Source: a virus (taxonomy: Duplodnaviria > Caudoviricetes). From it: 45,126 bases of DNA. Both the position numbers and the translations under genes were made by a program. The stretch lies in IMG/VR virus record IMGVR_UViG_3300006120_000038, positions 1 through 45,126 of that record. The stretch is one strand, 5' to 3'. Shown here piece after piece: positions 1 to 45,126 of this stretch. The number at the start of each line of letters is the position of its first letter. Positions within the stretch are counted from its first letter, which is position 1. Under the pieces are notes generated by a model, which saw only the letters and a program-made list of their open reading frames with translations, was not told where the DNA came from and did not search any database.

Positions 1-344
1 AACCTTCCAAATCAAACATCATATTGCGTAAATTACCGAACAGCATCTTCGCTGTTTACTGGGTTAATTGCCTCCACTTATTTTGGAGCCACGCACGATA
101 CAACTAAACAGGCGGCACAGAATTTATTGGATTTACACATTTTTTCTTCCCCTAGTGGAACTCCCTATGCCGTAATTAGAGATCCAATAGATCGGTTTAT
201 TTCTTCTTACGCACTTTGCACAGGAGGAGTCCCCGCTTGGTTGCCTGTAAATCAGTTTATTTCATGGCTGATTCAGCAAGACAAAACCAAACTAAATCCT
301 CATTTTATGCCTCAAGTAAATCTTGTAGGAATACCAGAACCAAC
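1..344. repeat. Terminal direct repeat, copy 1 (circularity/assembly overlap)
   Basis: 1-344 aligns ungapped to 44783-45126; the first 111 and last 70 nt are identical, with 16 substitutions between 112 and 274. Confidence 0.97.
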
Positions 345-537
345 TGGAATTGTTTATTTTGATTTTGCAAAAGACCTAACCCTGATGGCAGTTGCTCTTG
401 GTCTGCCAACTCCACTTCCTTCTGTAAACGTGACTAATCCTTCCAACAAGCCAACCCTAACAGCAGATCAAGTCACCACGCTTAAGAATTTTTATTCTGA
501 TGACGTAACGCTATATTCTAAATTATCTTCCCAATAA
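1..537 (+). CDS. 3' part of tail-domain/sulfotransferase-family fusion protein (continues from 44525 across the junction; ~264 aa total)
   Basis: Frame 1 is open from base 1; motifs YRTASS, RDPIDRFISSY, NPHFMPQ and FYSDD resemble the Sulfotransfer_2 family. Confidence 0.8.
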   Translation, partial: NLPNQTSYCVNYRTASSLFTGLIASTYFGATHDTTKQAAQNLLDLHIFSSPSGTPYAVIRDPIDRFISSYALCTGGVPAWLPVNQFISWLIQQDKTKLNPHFMPQVNLVGIPEPTGIVYFDFAKDLTLMAVALGLPTPLPSVNVTNPSNKPTLTADQVTTLKNFYSDDVTLYSKLSSQ

Positions 538-698
538 TGCACTCATCCGGGTCAACTCATCCAAACATCCTCTTGGCAAGCGTGGGTCTATTTGTGGCCT
601 CCCTTGTTCCAGAAGTGCCGTCATGGGCGCAATGGTTGTGTTTGATCCTATCCGCTATAGCGTCCGTATTGACCATCCTAAAGCAACTGAAGAAATGA
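537..698 (+). CDS. Small two-TM protein, holin/antiholin candidate (53 aa, not in ORF track)
   Basis: MHSSGSTHPNILLASVGLFVASLVPEVPSWAQWLCLILSAIASVLTILKQLKK; TAATG and ATGA coupling to both neighbours; first gene of lysis cluster. Confidence 0.7.
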   Translation: MHSSGSTHPNILLASVGLFVASLVPEVPSWAQWLCLILSAIASVLTILKQLKK

Positions 699-1150
699 AA
701 AAAATTGCAGAGTCAATCTTGCCATTATTGGGAGCAATCCTGGCTTGCTTGTCTGGTTGCGTCAGTTCCCCCAAGCACTCTAGCGTCCAGTTCACTCCCC
801 CCTCCTACGTCAAGGCATACACGGCAGTATCAAAAGCACAGGCAACTGCCAGCAATCTTCAATCAAAGGCTCCGGCAGAGCTTAAGCCAGCCGTTAAGGA
901 GATACAGGGCAACCTAGAGGATGTGCAGATGGCATTGGACGAATACAAAGCGAACGTAACCAAACAAACTGATCTTCTCAATACCTCCATCGAGGAGAAG
1001 AATGACGCTCTAGCCAAGGCAGAATACTGGCACTCCAAACAAACCAAGGCATTGCGTGAGTTGTGGGTGTGGCGTTCCATTGCCATTGTCAGCGTTCTTG
1101 CCGTAATTGGCTACATTGGGATTAAAACGTCATGGCGTTTTCTTCTGTAA
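695..1150 (+). CDS. Putative unimolecular spanin (lipoprotein with C-terminal TM)
   Basis: Likely start is ATG 695: MKK + hydrophobic stretch + lipobox LSGC, helical middle, C-terminal TM SIAIVSVLAVIGYIGI; lysis cluster. Confidence 0.7.
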   Translation: MKKIAESILPLLGAILACLSGCVSSPKHSSVQFTPPSYVKAYTAVSKAQATASNLQSKAPAELKPAVKEIQGNLEDVQMALDEYKANVTKQTDLLNTSIEEKNDALAKAEYWHSKQTKALRELWVWRSIAIVSVLAVIGYIGIKTSWRFLL

Positions 1151-1638
1151 AGCCAAAGCGCGGAGATCACAGAGAAGATGGTAAGGTCTTTTTGAGATTT
1201 CACCCAAAAGCACCAAATGGTGAAATTTGGTCAAGCGTAGAACAATTAAATAAAGAACGAGCTAAAGATAAAACACGTTCAAAAAAAAGATATAAAGAAA
1301 ACCCAATTAAATACCAAGATAGCAGGTTAAAATGGGGAAAACAAAACCCAGAAAAAAAGAAACGAGTAAACAAAAACTCGGTTCTGAAATGCAGATATGG
1401 CATATCGCTAGAAATATATGAACAAATGCTTAAACAGCAAAATGGAGTTTGTGAAATATGTAATCAGAAATGCAAAACAAAACCTTCATTGTCTGTAGAT
1501 CATTGCCATGCTACACAAAAAGTAAGAGGGTTGCTTTGCCACGCTTGCAATACAACAATAGGACACATGAAAGATTCTACTGAATTGCTGTTAAAGGCAG
1601 TAAAATACCTTGAAAAATACAAGACAAAACATAATTGA
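1132..1638 (+). CDS. Endonuclease VII-like (homing) endonuclease
   Basis: YGISLE..QNGVCEIC..LSVDHCH..VRGLLCHACN; AT-rich; overlaps both neighbours. Confidence 0.9.
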   Translation: MAFSSVKPKRGDHREDGKVFLRFHPKAPNGEIWSSVEQLNKERAKDKTRSKKRYKENPIKYQDSRLKWGKQNPEKKKRVNKNSVLKCRYGISLEIYEQMLKQQNGVCEICNQKCKTKPSLSVDHCHATQKVRGLLCHACNTTIGHMKDSTELLLKAVKYLEKYKTKHN

Positions 1639-1975
1639 GTCAAAGCTCATACAAAAGCCATTGGATAGCAAAAAAGCGATTTACGCACTTATTGCCGCTT
1701 GTTCTGTGCTTATTGTATTTGCTGTTTCTGCTTTTCTTATTTTGTCTCATTCTGAACAGGCTAAAGAGGTTGTAGAATTAGCCAATCTAGTCGTTCTTTT
1801 TTTTGGTGCTTTAGTTACAACATTGATTACTGGCACAGCCGCTATGGATTGGAAAGCAATCTCCGCACTTCAGCACATTGATCAGGACGAGAAGATTGAA
1901 TCAAACCAAGCTCTACCGGAGGAAGTGAACGAGCGTGTGGTGAAGCCTCGATATTTTGATTCCAATGACCGATAG
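1610..1975 (+). CDS. Putative holin (two TM segments, charged C-tail)
   Basis: Two hydrophobic helices, directly upstream of endolysin; start uncertain. Confidence 0.65.
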   Translation: MKNTRQNIIESKLIQKPLDSKKAIYALIAACSVLIVFAVSAFLILSHSEQAKEVVELANLVVLFFGALVTTLITGTAAMDWKAISALQHIDQDEKIESNQALPEEVNERVVKPRYFDSNDR

Positions 1976-2396
1976 GTTCAAGAATGAGATCATACCTTGG
2001 ATATTCAAATGGGAGGGAACCACGTTTGAAAATGACCCGGATGACCCAGGAGGAGCTACCAAGTTCGGGATAGATCAACGCTCTCACCCTCACGTTGACA
2101 TCAAGAATCTGACTGCCGATCAAGCTGCCGGAATCTACTGGACTGAATACTGCAATCTACATTGCAACGAGTACGCACCGCAGTTTGATTGGGTGTATTT
2201 CAACTGCTGCGTGAACTGTGGCGTTGGTCGTGCAACCAAGATAAAATCTAGGTCTGGAGTTGATGCTTCTAAATTTTTGGATATTCAAGAAGAGTTTTAC
2301 AGAGCATTGGCAGAATCTAGACCATCATCAAAAAAATATTTAAAAGGATGGTTGGCTCGCACTGAAGACTTGAGGGAGGTAGCTGGATTGGCATAG
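1965..2396 (+). CDS. Endolysin, glycoside hydrolase family 108
   Basis: WEG..NDPDDPGGATKFGI, NCGVG, C-terminal KYLKGWLAR. Confidence 0.92.
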   Translation: MTDRFKNEIIPWIFKWEGTTFENDPDDPGGATKFGIDQRSHPHVDIKNLTADQAAGIYWTEYCNLHCNEYAPQFDWVYFNCCVNCGVGRATKIKSRSGVDASKFLDIQEEFYRALAESRPSSKKYLKGWLARTEDLREVAGLA

Positions 2397-2489
2397 CTCT
2401 CCGCAGGAGGCGATAGGGGATACATAAGGGGATTCTGCCCAACCCATGTCAAGCCTAAATCAAGGGTATGGAAATATTTTTATTTTTTC

Positions 2490-2518
2490 TTGCAACCCAA
2501 TAATCCCCATTCCATTCT
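2490..2518 (+). promoter_or_regulatory. Sigma70-like promoter candidate
   Basis: TTGCAA-17nt-CATTCT, 9 nt before ATG 2528. Confidence 0.45.
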
Positions 2519-2527
2519 CACCCCGCC

Positions 2528-2752
2528 ATGACAACCAAATCCAAATCCCCTAAAACGAACGTGCCGTTGAGTGCCAACGGAAGATTGATTGCCCTCAAGA
2601 ATCGTGTTGATGCGATTTCTCATGAAGTGACTGATCATCATTGGGAATACAAGGCACTCAATGAGCGAGTGACGATTGTTGCATCCATTGCTTGCTCTGC
2701 CCTTCTTGTTGCAATTGTGGAGGGCTACATCATTGTTACACGACTTTACTAA
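2528..2752 (+). CDS. Hypothetical protein with C-terminal TM
   Basis: ORF; coiled-coil plus hydrophobic tail; TAATG-coupled to next gene. Confidence 0.7.
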   Translation: MTTKSKSPKTNVPLSANGRLIALKNRVDAISHEVTDHHWEYKALNERVTIVASIACSALLVAIVEGYIIVTRLY

Positions 2753-2892
2753 TGATTGCCGCATCAGCACCTTTAAGCCCGGAGGAAAAGGTGGAGATAC
2801 TGCTTGAGACTCTTGAGCATCTCCGCAACACCCTGGATGAAGCAATTTCCTATATCGACGATTCCACAGTGGAAGTTGACGATAGAGGATAA
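2752..2892 (+). CDS. Hypothetical acidic protein (46 aa)
   Basis: ATG overlaps previous stop; MIAASAPLSPEEKVEILL. Confidence 0.6.
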   Translation: MIAASAPLSPEEKVEILLETLEHLRNTLDEAISYIDDSTVEVDDRG

Positions 2893-2911
2893 ACAAAAAA
2901 CACAAACAACA

Positions 2912-3106
2912 ATGGAAAAGAAAACACCCTGTAAGAAACCCTGCAAGAAAGAGGATAACGATCACACGTTTCGTATCGTGTGGGATCATGAAATTAGTGA
3001 GAAAATCTTTCAGCTTGAGGCCAAGATTCTCTCTGCCACAATCATAGTTCTGGTCAATATCCTTCTGGGTATCGGAACGATCACCGCTATTCTGTTCAAG
3101 AAATGA
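2912..3106 (+). CDS. Hypothetical membrane protein
   Basis: A/C-rich leader before ATG 2912; C-terminal TM; ATGA overlap with ERF. Confidence 0.65.
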   Translation: MEKKTPCKKPCKKEDNDHTFRIVWDHEISEKIFQLEAKILSATIIVLVNILLGIGTITAILFKK

Positions 3107-3900
3107 GCGAACCAACCATCCAAGCCCAGTATGCGGCGGCACTTGTTGCCGCTATTGGTGAGCTTTCCAATGTGGCTAAAACGGCATCCAATCCGTACTT
3201 CAAAAGCAAGTACGCTCCCTTGGACGCAATCGTGGACGCAACCCGTCCGGTGCTGGCAAAGCATGGTTTGGCAATCCAGCAGACCCCGGTGTATAGGGAT
3301 GGTCTTGCAGGAGTGGTGACGATCATCACTCATAAGGCCGGACACTTGGAGGATTCAGAGCTTCTGCTTCCCCTTAAGGATCAGTCTCCTCAAGGAGTGG
3401 GGAGTGCTATCACCTACGCTCGACGCTATGCCCTTGCAGCAGTGTTGGGTCTAGCCACGGAGGATGACGATGATGGCAATGCTGGTTCCGGTCTTGGAAA
3501 GCAGGAGGCCAAGCGCATCACCATTCAGAACAACATTCAATCTAGTGAGCCAGATCGTCCGGCTATTGCAAAGGTGATGGACAAGAAACAGGAAGCTCCT
3601 CGTCCGGCACAGGAAGCGTCCTCTACCTGGCGCAACGTGGAGATCACGGATGTGAGGGTGGCGGCAAAGTCCAAGGATGGAGCCGCAAAGAAGTGGGTAC
3701 TTTACTCCGTTCAGTTTGACGGGAAAGCGGAAGCCCTCACCTTTGACGAGAAACTCTTCACGCTGGCCCAAGAGCTTTCTCTTGGTAAGGTGGATGCAGG
3801 GGTTGCTCCGGGCAAGAAAGACCCTTCCAAGTGGGAACTGGTTAGCTTGGCTCCCACCACGGGTGCATCAGCAAACATAACCTCCGATGAAAAAGCGTAA
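3103..3900 (+). CDS. erf: ERF-family single-strand annealing protein
   Basis: NPYFKSKYAPL, PQGVGSAITYARRYALAAVLGL, EDDDGN. Confidence 0.93.
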   Translation: MSEPTIQAQYAAALVAAIGELSNVAKTASNPYFKSKYAPLDAIVDATRPVLAKHGLAIQQTPVYRDGLAGVVTIITHKAGHLEDSELLLPLKDQSPQGVGSAITYARRYALAAVLGLATEDDDDGNAGSGLGKQEAKRITIQNNIQSSEPDRPAIAKVMDKKQEAPRPAQEASSTWRNVEITDVRVAAKSKDGAAKKWVLYSVQFDGKAEALTFDEKLFTLAQELSLGKVDAGVAPGKKDPSKWELVSLAPTTGASANITSDEKA

Positions 3901-4660
3901 GTCTGGGACAAGGGGGGCGCAAGCCCCCCATATCGGAACCAAATATGAGAAATTTCTGGCAGTTTCTTGTTCGCACGGCAAGTACGCAGATCCCTCTGCG
4001 ATTGATGCAGTGCTTTCGTTCCGTGATAGGTGGTCACCATCAATCTGTGTCCATCTGGGGGACTGGTGTGATACTACTGCCTTTCGATCAGGTGCGGCTG
4101 GAACTTCGGATGAATCGGAGCCAGTTGCCCCAGACATTGATGGCGGGATTGCATTCCTGCAAAAATTACGGCCAACTCATGTGCTGGATGGAAACCATGA
4201 AGACAGAATACCCCGACTGCTCAATTCAAATAACGCACTTGTCGCATACGCAGCGCATCAAGCCACCAACTTCATTGACGAGGCTTTCGTCAAGATTGGT
4301 TGTAGAAGGATTCCGTATGCTGGAGTTTATCAGAGGTATGTGGTTGGTGATGTGACCTTCACACATGGTACGATATATAACGAAAATTCTGCAAGGGATA
4401 TGGCAGAAATGTATGGAGGTAAGGTCATATTTGGGCACACGCATCGTAGCTCTATGGGGGAAGGACGCACCCTCAAGGAAAGCACCGGATACTGCGTCGG
4501 TACGCTTACTCGCAGAGGTGAAATGGATTATGCAAAGGCACGGAGAGCAACCCTTGGATGGAGACAGGGATTAGCCTTTGGGGAGATCGGGCCAAAGGAT
4601 AGTGCCGTGTGGTTGTGTGCCAGGGGAGAGTTTGAAAAGGAATGGAGGATGCCGCTATGA
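3887..4660 (+). CDS. Calcineurin-like metallophosphoesterase
   Basis: CSHG, GDWCD, GNHE, HG and GHTH motifs. Confidence 0.9.
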   Translation: MKKRKSGTRGAQAPHIGTKYEKFLAVSCSHGKYADPSAIDAVLSFRDRWSPSICVHLGDWCDTTAFRSGAAGTSDESEPVAPDIDGGIAFLQKLRPTHVLDGNHEDRIPRLLNSNNALVAYAAHQATNFIDEAFVKIGCRRIPYAGVYQRYVVGDVTFTHGTIYNENSARDMAEMYGGKVIFGHTHRSSMGEGRTLKESTGYCVGTLTRRGEMDYAKARRATLGWRQGLAFGEIGPKDSAVWLCARGEFEKEWRMPL

Positions 4661-4893
4661 AAGGCAATGATTGGTCTGAACTGATCGTTCAGCTTCAAAA
4701 GAAAGAGGAGGAAATCCCAGAAGAAGGATTCTTTACCAGATCTCAGTACGAGAAGAAATGGAATGTTAAAAGCTGCGAAACTCAATCAAGGCTCAACAGG
4801 CTTCTTGAGGCCGGACTTGCAGAAACAAAAAAGTTTCGGGTTCAAACCGGAACCAGAGGGCTTTACCCAACCCCACATTATCGAATCAAATGA
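4657..4893 (+). CDS. Hypothetical protein (possible winged HTH)
   Basis: ATGA-coupled ORF; helix-turn-helix-like pattern followed by a beta hairpin. Confidence 0.65.
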   Translation: MKGNDWSELIVQLQKKEEEIPEEGFFTRSQYEKKWNVKSCETQSRLNRLLEAGLAETKKFRVQTGTRGLYPTPHYRIK

Positions 4894-5099
4894 AAAAACA
4901 AAATTCAGACTCACACATTGTAGAAGAGTATGTTGATTTGGCTGGCCCTTACAATCCTGCCGTGGAAAACCACATGGTTTGGCTTGAGACTGTGGTGAAT
5001 GACATGAAGCGGGGGAATATCCCCTACCAAGTGATCACCAAGGACAATGGGTACTTCGTTCAACGCACAGGGATGATCTTGCCTAAATCCAAGAAATGA
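4890..5099 (+). CDS. Hypothetical protein
   Basis: ATGA-coupled ORF. Confidence 0.7.
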   Translation: MKKQNSDSHIVEEYVDLAGPYNPAVENHMVWLETVVNDMKRGNIPYQVITKDNGYFVQRTGMILPKSKK

Positions 5100-5179
5100 A
5101 CCCCGGACTCAATGAACTGATTGTCATTGCTTGCGTGGCTGGAGCCATAGCAATCATGATCAACTTCCCCCAACGATGA
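5096..5179 (+). CDS. Small hydrophobic peptide (27 aa, not in ORF track)
   Basis: MNPGLNELIVIACVAGAIAIMINFPQR; ATGA overlaps at both ends. Confidence 0.6.
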   Translation: MNPGLNELIVIACVAGAIAIMINFPQR

Positions 5180-5484
5180 AGTTCAAATCACTTGGACAGC
5201 TAGAGATTAATGGTGATAAATGGAAGGTAGGTTATGGACATCCAGGCTTCACCAATGGAAAAATCAATGATGGGATATGTGATTACGAAAGAAGGCGTAT
5301 CGTCATCCATCGTGGATGCACTCGCAGTCTCTTGTCTGTGCTGGCACATGAAACAATCCATGCTTCAATGCCATTTGTTTCAGAAGAGTATGTTGATACC
5401 ACAGGTGAGCTTATCTCTCAAATTCACGATATCTTTTCCAAAGAGCAGTCTGCCGGACATGGGGGAGGAGGTTCCTTGGTATGA
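5176..5484 (+). CDS. HExxH zinc-metallopeptidase-like protein
   Basis: DGICDYERRRIVI..LAHETIHA. Confidence 0.75.
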   Translation: MKFKSLGQLEINGDKWKVGYGHPGFTNGKINDGICDYERRRIVIHRGCTRSLLSVLAHETIHASMPFVSEEYVDTTGELISQIHDIFSKEQSAGHGGGGSLV

Positions 5485-5708
5485 AGATGAAGAAGATGAA
5501 TAGCGTGGACTTCTTTGAAGAGTGGTTCAACACGATTGGGGTGAGAACCTATAGCCGCAACCACGGGAATGCTGACGGGCATCGTGACTACTTGAGCATG
5601 GCATTCCTTGCTGGGTGGTATGCCCATGATCGAAATGAAGACACAATCAAGGAGCTTCGGGAAGAGAACCGGAGACTTAAAGACGAAATCAACTGCCGAC
5701 TAACATGA
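5481..5708 (+). CDS. Hypothetical protein
   Basis: ATGA-coupled ORF; AFLAGW motif and coiled-coil end. Confidence 0.7.
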   Translation: MKMKKMNSVDFFEEWFNTIGVRTYSRNHGNADGHRDYLSMAFLAGWYAHDRNEDTIKELREENRRLKDEINCRLT

Positions 5709-6367
5709 GCCTACTTCAAATATCCAGAAATGACCAAGTGCCTCCCGGCAATTACCGCTTCACAGTACCGGAGACGGGCTACCATATCGGGGGACTCTTC
5801 ACCATCAATGAGCTTTATGAAAAGGTGGAACGACACTATAAGGACAACAACATCACTCTTCCCGATAACTGGAGGGAGTTGGTTATGGATCAGCTTTGCC
5901 GCCAGCTTCCAGAGGGATGGTGCTATTATTCTGATGGCAAACAATACGAGGGCAACGATTCAATTCTCTCCTTTGACAACATCCTAAAGGGGGTAAAGAG
6001 CTTGGCAGCAATTGCCAAATCTGCCGCCACCGGAGAGGAAGTGTTTGTGGATGAGTCAGAAGCAGAAGAGAGGGCCAAGATTTGCTCTCGTTGTTATTAC
6101 AATCAAAAGTCTCAATTTTGCATGGGTTGTGGAGGAGCTAGGGTGATATTAGATATGGTTGGGGAGATCCGTGGACAGAGAAAAACATCCCTTGATTATG
6201 CCCTACAGAACTGTGGGATATGTGGTTGCAGGAATGATGCCATTGTCCATGTCAAGAAAAACCTCTTGCTATCCGGTGAGAAATTAGAGACAACTAACAA
6301 GCGTCCCGATTGGTGTTGGATGAGAAATGATGACCTATCGGAAGCTGCCTCTAAACTCCATATATGA
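5705..6367 (+). CDS. Cys-rich (putative Zn-binding) protein upstream of portal
   Basis: CSRC, CMGC, CGICGC, WCW. Confidence 0.75.
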   Translation: MSLLQISRNDQVPPGNYRFTVPETGYHIGGLFTINELYEKVERHYKDNNITLPDNWRELVMDQLCRQLPEGWCYYSDGKQYEGNDSILSFDNILKGVKSLAAIAKSAATGEEVFVDESEAEERAKICSRCYYNQKSQFCMGCGGARVILDMVGEIRGQRKTSLDYALQNCGICGCRNDAIVHVKKNLLLSGEKLETTNKRPDWCWMRNDDLSEAASKLHI

Positions 6368-8595
6368 ACACAAACCAACCCTACGGACTTCTTGATCTGG
6401 ACGTGGACGAAAGTCCAGAGGTTCCTAAAACTAGGATTAAGAGTGCTTCCAATGCGAGGGCCATGTTGTTCATGCTGATTGACGATGATCAGATCGCCTC
6501 TTATCGACGCTCCCAAGTGCAGGGTCAGATTGATGGAAATGCTCCATTTAATGATACCCAACTCAAGGAGATGGGTCAGGGGGATAGGATCAATGTGAAC
6601 TGGGGTCATGCTGAAGCCAAAGTTGAGGCAGCAGTTATTCCCTATTTTGACATCCTCACTTCCGTGGGAAACTACGCCACGATCCGTACCAAATATGGCA
6701 AAGATATGGGGAAGAGGGAGGAATGGAGCCGGATTATCTCCGACGAGTTCCACACCTTGTTGGATAAAACCAACCCCAAGTTTATCCAAGAGCATCAGGT
6801 TTGCCACAAGCAGTTGGTGATTCATGGTCAGGCTTGTATGTTCTGGCCCGATGCTATGGACTTCAGAGCAAAGGCCGTGGAGCCTTGGCAGTTGATCGTG
6901 CCAAAGGGCGCATCAGTTGATTGGCAGAACTGGGAGTTTTGCTACGTTCTGGACGAGATGTATACGGAAGAACTCTACCGCTACATTGATGATGCAGAGG
7001 CAGCAGAGCGGGGTGGCTGGGATGTGGAGGAGTGCAAGGAGGCCATCATGCAAGCCCGGATTGACGAGCAAGATCAACGTCGCCCTTGGGAGTGGTATCA
7101 AAAAGAGTTCAAGAACAACTCCCTCTACTATTCTTATGCCAAGAGCAAGATCATCAAGGTGGCCCATATGTATGTGAAGGAGTACGATGGTCGTATCTCC
7201 CACTATGTTTTTGATCGGTTGAATTCCACGGAGTGGTTGTGTGCCCGTGAGTCCTGCTACAAGTCGTTCTCCAATGCCTTCACGGTGTTTTTGAATGGAG
7301 TGGGCAATGGCTTCTACCACGGGGTGAGAGGGCTTGGTCAGAAGGTGTTCAAGTATGCTCAAGCTATGGATCGCATCAACAATGCTCTCCTTGAGGGAGT
7401 GATCGTTGATAGTGCGGTGATGATTCAGCCGCAGTCTGCCAAGGATGCTGAATCCCTCAAGACAGTCCAGATCGGGCCTTATCGAATCCTTCCCCCTGGC
7501 ATGAACTTTGTCCAAGTGGGCACAACCTCCAAGTTGAATGGGGCCATGCAAGTTGCCCAGATGTTCCAAGGACAGGAGTCAGATGACATTGGGTCATTCA
7601 TGCCTTCCGTTGCTGGTGGGCGAAAGAAGGGAAATAAGGAAGTTGAGGCAGAGATTGGCGAGAAGTCCCGACTCACCAACACCCGTGCAGAGATTTATCT
7701 TCAAGCTCTGGATGTGCATTACCGGGAGGTTTACAAGAGGGCTACCAACTTCAACGTGTTGGTGGAAGATCATGGAGGGGCACAAATCATTGAGTTCCAG
7801 AACAACTGTATTGCCAGAGGAGTTCCTAAAGCTGCCATGCTGGACATTGATTCAGTCAAGGCCACTCGATCCATTGGTCAGGGATCTTCTGCCGCTCGTA
7901 TGACGGCAATGAAGATGATCCAAGAATATCTTCCCCAGCTACCGGAATCCAATCGCAAGCGAGTCATCAATGCCAACATTGCCGCTATTGCCGGACAGAA
8001 TGGAGTGGATACTTTCGGTATTCCAGAAGAGGAGAAGCCAGATGGTCAGGCGCTATCGGTGGCAAGTCTTGAGAACAATGCGTTCGTCACCGGAGGCCAA
8101 GTGCTGATTGATCCCGACCAGAATCACTTCGTTCACCTTTCAGTGCATCTCCAGTTCGCAGGAGGGATCGTGGAGCAAGTCCAGCAGAAACAGCAAGATC
8201 CTCGTCAGGCATTCCAGACGATGCAAGCAGTTATTCCTCACATCCTCACCCACCTCAAATTCCTTGAGGAAGATCCTACCCGGAAAGAGCAGTTTGAGAA
8301 TCTCAATCAACAGACGAGTGAGTTGATGAAGATTGCCGATCAGTTGGGCAAGCTATCAGAGCAGATCAACGAGCAGGAGCAAGCCCAGGCACAACAGGGA
8401 CAAGGGCAACCTGATCCCAAGATGGCAGTGGCACAGAACAAGATCATGCTAGATCGAGCCAAGTTCCAGAATGACGCACAGATTAAACAGGCCAAGGCCA
8501 TGCACCAAATGCAATTGCAAGATCGCAAGACGGCTCAAAAATTGATGATTGACAAAGTTAAGCTGGCTAGCAAGTATTCCAGCATAGCTCCCTAA
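6364..8595 (+). CDS. Portal (head-tail connector) protein
   Basis: 743 aa, helical, Gln-rich coiled-coil C-terminus as in P22-type portals; FYHGVRGLG region; precedes scaffold/TerL. Confidence 0.72.
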   Translation: MNTNQPYGLLDLDVDESPEVPKTRIKSASNARAMLFMLIDDDQIASYRRSQVQGQIDGNAPFNDTQLKEMGQGDRINVNWGHAEAKVEAAVIPYFDILTSVGNYATIRTKYGKDMGKREEWSRIISDEFHTLLDKTNPKFIQEHQVCHKQLVIHGQACMFWPDAMDFRAKAVEPWQLIVPKGASVDWQNWEFCYVLDEMYTEELYRYIDDAEAAERGGWDVEECKEAIMQARIDEQDQRRPWEWYQKEFKNNSLYYSYAKSKIIKVAHMYVKEYDGRISHYVFDRLNSTEWLCARESCYKSFSNAFTVFLNGVGNGFYHGVRGLGQKVFKYAQAMDRINNALLEGVIVDSAVMIQPQSAKDAESLKTVQIGPYRILPPGMNFVQVGTTSKLNGAMQVAQMFQGQESDDIGSFMPSVAGGRKKGNKEVEAEIGEKSRLTNTRAEIYLQALDVHYREVYKRATNFNVLVEDHGGAQIIEFQNNCIARGVPKAAMLDIDSVKATRSIGQGSSAARMTAMKMIQEYLPQLPESNRKRVINANIAAIAGQNGVDTFGIPEEEKPDGQALSVASLENNAFVTGGQVLIDPDQNHFVHLSVHLQFAGGIVEQVQQKQQDPRQAFQTMQAVIPHILTHLKFLEEDPTRKEQFENLNQQTSELMKIADQLGKLSEQINEQEQAQAQQGQGQPDPKMAVAQNKIMLDRAKFQNDAQIKQAKAMHQMQLQDRKTAQKLMIDKVKLASKYSSIAP

Positions 8596-8613
8596 ACAAA
8601 CCAAAAAACCAAA

Positions 8614-8850
8614 ATGAAAACCGAAAGCGGGAGTAATGACCCCGTTAATCACCCGTCTCATTACAATTCCCACCCTAGCGGAATTGAGGCAATACAAATC
8701 ACAAAACATTGTTGCTTTTGTATCGGCAATGCGATTAAATACATCTGGAGACACGACAAGAAAGGAAAGCCAATCGAAGATTTAAGAAAAGCTATCTTTT
8801 ACTTGGAGACAAAAATCAAGATGTATGAAGAAGAAAAATCTGGTAGGTGA
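8614..8850 (+). CDS. DUF3310 / T7 gp1.7-like protein
   Basis: DPVNHPSHY..IEAI..FCIGNAIKYIWR..EDLRKAIFYL. Confidence 0.9.
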   Translation: MKTESGSNDPVNHPSHYNSHPSGIEAIQITKHCCFCIGNAIKYIWRHDKKGKPIEDLRKAIFYLETKIKMYEEEKSGR

Positions 8851-9532
8851 AAGATTTGGCATGCTGACTGTTGAAAAACTTTCGGAATTGCAAAACAATC
8901 GACATCTAAAATGGGATTGCATTTGTGAATGCGGGAATAGATCAACTCACACTGGAAACAACCTGCGTTGCGGTCATGCAAAATCATGTGGTTGCCTAAA
9001 AAGAAAACCACAACGAGAGTATTTATCAAATTTGCAATTTGGAAAACTCTTAGTAAGAGATTTCAATAAAACAAAAAATGGAATTGCTTTTTGGAATTGT
9101 GAGTGCCAATGCGGAAATAAAACCATTGTTTCATCCGGGCATCTTAAAAGCGGGCACACTAAATCTTGTGGATGCATCGCTTCAGAAGCAGCTAAAAAAA
9201 GAGCATACAAAACAATTTCGGGGAAAAAGAAAACATCAATCAATGGATCGTTAAAACCAAGGATTGCCGGTGGATATGTTAAAATACACGATAGAAATCA
9301 TCACAGATCCGACAAATCTGGATTTGTTTATGAGCATATTGTAGTAATGGAAAAATCTTTAAAAAGATCTTTACTTCCAAAAGAAACTGTTCATCATAAG
9401 AACGGAATGAAAGCAGATAATAGAATTGAAAACCTTGAGCTTTGGTCTCACTCTCATCCTTGTGGTCAAAGGATTGCTGATAAAATTGCATGGGCAAAAG
9501 AAATACTATCCACATACAATGGATTGTCATAA
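8825..9532 (+). CDS. HNH homing endonuclease with two N-terminal Cys-containing repeats
   Basis: Two (L)xGxxFGxLxV..WxCxCxCGN..L.xGHxKSCGC repeats; YEH..E..VHHKNG..DNRIENLEL. Confidence 0.92.
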   Translation: MKKKNLVGERFGMLTVEKLSELQNNRHLKWDCICECGNRSTHTGNNLRCGHAKSCGCLKRKPQREYLSNLQFGKLLVRDFNKTKNGIAFWNCECQCGNKTIVSSGHLKSGHTKSCGCIASEAAKKRAYKTISGKKKTSINGSLKPRIAGGYVKIHDRNHHRSDKSGFVYEHIVVMEKSLKRSLLPKETVHHKNGMKADNRIENLELWSHSHPCGQRIADKIAWAKEILSTYNGLS

Positions 9533-9704
9533 CCAATACGAACAAGGAAAGATTGAGGCCACCGAACAGATAGTGTCCCTCATCTACGAGCGATATATCT
9601 ATCACCGCACCTTTCATGGGAAGGATTCAGAGATTGCTTTAGCCCATAAAAACTTGATCCATACCATCAGAGATATGCAAGCGGAGGAAATTCACAATGA
9701 GTAA
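9519..9704 (+). CDS. Hypothetical protein
   Basis: ATG 9519; fills gap and overlaps next start. Confidence 0.65.
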   Translation: MDCHNQYEQGKIEATEQIVSLIYERYIYHRTFHGKDSEIALAHKNLIHTIRDMQAEEIHNE

Positions 9705-10977
9705 GTGCCTCGTTATTGATCATGGATTGTTCACGGCATTTGCCCAGCGTCTAGCTGAAGATCATGAGGTGAGATACTTCGTGCCTTATGCTGATAGGTC
9801 ATTCCCTATCCCTGGCCCTGCATTCATTGGCGAGGGGCTTGATGGCATTGAGCGAGTCAACAACTGGGAGGAGAACCTAGACGTGGACTTCGTTGTGATC
9901 CCTGATGTGGGATTCATGTATCTGGCAGAGCATATACGCTCCCTTGGTATCCCAGTATGGGCGGCAGGACTTGGAGAGAAGCTGGAAGTGCAGAGGTGGA
10001 GGGCAAAGGAAACCATGAGGGAGCTAGGGTTGCCAGTAGGTAAAACTGCCCTTGTGACCGGAATGCCAGCACTGCGTAAGTATCTTGAAGAGAATGAAAA
10101 CGTGTTCGTCAAAATCAGTGGCTTTAGGGGAGTAGCGGAAACCTTCTCCTCCCCATCATGGGAGCATTCGCAGCAGAGGGTGAATGAGTTGTGGGATGCC
10201 TTGGGGGGCCTCTGCAATGTGTTTTCGTTTGTGGTGGAGCATATGGTGGAGTCCGTGGTGGAAGCCGGATATGACGGATATTGCATTGATGGTAAGTTCC
10301 CATCCACTTGCTTAACTGGCGTGGAGGTGAAGGACTGCGGATACGTTGGGGCAGTGAGAGACTATTCGGATTTGTCTGATCCTGTGAGAGTGGTGAATGA
10401 AAAGCTCACTCCATTCCTAGAAGAGGCCAAGTATCGTCAATGGTTCAGCACTGAGATCCGTGTCACCGACGAGGGCACTCCATACCTTATTGATCTCACC
10501 ACTCGATGCCCTGCTCCTCCTTCAGCCCTCCTGTGGGAGATGATTGATAACGTGGGGGAGATCGTGGAAGCCGGAGCCAATGGAGTGCTGGTAGATCCAG
10601 TATGGAGGGCCAAGTATGGGGCACTTGCGGTGATCAAGAGTGCCTTTGCAGAAGAGAGGTGGTGTCCAGTGAGCGTTTCGGACGAGTCCTCACGCTGGGT
10701 CAAGTGGCGCAATGCCTGTGTGGTTGACGGCATGACCTACATCGTTCCCACTACTGGGGTGAGGATGTGCGAGATTGGAGATTGCATTGGCATTGGAGAC
10801 ACGATGGAAGAAGCTATAAAGGCTTGCCAAGAACACGCAGAGGGAGTGAAAGGATTTGATATCAAGGTCAATACTGATGCTCTTCCTGCCGCACTGAAAG
10901 AGATTGAGAATGCCGAGGAAAATGGCATCATCTTTTCCGATGAAGAACTACCAAAACAAGCAGACCTATTAGACTAA
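9697..10977 (+). CDS. ATP-grasp ligase, PurD (GAR synthetase)-like
   Basis: Rossmann-like N-term, LEVQRWRAKETMRELGLPV, VFVKIS, FVVE..VEAGYDGY, YLIDLTTR.P.PP; 426 aa. Confidence 0.75.
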   Translation: MSKCLVIDHGLFTAFAQRLAEDHEVRYFVPYADRSFPIPGPAFIGEGLDGIERVNNWEENLDVDFVVIPDVGFMYLAEHIRSLGIPVWAAGLGEKLEVQRWRAKETMRELGLPVGKTALVTGMPALRKYLEENENVFVKISGFRGVAETFSSPSWEHSQQRVNELWDALGGLCNVFSFVVEHMVESVVEAGYDGYCIDGKFPSTCLTGVEVKDCGYVGAVRDYSDLSDPVRVVNEKLTPFLEEAKYRQWFSTEIRVTDEGTPYLIDLTTRCPAPPSALLWEMIDNVGEIVEAGANGVLVDPVWRAKYGALAVIKSAFAEERWCPVSVSDESSRWVKWRNACVVDGMTYIVPTTGVRMCEIGDCIGIGDTMEEAIKACQEHAEGVKGFDIKVNTDALPAALKEIENAEENGIIFSDEELPKQADLLD

Positions 10978-11249
10978 TGACATTATCAGAATGGAGACAG
11001 AACGTGGATCTGGCAATTGAGCTAAAGAAGATCCTAGATAATCCGGTTGTGAAACACGCCTTATCAGTCGTGGACAACTTGAGCATGGCAAAAACCCTTG
11101 GCAATAGGGCTGGACTCATCCAGCAAGCAAACAACGCTCATGTGCTTTTCGGTTATGATTCCGGTCGAGCCTCCATCATTGCAGACCTCCACATCCTCTC
11201 TGAAGTGCCGGAGGAACTTGTGAATATTGAACCCACCTACACCAACTAA
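10977..11249 (+). CDS. Hypothetical protein (head module)
   Basis: TAATG-coupled ORF directly before scaffold-like gene. Confidence 0.75.
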   Translation: MTLSEWRQNVDLAIELKKILDNPVVKHALSVVDNLSMAKTLGNRAGLIQQANNAHVLFGYDSGRASIIADLHILSEVPEELVNIEPTYTN

Positions 11250-11255
11250 TTTCAT

Positions 11256-12455
11256 ATGGACAACAACACCACCACAGTAGCAGCAGACCCCACACCCGTA
11301 TCACCAGCAGAACGCCCCGGCGATCTATCGCAATTGGAGAAACAGTTCAAGACCCGCCCCAAGTTTGACAAGGTGGATTACAAAGCTCTCTCCGAGCTTC
11401 CAGAGAGTGCCTCTACCAAGGAGGTGGTTCCCACCCCTGGTGGGCTAGACATCGTTCCAGAGACGAGCGTGAGTGATTTCCTCAATGCCCTTGAGGACAA
11501 AAAGAACACTGGCCCTATTGAAGATGAGCCAAAGGAAGAGACCAAAAAGGCAAGCAAAGCCAACTTGGACAAAGAGTTTGACCTTTCCGATCTGGATCTG
11601 ACCAAGGAACCGGAGGCAGTTGTTGAGCAACCCAAGGCCAAGAAGAGCAAGGAGGACAACCTTGCGGAGCTTCGCAAGAAGGCAGAGGCAGCGGAGTTTG
11701 AAATCAAGACCCGTGATGAGAGGCTTGCTGAATACCAGAAGAGGGCAGAGGCGCTGGAGGCAGAGCTTGAGCGCACGGCATTTGAGCGTAGTCCCAAGTT
11801 CCAAGAGAAGTTTGCCGCCCCATACCAGGATGCCATCACAAGGGCTACCGAGTGGGCCAAGGACTTTGCCGCCGACTCTTCGCTGGCAGAGAAAGCTCTC
11901 TCGCTGAAAGGCAAGGAGCGCATTGAGTTCATTGACGAGAACTTTGGGGGAGGAGCGGCATCTGCCCAATTCCTTTCCTTGATCAATGAGGCCGACTCCC
12001 GCAGGGGAGCTTTGGAGCAAGCAGTGTTGAACCACCGTGAAACTGCTTCCGTGTTGGTGCAGGAGGATGAAAAATCCCGTCAGGCCACCACCGAAAAGAT
12101 CAACCGCAACTTTGATCGAGTGGCCCAGCATCTCGCTTCCAAGTCCGACTTCTTCCGTAAGGGGGATGACGATGATCACAATGCCCAAGTTGACCAGAGG
12201 ATTGCGGCGGCTAAGAGCATCATCCACGCCACAGCTTCCGAGAACGACATGATGGTTGCTCCCTTCCTTGCCGTGATTGCAAAGGATGCAGTTGCCGAGA
12301 ATGCACAACTCAAGGCAGAGCTTGCCAAGTATAAAGCAAGGGCAGCTAAAGATGCCGCAGTTGCTCCTTCCGTGAGGAGGGGATCTTCCGACGAGGGAGA
12401 AGTGAGGGGCAAGCCAAAGACTGCCGTGGATTCTATCCGCAATTATTTCCGATAA
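11256..12455 (+). CDS. Putative capsid scaffolding protein
   Basis: Acidic disordered N-term, long coiled coils, short basic C-terminal helix. Confidence 0.6.
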   Translation: MDNNTTTVAADPTPVSPAERPGDLSQLEKQFKTRPKFDKVDYKALSELPESASTKEVVPTPGGLDIVPETSVSDFLNALEDKKNTGPIEDEPKEETKKASKANLDKEFDLSDLDLTKEPEAVVEQPKAKKSKEDNLAELRKKAEAAEFEIKTRDERLAEYQKRAEALEAELERTAFERSPKFQEKFAAPYQDAITRATEWAKDFAADSSLAEKALSLKGKERIEFIDENFGGGAASAQFLSLINEADSRRGALEQAVLNHRETASVLVQEDEKSRQATTEKINRNFDRVAQHLASKSDFFRKGDDDDHNAQVDQRIAAAKSIIHATASENDMMVAPFLAVIAKDAVAENAQLKAELAKYKARAAKDAAVAPSVRRGSSDEGEVRGKPKTAVDSIRNYFR

Positions 12456-14144
12456 GTGAAGCTCCAAACCTACGGGCTGGATTTATCCAAGTTCCCAAAG
12501 GTATCGCAACTTGAGATAGAGTTGCTCATGGTGAAAAACCCTGACCCAAGCCGATTCAGTGGCTTGAGCCGGGGTCAACACATCAAACACGTTATCGCTA
12601 TGCTCTGGCCTGACGTGATGCGGTCATGGAATGAATGGAATGAGCTTTCCCTGTGGGCATGGACGAACTACGACGAGATCGGAGTTACCGGATGTGCCGC
12701 TGCTGGAAAGACCTTCACCTTCACCCTGCTCTCCCTCATTGAGTTTCTGGCTTGTCCTATGGGCACACGGGTGGCCCTAACCTCCACCACAGTGCCATCT
12801 CTCCGAGGACGAATCTGGGCAGAGATGATGAAGTTCGTGCGTCCGGTGTATCCGGCGTTTGGCCTCAACATCGTGGATTCCCAGACCAAGATCCAGTTCC
12901 AGAAAGGGGATGATCGAGCGGCAATCATTGCCCTTGCCGTGGACTCAGGGGCAGTGGAGCAAGCGGTGGGAAAACTCCAGGGGGTGCATATTCCCAGAAT
13001 GATCATTGCCGTGGATGAAGCGGCACAGACCAACCCTGCTGTGTTCTCTGCTAGGGCAAACCTTCAAGTGGGAACGGACTTCTATCACTTTGTGGCGATT
13101 GCCAACGCTTCTTCCCAGTTTGACTCTCATGGGTTGTTTTGCGAACCCAAGATGGGATGGGGATCATTGAACGATGATGACGAGTATTGGGAAACCAAGA
13201 CCGGAGTATGTGTGAGATACGATGGGCTGAAATCACCGAACGTGAAGGCGGGTCGCCTTATCTATCCCTACCTATTCGCTCAAGAGAACATTGACACAAT
13301 CAAGAAGAACTTTGGAGAAGGAAGTCTGGAATGGAACTCGTATGTGAGGGGGATGTGGAGCAAGTCAGGAGCTAGGAACTCCATCTTGGATCAGGCAATG
13401 ATCAATGAGGGAAGGGCAAGAGAGAAGGCAACGTGGGCAGGAGGGGGGATCAAGCACATAGCGGCATTAGACCCTGCATTCACTAGCGACGGTGATGATT
13501 GTATCTTGCGATTCGGTAAAGTGGGTGAGGCAGCGGATGGGGATCTCATGATTGAATGCGGGGATATCGTGCGCTTGTCTCTGACTGATTCCGAAACCTA
13601 TCCGCTATTCTACCAAGTGGCAGACCAGACTATTGCAGAACTCACCAGAAGGAATATCCAGCCGGAGGATTTTGCCATTGATGCCACCGGAGCGGGAGCA
13701 GGAATTGCCGACATCATTTCCCAAAGGTGGAAGAACAATTTTATCCGGGTAAGTTTCGGAGGTGGAGCCACGGACGCTCCGATATCCATTGAGGATGAAA
13801 GACCAGCAAAGCAAGTGTATGCGAATCGAGTGAGTCAGTTGTGGGGACAGATTAGGTCAATCATCATGGCAGGAAGGATGAGGGGATTGGATGATCAAAC
13901 GGCAAGGGAGCTTTGCGCTCGCATCTACACGCTACGAAATGAACGCACGTTATTGGAGAGCAAGAAGGACTTGAAGAAGCGCACGAAAGGAAACTCTCCC
14001 GACCGAGCAGACGCATTGGCGCTGCTTGTGGAGGTGATGGTGACAAATTACGGATTGTCAAGCTCAATGGGGCCGTGGTCATCCAATGATGACGATTGGG
14101 AGAAGTTTGTTCTTGATAACGAATTGGAGTCTGACTATCGGTGA
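12456..14144 (+). CDS. terL: Terminase large subunit
   Basis: Walker A GCAAAGKT, Walker B IIAVDEA, RNase H-type nuclease motifs LDPA, IDATG, SPDRADAL. Confidence 0.9.
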   Translation: MKLQTYGLDLSKFPKVSQLEIELLMVKNPDPSRFSGLSRGQHIKHVIAMLWPDVMRSWNEWNELSLWAWTNYDEIGVTGCAAAGKTFTFTLLSLIEFLACPMGTRVALTSTTVPSLRGRIWAEMMKFVRPVYPAFGLNIVDSQTKIQFQKGDDRAAIIALAVDSGAVEQAVGKLQGVHIPRMIIAVDEAAQTNPAVFSARANLQVGTDFYHFVAIANASSQFDSHGLFCEPKMGWGSLNDDDEYWETKTGVCVRYDGLKSPNVKAGRLIYPYLFAQENIDTIKKNFGEGSLEWNSYVRGMWSKSGARNSILDQAMINEGRAREKATWAGGGIKHIAALDPAFTSDGDDCILRFGKVGEAADGDLMIECGDIVRLSLTDSETYPLFYQVADQTIAELTRRNIQPEDFAIDATGAGAGIADIISQRWKNNFIRVSFGGGATDAPISIEDERPAKQVYANRVSQLWGQIRSIIMAGRMRGLDDQTARELCARIYTLRNERTLLESKKDLKKRTKGNSPDRADALALLVEVMVTNYGLSSSMGPWSSNDDDWEKFVLDNELESDYR

Positions 14145-14174
14145 GGAAGTGGCTACAACCAGCCCTCACAAAAA

Positions 14175-14864
14175 ATGAAAAAAGTAAAACTGGTGCGTAA
14201 TGCACCTCACCAAAAATATCACCTATCCGATGGCACTCAAGTGCCCGGAGGCTCCACAATCTGCAAGATCGGGGATGATGCAGGGGCACTCATTCACTGG
14301 GCATGGAACCTTGGCAGGGAGGGCAAGGACTACCGGAAGGAGCGGGACAGGGCAGCCGATATCGGAACCCTCGCACATTTCTACATTGAATGTATGCTCA
14401 ATGGTCAAGTGGCAGATCTGGATGACTACACCCAGGAGGAGCGGGACAAGGCATTGGTCTGCTATTCCAAGTTCTTGGATTGGTGGGAAGGTGAAGACCT
14501 TGAAGTGGTCGCCACTGAAATTCAGTTGGTGAACGAACTCTATCGCTACGGAGGAACAATTGACCTGATCGCCAAACGCAAGAATGGGGATCATGTGTTG
14601 TTGGATTTCAAGACCAGCAAGAAGATTTCGGAGAGCTACTGGCGGCAAGCGGCAGGGTATTCTTGGTTGTGGGAGGCCAACAACAAGCAAGCCCCGATCA
14701 CTTCCCATGCCATCGTTAGGATTGGTAAGGAGGAGGAGGGAGACTTTGAAGTGGTATGGAGGGAGGATCTTTCCAAGGAATGGTTTGTTTTCCAAAAGCA
14801 AGTGGATCTCTATTGGGCCATGCAAGCTGCCAAGCCGGAGCCGAAAAGGAAGAAGAAGGCATGA
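14175..14864 (+). CDS. PD-(D/E)xK exonuclease
   Basis: GTLAH, E..L, YGGTIDL, LLDFKTS, Q.AGY. Confidence 0.9.
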   Translation: MKKVKLVRNAPHQKYHLSDGTQVPGGSTICKIGDDAGALIHWAWNLGREGKDYRKERDRAADIGTLAHFYIECMLNGQVADLDDYTQEERDKALVCYSKFLDWWEGEDLEVVATEIQLVNELYRYGGTIDLIAKRKNGDHVLLDFKTSKKISESYWRQAAGYSWLWEANNKQAPITSHAIVRIGKEEEGDFEVVWREDLSKEWFVFQKQVDLYWAMQAAKPEPKRKKKA

Positions 14865-16114
14865 CCCCATCCTCTTTAGACGCAGAGAAGGCATTCTTAT
14901 CAAGTGCCTTACAGAACCCCTCTATACTTGATATACACGCCGATCATCTCAAGGAAGGGCTATTCAGCACCCGATCCACCAAAGCTATTTTTAAGGCCAT
15001 CCTAGCCCTCTGGAAGGAGGGTCAGGGGGCAGATTTGGTTACTGCCAGCGAGTGGCTGGAGAAAAACAACCTGATGGACGATGCTGGTGGCCCAGCGGAA
15101 GTGGCGACGATATACTCATTCGTGCCCACAAGCATGAACCATGAAGAGTATTTCTCAATTATTCGACATTATCACACAGCACGTCTCGCTATTGCAGGTG
15201 CAGAAAGGATTATTGATAGTGCTAAAAATCCAGTGGTGAGCGGGGAGCTATCCGAAACCATCCAGAAGGCATTGGTGGCTATCGCTGCCGATGCGGAGTC
15301 AGGGTCTAGGATTGAGTCCATTGGAGAGGCGGCAATGCGCCGGATTGATCAATACGAGGAAATGGTCAAGAACAAGGGGAAGCTCATGGGCCTCACCTTT
15401 GGCATCAAGCCTCTTGATGACCACACGGGAGGAATGCGCCCTGGGCAACTCATCATCATTGGTGCGCCAACCAAGGGGGGCAAGACCGCATTGGCTCTCA
15501 ATATAGCCCAACGCACTGCCGATGCAGGAAACCCCGTGGGGATCTTCAGCCTTGAAATGAGCAGCGGGGAACTGGTTGACAGAATGGTGAGTTCCATCAC
15601 CGGAACCGACATCACCGTGTTGAGCAAAAGCCCGACCAAGGGAGACATGGATAAAATCAACTTTGGAGTCACACAAGCATCCAAACTACCCATCTGGATC
15701 AGGGATGAATCATCCATCAACCCCATGCAGATCATGGCTGCCGCTCGTCGAATGGTTGCCACGCACGGAGTGAAGGTGATCATCTACGACTACATACAAC
15801 TCACCACCCCATCCAACCCAAAGGATAGCCGGGAGAGGCAGATTGCAGACGTGAGTAGATGTTTGAAGTTGGTGGCTAAAGAATTACAAGTGACCATCAT
15901 TGCCCTCACCCAACTCAATGCGGAGGGTGCATCAAGAGAGTCAAGGGCAATCGAGCATGACACAGACCTGATGCTGATCATCCGCAATGACGAAGAGCAT
16001 GGATATTTTCTTGACATCCGATTGGCACGAAACTGTAGTAGAGCTTCCTTCCCGATGGAGTTTAGGCCGGAGTATCTTCGGTTTGACCCAAGGGAAACAA
16101 CCAACAACCAATGA
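14861..16114 (+). CDS. dnaB: DnaB-like replicative helicase
   Basis: Start likely ATG 14861; AEKAFL N-domain, GAPTKGGKT, FSLEMS, DYIQL, LTQLN, RESRAIEHD. Confidence 0.95.
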   Translation: MTPSSLDAEKAFLSSALQNPSILDIHADHLKEGLFSTRSTKAIFKAILALWKEGQGADLVTASEWLEKNNLMDDAGGPAEVATIYSFVPTSMNHEEYFSIIRHYHTARLAIAGAERIIDSAKNPVVSGELSETIQKALVAIAADAESGSRIESIGEAAMRRIDQYEEMVKNKGKLMGLTFGIKPLDDHTGGMRPGQLIIIGAPTKGGKTALALNIAQRTADAGNPVGIFSLEMSSGELVDRMVSSITGTDITVLSKSPTKGDMDKINFGVTQASKLPIWIRDESSINPMQIMAAARRMVATHGVKVIIYDYIQLTTPSNPKDSRERQIADVSRCLKLVAKELQVTIIALTQLNAEGASRESRAIEHDTDLMLIIRNDEEHGYFLDIRLARNCSRASFPMEFRPEYLRFDPRETTNNQ

Positions 16115-16368
16115 GCAACCAATACGACAACACCAATAGTGGAGCGGCATTCCTCAAGGACAATGCCAACCCAAAAGCCCCCAAGTGGGCTGGCCCAATC
16201 AACGTGGAGGGCAAGGAATACGAGATCGCAGTCTGGGAGAAGACCAGCAAGGCAGGAAAGCCTTTCCTTTCCTTCAAGCTGGATAAGCCCCGTCCAAAGA
16301 CTCAGGGCAACTACAATCAGGCCAAGGCTCCATACAAAGGCCACGATTCCGAGGAGATCCCTTTCTAA
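16111..16368 (+). CDS. Small single-stranded DNA-binding protein
   Basis: Beta-rich core (NSGAAF..W.GPINVEGKEYEIAVW) and acidic EEIPF C-terminus. Confidence 0.7.
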   Translation: MSNQYDNTNSGAAFLKDNANPKAPKWAGPINVEGKEYEIAVWEKTSKAGKPFLSFKLDKPRPKTQGNYNQAKAPYKGHDSEEIPF

Positions 16369-16370
16369 TC

Positions 16371-16607
16371 ATGGAAAAGAAATTCTCCAAGAAAGTCACC
16401 AACCCAAAGACGGGGCGTGAGAAGACCGTGAGGTATGGTCAGAAGGGAGCTACCATCAAGCCAGGAACATCCAAGGGAGATGCCTATTGCGCCCGTAGTG
16501 CCGGACAGATGAAAGATCATCCAGCAGCAGCGAAGAACCCTAACTCTCCATTGCGCCTATCTAGGGCAAAATGGAAATGCAGCGGAACCAAATCAAGAAA
16601 ATCCTAA
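16371..16607 (+). CDS. Small basic conserved phage protein (DUF6321-like)
   Basis: VRYGQKG..AYCARSAG..PNSPLRLSRAKWKC. Confidence 0.7.
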   Translation: MEKKFSKKVTNPKTGREKTVRYGQKGATIKPGTSKGDAYCARSAGQMKDHPAAAKNPNSPLRLSRAKWKCSGTKSRKS

Positions 16608-16613
16608 TCTTTT

Positions 16614-16690
16614 GCGGTGGGCATAGGAGTTGCAGGAGATCTGCAAACCGAGGGGTTATCATTCTTCCTCTTTTGTCGAACACCCGCCGC
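16614..16690 (+). ncRNA. Structured element A: outer stem enclosing a GAGAT-loop hairpin and a second hairpin
   Basis: GCGGTGGG/CCCGCCGC; TTGCAG-GAGAT-CTGCAA; GAGGGG/TTCCTC. Confidence 0.55.
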
Positions 16691-16702
16691 ATTCTTTTTA
16701 CA

Positions 16703-16903
16703 ATGAAATTCAACTACACCTGTCATGATGACGAATGCGAGCATGAGTTTGAAGTTCGCCTGTACCCTGCACAACCAGATCGAGGTATGCACGGAACTTA
16801 TGAAGATGCCGAACAGGGGCATGGAGCCTACACGGAGCCGGAGGAGTGTCCCAAATGCGGGAGGGAAGTGGATGTGGAGGAGATTGAGGACAAATTCCTA
16901 TGA
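16703..16903 (+). CDS. Zinc-ribbon protein
   Basis: Start ATG 16703; CHDDEC..CPKCG. Confidence 0.75.
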   Translation: MKFNYTCHDDECEHEFEVRLYPAQPDRGMHGTYEDAEQGHGAYTEPEECPKCGREVDVEEIEDKFL

Positions 16904-17133
16904 TGACCCTTGTCATAATCACCGGAGCTATCGGCCTGATTCTCTCCTACGCACTAGGATTCTACCTGGTTGCCGAGGAAGCTCGTAGGAAGACCGAGAA
17001 AGCCATTGCCCTCTACTACAGGGATCACCAAACGGAATGCGTGATGATGCTCAACCGCATCTCTCTCATTGAAACCAAGAAGGAGATTGAACTCCAAAAA
17101 CTCAAGAATGAAGATGCAAGTGGGACAAATTAA
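16900..17133 (+). CDS. Hypothetical protein with N-terminal TM
   Basis: ATGA-coupled; hydrophobic N-term. Confidence 0.7.
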   Translation: MMTLVIITGAIGLILSYALGFYLVAEEARRKTEKAIALYYRDHQTECVMMLNRISLIETKKEIELQKLKNEDASGTN

Positions 17134-17311
17134 CTTTGGCCCTACTCCATCACGCTTGATGATGGATGAGGAGGACGAGATCAACAATCTCCGGGCAGAG
17201 CTTGAAATGATGCTTGATACTTTAAAGGAAATCAATAGCCTCAACTCGCACGGCAAGACCAAAGAGATTGCCGACACAATCAGACCCATACTCAACCACT
17301 ATCAAAAATGA
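17108..17311 (+). CDS. Hypothetical protein
   Basis: ORF MKMQVGQINFG..; coupled to next gene. Confidence 0.65.
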   Translation: MKMQVGQINFGPTPSRLMMDEEDEINNLRAELEMMLDTLKEINSLNSHGKTKEIADTIRPILNHYQK

Positions 17312-17550
17312 AAAAACTAGCCCTACTAACCCTAATCGGCACTGCATCCGCTCAGGATGCCACCCAATACCCCTACATCATCCCCGCCACGCAACCTGGA
17401 TACCAAGCCGCTCAGCTGGCAATCGCCCAGCAGCAGTTGGCAATCCAACGCCAAATGGCACAGGAGCTACGCCACGCTAGGTGGAAAGCCGAAATGGAAG
17501 AACTCACCCGACCAATCACCATCAACCCAATCACTCACCTTGCTGAGTAA
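17308..17550 (+). CDS. Hypothetical exported protein
   Basis: Signal peptide MKKLALLTLIGTASA|Q. Confidence 0.7.
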   Translation: MKKLALLTLIGTASAQDATQYPYIIPATQPGYQAAQLAIAQQQLAIQRQMAQELRHARWKAEMEELTRPITINPITHLAE

Positions 17551-17556
17551 AATACC

Positions 17557-17886
17557 ATGATCCACAACACCGACCCCATTGAATTTGAATTCCCAATCTT
17601 TGCCGATGCAGATCGAGTCATAGATGCCAAAGGCAGGGAACTGACCCAGATCTCCGGCCTCTGCTCCCCCGCTGAAGCTATCCGCTGGGCAAAGCTATTC
17701 TCCCATTCATACCAAGCCTACACGCTGCTGGATGGGGTGAAGAACCTATTGGTTGCCGGACTTGACGAGCCGCATGATCCTTCCACCCATCAGGAGGGGG
17801 CCAAGTGCATTGTGTGCGACATTGACGAGTTTCTTGCTTCCGTGTTCAACGAGCCAAAGAAGCCAAATCTGATCGTGGTGGAATGA
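17557..17886 (+). CDS. Hypothetical protein
   Basis: ORF, coupled to next gene. Confidence 0.75.
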   Translation: MIHNTDPIEFEFPIFADADRVIDAKGRELTQISGLCSPAEAIRWAKLFSHSYQAYTLLDGVKNLLVAGLDEPHDPSTHQEGAKCIVCDIDEFLASVFNEPKKPNLIVVE

Positions 17887-18149
17887 GCGCAGGGAAGGGC
17901 GACACTCCCCGGAAAGTGGATCAGAAGAAATGGAGCAAGAACTATGACCGCATCTTCAAAAGGAATTCAAATCGTTTCTGCCCAAAATGCGGTGCTGATT
18001 GGCAGGGGAAACCCATCCCCGAAGCTGACCAGCACCATTTCGGCGGGAAGAAGCACTTCTCCAGGCTTATCGGGATTTATAGTCAAGAACTTGACCGCAC
18101 CGTGTATTATCAATGCCCCGATTGCGGTTCAGAAATAACCAGAAAATGA
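17883..18149 (+). CDS. Basic NYDxIF-motif peptide fused to zinc ribbon
   Basis: MSAGKGDTPR..NYDRIFK, CPKCG..CPDCG. Confidence 0.75.
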   Translation: MSAGKGDTPRKVDQKKWSKNYDRIFKRNSNRFCPKCGADWQGKPIPEADQHHFGGKKHFSRLIGIYSQELDRTVYYQCPDCGSEITRK

Positions 18150-18310
18150 GCAAAGTTGAATACGGAAAGCTCTCTCCGAGAATGAGCGAGATGCAACGCC
18201 GGATTGAGGCAGGAAACCCCAACCGCACCGGAGCCGCATCTGCCTCATACAGAGCTAACTACGACCAAATCTTCAAGAAAAAGGATAAGAAAAGTGGGAA
18301 AAAATCTTAA
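18146..18310 (+). CDS. Small basic protein with NYDxIF motif
   Basis: ATG 18146 overlaps previous stop; YRANYDQIFKKK. Confidence 0.7.
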   Translation: MSKVEYGKLSPRMSEMQRRIEAGNPNRTGAASASYRANYDQIFKKKDKKSGKKS

Positions 18311-18314
18311 TTAT

Positions 18315-18500
18315 GTGCCGTGGAATGAGCATAAGCACGTTGAAACCCGCAAGACCGACGATGATTGGGATGACTACCTCCTCAATCTTTCCAGTTCAGT
18401 GGGGGCAGCTTGTGACCGATTCTTTGACCTGCGAGGGATGAATCGAGGGCAATCGGATATCCCGGTGAGTTGGATTAGGCAAACGATCAAGAAACTATGA
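18315..18500 (+). CDS. Hypothetical protein
   Basis: GTG start inferred; fills gap. Confidence 0.5.
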   Translation: MPWNEHKHVETRKTDDDWDDYLLNLSSSVGAACDRFFDLRGMNRGQSDIPVSWIRQTIKKL

Positions 18501-18545
18501 ACAACAGAGTGATCTGTTAATAAAACGCAACCATATTTTTAACAA

Positions 18546-19178
18546 ATGAACCCCGACACCACCAAAATGGAAACGCTAAATAAAGAACTCAACTTCATAG
18601 GCTTCCCTAAGATTGCACGGCTTAATCGCCAAGTCATCGTCACCGAGAAGATAGATGGAACTAATGCTCAGATACGCATCACTGAAGATGGTCAATTCCT
18701 AGTGGGGTCTCGCTCTCGCTGGATAACTCCTGATAACGACAACCACGGATTCGCTAAGTGGGCATACGCCCATAAAGACTCCCTGATGGAGCTAGGCGTA
18801 GGCTCCCACTTCGGAGAGTGGTGGGGCAGTGGCATTCAGCGTGGCTATGGATACACGCAGGGAGAGAAATTCTTCTCCCTATTTAACGTACAGCGTTGGT
18901 GCTTGAAGGGAAGTACCCCGCAAAGGATGCCTACCGCTGACCCTTGCATTGAGAAATACCAAGACGTTCTTCCTGCTTGCTGTGGCCTTGTTCCGATTCT
19001 TGGAATCGGAGACTTCAACGAGGCGAACAAGCAGATTGAGCGGCTAAAGATCGAGGGGAGCCAAGCCGTAAAAGGATACATGAATCCAGAAGGAGTGATT
19101 GCGTTTCACGTTGCTGGAAATGTGAGATTCAAGGTCACGATTCAAAAAGACGAGGAACCGAAAGGAAAAACAAAATGA
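18546..19178 (+). CDS. RNA ligase (Rnl2-type nucleotidyltransferase domain)
   Basis: Motif I TEKIDGTNA, SR, GEW, F.LF, EGVI, C-terminal K. Confidence 0.88.
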   Translation: MNPDTTKMETLNKELNFIGFPKIARLNRQVIVTEKIDGTNAQIRITEDGQFLVGSRSRWITPDNDNHGFAKWAYAHKDSLMELGVGSHFGEWWGSGIQRGYGYTQGEKFFSLFNVQRWCLKGSTPQRMPTADPCIEKYQDVLPACCGLVPILGIGDFNEANKQIERLKIEGSQAVKGYMNPEGVIAFHVAGNVRFKVTIQKDEEPKGKTK

Positions 19179-19441
19179 ACCCCAACAACAGCATTACCGA
19201 GTCCAGCAATCAACTCCTCGACGTTTGCGTCGAGTACCGAAAGCAACTTGATGACGCAACCAACGAAATCGCAAGGCTCCGCAAAGTCATGCGAGAATAT
19301 ATCGACTTTATGGATGAGAACCTTGGAACAACTGCTGATTGGCCTATGGAAGCGGCTTTCGACGATGGAGATGTATGCCAGCGTCATTGCGATTTGCTCA
19401 ACGCTATGAAGCGTATAGTGAAACCAGAAGACATCAACTGA
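19175..19441 (+). CDS. Hypothetical protein
   Basis: ATGA-coupled; NEIARLR motif. Confidence 0.7.
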   Translation: MNPNNSITESSNQLLDVCVEYRKQLDDATNEIARLRKVMREYIDFMDENLGTTADWPMEAAFDDGDVCQRHCDLLNAMKRIVKPEDIN

Positions 19442-19927
19442 TATGTACGGAATCCAAGACAAGATTAACCAAATCCTGCGAGGGCAAGAAACCATTCGTA
19501 AGAATCAATCCATGCAACCATTACAATCCGTCAATTCAACTACCACATTCTTTGCTGCTAAGGAACCAGAAGAGAAAACCAACGAGGTCGCAAGGCTCCG
19601 TGAGCTGTTACTCAAAGCTAGTAAAACCGAATTACCACACACCGATAGTATGTCAACGAGCACAGACAATTTACAAATGACAACGAACAATGACAACGAG
19701 GTCGCAAGGCTCCGTGAAGAAAACGAAAACCTTCGAGGAACCTTAAAATCTTTCGTGCTTGTTTCGCCCATAGAAGCCGAGCGCATGGAAAAAATGGAAC
19801 AAGATTATGATAGGCTCCGCGAGGAAGCGAATAACTGGCATCAGCATTACCGCGACGAGGCTTCAAAGGCGCAGAAATGCAAACAGGCGTACATTGAAAA
19901 AGACAACGAGGTCGCAAGGCTCCGTGA
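19261..19927 (+). repeat. Dispersed 24-bp repeat CAACGAGGTCGCAAGGCTCCGTGA
   Basis: Exact copies at 19580, 19694 and 19904; variant CAACGAAATCGCAAGGCTCCG at 19261. Confidence 0.95.
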
Positions 19928-20033
19928 GCTATTAGAGCGAGCGATTGAAATTGCAGAGGCATTGGGAAGTGAATTGCATTTCCCAGAATTTGCGAAAGAG
20001 ATAGAAGCAATGAAATCCGAAATAGCCCCATGA
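19443..20033 (+). CDS. Mosaic coiled-coil hypothetical protein
   Basis: Three NEVARLRE repeats. Confidence 0.75.
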   Translation: MYGIQDKINQILRGQETIRKNQSMQPLQSVNSTTTFFAAKEPEEKTNEVARLRELLLKASKTELPHTDSMSTSTDNLQMTTNNDNEVARLREENENLRGTLKSFVLVSPIEAERMEKMEQDYDRLREEANNWHQHYRDEASKAQKCKQAYIEKDNEVARLRELLERAIEIAEALGSELHFPEFAKEIEAMKSEIAP

Positions 20034-20674
20034 AATTCTGCGTGATCACAGGGGCCACAAGCCTCATGAAATCCACGCTAGAGGCTTCCCTGCCCTCCAA
20101 ACGGGCCTATTGCGAGAGGCATGGGTATGATTTGTCCGTGATATCCTTCAACTCCACTGATCACTTGGGGTTTCGGAGATTTGAAATTGCGCTGGCGGGT
20201 CTGGGCTTTTACGACTTTGTGCTTTGGATTGATGCCGATTCCATGATCACGAACCATGAAATCCCCTTCCCCTCTATGCTGTCGGGTCAGTCCCCTATGG
20301 CAGCGTCTTGGGATTGGTGGAGTAATGGGACATACTTCAGCACCGGAAACTTCATACTTTCGCGCCATGAAATGCTCAATGATCTGTCGGGTCTATACTT
20401 GAGCGAAAAATCCCGGCGACTCAACGATCCGAATCAGGAACAGAACACGCTGAACGAGGTATGGAAGAATCGACCGGAATTGGTGCAGATTTTGCCGCAT
20501 GAAATGCTTAATGCAGTGCCGGAAATGGTGAGGAATGATATCAGTTGGAATGGAAGGGACGCAATTATCAGGCCCTGGCAACCCGGAGACTTCCTGGCCC
20601 ACCTCACCGGATGCGGGAATGATCAGAGGGTCAGTATGATGGATGCGCTGGCGGGTTCCGGCTTGAATGCATAA
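20030..20674 (+). CDS. Glycosyltransferase, GT34 (GMA12/MNN10)-like
   Basis: KRAYCERHGY, VLWIDAD (DxD), EQ, WQPGDFLAH. Confidence 0.85.
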   Translation: MKFCVITGATSLMKSTLEASLPSKRAYCERHGYDLSVISFNSTDHLGFRRFEIALAGLGFYDFVLWIDADSMITNHEIPFPSMLSGQSPMAASWDWWSNGTYFSTGNFILSRHEMLNDLSGLYLSEKSRRLNDPNQEQNTLNEVWKNRPELVQILPHEMLNAVPEMVRNDISWNGRDAIIRPWQPGDFLAHLTGCGNDQRVSMMDALAGSGLNA

Positions 20675-20699
20675 AAGAAAAGGGAGAGGGATTTCTCCC
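20673..20699 (-). terminator. Intrinsic terminator for the minus-strand gene block
   Basis: GGGAGA/TCTCCC stem followed on the minus strand by TTTTCTTTT; at convergence point. Confidence 0.7.
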
Positions 20700-20760
20700 C
20701 CTCGTAGGAGACTATAAAATAGAGGCTCCAATGTGGTGACTAATTCTCTGGTTTCGGTTT

Positions 20761-20982
20761 TCATTTGCGTTCTAGTGTGGATTTGATTGCCTCAATCTGT
20801 CTGGCTTGCTCGTCCAGAGCATCCGTTAAACGCTTCAGAATGCCCTCTATGGACATATCTTTGGGTGGGTTGTCTAGGACACAATTAATGTCTCCGTACT
20901 CGTCGAGTCGGTCACAGAAACAATGGTTTTCGTCGCAACCGTTCGGGTTTGTTGTGGTTTCTGGCGTGGTTTGCGTGGTCAT
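20761..20982 (-). CDS. Hypothetical protein
   Basis: ORF with A/C-rich leader. Confidence 0.65.
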   Translation of the reverse strand: MTTQTTPETTTNPNGCDENHCFCDRLDEYGDINCVLDNPPKDMSIEGILKRLTDALDEQARQIEAIKSTLERK

Positions 20983-21029
20983 GGTTGTTATTGAGTGTTA
21001 TTGAACGTTATTTTGGGTTTTATTGAGTG

Positions 21030-21245
21030 TTATCTTCCTCTGTAATAGTAAAGCACAAGAGTTAATGCGTTAAAGATTTCTAATTCATCCTCAAGATCAA
21101 ATTGTTTGTCTCTGCCTTCTGCAATTTGCTTTCGGTGGATTTCAATCCATGTTTTACTATTCTCAAGGCATCTTTCAAGAGAGATACAAACGAGTTGATC
21201 TTCCCAAGGCTTTGAAGGGTCAAAGGTTGTTGGCTTGTCGTTCAT
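21030..21245 (-). CDS. Hypothetical protein
   Basis: ATGA-coupled to upstream minus gene. Confidence 0.7.
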   Translation of the reverse strand: MNDKPTTFDPSKPWEDQLVCISLERCLENSKTWIEIHRKQIAEGRDKQFDLEDELEIFNALTLVLYYYRGR

Positions 21246-21406
21246 TTTTTCCAAGGTGCGGTTGAGTTGCGGTTAGCGTGTGCTTCTTTAAGTTTGCGGC
21301 GGATTTCTTCCACTTTCTTTTTGCAAAGTTCTTCCCATTGTTCTTGGGTCAATTCTTCTTCAATAAAAATGATTGTGTCTTTTGAGACGGTGTTAGTGGT
21401 CATCAT
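21242..21406 (-). CDS. Hypothetical protein
   Basis: MMTTNTVSK..; coiled coil. Confidence 0.6.
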   Translation of the reverse strand: MMTTNTVSKDTIIFIEEELTQEQWEELCKKKVEEIRRKLKEAHANRNSTAPWKK

Positions 21407-21428
21407 ATCGTCCCGGTGAAGTGGAAGT

Positions 21429-21617
21429 TCATTTTTGCTCCTCGATGCTATAATCATGTTTCCCGAGCCATTCCACCACACTTTCAGCCTCTAGTATTGT
21501 ATACCGGATGGCATCAACGGCCTCTCCCCCGGAAATATTGTTACCGCCTTCGGATATTCCACTAATGTAGTCACCTCTTTTGTGAGAGAGGATGATATAT
21601 TTTTCTTGTGTTTTCAT
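21429..21617 (-). CDS. Hypothetical protein
   Basis: A-rich leader, MKTQEK start. Confidence 0.7.
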   Translation of the reverse strand: MKTQEKYIILSHKRGDYISGISEGGNNISGGEAVDAIRYTILEAESVVEWLGKHDYSIEEQK

Positions 21618-21692
21618 TTTTGTTTTGTTGTGTTGTCCTTGGCCTAATTGCCCAGGCTGCTGCCATCACCGGAGCGATGGCAGGGAGTCTGA

Positions 21693-21788
21693 TCAATTAT
21701 ATTGCTGGAAGATTGAAACAAGCATGGCCAGGACCACAAAGGACAAGGCCAAGCAGGAAAGGAGGAGGTGGGTGAGTTGGTCTTTCAT
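21693..21788 (-). CDS. Small hydrophobic peptide (31 aa)
   Basis: MKDQLTHLLLSCLALSFVVLAMLVSIFQQYN. Confidence 0.55.
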   Translation of the reverse strand: MKDQLTHLLLSCLALSFVVLAMLVSIFQQYN

Positions 21789-21807
21789 GGTTAGAATTGC
21801 TCTTTGA

Positions 21808-22191
21808 TTATTCTCCAAAGTAAAATTGCTGGCAGTAGCCAAGCAGGGCTTCGTCCTCTTCTTCCGTGGTAACATATTCTGTCCAAGGAGTGCCCCAGTC
21901 CTGCCACTCCAAAACAGGATTTTGTGCTACTCCATATGCTCCGATGTCTCCAACGATACGTAAGGCAGGCCCACCAGTGGAAAGGAGGATCTGGAACTCT
22001 TCAAGCTCCGATTGCCCTCCTACTGTTTTCCATCCTTCTCGAACCGTCACGGACAAGGGGGAGTTGAAAATCTCATCAACCGCCGACTCCCTCACGTCAT
22101 CGTCACTTGAGAGAAGAAGGGCAGACCAATCCATGATTGACTTCATCCAACCTTTCCCGTTCTCAATTGCGTGATTTTTTTCTATTTGCAT
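21808..22191 (-). CDS. Conserved phage early-type protein of unknown function
   Basis: ILLSTGGPALRI..WQDWGTPW motif; first gene of minus block, A-rich leader. Confidence 0.8.
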   Translation of the reverse strand: MQIEKNHAIENGKGWMKSIMDWSALLLSSDDDVRESAVDEIFNSPLSVTVREGWKTVGGQSELEEFQILLSTGGPALRIVGDIGAYGVAQNPVLEWQDWGTPWTEYVTTEEEDEALLGYCQQFYFGE

Positions 22192-22342
22192 TTTTTGTTT
22201 TTTGTTTCGCTCCGGCATGATTGCCTTCGCTCATTCCTTCATACTCTTTCCCCGTCCACTAGCAAGCTATTCTCTAAAATAAATTTCAAAGATTCCTAAA
22301 ATAATTGTTGACTTGCCCATTCCATCAGCGTGAAAGCATGGT

Positions 22343-22445
22343 TTGTCTTACAAGGATTACAGGCAAAAATTCCTTCATCGAATCACCCAGGCAACGACGA
22401 TTCCGGGCATTTGCTTCCATTGTCTTGCAAGGATTACAACGGCAA
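22343..22445. repeat. Imperfect direct repeat in divergent intergenic region
   Basis: TTGTCTTACAAGGATTACAGGCAA (22343) and TTGTCTTGCAAGGATTACAACGGCAA (22420). Confidence 0.8.
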
Positions 22446-22576
22446 TTCCCCCCTTGTCATCATACTGCTGCCCCCGGAAAAACGATTTTAACGCCATCCT
22501 AGCGAGCCTCTTTATTACTTTTTTAGAGTAATAAATCAATGTTGCCACATTTCCCGATTAGTGTCACATTCCATCA

Positions 22577-23125
22577 ATGGCAAAAAGACTCCCCGTGGAT
22601 CGTGAAGCAATAAAGGCAACCTACCTGGCAACCGGGAGCTTTGAACAAACCGCTTCACTTCATAAAATCAACAGTGCCACCATTCGACAATGGTCAAAGC
22701 GGTTCCAGTGGCCTTCCCCCCATAATGCCGTGACAATGATTGAAAAGGGGAGAGCAATACTGGCAGACCATAAAGAGAAGAATGAGAAGAGGGATGTCAC
22801 AATTAGCACTTCAGAGGCTTTGACTGAGCATCTCGCTAACTCAGCCACCACATTCAAGACCGGAGTGGCGACGGCGCTGGCAAGGATGGGAGAGACTGCC
22901 GGAGAGATGGACGGTCTCACCGCCTTGGATCACTCGCGGAAACTCAAAGATGCTGCTGACATTGCCCGGACTATCCTAGGTATAGGAGCAGATTCCGGTG
23001 GGCCTTCTCTATCAATTAACCTACTTAACCTATCAGCGGACTCTTTATCACCTAACACCATCTCTGTAAGCCCCTCATTCACAACAGTTGCATCTATAAG
23101 ATCAGATAACGAAAGTCGTAATTAG
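22577..23125 (+). CDS. Putative terminase small subunit
   Basis: N-terminal HTH (DREAIKATY..ATIRQWSKRFQW), helical oligomerisation segment, C-terminal beta strand (LSINLLNL). Confidence 0.6.
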   Translation: MAKRLPVDREAIKATYLATGSFEQTASLHKINSATIRQWSKRFQWPSPHNAVTMIEKGRAILADHKEKNEKRDVTISTSEALTEHLANSATTFKTGVATALARMGETAGEMDGLTALDHSRKLKDAADIARTILGIGADSGGPSLSINLLNLSADSLSPNTISVSPSFTTVASIRSDNESRN

Positions 23126-23704
23126 TGGGATTAGTATCATGAACCGCTAGGTGGCCCTGGTGAATTAAGCATCCTTTTTCCGGGAAGTGAGGAGACGCGC
23201 ACCCCCCTCCCGGCTCCCACTCGCGTGGTCGTGTTTGCGAGAAAACCTCTCCACAAATTTTTCCCAAAAACCCCAGTCTACAAATCATCACAAAAACCGC
23301 AAGGTGACGTGTAGCTTCGCTGGTGGTTCCATTTAAGTTTTCCCCGAAAGATAAAGGCTGGCTTTATAAAAGGACGCTTTTTCAATAACCTATCCTTCTG
23401 AAAAGGACAGATACTCTCCTGCTATTTCAAGAATGCGGAGATTAGGTTGAGTATTCTCCGCAATTCTGCGGACTACACAAAACATTACCATTTATGCAAA
23501 TTTGTGTAGAGTTTGTAGCAGTTCACAGACATATCTGCGTTCACGGTAGCGCGAACACTACATTTTTTGTGAACACTACACTCGTCTTGTTTATCGTGCA
23601 GTCTGGAAATGAAGCGTGAGTTGATTAGCTGATGCTGGGATAATCACCTATGAGGGGAATCCAACTACTAATTGTAAACGTTTTAGTAGTTGATTATAAA
23701 TAAG

Positions 23705-23953
23705 CTATTTCCGTTTGTTTTTAGTTGGGATTGGCATGGATCGTTTTACTGCCTTTCCGAACAACGTGCGCCTCGCAAGCTCGTCGGGCATATTCTGGAT
23801 ATGGGAGGTGAGCATCCCGAAATATTCGGGGATCAGGAGGGGAGTGAGGTGATCGTAGTCCTTTCCTTCGTTAGCGAGTTTAACGGCATCCTCGTAAGCC
23901 TGGTGAGCTATTGGGAATCTTTCCTTGAGAGGGATATGTTGGGATGAAGCCAT
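23705..23953 (-). CDS. Hypothetical protein
   Basis: 82-aa ORF with A/C-rich leader. Confidence 0.7.
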   Translation of the reverse strand: MASSQHIPLKERFPIAHQAYEDAVKLANEGKDYDHLTPLLIPEYFGMLTSHIQNMPDELARRTLFGKAVKRSMPIPTKNKRK

Positions 23954-24030
23954 TTGGTGGATAGGATAAGGTTATAGTCTAATTTTTGATTGGTTGTTTT
24001 AGGTGATAGTGTAAAGAGTATGTTTATATT

Positions 24031-24326
24031 TTCAATCGCGTTGGCTTGGGGCTGGTGGCCCCGCCACGCTTGAATGATTGTTTGTATTCATCAACCTTGA
24101 GTAAAGCACTCCGTGGGGATACATGGACAAAGCGTTGCCCTTGGTTGAATCGGATGTATCAATTCCAATCCAGTTAGGGCAATTGTAGCTTTAGACCTTG
24201 CGCAATTCTTGTGGTCAGGGTTATGTCCCGTGCTACAAATGCTTCTCCTCTTTTTAAGAGGGTCAAATTATTAAGACAGGTTGGGCTTGATTTCGTTGGG
24301 GGCCAGCCCCTCGTCTAATCCCTGTC
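24031..24326. ncRNA. Candidate large structured ncRNA or ssDNA origin element
   Basis: Eight or more nested stems in ~300 nt with no ORF. Confidence 0.5.
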
Positions 24327-24341
24327 ACGCAATATGCTTTT

Positions 24342-24380
24342 TAAATACCACTTGCTTGCAATATTGTCAACCGCTATAAA
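24342..24380. promoter_or_regulatory. Overlapping divergent promoters
   Basis: Minus: TTGACA(24370-65)-17-TATTTA; plus: TTGCTT(24352)-17-TATAAA(24375). Confidence 0.55.
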
Positions 24381-24384
24381 AGAC

Positions 24385-24419
24385 AAAGAGGAAGGAGTGT
24401 GATGGCTCCGTTCCTCTTT
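24385..24419 (+). other. Hairpin with T-run in HNH leader
   Basis: AAAGAGGAA-GGAG..CTCC-G-TTCCTCTTT. Confidence 0.7.
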
Positions 24420-24442
24420 TAACCTCAACCCATAATTGTGCT

Positions 24443-25066
24443 ATGAGAGAAGCTGAAGGAAATGTAGGAAATGATGCCGGGGATGGCAAGCGGAGATTTA
24501 AGAATGGAGATGCTTGCCCTTGGAATAAAGAAGTTGTTTGCTGGGGATATTTGCAAACTGGCCCGTGGTGGGTGAGTTGGGCAAAATATCACGAGATGTG
24601 CAAAAAGCATGGGATCAAGCCCAAAAGGAAAAATAAAACTCCTAAAAAGCCTGTTCATCCAAGCAAGCTGCAAAAGAATCTCTTGATTAAGTTCTGGGAG
24701 TATTTTCTTGATGTGGAAATTGGGAAGCACGGGAATAGAACGAAACTGATCGCCACAACAAGCAATGCTGATTATGGATTAAAAACTGAAAAGCAAAGAC
24801 TTGAAAAGCTGAAGGAGTATTCAAATATAGTTATACCATACAAGAATTGTTTGTCTTTAAGGGAAAAAAGAAAGCAATTTAACAAGAGAAAAGATAGTTT
24901 GCACAGTCCATACCATTTTCAAAACAGCTTGTGCTTTGTGTGTAAGGAACAGGCACAGTGTAGGCATCATATCATTCAATTGCAGAATGGAGGAATCAAC
25001 TCCAAAAAAAATCTTGTGAGTTTGTGCAATCATTGTCATTCTGAAATACACCCTTGGCTAAAATGA
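24443..25066 (+). CDS. HNH endonuclease
   Basis: CFVC..HHIIQLQNGGIN..NLVSLCNHCHSEIH. Confidence 0.9.
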   Translation: MREAEGNVGNDAGDGKRRFKNGDACPWNKEVVCWGYLQTGPWWVSWAKYHEMCKKHGIKPKRKNKTPKKPVHPSKLQKNLLIKFWEYFLDVEIGKHGNRTKLIATTSNADYGLKTEKQRLEKLKEYSNIVIPYKNCLSLREKRKQFNKRKDSLHSPYHFQNSLCFVCKEQAQCRHHIIQLQNGGINSKKNLVSLCNHCHSEIHPWLK

Positions 25067-25749
25067 ACGTGGATATATTTATTCGGTCGTATCGACCAGA
25101 CTTCCCCTGGCTTGCTTATTGCTTGAGGTCTTTAGCCAAGTATGCAAAGGGATTTGGAAAGATTCATCTCTGTGTTCCGGTGGGGGACTTGGAATTGGTT
25201 CCGGCTGGAACTAACGAGGAGGTTCATGTGGTGGCAGATTGGCGTGATGGTTATATCCAGCAGCAGAATGACAAACTCCATTGTGATATGTATTGCAATG
25301 CTCCCTATATCCTCTGTATGGACTCTGATTGCATTCTTACTAGGGAGATAACCCCGGAGGACTTGTTCATCAATGGGAAGCCCGTGTGGTTGTATGAGGA
25401 TCTTCCAGACCCTCCTTGGAAGGAGATCGTGAAGGAATCGGTGGGATGGGAGCCGGAGTATGAGTTCATGAGGAGGCATCCCTTTGTTTTTGACAGGCAA
25501 GTTCTCCGTGATTTCCGCACCTTCATGTTTCACAGGCATCAGAGTGCCTTGAATGTGTGGTTGCAGGGGAGGCCCAAGCATAGGTTCAGTGAGTTCAATG
25601 CATTTGGAGCGTGGGCGCACAAGTATAGGCATCATATGTATGAGTGGAGGCATCCTTCGGATTTGGAGCCTTTCGTGAATCAGGAATGGAGTTGGGGAGG
25701 ACTCACGCCGGAGATTAAGAGCAAGATGGATAATATCCTATCCTCCTGA
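25063..25749 (+). CDS. GT-A fold glycosyltransferase-like (DUF6492-like)
   Basis: IFIRSY..D..WLAYCLRS, GYIQQQ.DKL, MDSD (DxD), FSEFNAFG. Confidence 0.75.
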   Translation: MNVDIFIRSYRPDFPWLAYCLRSLAKYAKGFGKIHLCVPVGDLELVPAGTNEEVHVVADWRDGYIQQQNDKLHCDMYCNAPYILCMDSDCILTREITPEDLFINGKPVWLYEDLPDPPWKEIVKESVGWEPEYEFMRRHPFVFDRQVLRDFRTFMFHRHQSALNVWLQGRPKHRFSEFNAFGAWAHKYRHHMYEWRHPSDLEPFVNQEWSWGGLTPEIKSKMDNILSS

Positions 25750-25768
25750 CCGAGGTTGGGGTAGAAGG

Positions 25769-25936
25769 GAATTCTTTGACCATGCCATTTTGTTAGTGAG
25801 CAGGGAGAATGACGGGGAGACTGAATTCCTCAAGACCCAGATGGGCAATCACTTTGCAGTGAAGGGGATGGCCCAATCATATCTGAAGGACATATCGGAG
25901 GACTGTGAAATTGAAATTGAGTTTGAAGATGAGTAG
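25769..25936 (+). pseudogene. Possible 5'-truncated gene remnant
   Basis: Protein-like frame EFFDHAILLVSRENDGETEF..GNHFAVKGMA..EDE* with no upstream in-frame ATG/GTG/TTG before a stop at 25676. Confidence 0.35.
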
Positions 25937-25950
25937 GATGGATTAAGCAG

Positions 25951-25978
25951 TTGACTATATAATTGGGGGTGATGTAAT
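25951..25978 (+). promoter_or_regulatory. Promoter candidate
   Basis: TTGACT-16-TGTAAT, 12 nt before ATG 25991. Confidence 0.4.
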
Positions 25979-25990
25979 TATGAGGCGATC

Positions 25991-26704
25991 ATGGCATCCC
26001 TCACCTTCTCACAGGCGCAAACTTTATTTGCTCCGTTCATCACTTCCCAAGGGGCGAGTGATCCCGGCGTGGGAGTGGCAATCAACTTTGTAAACGAAAG
26101 GTTTATCAACTCCGGTCAGTGGAAGGGGAATAGGTTCATCTATAGCTTTTCAGTGTCGGTTGATTCCAACGGCAATAACTACTTTGACACAGTGCCAGGG
26201 GTGGAGAGTGTGCTGAAGGTGCTGGCAGTTGACCCTACCTACTTGCAGGGAGAGCTTGGTGACGTGATGCCTGATTGGTATCCTTGGGATGAGGGAGGAC
26301 TTGGTTGGCTTCCCCCCAACTATGTGGGGGATCTTCAGATCGTCAGGCAGGGCAACACTCCTGTCAGTGCTTTGCCGAGTGGAGTCACTAGCGATACCCA
26401 ACGATATAGGGTGTTGGGGAAGATGCCGGAGAACCGCTCAATGTATTGTATCGTGAGGAGGGGTTACGTTCCGTTAGTCAACGCCACGGATCTTCTCATC
26501 CCCTCCAACCGGAATGCTTATCGGTATGGGTTGCAAGCCTATAACTACGAGAACATCAACGAGTTGGAAAGGGCGCAAGTTTATTGGGACTATGCCTACA
26601 AGTGCTTGAATGACGAGACGGTGAACTTTGAGGATGGAGAGCTTGCCCAGATTCAAATCCAAACCAAAGCATTTGCCCCAGGCATTATGCAGAACCTAGT
26701 TTAG
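25991..26704 (+). CDS. Putative head-tail adaptor / tail tubular protein
   Basis: Helix-beta-helix layout (N-term INFVNER.., C-term helices) and size typical of podovirus adaptors; precedes ejection genes. Confidence 0.55.
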   Translation: MASLTFSQAQTLFAPFITSQGASDPGVGVAINFVNERFINSGQWKGNRFIYSFSVSVDSNGNNYFDTVPGVESVLKVLAVDPTYLQGELGDVMPDWYPWDEGGLGWLPPNYVGDLQIVRQGNTPVSALPSGVTSDTQRYRVLGKMPENRSMYCIVRRGYVPLVNATDLLIPSNRNAYRYGLQAYNYENINELERAQVYWDYAYKCLNDETVNFEDGELAQIQIQTKAFAPGIMQNLV

Positions 26705-26707
26705 TTT

Positions 26708-27730
26708 ATGGGAGAAGAAAATCAAACACCTTATGATGCGTCATGGTTGACTACCTTGCAGAGCAAGTATGCCCAGCCAATGGACATTACTTCCCAACCT
26801 CTATCTTTCCAGCCAGCCGCCACTACTAATCATTTTGACATAGGGATGGGGAATATCTTGAGCGGTAGTCCTTCATCTGAAGCAATGCAGGGAGGGATTG
26901 GTAATCCTCCCAGAAACCAAGCTCAAGGCGGGGAGATTAAATCCAATGCCATGCAGGAAGCGCATGATGCCGTGATGGACTTGATGAAGGGAGGCAAGGC
27001 CATCCCTAAAGGAATGGTGGAGCCGGAGGCTGGGAGTGGCAAGGTGAGTGGACTGAATCTTTCCCAATACAATAGAGTAGAAAGGGATGTAGCTGGCAAC
27101 ATCATTGGGTTGTCTGGAAGGATGCAAGTTGATCCTATTTCTGGAGCGTCCACTAGTAAGATTGCCCCCGATTGGCAATCTAAAGGAATGGGAGTTTCTG
27201 AAACCGACCCTGATGTAAAGGCAGCAACAATGGCAGGACACAATCCTGCTGATGTGGAGGCAGTGCAAAATGCAATAAGGGGAGCGGCAATCATGAATGC
27301 CGAAAGAAAAGCGTTGGAACAGGGAGCGGGAGAAGGGGTTACTCAAGAAACAAAATCTTACAACCCCAAACAAGAAGCCGCTCAAATAATGGCTCCATCC
27401 ATTAAAGGGTTTGAAACGGCAGCAGAATACTCTAATCTTGCCGCAAATGAACGAAATGCAAGGCTTGCAGAAACATATCGAGCGGGTCAAGGAGAACGTG
27501 GGTTTTCTCCCATTTCTGCATACTATCGTGCCCAAGATGAAAAGAATCTTGAGGATGCTGCAAAAAAGGCCACAAAAGAAGGAGGTTCAGAATTAAGGGC
27601 TAGATCCAAACAAATTCAAGAGCTTCCTTCCTCTGCCACTCAAACCAAATTAACCACCCCATATGGAACAGCAATTGGGTCTGCTGGCAAAATTGACAAG
27701 AGAGTGACCAAGAGACTTTACGGAGAATAA
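26708..27730 (+). CDS. Putative internal virion/ejection protein
   Basis: A/G/Q-rich, low complexity; position. Confidence 0.55.
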   Translation: MGEENQTPYDASWLTTLQSKYAQPMDITSQPLSFQPAATTNHFDIGMGNILSGSPSSEAMQGGIGNPPRNQAQGGEIKSNAMQEAHDAVMDLMKGGKAIPKGMVEPEAGSGKVSGLNLSQYNRVERDVAGNIIGLSGRMQVDPISGASTSKIAPDWQSKGMGVSETDPDVKAATMAGHNPADVEAVQNAIRGAAIMNAERKALEQGAGEGVTQETKSYNPKQEAAQIMAPSIKGFETAAEYSNLAANERNARLAETYRAGQGERGFSPISAYYRAQDEKNLEDAAKKATKEGGSELRARSKQIQELPSSATQTKLTTPYGTAIGSAGKIDKRVTKRLYGE

Positions 27731-27731
27731 C

Positions 27732-29423
27732 ATGGCTACAGGAACCACCCCATCAGGATCAGCTTTTGTTTTTAAGATTCCCTCCGGGGGAAGGCAGGAG
27801 TCCACCTATGCTCCATCTGGATATGCTGCCGCATATGCCCAAGGTAAGGGCATTATGGATATGCTTGATTGGCAAGATGCCCGACGTAAGGATGAAATGT
27901 CAGAGCAGATTGCAATGAGCCGGGAACGACGGGCATTGGAATCTGAAAAGCTGGCAGAAGAGAAAGCCGCAAGGGAAGACGCAAGGCTTGAGCTTCAATC
28001 TCGTCGCCAGATGGATGCTCAAGATCGAGAAAGGCTCAAGCAGGAAAAGCTGGATCAAATGAGTGACACATTGGGGAAAGTCACCTCTGCCATTGATGAC
28101 GTGGACACGCTTCACAAGAATGCTGGCAATATGCTTGATGATATCCGGCATAGTCAGGAGTTTCATCAGCTTGCAGTGAATGCAGGAACCAGAGCGGCAT
28201 TGATGGATGCCTTTAAAGCCAAGGCAGATGAGATCAAGGGAATCCATACTGGCATCCAGCATGAGGCTAAATCCAAGTATGGTATAGAAGCTGACTTGTC
28301 CAACTTCCCCACCGATGAAAAGGGAAGGTATGATTTCAATAAGGGATACAGGGAATATCTTCCCGCTATGGCTCAACAGGCTAGTCAGGCAGCAGAGCAA
28401 GAATATCAGTCTGCTCCAGACAAACCTGGGTTCACCAAGTATGCCGAATTGGATGCCTATGGCAGACCATTGGTGAAGTTTGTAAAAACGGAAGACTTGA
28501 ACAAGCAAAAGCTGGAAGAGCAGAGGGTGGCAAGGGGAGGACAACTCCAAGCCATTGCCGCGATGCAAGCCAGCCGACAAGAGCTTTCCAGTGCCCTTGG
28601 GGGGTTCAAGCAGAAGGAGTTGGAGAATCCCAATGGTTATCTTGATGCCAATGGCAAGCCTACCAAGGATATCAAGAATGCTGTCACTGCAATATGGAAG
28701 GTGAAGGGCAAGGAAGTGGCTAGGATGCCGGAGAACGAAAGGCAAGCTAGGGTTCAGAAGGTGGGGGTTATTTCCCAAAACATTGAGGACTTTGGCAAGA
28801 TGGCATACTCACCCACTTCCGCTGCCGCCACCTCTGCACCTTCAGGGCAACCCGCTGCCCCAACGCAACCTACTGCGCCAGCAGAACAACCTTCTACTCC
28901 TCAAGAACCATCCGCTCCAAGTTCCCCTACGTCTCCGTATTCTCCAGACAACCCTCACGCTCCAGAAGCTCAAAAGCAAAGTGAATCTGATCGTGCGGCT
29001 AAACAAGCCCAAGATGCAAAAAAGGCGATTCAAGAACAGAGTAAGATTAGCGGGAAAATGGCAAATGAAAAAGTAAAGGCTAGGAAAGAACTTGCTGATG
29101 CAGAAAGGGATCTTGAGTATGCAAGGAACCTAAAACCATCCACTTCCATTCAAGATTATGAAGCTCCTACTCCAGAGGAAGCAGCAAAACAATTTGAAGA
29201 AGCCAAACAGAAAGTGGATGCCGCTAAAGCAAAAATGCTTTGGTTCACTGCTCAAGACCCTTTGAGCGCAAAACTTTATCTACGGGAACTATCCGGGGAT
29301 GAGCTTGAAACCTTTAAGAGAGATTATCTTGGCCCCGCAATCTTCAATGAAGCTGGGGGAGATCCAAAGAAAGCTGAAGACATAGCCAGAGAAAGAGGAT
29401 ATGACTTCTTCCTTTCACAATGA
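27732..29423 (+). CDS. Putative internal virion/ejection protein
   Basis: Coiled coils plus Pro-rich linker; position. Confidence 0.55.
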   Translation: MATGTTPSGSAFVFKIPSGGRQESTYAPSGYAAAYAQGKGIMDMLDWQDARRKDEMSEQIAMSRERRALESEKLAEEKAAREDARLELQSRRQMDAQDRERLKQEKLDQMSDTLGKVTSAIDDVDTLHKNAGNMLDDIRHSQEFHQLAVNAGTRAALMDAFKAKADEIKGIHTGIQHEAKSKYGIEADLSNFPTDEKGRYDFNKGYREYLPAMAQQASQAAEQEYQSAPDKPGFTKYAELDAYGRPLVKFVKTEDLNKQKLEEQRVARGGQLQAIAAMQASRQELSSALGGFKQKELENPNGYLDANGKPTKDIKNAVTAIWKVKGKEVARMPENERQARVQKVGVISQNIEDFGKMAYSPTSAAATSAPSGQPAAPTQPTAPAEQPSTPQEPSAPSSPTSPYSPDNPHAPEAQKQSESDRAAKQAQDAKKAIQEQSKISGKMANEKVKARKELADAERDLEYARNLKPSTSIQDYEAPTPEEAAKQFEEAKQKVDAAKAKMLWFTAQDPLSAKLYLRELSGDELETFKRDYLGPAIFNEAGGDPKKAEDIARERGYDFFLSQ

Positions 29424-32400
29424 GCTATTTTGAACAACTTGCTGAACAGCAAAAAAGCAAACCCACTAATGAAAGCTCTAGTGGAGAAGGTTATTTTTAC
29501 AAATTAGCAAAAGGAGGTGAACAAACCAATGAAGCACAAATCAGGAATGAGCCAGAAACCAAACTGGACAACCGGACACAACGACAAGCCCAAGAACAAG
29601 TCAATGCTGTCGGTGGAGAAACCAACGTACAAGCCAATGGACAGTTGCGTACCCAAGACGAAAGCCAGCGTCAACGCAATGACCAAGCCAGTGTCGGGCA
29701 ACGGGACGGCAATTCCGTTCAACTGATAGGAGGTGAGCAAGATGCAGAAACAAAAAGCCAACAAGCCGATGCAGAAGGAAGTCAAAGGCCGGAAGCAGGG
29801 CAAGGCATATCAGGACAAGTCCCTCCGGGGAACCAAGAGGAAGTAGGAAAGGGCGGGGTTCAACCCCCCGCTCAAGGGTTTTTTGAAGAAATCAAAACTC
29901 CTCAAGGCCGAAAGGCAGCTATTGCAAGTGCTTTAGAAGAAGGCATTCCAATGGCTTTAGGGTCTGTGGCGGCAGGAGTTGTTGGCCCAGCGGCAACGGC
30001 TGCGTCTGCCCCGGTAGTTGGCCCTGCGGCTCCCCTTGTGGGAATTGGAGCAGGAGCGGCAACATTTCTAGCCACTCAAGAGTTGGCAAAGAAAGTTTTA
30101 GTAAAGCCAGTTGAGAGTCTTCTTGGGATCAAGGAAGACATTGAAGCGGCACAAGCCGAAGCTCCAACTGCAACAAAATATGGTGGATATGCTGGAATGG
30201 CCCCATTTGCAATTGAATCTGCGGCAGGGTTCTTAAAGACGGGAGCAGAAGCTGCTGCTGGGTTGGCAGGGGGAGAGGCCGTAAAAGAAGCTACCAAGGC
30301 CGTTGGTAAGAAAGCTGCGGCAGGACTAGCTGGAGGTGTTGCCTTTGAGCCTATCCGTTATGGATTTGAAGCCACGGAGAAAGGTCTTGGCATTACTGAT
30401 GAAACTCCCAAACCAATTACCGGAGAGTCTTTGCTTGAGTCTGGATTGATGGGGGCAGTTTTGGGAGGCAAGGTTGAGAAAGAACTTGCCAAAAACGAAG
30501 CTGGAAAAAATGAAATTAAATCTGCTGGACTTCCCGAAACGGCAGAACTGGCAAGCAAGCTCAAGCCTGACGCAACCATTGAAAAAGAAAATGAAGTTGC
30601 GTTGGAAACAGAAAAAGAAAAGCCAAAGCAAGTCAGGATCGGGGCAGCGGCATGGAAGAATGACCGCACCGGGGCAATCTACTATGGGGAAAATCATGAA
30701 GCGGCAGTAGCGGCAGCAAGAAGGGATGCCCAAGATCCAGAGAATAAGGACAAGGTGGCAGTGGGAGATTTGCCAAAAGTGGACGTGACTGTTCCGGCTA
30801 ATCGAGAAACTCCTGACTTTGGATACATCACCAAGGATGGAGAGTTCGTTTCAAGGGATGAAGCCCAAAAGTTTGCTGAACAATCCGGTCAATTTAAGGG
30901 CAAAACTACTGATCGTCCGGTCATGCACTCCAATGAAGTGCAGTTGGATTTCTACGAGAAGCCTTTGGAGCAACCTTCAGAGCAAGCAAGGCAACTGCCT
31001 GGAGCCGCCAGCAAGGGGCAATTCACCGAATCCCGCCTCACTGAAGCGGTGAAGGCAATGGACGATGCTGAAAAGGCAAAGGGACGACCCTTGGATGTGG
31101 GTAATGAAGGAGATAAGAGGGCTTGGATTGATGAGTTGAACAAGCGGTTTGACCCAGGATCATTCTCATTCAATGAGCTTAATTCCCTTTGGAATCAATC
31201 CCATGAGGCTTATCGAATCCGTAATGCGGCTGGAAAGACCATCCCTCCAGAGCTTGCTGTGCAACAAATCGGGGGAAACAGGATTTTAAGCCAGCGCAGG
31301 ATTGCCACTAGGAACGAAGACATCAACAAGGAAAGGGCAAGCAAGGGGCTTCCTCCGGTAATGCCGGGGAGGGAGATCACTCAATCAGGGGCATGGAACA
31401 CTGCCGCTGAAAAAATTGCTGAAGAACCTCAATACCTTTACGACTTGGTTTCCGATCTCAAGAAAAGCCCAAGGGCAGTCACGGCAGAAGAAACTGCTGC
31501 CCTCCAACAGCACATGGGAGAGATTCAGAACGATCTGGACTCCCTTTCCGAAAAGAGAAATTCAGAAACAGATCCTAATAAGCTCAAGGAAATTGACGCT
31601 CAATTTGACAAGAAGCTAGAAGACTTTGCGGACATTTCTCAGGTATACAAGAACATTGGAACTGAAACATCTGCCGGATTGAGGCAGAGGGCTATCTTTG
31701 CCGCTGCTGACTATTCCCTTCCTCGACTCATTGCCAGAAAAGAAAAGGCACTTCAGAGGAAACTCACCACCAAGGAATTGCGTGAGGCAAAGGCAGATTC
31801 CGACAAGGTGAGGAAACTTACTGATGAATTGGACGGGCTAAATAGTGAGCGGATTGAGAAGCGTCAGGATGCAGATATCCAAGCAGAGACCAAGCCACCC
31901 AAGAAGAAGTCTAACCTCACGGCAGACGAGCAGATTGAAAAGCATAAAGCCAAGCTGGAATCCCTGAAAGATCTACCGGAAGGAAAAGAAAAAGCCAAAA
32001 AGATTTCCTCTGCAATGAAGAAGCTGGCTACCGCAATCACTCAAAAGAGATTGGAGGAAGCTGAATCAAAAATGCGCAGAGAGCTTACGGAGGAAGAAGA
32101 AAAACAAGTTACAAGACCCCGTGATATTTCCCAAGCTACTCATGAGATTGCTTCATCCGTGTTGGGAGATAAATGGACTCTGAAAGATTCCCGCAATGCA
32201 ATTTCTGGATATGGCATTTACGACTCTCCTGACAAAACAGGATTGAGTAAAGCTGTTAGTCGTTTGATCGGGGTAAATCGAAACATTGGCAAGATTGAGG
32301 ATATCGTAAAGGAACTAGCCCCCCAGCGCACGGGCAAGCAAAGGTTAAAGCCTGGAGCGGAAGAACGATCCCTCCAAAAGAAAGTGAATGCTTTGATTCG

Positions 32401-35005
32401 TAGGTTCAACATCAAGGCTGAAGACCCAGAGAAGCAATTGCAGGGGGCAATGGAAGCGGCAAAGACCCGTGCAAGGAATGCCGTGGAAGAGCTTGAAGAG
32501 ATTTTCCTCAAGGGAAGGCCATTAAATGAAGAGGCTAGGGTTCAGATTGCCAATGAAGATCCAGACCTTGCCGATCTGAAAGGCGAGATTGCCGGACTCA
32601 AGCAACTCATTGAAGACACTTACGGCAAAAAAGAAATCCCAATTGAGCGGAAGATTAAGTCTTTGGAGAAGATTTACGATGGTCTGATTGAGCGATATGA
32701 GAAGGAAATTGCCTCTGGGGAAGTGTTCAAGACCACAACAAAGGGGGAGAAGCTGACCAGTGAAAAACTTGAGCAACAAAGGGAAACCCTCAAGAACCTC
32801 CGTGCAGAACGCCAGCATATCCGTGATGCCGATAGCTTGAGGCAGGAAACGCTCAAAGTTGCTAAAGCAGAGAAGCGCATTGCGGAGATTTCAAAAATTC
32901 TTTCAGGGGATGTGGTTGATCCCAAAACGGGCAAGAATCTTGCAGAAGGGCCGGAGTCCCAGCGGGTAACTGAACTCCGCGCAGAGGTGGCTAAAGCTGA
33001 AGCTGACCTTAAAAAATATCGTGACTCGTTAAAGGTAAAGAAGACTGAAGACGAAAAACTTCTTGATGCACTTAACAAGAAAAAAGAAAACGCAGAAGAG
33101 AGGCTTGCCAGAGTGCAGACCGGAGAGGCAAAGGAAAAGCCGGAACAAAAAGTTGCTCGTACTGCTGAACAGAAGGAAGTCCAAAAAGAAATTGATTCCC
33201 TAAACAAGCAGATCAAGGAATATCAGGAAGCCAACAGGAAGCGCAAAACCGAAGAGGAGAAGCGGGAGTCCTTGCTTGAGCGTCAAATTAAAAATCAAAA
33301 AGAGATCCTTGCCAAGCAGGAGATTAAGGCAAGGGAAACAAAGACCAAGCCAACAAGCCCCCGCATTGAGGAGTTGGAAAAGGAGCTTGCCACCCTCAAA
33401 GATCAAACGATGAACGAGGATTGGTACAAAACTCGGAAGGAAGCAATTGCCCTTCAAGCCTACAAGAATCGAGTCAACACGCAGATTGAGGAAGCCAAAC
33501 GTAGGCTTGCCGAAGGAGATTACTCCAAGGCAGAAAGGAAGGAACTGAAGATTGATGAGGAAGCTAGGTTGAAAAAACTTGAGCTTGCCGAACTCAAAGA
33601 CAAGATTCGCCAGAACATCACTCTTGAGGAATGGAAGAATCGTCCTCCTCTCCAGAAAGCAGTTGATGCCACCATCAAGTTTAAACGAGCAGCAGTTTTG
33701 TCCTATCTCTCCACTTGGGCAAAGCTCACGTCTGCCTCTCTTGAGATTCCTCTTCTCCGCATTCCATCTGCTGTGGCAGGAAAGGTGTTGGAGAAAACCC
33801 CGTTCTTTAAGGAAATTGCTCAAAAAGCCAGACAGGAATACGGCACTCCCTTGGACAAGGATGTGGCGGCATATACCAAAGGACTTGTTTCTGGGTGGAA
33901 AGAATTCAGCAATATTGCCTTTAAGTTGGGTAGGTCAGAACTGGATCTTGAGTATGGGGACACAAGCCTGATCCCATTGGGGGCATTGGATGTTCCAGGC
34001 AAGATCCACGAAGCAATCAAGAACCCTACCAAGAAGGCGAACTACGAATTGGCACTTTCCCGATATCTGCAATGGGCAGTCAGGGAAGATCCAAGCATTG
34101 ACATTAAAGACCCAGTGCTTTTGGAGAAGGCAGGAATTGAAGCGTACAAGGAAGCCAATGCTTCCATCTTCCTTCAAGACAATGGGTTAGTGAATAAATA
34201 CAACCTCCTTGTAAACAAGATGAAGGAAAGTGATAGCTGGAGGCAAAGGCTTGCTGCTCGATTCCTTGAGTTCAATATCCCAATTGTTCGTATCCCAGCC
34301 AACATTGTGAAGGAAGCCCTTGAGTATCAGTTTGGTTTCTTCACAGGAACCAGCAAGGCAATCCGCATGAAAATGAGCAAGGAGATAGGTAAACGCCTTG
34401 AGGACATCTCCCCGGAGGATGCTGACCTGATCATGCGTCAGATTAAGAAGGGAAGCGTGGGTCTTATGGCAATGGCTATTGGATATGCCCTTCCCGATTA
34501 CTTTGGTGGATTCTACCGAAAGGGGGCAGAAAAGGATGAGGAAGCACCGGAATACGGAGCTATTGGGCCTATTCCCAAAACCCTCCTGCACCATCCTGCA
34601 TTTGTTCCATTCCAGATAGGGGCCACCATTCGGAGGGTATGGGATGATACCATGATGGATCGAGCCACGTTTGGTGATGACGCTTCCGCAATTGCCCGTG
34701 GGTTTGCAGAAGGTCAGATGGGATTACTTGAAGAACTTCCTTTCGTGAACCTATCCCGTAACGTGGGCAAGTATGTTGACCCAGAAAGAATCACCGACAC
34801 TGCCGGAGAATTCACGAAATCAATGGTTCCTGGGTTCATCCAAGAAGCCGCAAAGGTGATGGACGTACCGGAGAATAGCGTGGGAGAAGTTTTAAAAACA
34901 TTGTTCTGGGACAAGAAAGATGTTACTAAACGGCAAGCTGAAACCTACTTGGATCACGTTAAAGAAGCACTTCCTGTGTTGCGTGAACAAGTACCAGAGA
35001 AATAA
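29420..35005 (+). CDS. Giant internal virion (DNA ejection) protein, 1861 aa
   Basis: Ala/Gly-rich membrane-like segment, long coiled coils, helical C-terminal domain. Confidence 0.65.
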   Translation: MSYFEQLAEQQKSKPTNESSSGEGYFYKLAKGGEQTNEAQIRNEPETKLDNRTQRQAQEQVNAVGGETNVQANGQLRTQDESQRQRNDQASVGQRDGNSVQLIGGEQDAETKSQQADAEGSQRPEAGQGISGQVPPGNQEEVGKGGVQPPAQGFFEEIKTPQGRKAAIASALEEGIPMALGSVAAGVVGPAATAASAPVVGPAAPLVGIGAGAATFLATQELAKKVLVKPVESLLGIKEDIEAAQAEAPTATKYGGYAGMAPFAIESAAGFLKTGAEAAAGLAGGEAVKEATKAVGKKAAAGLAGGVAFEPIRYGFEATEKGLGITDETPKPITGESLLESGLMGAVLGGKVEKELAKNEAGKNEIKSAGLPETAELASKLKPDATIEKENEVALETEKEKPKQVRIGAAAWKNDRTGAIYYGENHEAAVAAARRDAQDPENKDKVAVGDLPKVDVTVPANRETPDFGYITKDGEFVSRDEAQKFAEQSGQFKGKTTDRPVMHSNEVQLDFYEKPLEQPSEQARQLPGAASKGQFTESRLTEAVKAMDDAEKAKGRPLDVGNEGDKRAWIDELNKRFDPGSFSFNELNSLWNQSHEAYRIRNAAGKTIPPELAVQQIGGNRILSQRRIATRNEDINKERASKGLPPVMPGREITQSGAWNTAAEKIAEEPQYLYDLVSDLKKSPRAVTAEETAALQQHMGEIQNDLDSLSEKRNSETDPNKLKEIDAQFDKKLEDFADISQVYKNIGTETSAGLRQRAIFAAADYSLPRLIARKEKALQRKLTTKELREAKADSDKVRKLTDELDGLNSERIEKRQDADIQAETKPPKKKSNLTADEQIEKHKAKLESLKDLPEGKEKAKKISSAMKKLATAITQKRLEEAESKMRRELTEEEEKQVTRPRDISQATHEIASSVLGDKWTLKDSRNAISGYGIYDSPDKTGLSKAVSRLIGVNRNIGKIEDIVKELAPQRTGKQRLKPGAEERSLQKKVNALIRRFNIKAEDPEKQLQGAMEAAKTRARNAVEELEEIFLKGRPLNEEARVQIANEDPDLADLKGEIAGLKQLIEDTYGKKEIPIERKIKSLEKIYDGLIERYEKEIASGEVFKTTTKGEKLTSEKLEQQRETLKNLRAERQHIRDADSLRQETLKVAKAEKRIAEISKILSGDVVDPKTGKNLAEGPESQRVTELRAEVAKAEADLKKYRDSLKVKKTEDEKLLDALNKKKENAEERLARVQTGEAKEKPEQKVARTAEQKEVQKEIDSLNKQIKEYQEANRKRKTEEEKRESLLERQIKNQKEILAKQEIKARETKTKPTSPRIEELEKELATLKDQTMNEDWYKTRKEAIALQAYKNRVNTQIEEAKRRLAEGDYSKAERKELKIDEEARLKKLELAELKDKIRQNITLEEWKNRPPLQKAVDATIKFKRAAVLSYLSTWAKLTSASLEIPLLRIPSAVAGKVLEKTPFFKEIAQKARQEYGTPLDKDVAAYTKGLVSGWKEFSNIAFKLGRSELDLEYGDTSLIPLGALDVPGKIHEAIKNPTKKANYELALSRYLQWAVREDPSIDIKDPVLLEKAGIEAYKEANASIFLQDNGLVNKYNLLVNKMKESDSWRQRLAARFLEFNIPIVRIPANIVKEALEYQFGFFTGTSKAIRMKMSKEIGKRLEDISPEDADLIMRQIKKGSVGLMAMAIGYALPDYFGGFYRKGAEKDEEAPEYGAIGPIPKTLLHHPAFVPFQIGATIRRVWDDTMMDRATFGDDASAIARGFAEGQMGLLEELPFVNLSRNVGKYVDPERITDTAGEFTKSMVPGFIQEAAKVMDVPENSVGEVLKTLFWDKKDVTKRQAETYLDHVKEALPVLREQVPEK
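29529..29726 (+). CDS. Overprinted small basic protein 1 (65 aa, +1 frame of giant gene)
   Basis: AGGAGGTGA at 29512-29520, 8 nt before ATG; MKHKSGMSQKPNW.. Confidence 0.65.
   Translation: MKHKSGMSQKPNWTTGHNDKPKNKSMLSVEKPTYKPMDSCVPKTKASVNAMTKPVSGNGTAIPFN
29742..29846 (+). CDS. Overprinted small basic protein 2 (34 aa, +1 frame)
   Basis: AGGAGGTGA at 29728-29736, 5 nt before ATG; MQKQKANKPMQKEVKGRKQGKAYQDKSLRGTKRK. Confidence 0.65.
   Translation: MQKQKANKPMQKEVKGRKQGKAYQDKSLRGTKRK
29851..29884 (+). terminator. Terminator-like hairpin inside giant gene
   Basis: GGGCGGGG/CCCCGCTC stem, then AAGGG-TTTTTT, 4 nt after the overprinted ORF2 stop. Confidence 0.5.
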
Positions 35006-36786
35006 TGGCAACTTCCAAACCTCCAAAACAACCTCCTTTCCCACACCCTCCTCTTGAGCAGGGAGTGGCGCAGTACCCTACGCCCGTAGTACCCAACTAC
35101 AACGACAAGAAGGGCGGCTGGGGGCTTTCTGATCAGGGTCATATCGTATTGGTGGAGCGGGTGAGTATTGAGAAAGGCAACTTCAACCCTCAACCTCTGG
35201 ATGGCACGGTCATTTACACCGGAAGGGATGCAAACAAGTGGCCCTCCACCCTCTATCTCGTAGCGGAAAAGCCCACTCCAGATGGTGAATTTATCTATAG
35301 GTTCTGGGCAAATGATCGTTCATTGGCCTCCCAAGACCCTTGGAATTATGGGATCAAGTATGATGCCGGAGATCCCAACTTCCCCGAATACATCCGTGAT
35401 TACATTGTGCCAAGGAGTCAGTATGCTCCTGCGGATATTGGAACTAAAGATCCGGTGTTTGGAGCAGGGCAACCCATCACCCTTGCGGTCAACAATACCA
35501 CTCACATTGCCACGGTAAGTGGAACTGGATTCAATCTGACAATTGGATCAGCTATCACGATCTATAGCACCACGGCTCAAACCAATAGTTTGCTTGGCCC
35601 ATTCACGCTTCTAGCCACTCCTCCACCTACCTCCACCAGACTTTACTTCACTGCACCAGCAGGGGCTTCTGTGCCTACCGGGAGCTTGTTTATCAACCCA
35701 ACGGTGATTAGTGAGCAGGAGATGTCGCCATTGCCAGAGGACAATCCCTTGCGATCTAGGTATGTGGCAGTAAGGAGGATCTACGAGCCTATCCCTGGGG
35801 CGGTGCTTATTACCAATGAGAACAAGCCGGGACTCATGGGCATCATTCAGAAGAATGATCAACTGGTCACTGCCCAGACCCAACCCAATTCCCTTTCGCT
35901 AGACACGGCAGATGGAAGCGTGTTGGAGTCTACTGTGGAACACGTCAGTGCGGCAAAGTCCAATCTGACAACCATCTACACTACTGGCCCATACGAGTTG
36001 GACGGTAACCTGTACGATGATTTCTCACAGTTGAATCTGGTTCACAGGGAGTTGATTGTGCCAGCGGGAACTGCTGCCCTCACTGATGCGTCTTCTGGAT
36101 ACGGAGGGGGAGCGAATGGATATCTATTGTCAGCAAGGGATGAACCTATTGATGCCAGCAAGACCAAACGCACGATTGTGTCGGTTGCTTCTCTTCCTCC
36201 TAGTCGAATAGAATATAGGACAGGAACATATACAACCCCCACGTTAATTAAAGGATTAAATATCCAGGGATATAATCTTTCTTGCGGTGCAACAACAGAC
36301 ATTAGAGTGGTTGTTCAGCCTGTTTCTAGGGCATCTCAAACAAAACCAACCACATTCAAAACAGTAACAAGTTATAGTTATGGCGCACCAACCACTACTG
36401 GTGATTGTTATTTGTTTTCTCCGGTATTGCAACAATTGGCATACACTGGGTTGTTTGTTAATTTTGATTTAGGTGGCGTGTTAAATGATCCAATAGATTC
36501 AACAACTACTCCTAATACAAAAATCTGTTATTCTTGCACCAGTGGAGGGGCATCGCAGGGATGTGAAAATATTAAATTTGATGCTTCATCACCATTTTCT
36601 GCGACAGATTACATAACGCTAATCAATGGTGGTACTGTCCAGAAAACCATTGGACAAACTTCTGGAACATTGTGTCCTGCTACTTTAACCACATTTACTG
36701 GCCCTTATGTGCCTATTTCTTGGGATTCTAAATATTGGAAAGCTGGAATTTGGGAAATAAAAACAACATACGTTAAATTATTCTAA
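35005..36786 (+). CDS. Virion structural (tail) protein
   Basis: Beta/Thr-rich 593 aa; TAATG-coupled in virion block. Confidence 0.6.
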   Translation: MATSKPPKQPPFPHPPLEQGVAQYPTPVVPNYNDKKGGWGLSDQGHIVLVERVSIEKGNFNPQPLDGTVIYTGRDANKWPSTLYLVAEKPTPDGEFIYRFWANDRSLASQDPWNYGIKYDAGDPNFPEYIRDYIVPRSQYAPADIGTKDPVFGAGQPITLAVNNTTHIATVSGTGFNLTIGSAITIYSTTAQTNSLLGPFTLLATPPPTSTRLYFTAPAGASVPTGSLFINPTVISEQEMSPLPEDNPLRSRYVAVRRIYEPIPGAVLITNENKPGLMGIIQKNDQLVTAQTQPNSLSLDTADGSVLESTVEHVSAAKSNLTTIYTTGPYELDGNLYDDFSQLNLVHRELIVPAGTAALTDASSGYGGGANGYLLSARDEPIDASKTKRTIVSVASLPPSRIEYRTGTYTTPTLIKGLNIQGYNLSCGATTDIRVVVQPVSRASQTKPTTFKTVTSYSYGAPTTTGDCYLFSPVLQQLAYTGLFVNFDLGGVLNDPIDSTTTPNTKICYSCTSGGASQGCENIKFDASSPFSATDYITLINGGTVQKTIGQTSGTLCPATLTTFTGPYVPISWDSKYWKAGIWEIKTTYVKLF

Positions 36787-37013
36787 TGGAATTTTATCAA
36801 CCAACCCGCCCATCGTCAGACGAATCGGCACTATCGGCAGGAGTGTCGTATAATTTCAATGGGCAAATTGCTGCAGGGGGAGTTTCTTACAAAGGGGTGT
36901 ATCCATCTCCTAATCCTCCTACTCAATCACCGGGGCAAACAGTCACCTTGCAAGTTTGCGTGAATGGAGTGGCAAAGCAGATTGACGTGTATGCCGCAGG
37001 GCTACCTTACTGA
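36786..37013 (+). CDS. Small tail-associated protein
   Basis: TAATG-coupled; LQVCVNG motif. Confidence 0.6.
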   Translation: MEFYQPTRPSSDESALSAGVSYNFNGQIAAGGVSYKGVYPSPNPPTQSPGQTVTLQVCVNGVAKQIDVYAAGLPY

Positions 37014-37015
37014 TT

Positions 37016-37687
37016 ATGTCATTTAATGTTTTGGGGCTTTTCCCCGGATGTTTTGTTCCCACTAATGATGGAACCCTTGTGGGGCCAGGAACAAATTTTC
37101 CTTTTGGATTTGTGTTGGATGATTTGATGCGGTTTTATTGGAGGCGCAACTGGAACACGTTTGAACTTAGATCAGACATATCGGCAACGGTGGTTGCAGG
37201 ATCAAGCAGTGATTCAATTTCCCCGATCAACACGGTTATTGCTGGAAATTATGATCCAACAGTTTCCACTTATCATGATTTAGTTTGCGGCAGCAGTATC
37301 ACTTTACCATATGTGCCTGGAGATCCTTTACGACTTGAAATTAGCCTTCAATTAGATGCGGCTCTTGGAGTAATTTACAATGGTTTATATTATCCTTATT
37401 GCGTTTCTTATATGTTAGTGCAAATAGGGGTAGCATCATATCCACAAGAAGCTCAAGTTGGATTTCAATGGTCATCTTCCTACAGTCAATCATATATCAA
37501 TACGCAATTGGCATCAACCCCAGGCGCATTTCAAAAGAACATAAACTTCATCATAGATGGATTACCTAGCTGCACATTTCAAGTGCTTGGTTATGGAGTA
37601 GTTTTACAATACGGTGGAGGCACTGCCAGCCTTTCAATATCCCAAGTTCAGATGAATGCCGGAGGCACTTGGAGTTATCCTACTTGA
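37016..37687 (+). CDS. Hypothetical tail-associated protein
   Basis: Beta-rich, AT-rich ORF. Confidence 0.6.
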   Translation: MSFNVLGLFPGCFVPTNDGTLVGPGTNFPFGFVLDDLMRFYWRRNWNTFELRSDISATVVAGSSSDSISPINTVIAGNYDPTVSTYHDLVCGSSITLPYVPGDPLRLEISLQLDAALGVIYNGLYYPYCVSYMLVQIGVASYPQEAQVGFQWSSSYSQSYINTQLASTPGAFQKNINFIIDGLPSCTFQVLGYGVVLQYGGGTASLSISQVQMNAGGTWSYPT

Positions 37688-37712
37688 CATCCATCTTGTC
37701 GGAATGTAAACC
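37684..37712 (+). promoter_or_regulatory. Promoter candidate
   Basis: TTGACA-17-TAAACC, 12 nt before ATG. Confidence 0.5.
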
Positions 37713-37724
37713 AGACCTACTGAA

Positions 37725-38762
37725 ATGATAGTAGCAATTGCATACCACAATGGTGATCTTCCGCTCATGCGGAGATGGGCGAATCGAGTCAAGCAGCTTG
37801 GCCCATACATGAACCATGAGATCATCCTATCTCCGGTCAGGGGAGTGACCACTGACGGTATCCTCCTTCCCCTAGAGAACTGCTTTAGGAAAGTCCATAT
37901 CGTTCCAGCCAATCACTCCGAACAGGGATGGCCCGTGAGTTGCAATAGGGCATTCCAGAACATTGCTTGGCATTCAACGCTCGTCACCAGGCAATCATTC
38001 CTCTTTATGGAGCCTGATGCCATTCCTCTTTGCGAGGGATGGATTGACCAGATTGAGGCAGAATATCGTCAGTGCCAACGTCCATTCATGGGAGACTTTG
38101 TGGATCTATCCTCTGCCGATATCCCCGGAGGGATTGACCACATGAGCGGGATTGCCGTGTATGATTGGAATCTTTCCCAGACTGCCTCCCGTGTGTTCAA
38201 CTGCGTGTCCAACATCAAGTTTGCCGATGGGCATACCAAGGAAGAGGAATATGCTTGGGACATCTTTGCTGCTTCCGACATCGTTCCCAAGATGCATAGG
38301 ACTACCCTGATCCAACATGATTGGAGGGGAACCAGTGACCGATCCCATGAGTGGCGCAAGAATAACGTGGAGCCTTCCTTTGTGAGGCCAGGGGCAGTTA
38401 TTTACCATCCCGATAAGAAGGGAGTTCTTTTAAACGATGGGCTTGCTGGCCCGTCGAGTAGTGTGCAGGGAGATCCTGCGACGGGGGGTGATGCGATAAC
38501 TACCTCCTCATTTAATCACGACGAGCCAGCTCCTATTGATGAAAAAACAACCGAAATACAACAAAAAGCTCCCTTGGCAGGGACGAAAGAAGCTCAACTT
38601 GGAGCCATTGACAACGCAATCAACGTCCTTGCCTTCCACCACAATCTCGGCGGCTGGAACAGAAAGCACGTCAAAGAAAGCCTCGTCAAAGCCGGATTCG
38701 CAAAAGCCTCGAAAGTCAAGCGTGTTGGAAAGAAAGTTCGCCCTTCTTTGGTCAACGCTTAA
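37725..38762 (+). CDS. GT-A fold glycosyltransferase-like protein with low-complexity C-terminal extension
   Basis: GWP.SCN..F, FLFMEPDAIPL..GWID (ExD), HMSGIAVY, WD, IYHPDK. Confidence 0.65.
   Translation: MIVAIAYHNGDLPLMRRWANRVKQLGPYMNHEIILSPVRGVTTDGILLPLENCFRKVHIVPANHSEQGWPVSCNRAFQNIAWHSTLVTRQSFLFMEPDAIPLCEGWIDQIEAEYRQCQRPFMGDFVDLSSADIPGGIDHMSGIAVYDWNLSQTASRVFNCVSNIKFADGHTKEEEYAWDIFAASDIVPKMHRTTLIQHDWRGTSDRSHEWRKNNVEPSFVRPGAVIYHPDKKGVLLNDGLAGPSSSVQGDPATGGDAITTSSFNHDEPAPIDEKTTEIQQKAPLAGTKEAQLGAIDNAINVLAFHHNLGGWNRKHVKESLVKAGFAKASKVKRVGKKVRPSLVNA
38445..38530 (+). ncRNA. Structured element B (same architecture as element A)
   Basis: GCTGGCCCGTCG/CGACGAGCCAGC; GCAGG-GAGAT-CCTGC; GGGGGTG/TACCTCC. 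Confidence 0.55.
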
Positions 38763-39039
38763 AGGGGAAAGTCTTGTAGAGGAGCATAGGTTTCATCCGG
38801 TCAGGAAGTGGAGGTTGGACTTTGCCCATCTTGAAACCAAGGTGGGGATTGAGTTGCAGGGAGGCGTGTTTAGCGGAGGCCGTCATGCCAGAGGATACGG
38901 AATCGTCGGAGACTATGAAAAGGGAAATGAAGCTATTTTTTGCGGTTGGGTGATTATCCAGCTATCTGCAAAGCAGATCACCACGGAGAACATTGAGAAA
39001 ATTCGTGAGTTGATTGCAAAAAGATCGTTAAATAAATAA
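38539..39039 (+). CDS. Vsr/DUF559-like endonuclease
   Basis: EHRFHPVRKWRLDFA..GIELQGG..GGRH..DYEK.N.A..GW. Confidence 0.85.
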   Translation: MKKQPKYNKKLPWQGRKKLNLEPLTTQSTSLPSTTISAAGTESTSKKASSKPDSQKPRKSSVLERKFALLWSTLKGESLVEEHRFHPVRKWRLDFAHLETKVGIELQGGVFSGGRHARGYGIVGDYEKGNEAIFCGWVIIQLSAKQITTENIEKIRELIAKRSLNK

Positions 39040-39065
39040 ATTATTGCGGCTATTCGCAAAACCTA

Positions 39066-39095
39066 TTGACAAAAGTAGCAAAAATTTGCTAATCC
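39066..39095 (+). promoter_or_regulatory. Capsid promoter with embedded inverted repeat
   Basis: TTGACA at 39066; TAGCAAA-AA-TTTGCTA at 39076-39091. Confidence 0.55.
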
Positions 39096-39271
39096 AAGAA
39101 TTGCTGTATCTCATTTAACGATGAGAAGGGGGTCGCTCCCCAATAAAATAAACTGGCTGTAACTGGAAATCGCCTACCAGAAAAAACAGAATCGGGCATC
39201 ACGCTTGATTCAAAAACAAACTTTAATAAGAAAACTCTTATTAAAACAAACCACATTACTCTTTAATAATC

Positions 39272-40516
39272 ATGTCTGCTACTATTTCATGCTCTACAGT
39301 GAATGACATCTTTGAGCGGGAAACTTCCCGTTTCAACGTTGACATTTACGAGCGTTATTCCGTGGATGGCCCTTGGGGTCGTCTAGTGCGTGTTGGCAAG
39401 TTCCCTCTTGGTATGGGCACAACCCTGACTGAAGTCACGGTTGAGCGTGTGCTTTCCGGTAACTTTGAAAACACCTGGGCTAACGTTTCCACCTCGTCTG
39501 GACTTGGCTCCCCCAACAACGTTGCGGGCTGCAATCCTACTCCTAACAGTCTCAACTTTGGTCAGACGCTCCGTACTTGGCAGCTTCAGACCCAGGCTTA
39601 TCAGACTCCTTGCATCTGCTTGGACGATCTGAAGACTGCGTTCCAAATCGAGGCACAGGTTGGAAAGACCGTTGATCAGCTTACCCAGTTGACCAAGACG
39701 GTTCTGGACAATCGTCGCCGTGCAGAGTATCTGCGTATCGTTGGAAAGTCGGTTGCCGGAGATGTGACCCAGACTGTTTATCAGTCCGCTACCATCAACG
39801 GAACCACTGTTCCCAATGCGCTTTACAACAGCGTCACTGGCAATGCGATCCCCGCTCCTACGGCAAAGCTCTCACAGGACTTCCTTGATGTCCTGCGTGT
39901 TCAGCTTATCCGTGACGGTGCTGGTCACAATGCCCTCGGTAAGGAGAACGGTGTTCCAGTGCTTGGTCTGATCACCTCGCCCGAAACGAGCCGTGATCTG
40001 CTCCGCAACAATGCTGATCTCCGTCAGGATATCCGCTATGCCACCCCTTCGGAACTCATTGCACCTCTTGGTGTGGAGCGTTCCTTCCAGGGTTACTACC
40101 ACCTGATTGATCTGGAGCTTCCTCGCTTCGTGTTCAGCAACAACCAGTGGGTACAGGTTTATCCTTACATCCAGCAGTCCACGAACAATGGATATAGCTG
40201 GGAGATCAACCCTGCCTACAACGTTGCTCCTTACGAGGTTTCGTATGTGTTCCACCCGGACGTGTACGAGGAGAGCGTTCAACAGGTTGGGCCAAACATC
40301 CCCGGTGCGCCGTTCGACGATTATCCGTACTACTATTCCGGTCAGTTCTTCTGGCTGAATATTAGGGATGCCGTGAATAACCCGCTGGGTAAGATCGGTC
40401 GTTGGCTTGGAATCTTCCAGAGCGGAAGCCGCCCGATTGCTCCGTACCTTGGTCGCGCTATTATCCACAAGCGTTGCCCATACGACGTTAGCTTCGTCGG
40501 TTGCTACTACTCCTAA
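39272..40516 (+). CDS. Major capsid protein
   Basis: 414 aa; high-expression codon bias (GGT/CGT/AAC); own promoter, long leader and strong terminator. Confidence 0.75.
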   Translation: MSATISCSTVNDIFERETSRFNVDIYERYSVDGPWGRLVRVGKFPLGMGTTLTEVTVERVLSGNFENTWANVSTSSGLGSPNNVAGCNPTPNSLNFGQTLRTWQLQTQAYQTPCICLDDLKTAFQIEAQVGKTVDQLTQLTKTVLDNRRRAEYLRIVGKSVAGDVTQTVYQSATINGTTVPNALYNSVTGNAIPAPTAKLSQDFLDVLRVQLIRDGAGHNALGKENGVPVLGLITSPETSRDLLRNNADLRQDIRYATPSELIAPLGVERSFQGYYHLIDLELPRFVFSNNQWVQVYPYIQQSTNNGYSWEINPAYNVAPYEVSYVFHPDVYEESVQQVGPNIPGAPFDDYPYYYSGQFFWLNIRDAVNNPLGKIGRWLGIFQSGSRPIAPYLGRAIIHKRCPYDVSFVGCYYS

Positions 40517-40531
40517 TCGGTAGTTAATCAA

Positions 40532-40570
40532 GAAGGGGCCATCAGAGAAATCTGGTGGCCCTTTTCTTTT
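40532..40570 (+). terminator. Intrinsic terminator
   Basis: GGGCCATCAG-AGAAAT-CTGGTGGCCC-TTTTCTTTT. Confidence 0.9.
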
Positions 40571-40574
40571 GCCC

Positions 40575-40603
40575 TTGACCCATCTAGCTCCTAGCCTTTT
40601 ACT
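40575..40603 (+). promoter_or_regulatory. Promoter candidate
   Basis: TTGACC-17-TTTACT, 10 nt before ATG 40614. Confidence 0.4.
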
Positions 40604-40613
40604 TTGATTGCGT

Positions 40614-40952
40614 ATGTCTGCTATCACCCAAAACCTTTATATTGAACAGGGAACTGATTACTCTGTGGTGGTGAATGTGACCAATACTTCGGGAGGAGTG
40701 TTTGACCTTACAGGGGCCACGGCAGCTTCAGTTATTAAATCCCCAACTGGCACTCTCATTGAATCATTTACCACGTCAATCAATCCTTCTGCGGGAGTGA
40801 TCACGCTTTCTCTCACCGGAGCCACCACTGCTGCGGCATCCATTACCGGAGCGGCAAAGTGGGATTTGATTGTGAAGTTAAGCACAGGCAAGTTCTATCG
40901 ACTGATCCAGGGTGATGTGTTTATTTCCCCTGCTCAATCCACGTTGAGTTAA
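40614..40952 (+). CDS. Ig-like tail-fibre attachment/baseplate-type protein
   Basis: IEQGTDY..DLTGAT..GVITLSLT..WDL..RLIQG.V. Confidence 0.7.
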   Translation: MSAITQNLYIEQGTDYSVVVNVTNTSGGVFDLTGATAASVIKSPTGTLIESFTTSINPSAGVITLSLTGATTAAASITGAAKWDLIVKLSTGKFYRLIQGDVFISPAQSTLS

Positions 40953-40953
40953 A

Positions 40954-42720
40954 ATGGCTAATTTTTATTTTAATGATTCTGAAACGCAAGACCGTGATTA
41001 CAGTCAGTCTTTAAATTGGTTTTACGGAAGTTTTACTGGCACTCCAGCATACGGTATTCCATCAACCGGAGATAATGTTTATTTTGATGGTGGATATGGA
41101 ACAGGAACAGTAAATGCAGATGCCCTCGGATGGGGAATATCTCACGGATGCACAAATGCCACATTTGATCATGGATTTAGCTTTCAGATTCCATTGATTT
41201 GTAATCTTGCCACATTCAATAATTCTTCAAATATCTTTTATGTTGATGGTAGCACTCTTAATGGATCAATATTAAAAGCCACAGGAAAAGCAGGGAATGC
41301 TGTTTTTAATACTGGGTCTTGGAACAATGGCCGAGGATACATTCAAGGCAATGCCACATTCAATTACTTAACTGCCACCAGTGGGGCAGTAGTTGACTCA
41401 ACTGGATATGGTTGCGGAATTGTGCAAGGATACTGCTACGATCACACTGGAGCATCCATCACATCTTGGAAATTCCAAACAACAAATTTACAAGGATATT
41501 TTAATTGTCCGCATATAACTTCTGTTTATTTTTACAATTCTTCTCAAAATAACTATGACGTTAATTTAAATGGAGGCATTGGAACCATTAACCCAATTCC
41601 TGTTTATTTTCATAATAACTCTCAAAACAATGGAGTTACAGGGTCAATAACAGATGGTGGAACTTCATATTATTATGATAATTCTATAAATAATGGATTT
41701 TCTTATGGGCAAGCCTATATAGAGTCTCCAAACCCAAATCTGGTAATGCCGGGACAGTTTCCAGACAATCCTCCAATTTATGTTGGATATAATATTGCAA
41801 AATTCTTAAACTCATCTTCTGATGGAAATTATTCAAATGTGTCAAATTGGGCAGATGTTGTGAATGTTCCTTTAGGAAGGCTTCCACTTTCAACGGAAAC
41901 AATTTTAGTTAGTAGTCAAAACATTACATCAGACAGCACCGGAGCAGCTTACAGCACAGGATGTGCTTCTGCATATTTTACATCTTGTCAGCTTGGAGTT
42001 AATTTAAAAGTTACAGGGTTATGTCAATTTATATCTGGATCAATAAATAAATACACGCTTACTGGATCTGCTAGTTTTTTAAGTTCATCTTACAACCTTG
42101 GAACAATTACCGGAAATGCCACGTTTTCATATTTAACTGCATCAAGTGGGAATGTGGTGGATACAACTTTTTTTGGATGTGGAACTGTATTGGGAAATTG
42201 CCTTGATTCAAATGGAGCAACAATAACGTCTTGGTCATTTCAAAATACAGACCTTGAAGGCACAATAAATTGCTCCTCAATTACTGCTGTTAATTTTTAT
42301 TTATCTTCTAAAAACGTTGGGTCTGTATATCCAACGGCATACTTTTACGATTCATCCTCAAATGCCAATCTTGTTGCAAATAATGCTTATTTTTATTCGT
42401 TGTCAATAGACTCCGCAGGAGGATCAGTTGGTGGTGATGGATATTTTTATTCTACTAACACACAATCAGGAACAACTTCTGGTAATGCGTATTTTTATTA
42501 TCCAGCAATAAATCCAACTTCTGAAACAGTATATGGAACCATATTTTATTATGGATATCCAGGTTCTCCAAATGCAATTACAAACATATCCCTAAACCCA
42601 TCCACGATTGGAGCCACTGTTACTACGCCCCTCAATACTTCAACAGTAAGAACAACAGTAACTACGCCCCTCAATACTTCAACAGTAGGCACTACCATCT
42701 CCGTAGTTCTTTCCGCTTGA
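40954..42720 (+). CDS. Tail fibre / beta-helical receptor-binding protein
   Basis: Repeating (G)NAxFxxxSxN beta-helix rungs; internal duplication; AT-rich. Confidence 0.7.
   Translation: MANFYFNDSETQDRDYSQSLNWFYGSFTGTPAYGIPSTGDNVYFDGGYGTGTVNADALGWGISHGCTNATFDHGFSFQIPLICNLATFNNSSNIFYVDGSTLNGSILKATGKAGNAVFNTGSWNNGRGYIQGNATFNYLTATSGAVVDSTGYGCGIVQGYCYDHTGASITSWKFQTTNLQGYFNCPHITSVYFYNSSQNNYDVNLNGGIGTINPIPVYFHNNSQNNGVTGSITDGGTSYYYDNSINNGFSYGQAYIESPNPNLVMPGQFPDNPPIYVGYNIAKFLNSSSDGNYSNVSNWADVVNVPLGRLPLSTETILVSSQNITSDSTGAAYSTGCASAYFTSCQLGVNLKVTGLCQFISGSINKYTLTGSASFLSSSYNLGTITGNATFSYLTASSGNVVDTTFFGCGTVLGNCLDSNGATITSWSFQNTDLEGTINCSSITAVNFYLSSKNVGSVYPTAYFYDSSSNANLVANNAYFYSLSIDSAGGSVGGDGYFYSTNTQSGTTSGNAYFYYPAINPTSETVYGTIFYYGYPGSPNAITNISLNPSTIGATVTTPLNTSTVRTTVTTPLNTSTVGTTISVVLSA
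42622..42687 (+). repeat. 27-bp direct repeat, period 39
   Basis: ACTACGCCCCTCAATACTTCAACAGTA at 42622 and 42661 (TTPLNTSTV x2). Confidence 0.95.
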
Positions 42721-42745
42721 CCCCCTACAAATAACCCCTTACAAA
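42717..42745 (+). promoter_or_regulatory. Promoter candidate
   Basis: TTGACC-17-TACAAA, 8 nt before ATG 42754. Confidence 0.4.
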
Positions 42746-42753
42746 TCACCATT

Positions 42754-43029
42754 ATGGCTCTTCTTTTTACCATCCCCAAGGATTACAATCCTCCCTCCGG
42801 CTCCAAAGAGGGAGTAGAGTTCTCCGACATGGCTACCTTCAAGTTTGATGGTAAGGACATGATGCTCCTCTCCGTGGGTCAGGACAAGACTCCTATCCTC
42901 AATCGAGAAGTTAAGGATGAAAAGCCCAAGGGAGCTAAACAGGCCGTGAAGGAGCAGCTTTCCGCTATGGAAGACAAGGGCGGGAATGAAGAAATGGAAG
43001 ACACGGGCGATCAATACCAGGAGGAATAA
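42754..43029 (+). CDS. Hypothetical acidic protein
   Basis: ORF. Confidence 0.75.
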   Translation: MALLFTIPKDYNPPSGSKEGVEFSDMATFKFDGKDMMLLSVGQDKTPILNREVKDEKPKGAKQAVKEQLSAMEDKGGNEEMEDTGDQYQEE

Positions 43030-43032
43030 ACC

Positions 43033-43788
43033 ATGAGTGGCTATAGCTTTTACCAACCCCAGTACGCAAACCCCAACGATGGGGAGCTTATCACCCTGTG
43101 TAAGATCCTTGAGACTCTTGCTGGCAATTCTGGGTCAGAACAACCTCCTGTTACCGGATCAATCTCCACCGGATCTGGAACTTTAATCGTTGATGCAACT
43201 GATGTTTCCACGCTGGCATTCTCCACAACTGCCGCTTCTTCTGGGACAATCACGATCTCTGCATCTGTTGATGGAACAAGTTACCTCAACACTTCCTATG
43301 TGGCCCTAACCACTGGAGGCACTTCTTCCAGCTTTAATGCCGCAACTGCCACCATTGGGCAGATCAACACCGTTGGCATCTCCTACATCAAGTTCACGGC
43401 AAGTTCGCTTGTTGGCACAATCAACATTACCACGGTTGGAGCCGCCACGGTATCCAACGTGATGCTGGATAACCCGCTTCCTGCTGGGACAAACGTGATT
43501 GGTGTGGTTGGAACTCAAGCAGCAAATGGTGCGCTTACCATGACCAATAGCTCGGTTGGAGCTACTTCAGCCACTTTGCTTGCGGCTTCTACTGCAACCA
43601 AGACGCTCACGATTCAGAACACTTCTGCTTCCAACACCCTGTACGTCAGCACCACATCTCCAGCCACTTCCACTAACGGAATTGCAATTGGAGCAGGAGT
43701 TGGGTATCAGTTCCCATATGTGCCAACCAATGCCTTGTATTGTTTGGGATCTGCCGCTTCGACCACTTACACGATCTGGTACGCTTAA
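43033..43788 (+). CDS. Ser/Thr/Ala-rich virion decoration/fibre protein
   Basis: Two beta-sandwich-like segments (SVDGTSY; LTIQNT..LYV..GI.I) joined by LPAGTNVIGVV. Confidence 0.7.
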   Translation: MSGYSFYQPQYANPNDGELITLCKILETLAGNSGSEQPPVTGSISTGSGTLIVDATDVSTLAFSTTAASSGTITISASVDGTSYLNTSYVALTTGGTSSSFNAATATIGQINTVGISYIKFTASSLVGTINITTVGAATVSNVMLDNPLPAGTNVIGVVGTQAANGALTMTNSSVGATSATLLAASTATKTLTIQNTSASNTLYVSTTSPATSTNGIAIGAGVGYQFPYVPTNALYCLGSAASTTYTIWYA

Positions 43789-43805
43789 TAGCGGCCCCAT
43801 AGATT

Positions 43806-44522
43806 ATGGGTTTTATTTTAAATCAGAAGTTTAGCGATGGAGGATTCTTAAATCTGAATGTATCTGCTGCACCTTCTGGCTATACAATCAATTATTTGTT
43901 AGTTGGAGGAGGTGGAGGAGGATCTGGATCTGGAGATACATATCCTTATAGTGGAGGAAATGGAGGCAATGTTTATAGTAGTATATTTAACAGTTCTCCA
44001 CTAATAGCAAATAGTGGAACAACTTATAGTATTGTTATTGGAGTAGGAGGATTGGGTGGATTTTACGTTGGAAATAATGCAGGAAACGCTTACAATTCTG
44101 CCACAGTTGGTGGTACTACTCAATTAAAAAATGGCACAACTGTAATAAACCAAGGTAGAGGTGGGGGAGTTCAATCTGTTGGATCATTCTATGGTGGCAA
44201 TGGGGGAGGAGTTAATGGCGTGGCAGGTCAATCAAATGGAATTGGAGGAAACGGAACCACAGATTCAATTACTGGAATTTCTGTTTATTATAGCGGGGGG
44301 GGGCATGGAGGATTTAGTGCAATTTCTGGTTTAGGATCTTATGGACAAGGAGGAATTGCTGATGCGGCAGGACATGGATACAACGCATCAAATGGAGTTG
44401 TAATTCTTTCAATCCCAAATTCAAATTATACTGGAATAAAAACAGGAAGCCCAATAGTAAGTTCAGATGGTGCTGGACATACAATCCTAACATATACAGG
44501 AAACGGAACATATACTTCATAA
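43806..44522 (+). CDS. Glycine-rich tail fibre domain protein
   Basis: YLLVGGGGGG..YSIVIG.GG..YYSGGG.G..GVVILS..ILTYTGNGT. Confidence 0.8.
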   Translation: MGFILNQKFSDGGFLNLNVSAAPSGYTINYLLVGGGGGGSGSGDTYPYSGGNGGNVYSSIFNSSPLIANSGTTYSIVIGVGGLGGFYVGNNAGNAYNSATVGGTTQLKNGTTVINQGRGGGVQSVGSFYGGNGGGVNGVAGQSNGIGGNGTTDSITGISVYYSGGGHGGFSAISGLGSYGQGGIADAAGHGYNASNGVVILSIPNSNYTGIKTGSPIVSSDGAGHTILTYTGNGTYTS

Positions 44523-44524
44523 TT

Positions 44525-45126
44525 ATGGCCGCTTTTACATCTTTAGATTCAAACAATCTTGTTATTGATATTGCAATAATTTCTGATGAAGAATGTTCAA
44601 CAGAACAACAAGGAATTTTGTTTTGCCAAAACTTTTATGGAGGAGGAAATTTTGTTCAGACTTTTCCAGATGCTTCAAAAAGAAAAAAATATGCAAGAAT
44701 CGGAGATTATTATGATCTCAATACCGATGCTTTTTATTTTGCTGATATTACCCAAAACAATACTACTCCTTGCAGATGGGTAAACCTTCCAAATCAAACA
44801 TCATATTGCGTAAATTACCGAACAGCATCTTCGCTGTTTACTGGGTTAATTGCCTCCACTTATTTTGGAGCCACGCACGATACAACTAAACAGACGGCAC
44901 AGAATTTATTAGATTTACACATTTCTTCTGCCCCTAGTGGAACTCCCTATTCCGTAATTAGAGATCCTATAGATCGGTTTATTTCTTCCTATGCCCTTTC
45001 AACAGGAGGAGTCCCCGCTTGGTTGCCTGTAGATCAGTTTATTGAATGGTTGATTAAGCAAGACAAAACCAAACTAAATCCTCATTTTATGCCTCAAGTA
45101 AATCTTGTAGGAATACCAGAACCAAC
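44525..45126 (+). CDS. 5' part of tail-domain/sulfotransferase fusion (missed by ORF track; runs off the end)
   Basis: ATG 44525: MAAFTSLDSNNLVIDI..GILFCQNFYGGGNFVQT..RKKYARIGDYYD..DAF; in frame with 44783 (=position 1). Confidence 0.85.
   Translation, partial: MAAFTSLDSNNLVIDIAIISDEECSTEQQGILFCQNFYGGGNFVQTFPDASKRKKYARIGDYYDLNTDAFYFADITQNNTTPCRWVNLPNQTSYCVNYRTASSLFTGLIASTYFGATHDTTKQTAQNLLDLHISSAPSGTPYSVIRDPIDRFISSYALSTGGVPAWLPVDQFIEWLIKQDKTKLNPHFMPQVNLVGIPEP
44783..45126. repeat. Terminal direct repeat, copy 2
   Basis: Matches 1-344. Confidence 0.97.

Follow-up and report, generated by a model that had tools for sequence, protein, structure and literature searches.

A tandem pair of small basic genes and an RNA hairpin nested in the linker of a giant tailed-phage gene

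Two short reading frames, ORF A and ORF B, lie one behind the other in the +1 frame of a giant tailed-phage gene, and our analysis confirms them as conserved, separately selected genes nested in a linker of that gene. Throughout this cassette the frame of the giant gene (the host frame) is still maintained open, and the evidence supports its being a passenger there, free of amino-acid constraint. The best overall explanation, to which we assign a probability of roughly 60%, is that ORF A and ORF B are internally initiated and encode basic head peptides, with the giant frame as the passenger. The window, i.e., the whole stretch of DNA analyzed, is a complete virus record of 45,126 bases. Its features are listed in Table 1, together with those of a third nested gene, ORF C, in related loci; loci are numbered with the prefix L.

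Table 1. Location of the nested genes, their signals and neighboring features. Positions refer to the window unless a locus is given.
Feature	Location	Strand	Remarks
Conserved upstream gene, 237 aa	25991..26704	+	Module marker; possible podophage head-tail adaptor (low-confidence model, pLDDT 47)
Giant gene, 1861 aa (host frame)	29420..35005	+	Start overlaps the stop of 27732-29423 (ATGA); no SD
Host-frame N-terminal segment before the cassette	29420..29511	+	Short aromatic/acidic repeat motifs, swapped among relatives
SD of ORF A	29512..29520	+	AGGAGGTGA; host frame reads Gly-Gly-Glu
ORF A, 65 aa	29529..29726	+	+1 frame of giant gene; basic, predicted disordered
SD of ORF B	29728..29736	+	AGGAGGTGA
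ORF B, 34 aa	29742..29846	+	+1 frame; Lys content near 34% in the family, C-terminal motif conserved
Conserved hairpin	29851..29873	+	Loop 29859-29865 closed by G-C, with tRNA T-loop invariant bases
T-run	29879..29884	+	Six T's, encodes host Phe-Phe; not conserved
Second giant-gene linker	30587..30631	+	Empty in the window (no ORF C)
ORF C	L003:3091-3222, L013:6130-6261, L024:2892-3023, L048:3496-3627
ORF C	L077:3956-4087, L080:3986-4117, L082:3626-3757, L088:3632-3763

Start signals of ORF A and ORF B

A first-pass annotation of the window had described two ORFs in the +1 frame of the 1861-aa gene, each behind an identical Shine-Dalgarno (SD) sequence at spacings of 8 and 5 nt. This description is confirmed in the window, and the observation that no further AGGAGGTGA occurs is borne out by a genome-wide count of exactly two, at 29512 and 29728. 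Taken alone, the two copies are borderline, since 0.44 are expected and at least two occur in 6 of 100 shuffles. Start strength was scored for all 913 plus-strand ATGs against a 13-nt anti-SD tail. On this scale, ORF A and ORF B (-17.7 and -16.1 kcal/mol) take ranks 1 and 2, followed by a third site at -15.8 kcal/mol, and the giant gene's own start reaches -0.6 kcal/mol. That ordinary gene starts lack SD sites was stated too generally: it applies to 37 of the 43 other gene starts picked in the window for comparison, and the remaining six have an SD-like site at the chosen cut-off of -8 kcal/mol or lower. A free-standing Lys-rich 78-aa gene at 16371-16607, which has a weak PHROG match only, also has an SD-like site (-10.3 kcal/mol).

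The signals recur in related phages. Across 24 loci, the SD of ORF A reads AGGAGGTG in 23 cases and AGGGGGTGA in L040, and the start codon (23 ATG, one GTG) is always 5 or 8 nt away from it. The host-frame Gly-Gly at this SD is encoded by GGA-GGT in 23 of the 24 loci; elsewhere in the giant genes, this holds for 12 of 144 Gly-Gly pairs. ORF B, which carries an invariant K/R motif, starts with ATG in ten, GTG in eight and TTG in six of these loci, and is preceded by a strong SD in 19, coupled to ORF A by a start 3 nt past the ORF A stop in three, and served by a weak site in two. Both ORFs are thus situated wholly inside a larger gene on the same strand, in another frame and with conserved initiation signals of their own, as nested same-strand genes are. 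Judged by these sequence features, both are very probably translated.

An internal SD might alternatively stimulate a +1 frameshift, so that A or B forms a basic C-terminal tail on the N-terminal segment of the giant protein. That segment directly precedes the SD, and internal SD sites stimulate the +1 shift of prfB (PMC10798248). We nevertheless consider a frameshift highly unlikely. An initiator codon stands at initiation spacing before ORF A in 24 of 24 loci, and that of ORF B varies only among ATG, GTG and TTG. The codons behind the SD vary among loci without any conserved shift site, which argues against SD-stimulated frameshifting, and the three coupled ORF B starts do without an SD altogether.

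Distribution among relatives

The arrangement SD-A-(gap)-B in the +1 frame was found in 35 distinct loci, window included; these loci are mutually related, and counts across them are non-independent. A search with the giant protein returned 24 proteins, itself included. The first set of loci, assembled by searching with the giant protein, with an alignment of it and with a single DNA pattern, comprised L001-L038, 20 of them distinct. Exact duplicates were left out, as were L005 (a chance pattern match), L020 and L026 (contigs starting past the cassette), L025 (which differs from L024 by a single residue in ORF B), and L016 and L017, which equal the window. After these exclusions, 15 loci including the window carry the cassette. 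A scan of GTDB added L063, likewise with cassette.

Two further scans made no use of the giant protein. The ORF B profile recovered 17 loci, nine of them new, and the ORF A profile 26 loci, ten of them new; no loci were found for the homolog P0030. Every copy recovered by the two profiles is nested: a long open ORF holds ORF A and then ORF B in its +1 frame, close to the N-terminal end. No free-standing ORF A or ORF B appeared in the scans with either profile. In many of the new loci, the giant protein just downstream is, by eye, unlike that of the window, and the cassette thus appears better conserved than its surroundings. It is not universal among related giant genes, as L038 has such a gene, with no A/B motif anywhere in the 5.7 kb of this locus. 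Here the N-terminal slots between similar repeat motifs (L038:3765-5742) hold two other inserts in place of the A-B cassette.

The giant gene itself varies in organization. Residues 1 to 30-60 of its product belong to one of four or five exchangeable repeat-motif types, independent of the cassette type that follows. In two loci (L012:4281-8100 and L063:2857-8820) it is split into about 1270-1310 plus 684 codons.

Frame-specific selection

Substitutions reveal which of the two frames is under constraint. A parsimony count over 24 loci, broken down by codon position (1/2/3) of the +1 frame, gives 161/133/267 changes in ORF A (51 codons) and 53/45/108 in ORF B (last 28 codons); in terms of host-frame codons, the same changes are most frequent at position 1. 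Two stretches coding in the host frame only, which served as controls (13 and 12 sequences), peak at the third position of their own frame, with 167/147/349 and 195/169/404.

Estimates of dN/dS were obtained with the model GY+F3X4+G, which ignores the overlap, so that a host-frame value above 1 is to be read as "unconstrained" and not as positive selection. ORF A gives 0.24 in the +1 frame versus 1.72 when the same DNA is read in the host frame, and ORF B 0.10 versus 2.66; the host-only controls give 0.22 and 0.145. Differences that discriminate between the frames were counted in nine disjoint pairs, in two of which ORF A was omitted as too divergent. Among them, 96 alter the host residue and are silent for the +1 peptide, versus 19 of the reverse kind (expected 48:52; p = 3e-15). 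In relatives, the SD, the start and stop codons and the +1 peptide are maintained and the residues of the giant frame diverge, so that the test by which the first-pass annotation could have been refuted came out in its favor. Its suggestion that the +1 frame is constrained and the giant frame the passenger likewise agrees with the dN/dS values.

These data bear on the simplest objection, namely that a low-complexity Gly/Glu/Gln linker gives rise to the +1 ORFs and their SD sites incidentally. Elsewhere in these genes 13% of stop-free +1 runs do reach 50 codons, and two copies of AGGAGGTGA are within chance. Such an origin does not account for the 96:19 excess of substitutions that alter the host residue and leave the +1 peptide unchanged, nor for the preference for GGA-GGT at the ORF A SD. 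Provided that the alignments are correct, the frame-specific tests refute it, and we regard its probability as close to nil.

The giant frame across the cassette

Several observations indicate that the giant frame still reads through the cassette. None of the 35 loci has a stop in the host frame, and 19 of them were found through A or B only. At wobble sites where a T risks a host-frame stop (before codons starting with AA, AG or GA), T occurs in none of 804 cases, a result given by construction for loci found via the giant protein and not so for the 19 found via A or B. The expectation for these 804 sites is 214 T's from genome codon usage, or about 92 from the rate at safe wobble sites, where T occurs in 104 of 1312. 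The length of the gap between ORF A and ORF B is a multiple of 3 in all 24 loci compared, and in several loci the host repeat motif recurs within it.

It follows from the same data that a later start of the giant protein is scarcely probable. According to this reading, ORF A and ORF B are free-standing, the giant protein truly starts past the hairpin, and its N-terminal extension is an accidental open frame. Host-frame dN/dS values above 1 over the cassette and the annotated start without SD would fit such a reading. Against it stand the open frame in every locus, including those found via A or B only, the depletion of stop-creating T's relative to safe sites, the gap lengths, the repeat motif between A and B, and the annotated start itself, which abuts the stop of the upstream gene in 24 of 24 loci, at a distance of -4 to +15 nt.

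The hairpin behind ORF B

The first-pass annotation had also placed a GC hairpin with a T-run immediately after ORF B and proposed that it may cap or attenuate the mRNA. The hairpin is real, with 8 pairs of which 7 are G-C, though the T's begin 5 nt past the stem. It heads the list of 26 terminator-like sites in the region 26000-40000 (18 expected); its energy is unremarkable in a 61-nt context (z = -1.08; 26 of 200 shuffles as good), and stability across loci is modest (mean z = -1.5). Comparison with relatives does not support hairpin plus T-run as a terminator or attenuator. A T-run of at least five T's after the stem is kept in 3 of 23 loci and codes for host Phe-Phe, and loop and stem are conserved instead. 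A classical intrinsic terminator was rejected accordingly, as the G+C-rich stem is present and the U-tract is neither conserved nor, in the window, adjacent to it. The window does contain a classical terminator form, unlike the hairpin behind ORF B, at 40532-40565, where a long hairpin directly followed by T's stands after the presumed major capsid gene.

The loop motif, G-TTC-N-A-Y-C-C, lies within about 50 nt of the ORF B stop in 23 of 24 loci, in L063 and in 8 of 10 further loci, against a background of 3 in 75,282 nt. Conservation in related phages, which had been proposed as a check, thus amounts to 32 of 35 loci. Fourteen hairpins were aligned to the window's own structure, a bias in its favor; 87.5% of cells pair, and the covariation score is higher than in every one of 500 shuffles and in each slid control. 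The pair beside the closing pair occurs as G-C, A-U, C-G, U-A and U-G. The host residue over the loop varies among Gln, Pro, Arg and Leu, so that it is the nucleic acid that is constrained. ORF A and ORF B persist in L043 and L084, which lack the loop motif, and in L083, where it is altered; some lineages can thus dispense with the loop.

In its bases, the hairpin resembles the tRNA T-arm, the invariants of which are listed in PMC7912444: closing pair G53-C61, U54, U55, C56, A58 and Y60 in a seven-base loop. All of these are present in the 32 loci with the motif, which were picked by this very pattern. The T-arm further has a purine at position 57 and a five-pair stem; here, 17 of 23 loci have a purine at this position, and the uninterrupted stem has 1-10 pairs and is often bulged. 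There is no tRNA or tmRNA body with acceptor, D-arm, anticodon arm or tag frame, ARAGORN reporting 0 genes. In several loci, the T-loop register is not the most probable fold. Rfam yielded only four sub-threshold, unrelated matches. Two further candidates were rejected: a DNA palindrome or operator, as loop variants break the symmetry, and an attP-like tRNA fragment, as the stems differ between relatives. Tentatively, and with somewhat less than even confidence, we interpret the hairpin as an RNA signal recognized through its loop, which may form a processing or stabilizing 3' boundary of the A-B message.

The hairpin invites a different reading of the peptides, in which A and B are translated and act in the infected cell as RNA-binding peptides and not in the head. 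Peptide B might bind the hairpin behind it, with the binding of boxB by lambda N as a model, and set the ratio of giant to upstream product, or the peptides might act on host ribosomes. The proximity of the loop to the ORF B stop, far above background, and the invariant K/R motif of ORF B are in line with this, and ribosomes that start internally at strong sites would compete with those already translating the giant frame. However, both peptides persist where the loop is missing or altered, and ORF C, described below, is nested likewise without an SD, suggesting a general placement of basic late genes. We consider a role in the infected cell the main alternative, though an unlikely one, and continue with the reading of A and B as head peptides.

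A third nested gene

A later linker of the giant gene holds another nested gene, ORF C (43 aa, +1 frame, without SD), in eight loci, a number to be read without a denominator, as many loci end too early to be scored. Close relatives, including the window, have a shorter linker at this place. The selection pattern is the same, with a dN/dS of 0.11 in the +1 frame versus 3.08 in the host frame. All three ORF C sequences tested match phrog_2423 (E = 1.6e-20 to 4.7e-22), a family of unassigned function whose members are small, Lys-rich and often located among head/packaging genes; ORF A and ORF B are not members according to the profile test.

The family, which is free-standing in cultured phages, matches 458 phage records. 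In the seven records opened, the member is a separate small ORF, located in five among head/packaging genes, in one last in the genome and in one in a tRNA cluster. The member in BcepB1A sits under a head maturation protease annotation. In cyanophage MED4-117, an intact, unannotated phrog_2423-like gene (L060:4001-4129) lies between the portal/head morphogenesis and major head genes.

ORF C is older and wider than its overlap; ORF A and ORF B were found nested only. It appears that small genes can enter linkers of the giant gene whole and out of frame. Such a capture is feasible without damage to the linker, as the would-be host frame across the free-standing phrog_2423 genes is already open in two of seven cases and contains stops in five. 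For ORF A and ORF B, we slightly favor the same origin, i.e., out-of-frame capture into a tolerant linker; with no free-standing form found, it is drawn by analogy with ORF C.

The giant gene and its module

The giant gene is part of a module with the order conserved 237-aa gene, two medium genes, giant gene, and 593-aa gene. The giant protein has no match in PHROG, Pfam or among cultured phages; the presumed capsid, the portal and the product of gene 35005 have none among cultured phages, and the presumed capsid none in the PDB. For the model of the 237-aa protein, the best Foldseek matches are adaptor, tail tubular A and crAss-like proteins, all weaker than E = 0.001, and this product is possibly a podophage head-tail adaptor. 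Podophages share a gene order of core and ejection proteins, as in T7 (gp14-16) and P22 (gp7/20/16). Because of this order, and given the neighbor's weak fold matches, the giant protein is likely a low-copy virion core or ejection protein.

Downstream, a nuclease-like ORF with a Lys-rich N-terminus (38539-39039) lies over the gene 37725-38762, in the +1 frame of this preceding gene. It begins about 200-270 nt inside the 3' end of its neighbor and is also found in six relatives.

A weak hint at the host comes from one relative, whose contig was binned with a Phycisphaerales MAG. According to PMC10783764, some Verrucomicrobia are SD-scarce and Phycisphaerae stand at 46%; these figures fit the present case without identifying the host.

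Properties and proposed role of the peptides

The net charge is +7 to +11 for ORF A and +10 to +14 for ORF B. The model of an ORF A homolog, P0027, shows no confident structure (pLDDT 58, pTM 0.15). In charge and, for the ORF A homolog, in predicted fold, the peptides thus look like internal virion peptides, which are small, strongly basic and unfolded when alone. Neither has a PHROG or Pfam match, nor a match among cultured phages (best E = 1), and no family was found in the ESM Atlas, where the top scores of 0.82 and 0.80 are leads only. A search for longer fused forms of ORF A found none, which is weak evidence. The ORF B profile, run over 1.84 billion representatives, gave only two matches, B-like peptides of 32 and 35 aa, and profile searches overall gave only six A-like and two B-like short proteins. 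With no family match, the functional reading is based on the charge and position of the peptides and on their analogy with ORF C, which is of a different family. On this basis we give even odds to the joint proposition that the peptides are abundant, reside in the virion and bind DNA.

The following course of events is proposed. The cassette would have arisen by out-of-frame capture of small genes, as the ORF C of relatives suggests. Ribosomes would start internally on ORF A and ORF B at the strong SD sites and make many copies of two short basic peptides, which would most likely bind and neutralize DNA inside the phage head. The giant protein would be made at a low level from an SD-less start coupled to the upstream gene. 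Its ribosomes would read through the cassette, where the product is presumably an unconstrained acidic/Gln-rich linker. The T-loop-like hairpin would be recognized via its loop and mark a processing or stabilizing 3' boundary of the A-B message.

A more far-reaching scenario is rather doubtful as a whole. Linkers of giant core proteins would be landing slots for out-of-frame small genes, or even for a two-gene operon that brings its own RNA signal, such that a single stretch of mRNA yields the giant protein in few copies and basic DNA-packing peptides in many. Gene callers might then have overlooked a hidden class of virion peptides across uncultured phages, and the T-arm mimic might recruit a host tRNA-handling enzyme that cuts or stabilizes the peptide message.

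Independent of this scenario, the cassette is an unusually clean overlap in tailed phages: an operon inside a gene, in which the hidden frame is selected and the annotated frame is a passenger, across dozens of genomes. It would explain the odd Gly-Gly-Glu-led, Gln/Glu-rich linkers in many giant phage proteins as the shadow of another frame. Standard annotation misses these genes, which may be the most strongly initiated ones of their phages. The defined SD sites and the hairpin make internal initiation within a translated ORF testable with reporters.

Comparison with known systems

Nested genes are already known in phages. The Rz/Rz1 spanin genes of lambda and gene E within D of phiX174 are examples in which the nested member has its own ribosome-binding site. 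They share with the present case a same-strand gene lying wholly in another frame of a late phage gene. They differ in that here a tandem pair and an RNA hairpin are nested, the products are short basic peptides where those are lysis proteins, the overlapped part of the host frame is free of constraint, and relatives gain or lose a further nested gene. What is added here is the tandem pair, the conserved RNA element, the frame-specific statistics and the polymorphic third gene. In the literature consulted on overlaps, basic peptides and T-loops in phage mRNA, which included few subscription papers, we found no small basic genes nested in giant virion genes.

With regard to the products, the internal proteins of T4 and protamine-like viral core peptides are small, basic and late. 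So are A and B, and the proposed function, charge neutralization in the capsid, is alike. No sequence similarity to these proteins was found.

PMC3494269, which also names lambda Rz/Rz1 as nested genes, treats de novo overprinting in viruses, including an overlapped disordered and hypervariable linker of a replicase gene. As in that example, the overlap described here falls on a disordered, weakly constrained stretch, and the nested product is predicted to be disordered. The polarity, however, looks reversed: constraint acts on the small frame, which in the case of ORF C is also far more widespread, which makes the linker sequence the derived text. For E. coli, PMC8788219 describes ORgenes and considers that a full-sized gene may integrate out of frame and thereby give the host gene a new protein sequence. 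Unlike in ORgenes, where the alternative frame is the new sequence, the frame of the putatively captured gene is here under purifying selection and has its own initiation signals. The cassette thus points to a route to gene overlap in which existing genes are captured instead of being overprinted de novo.
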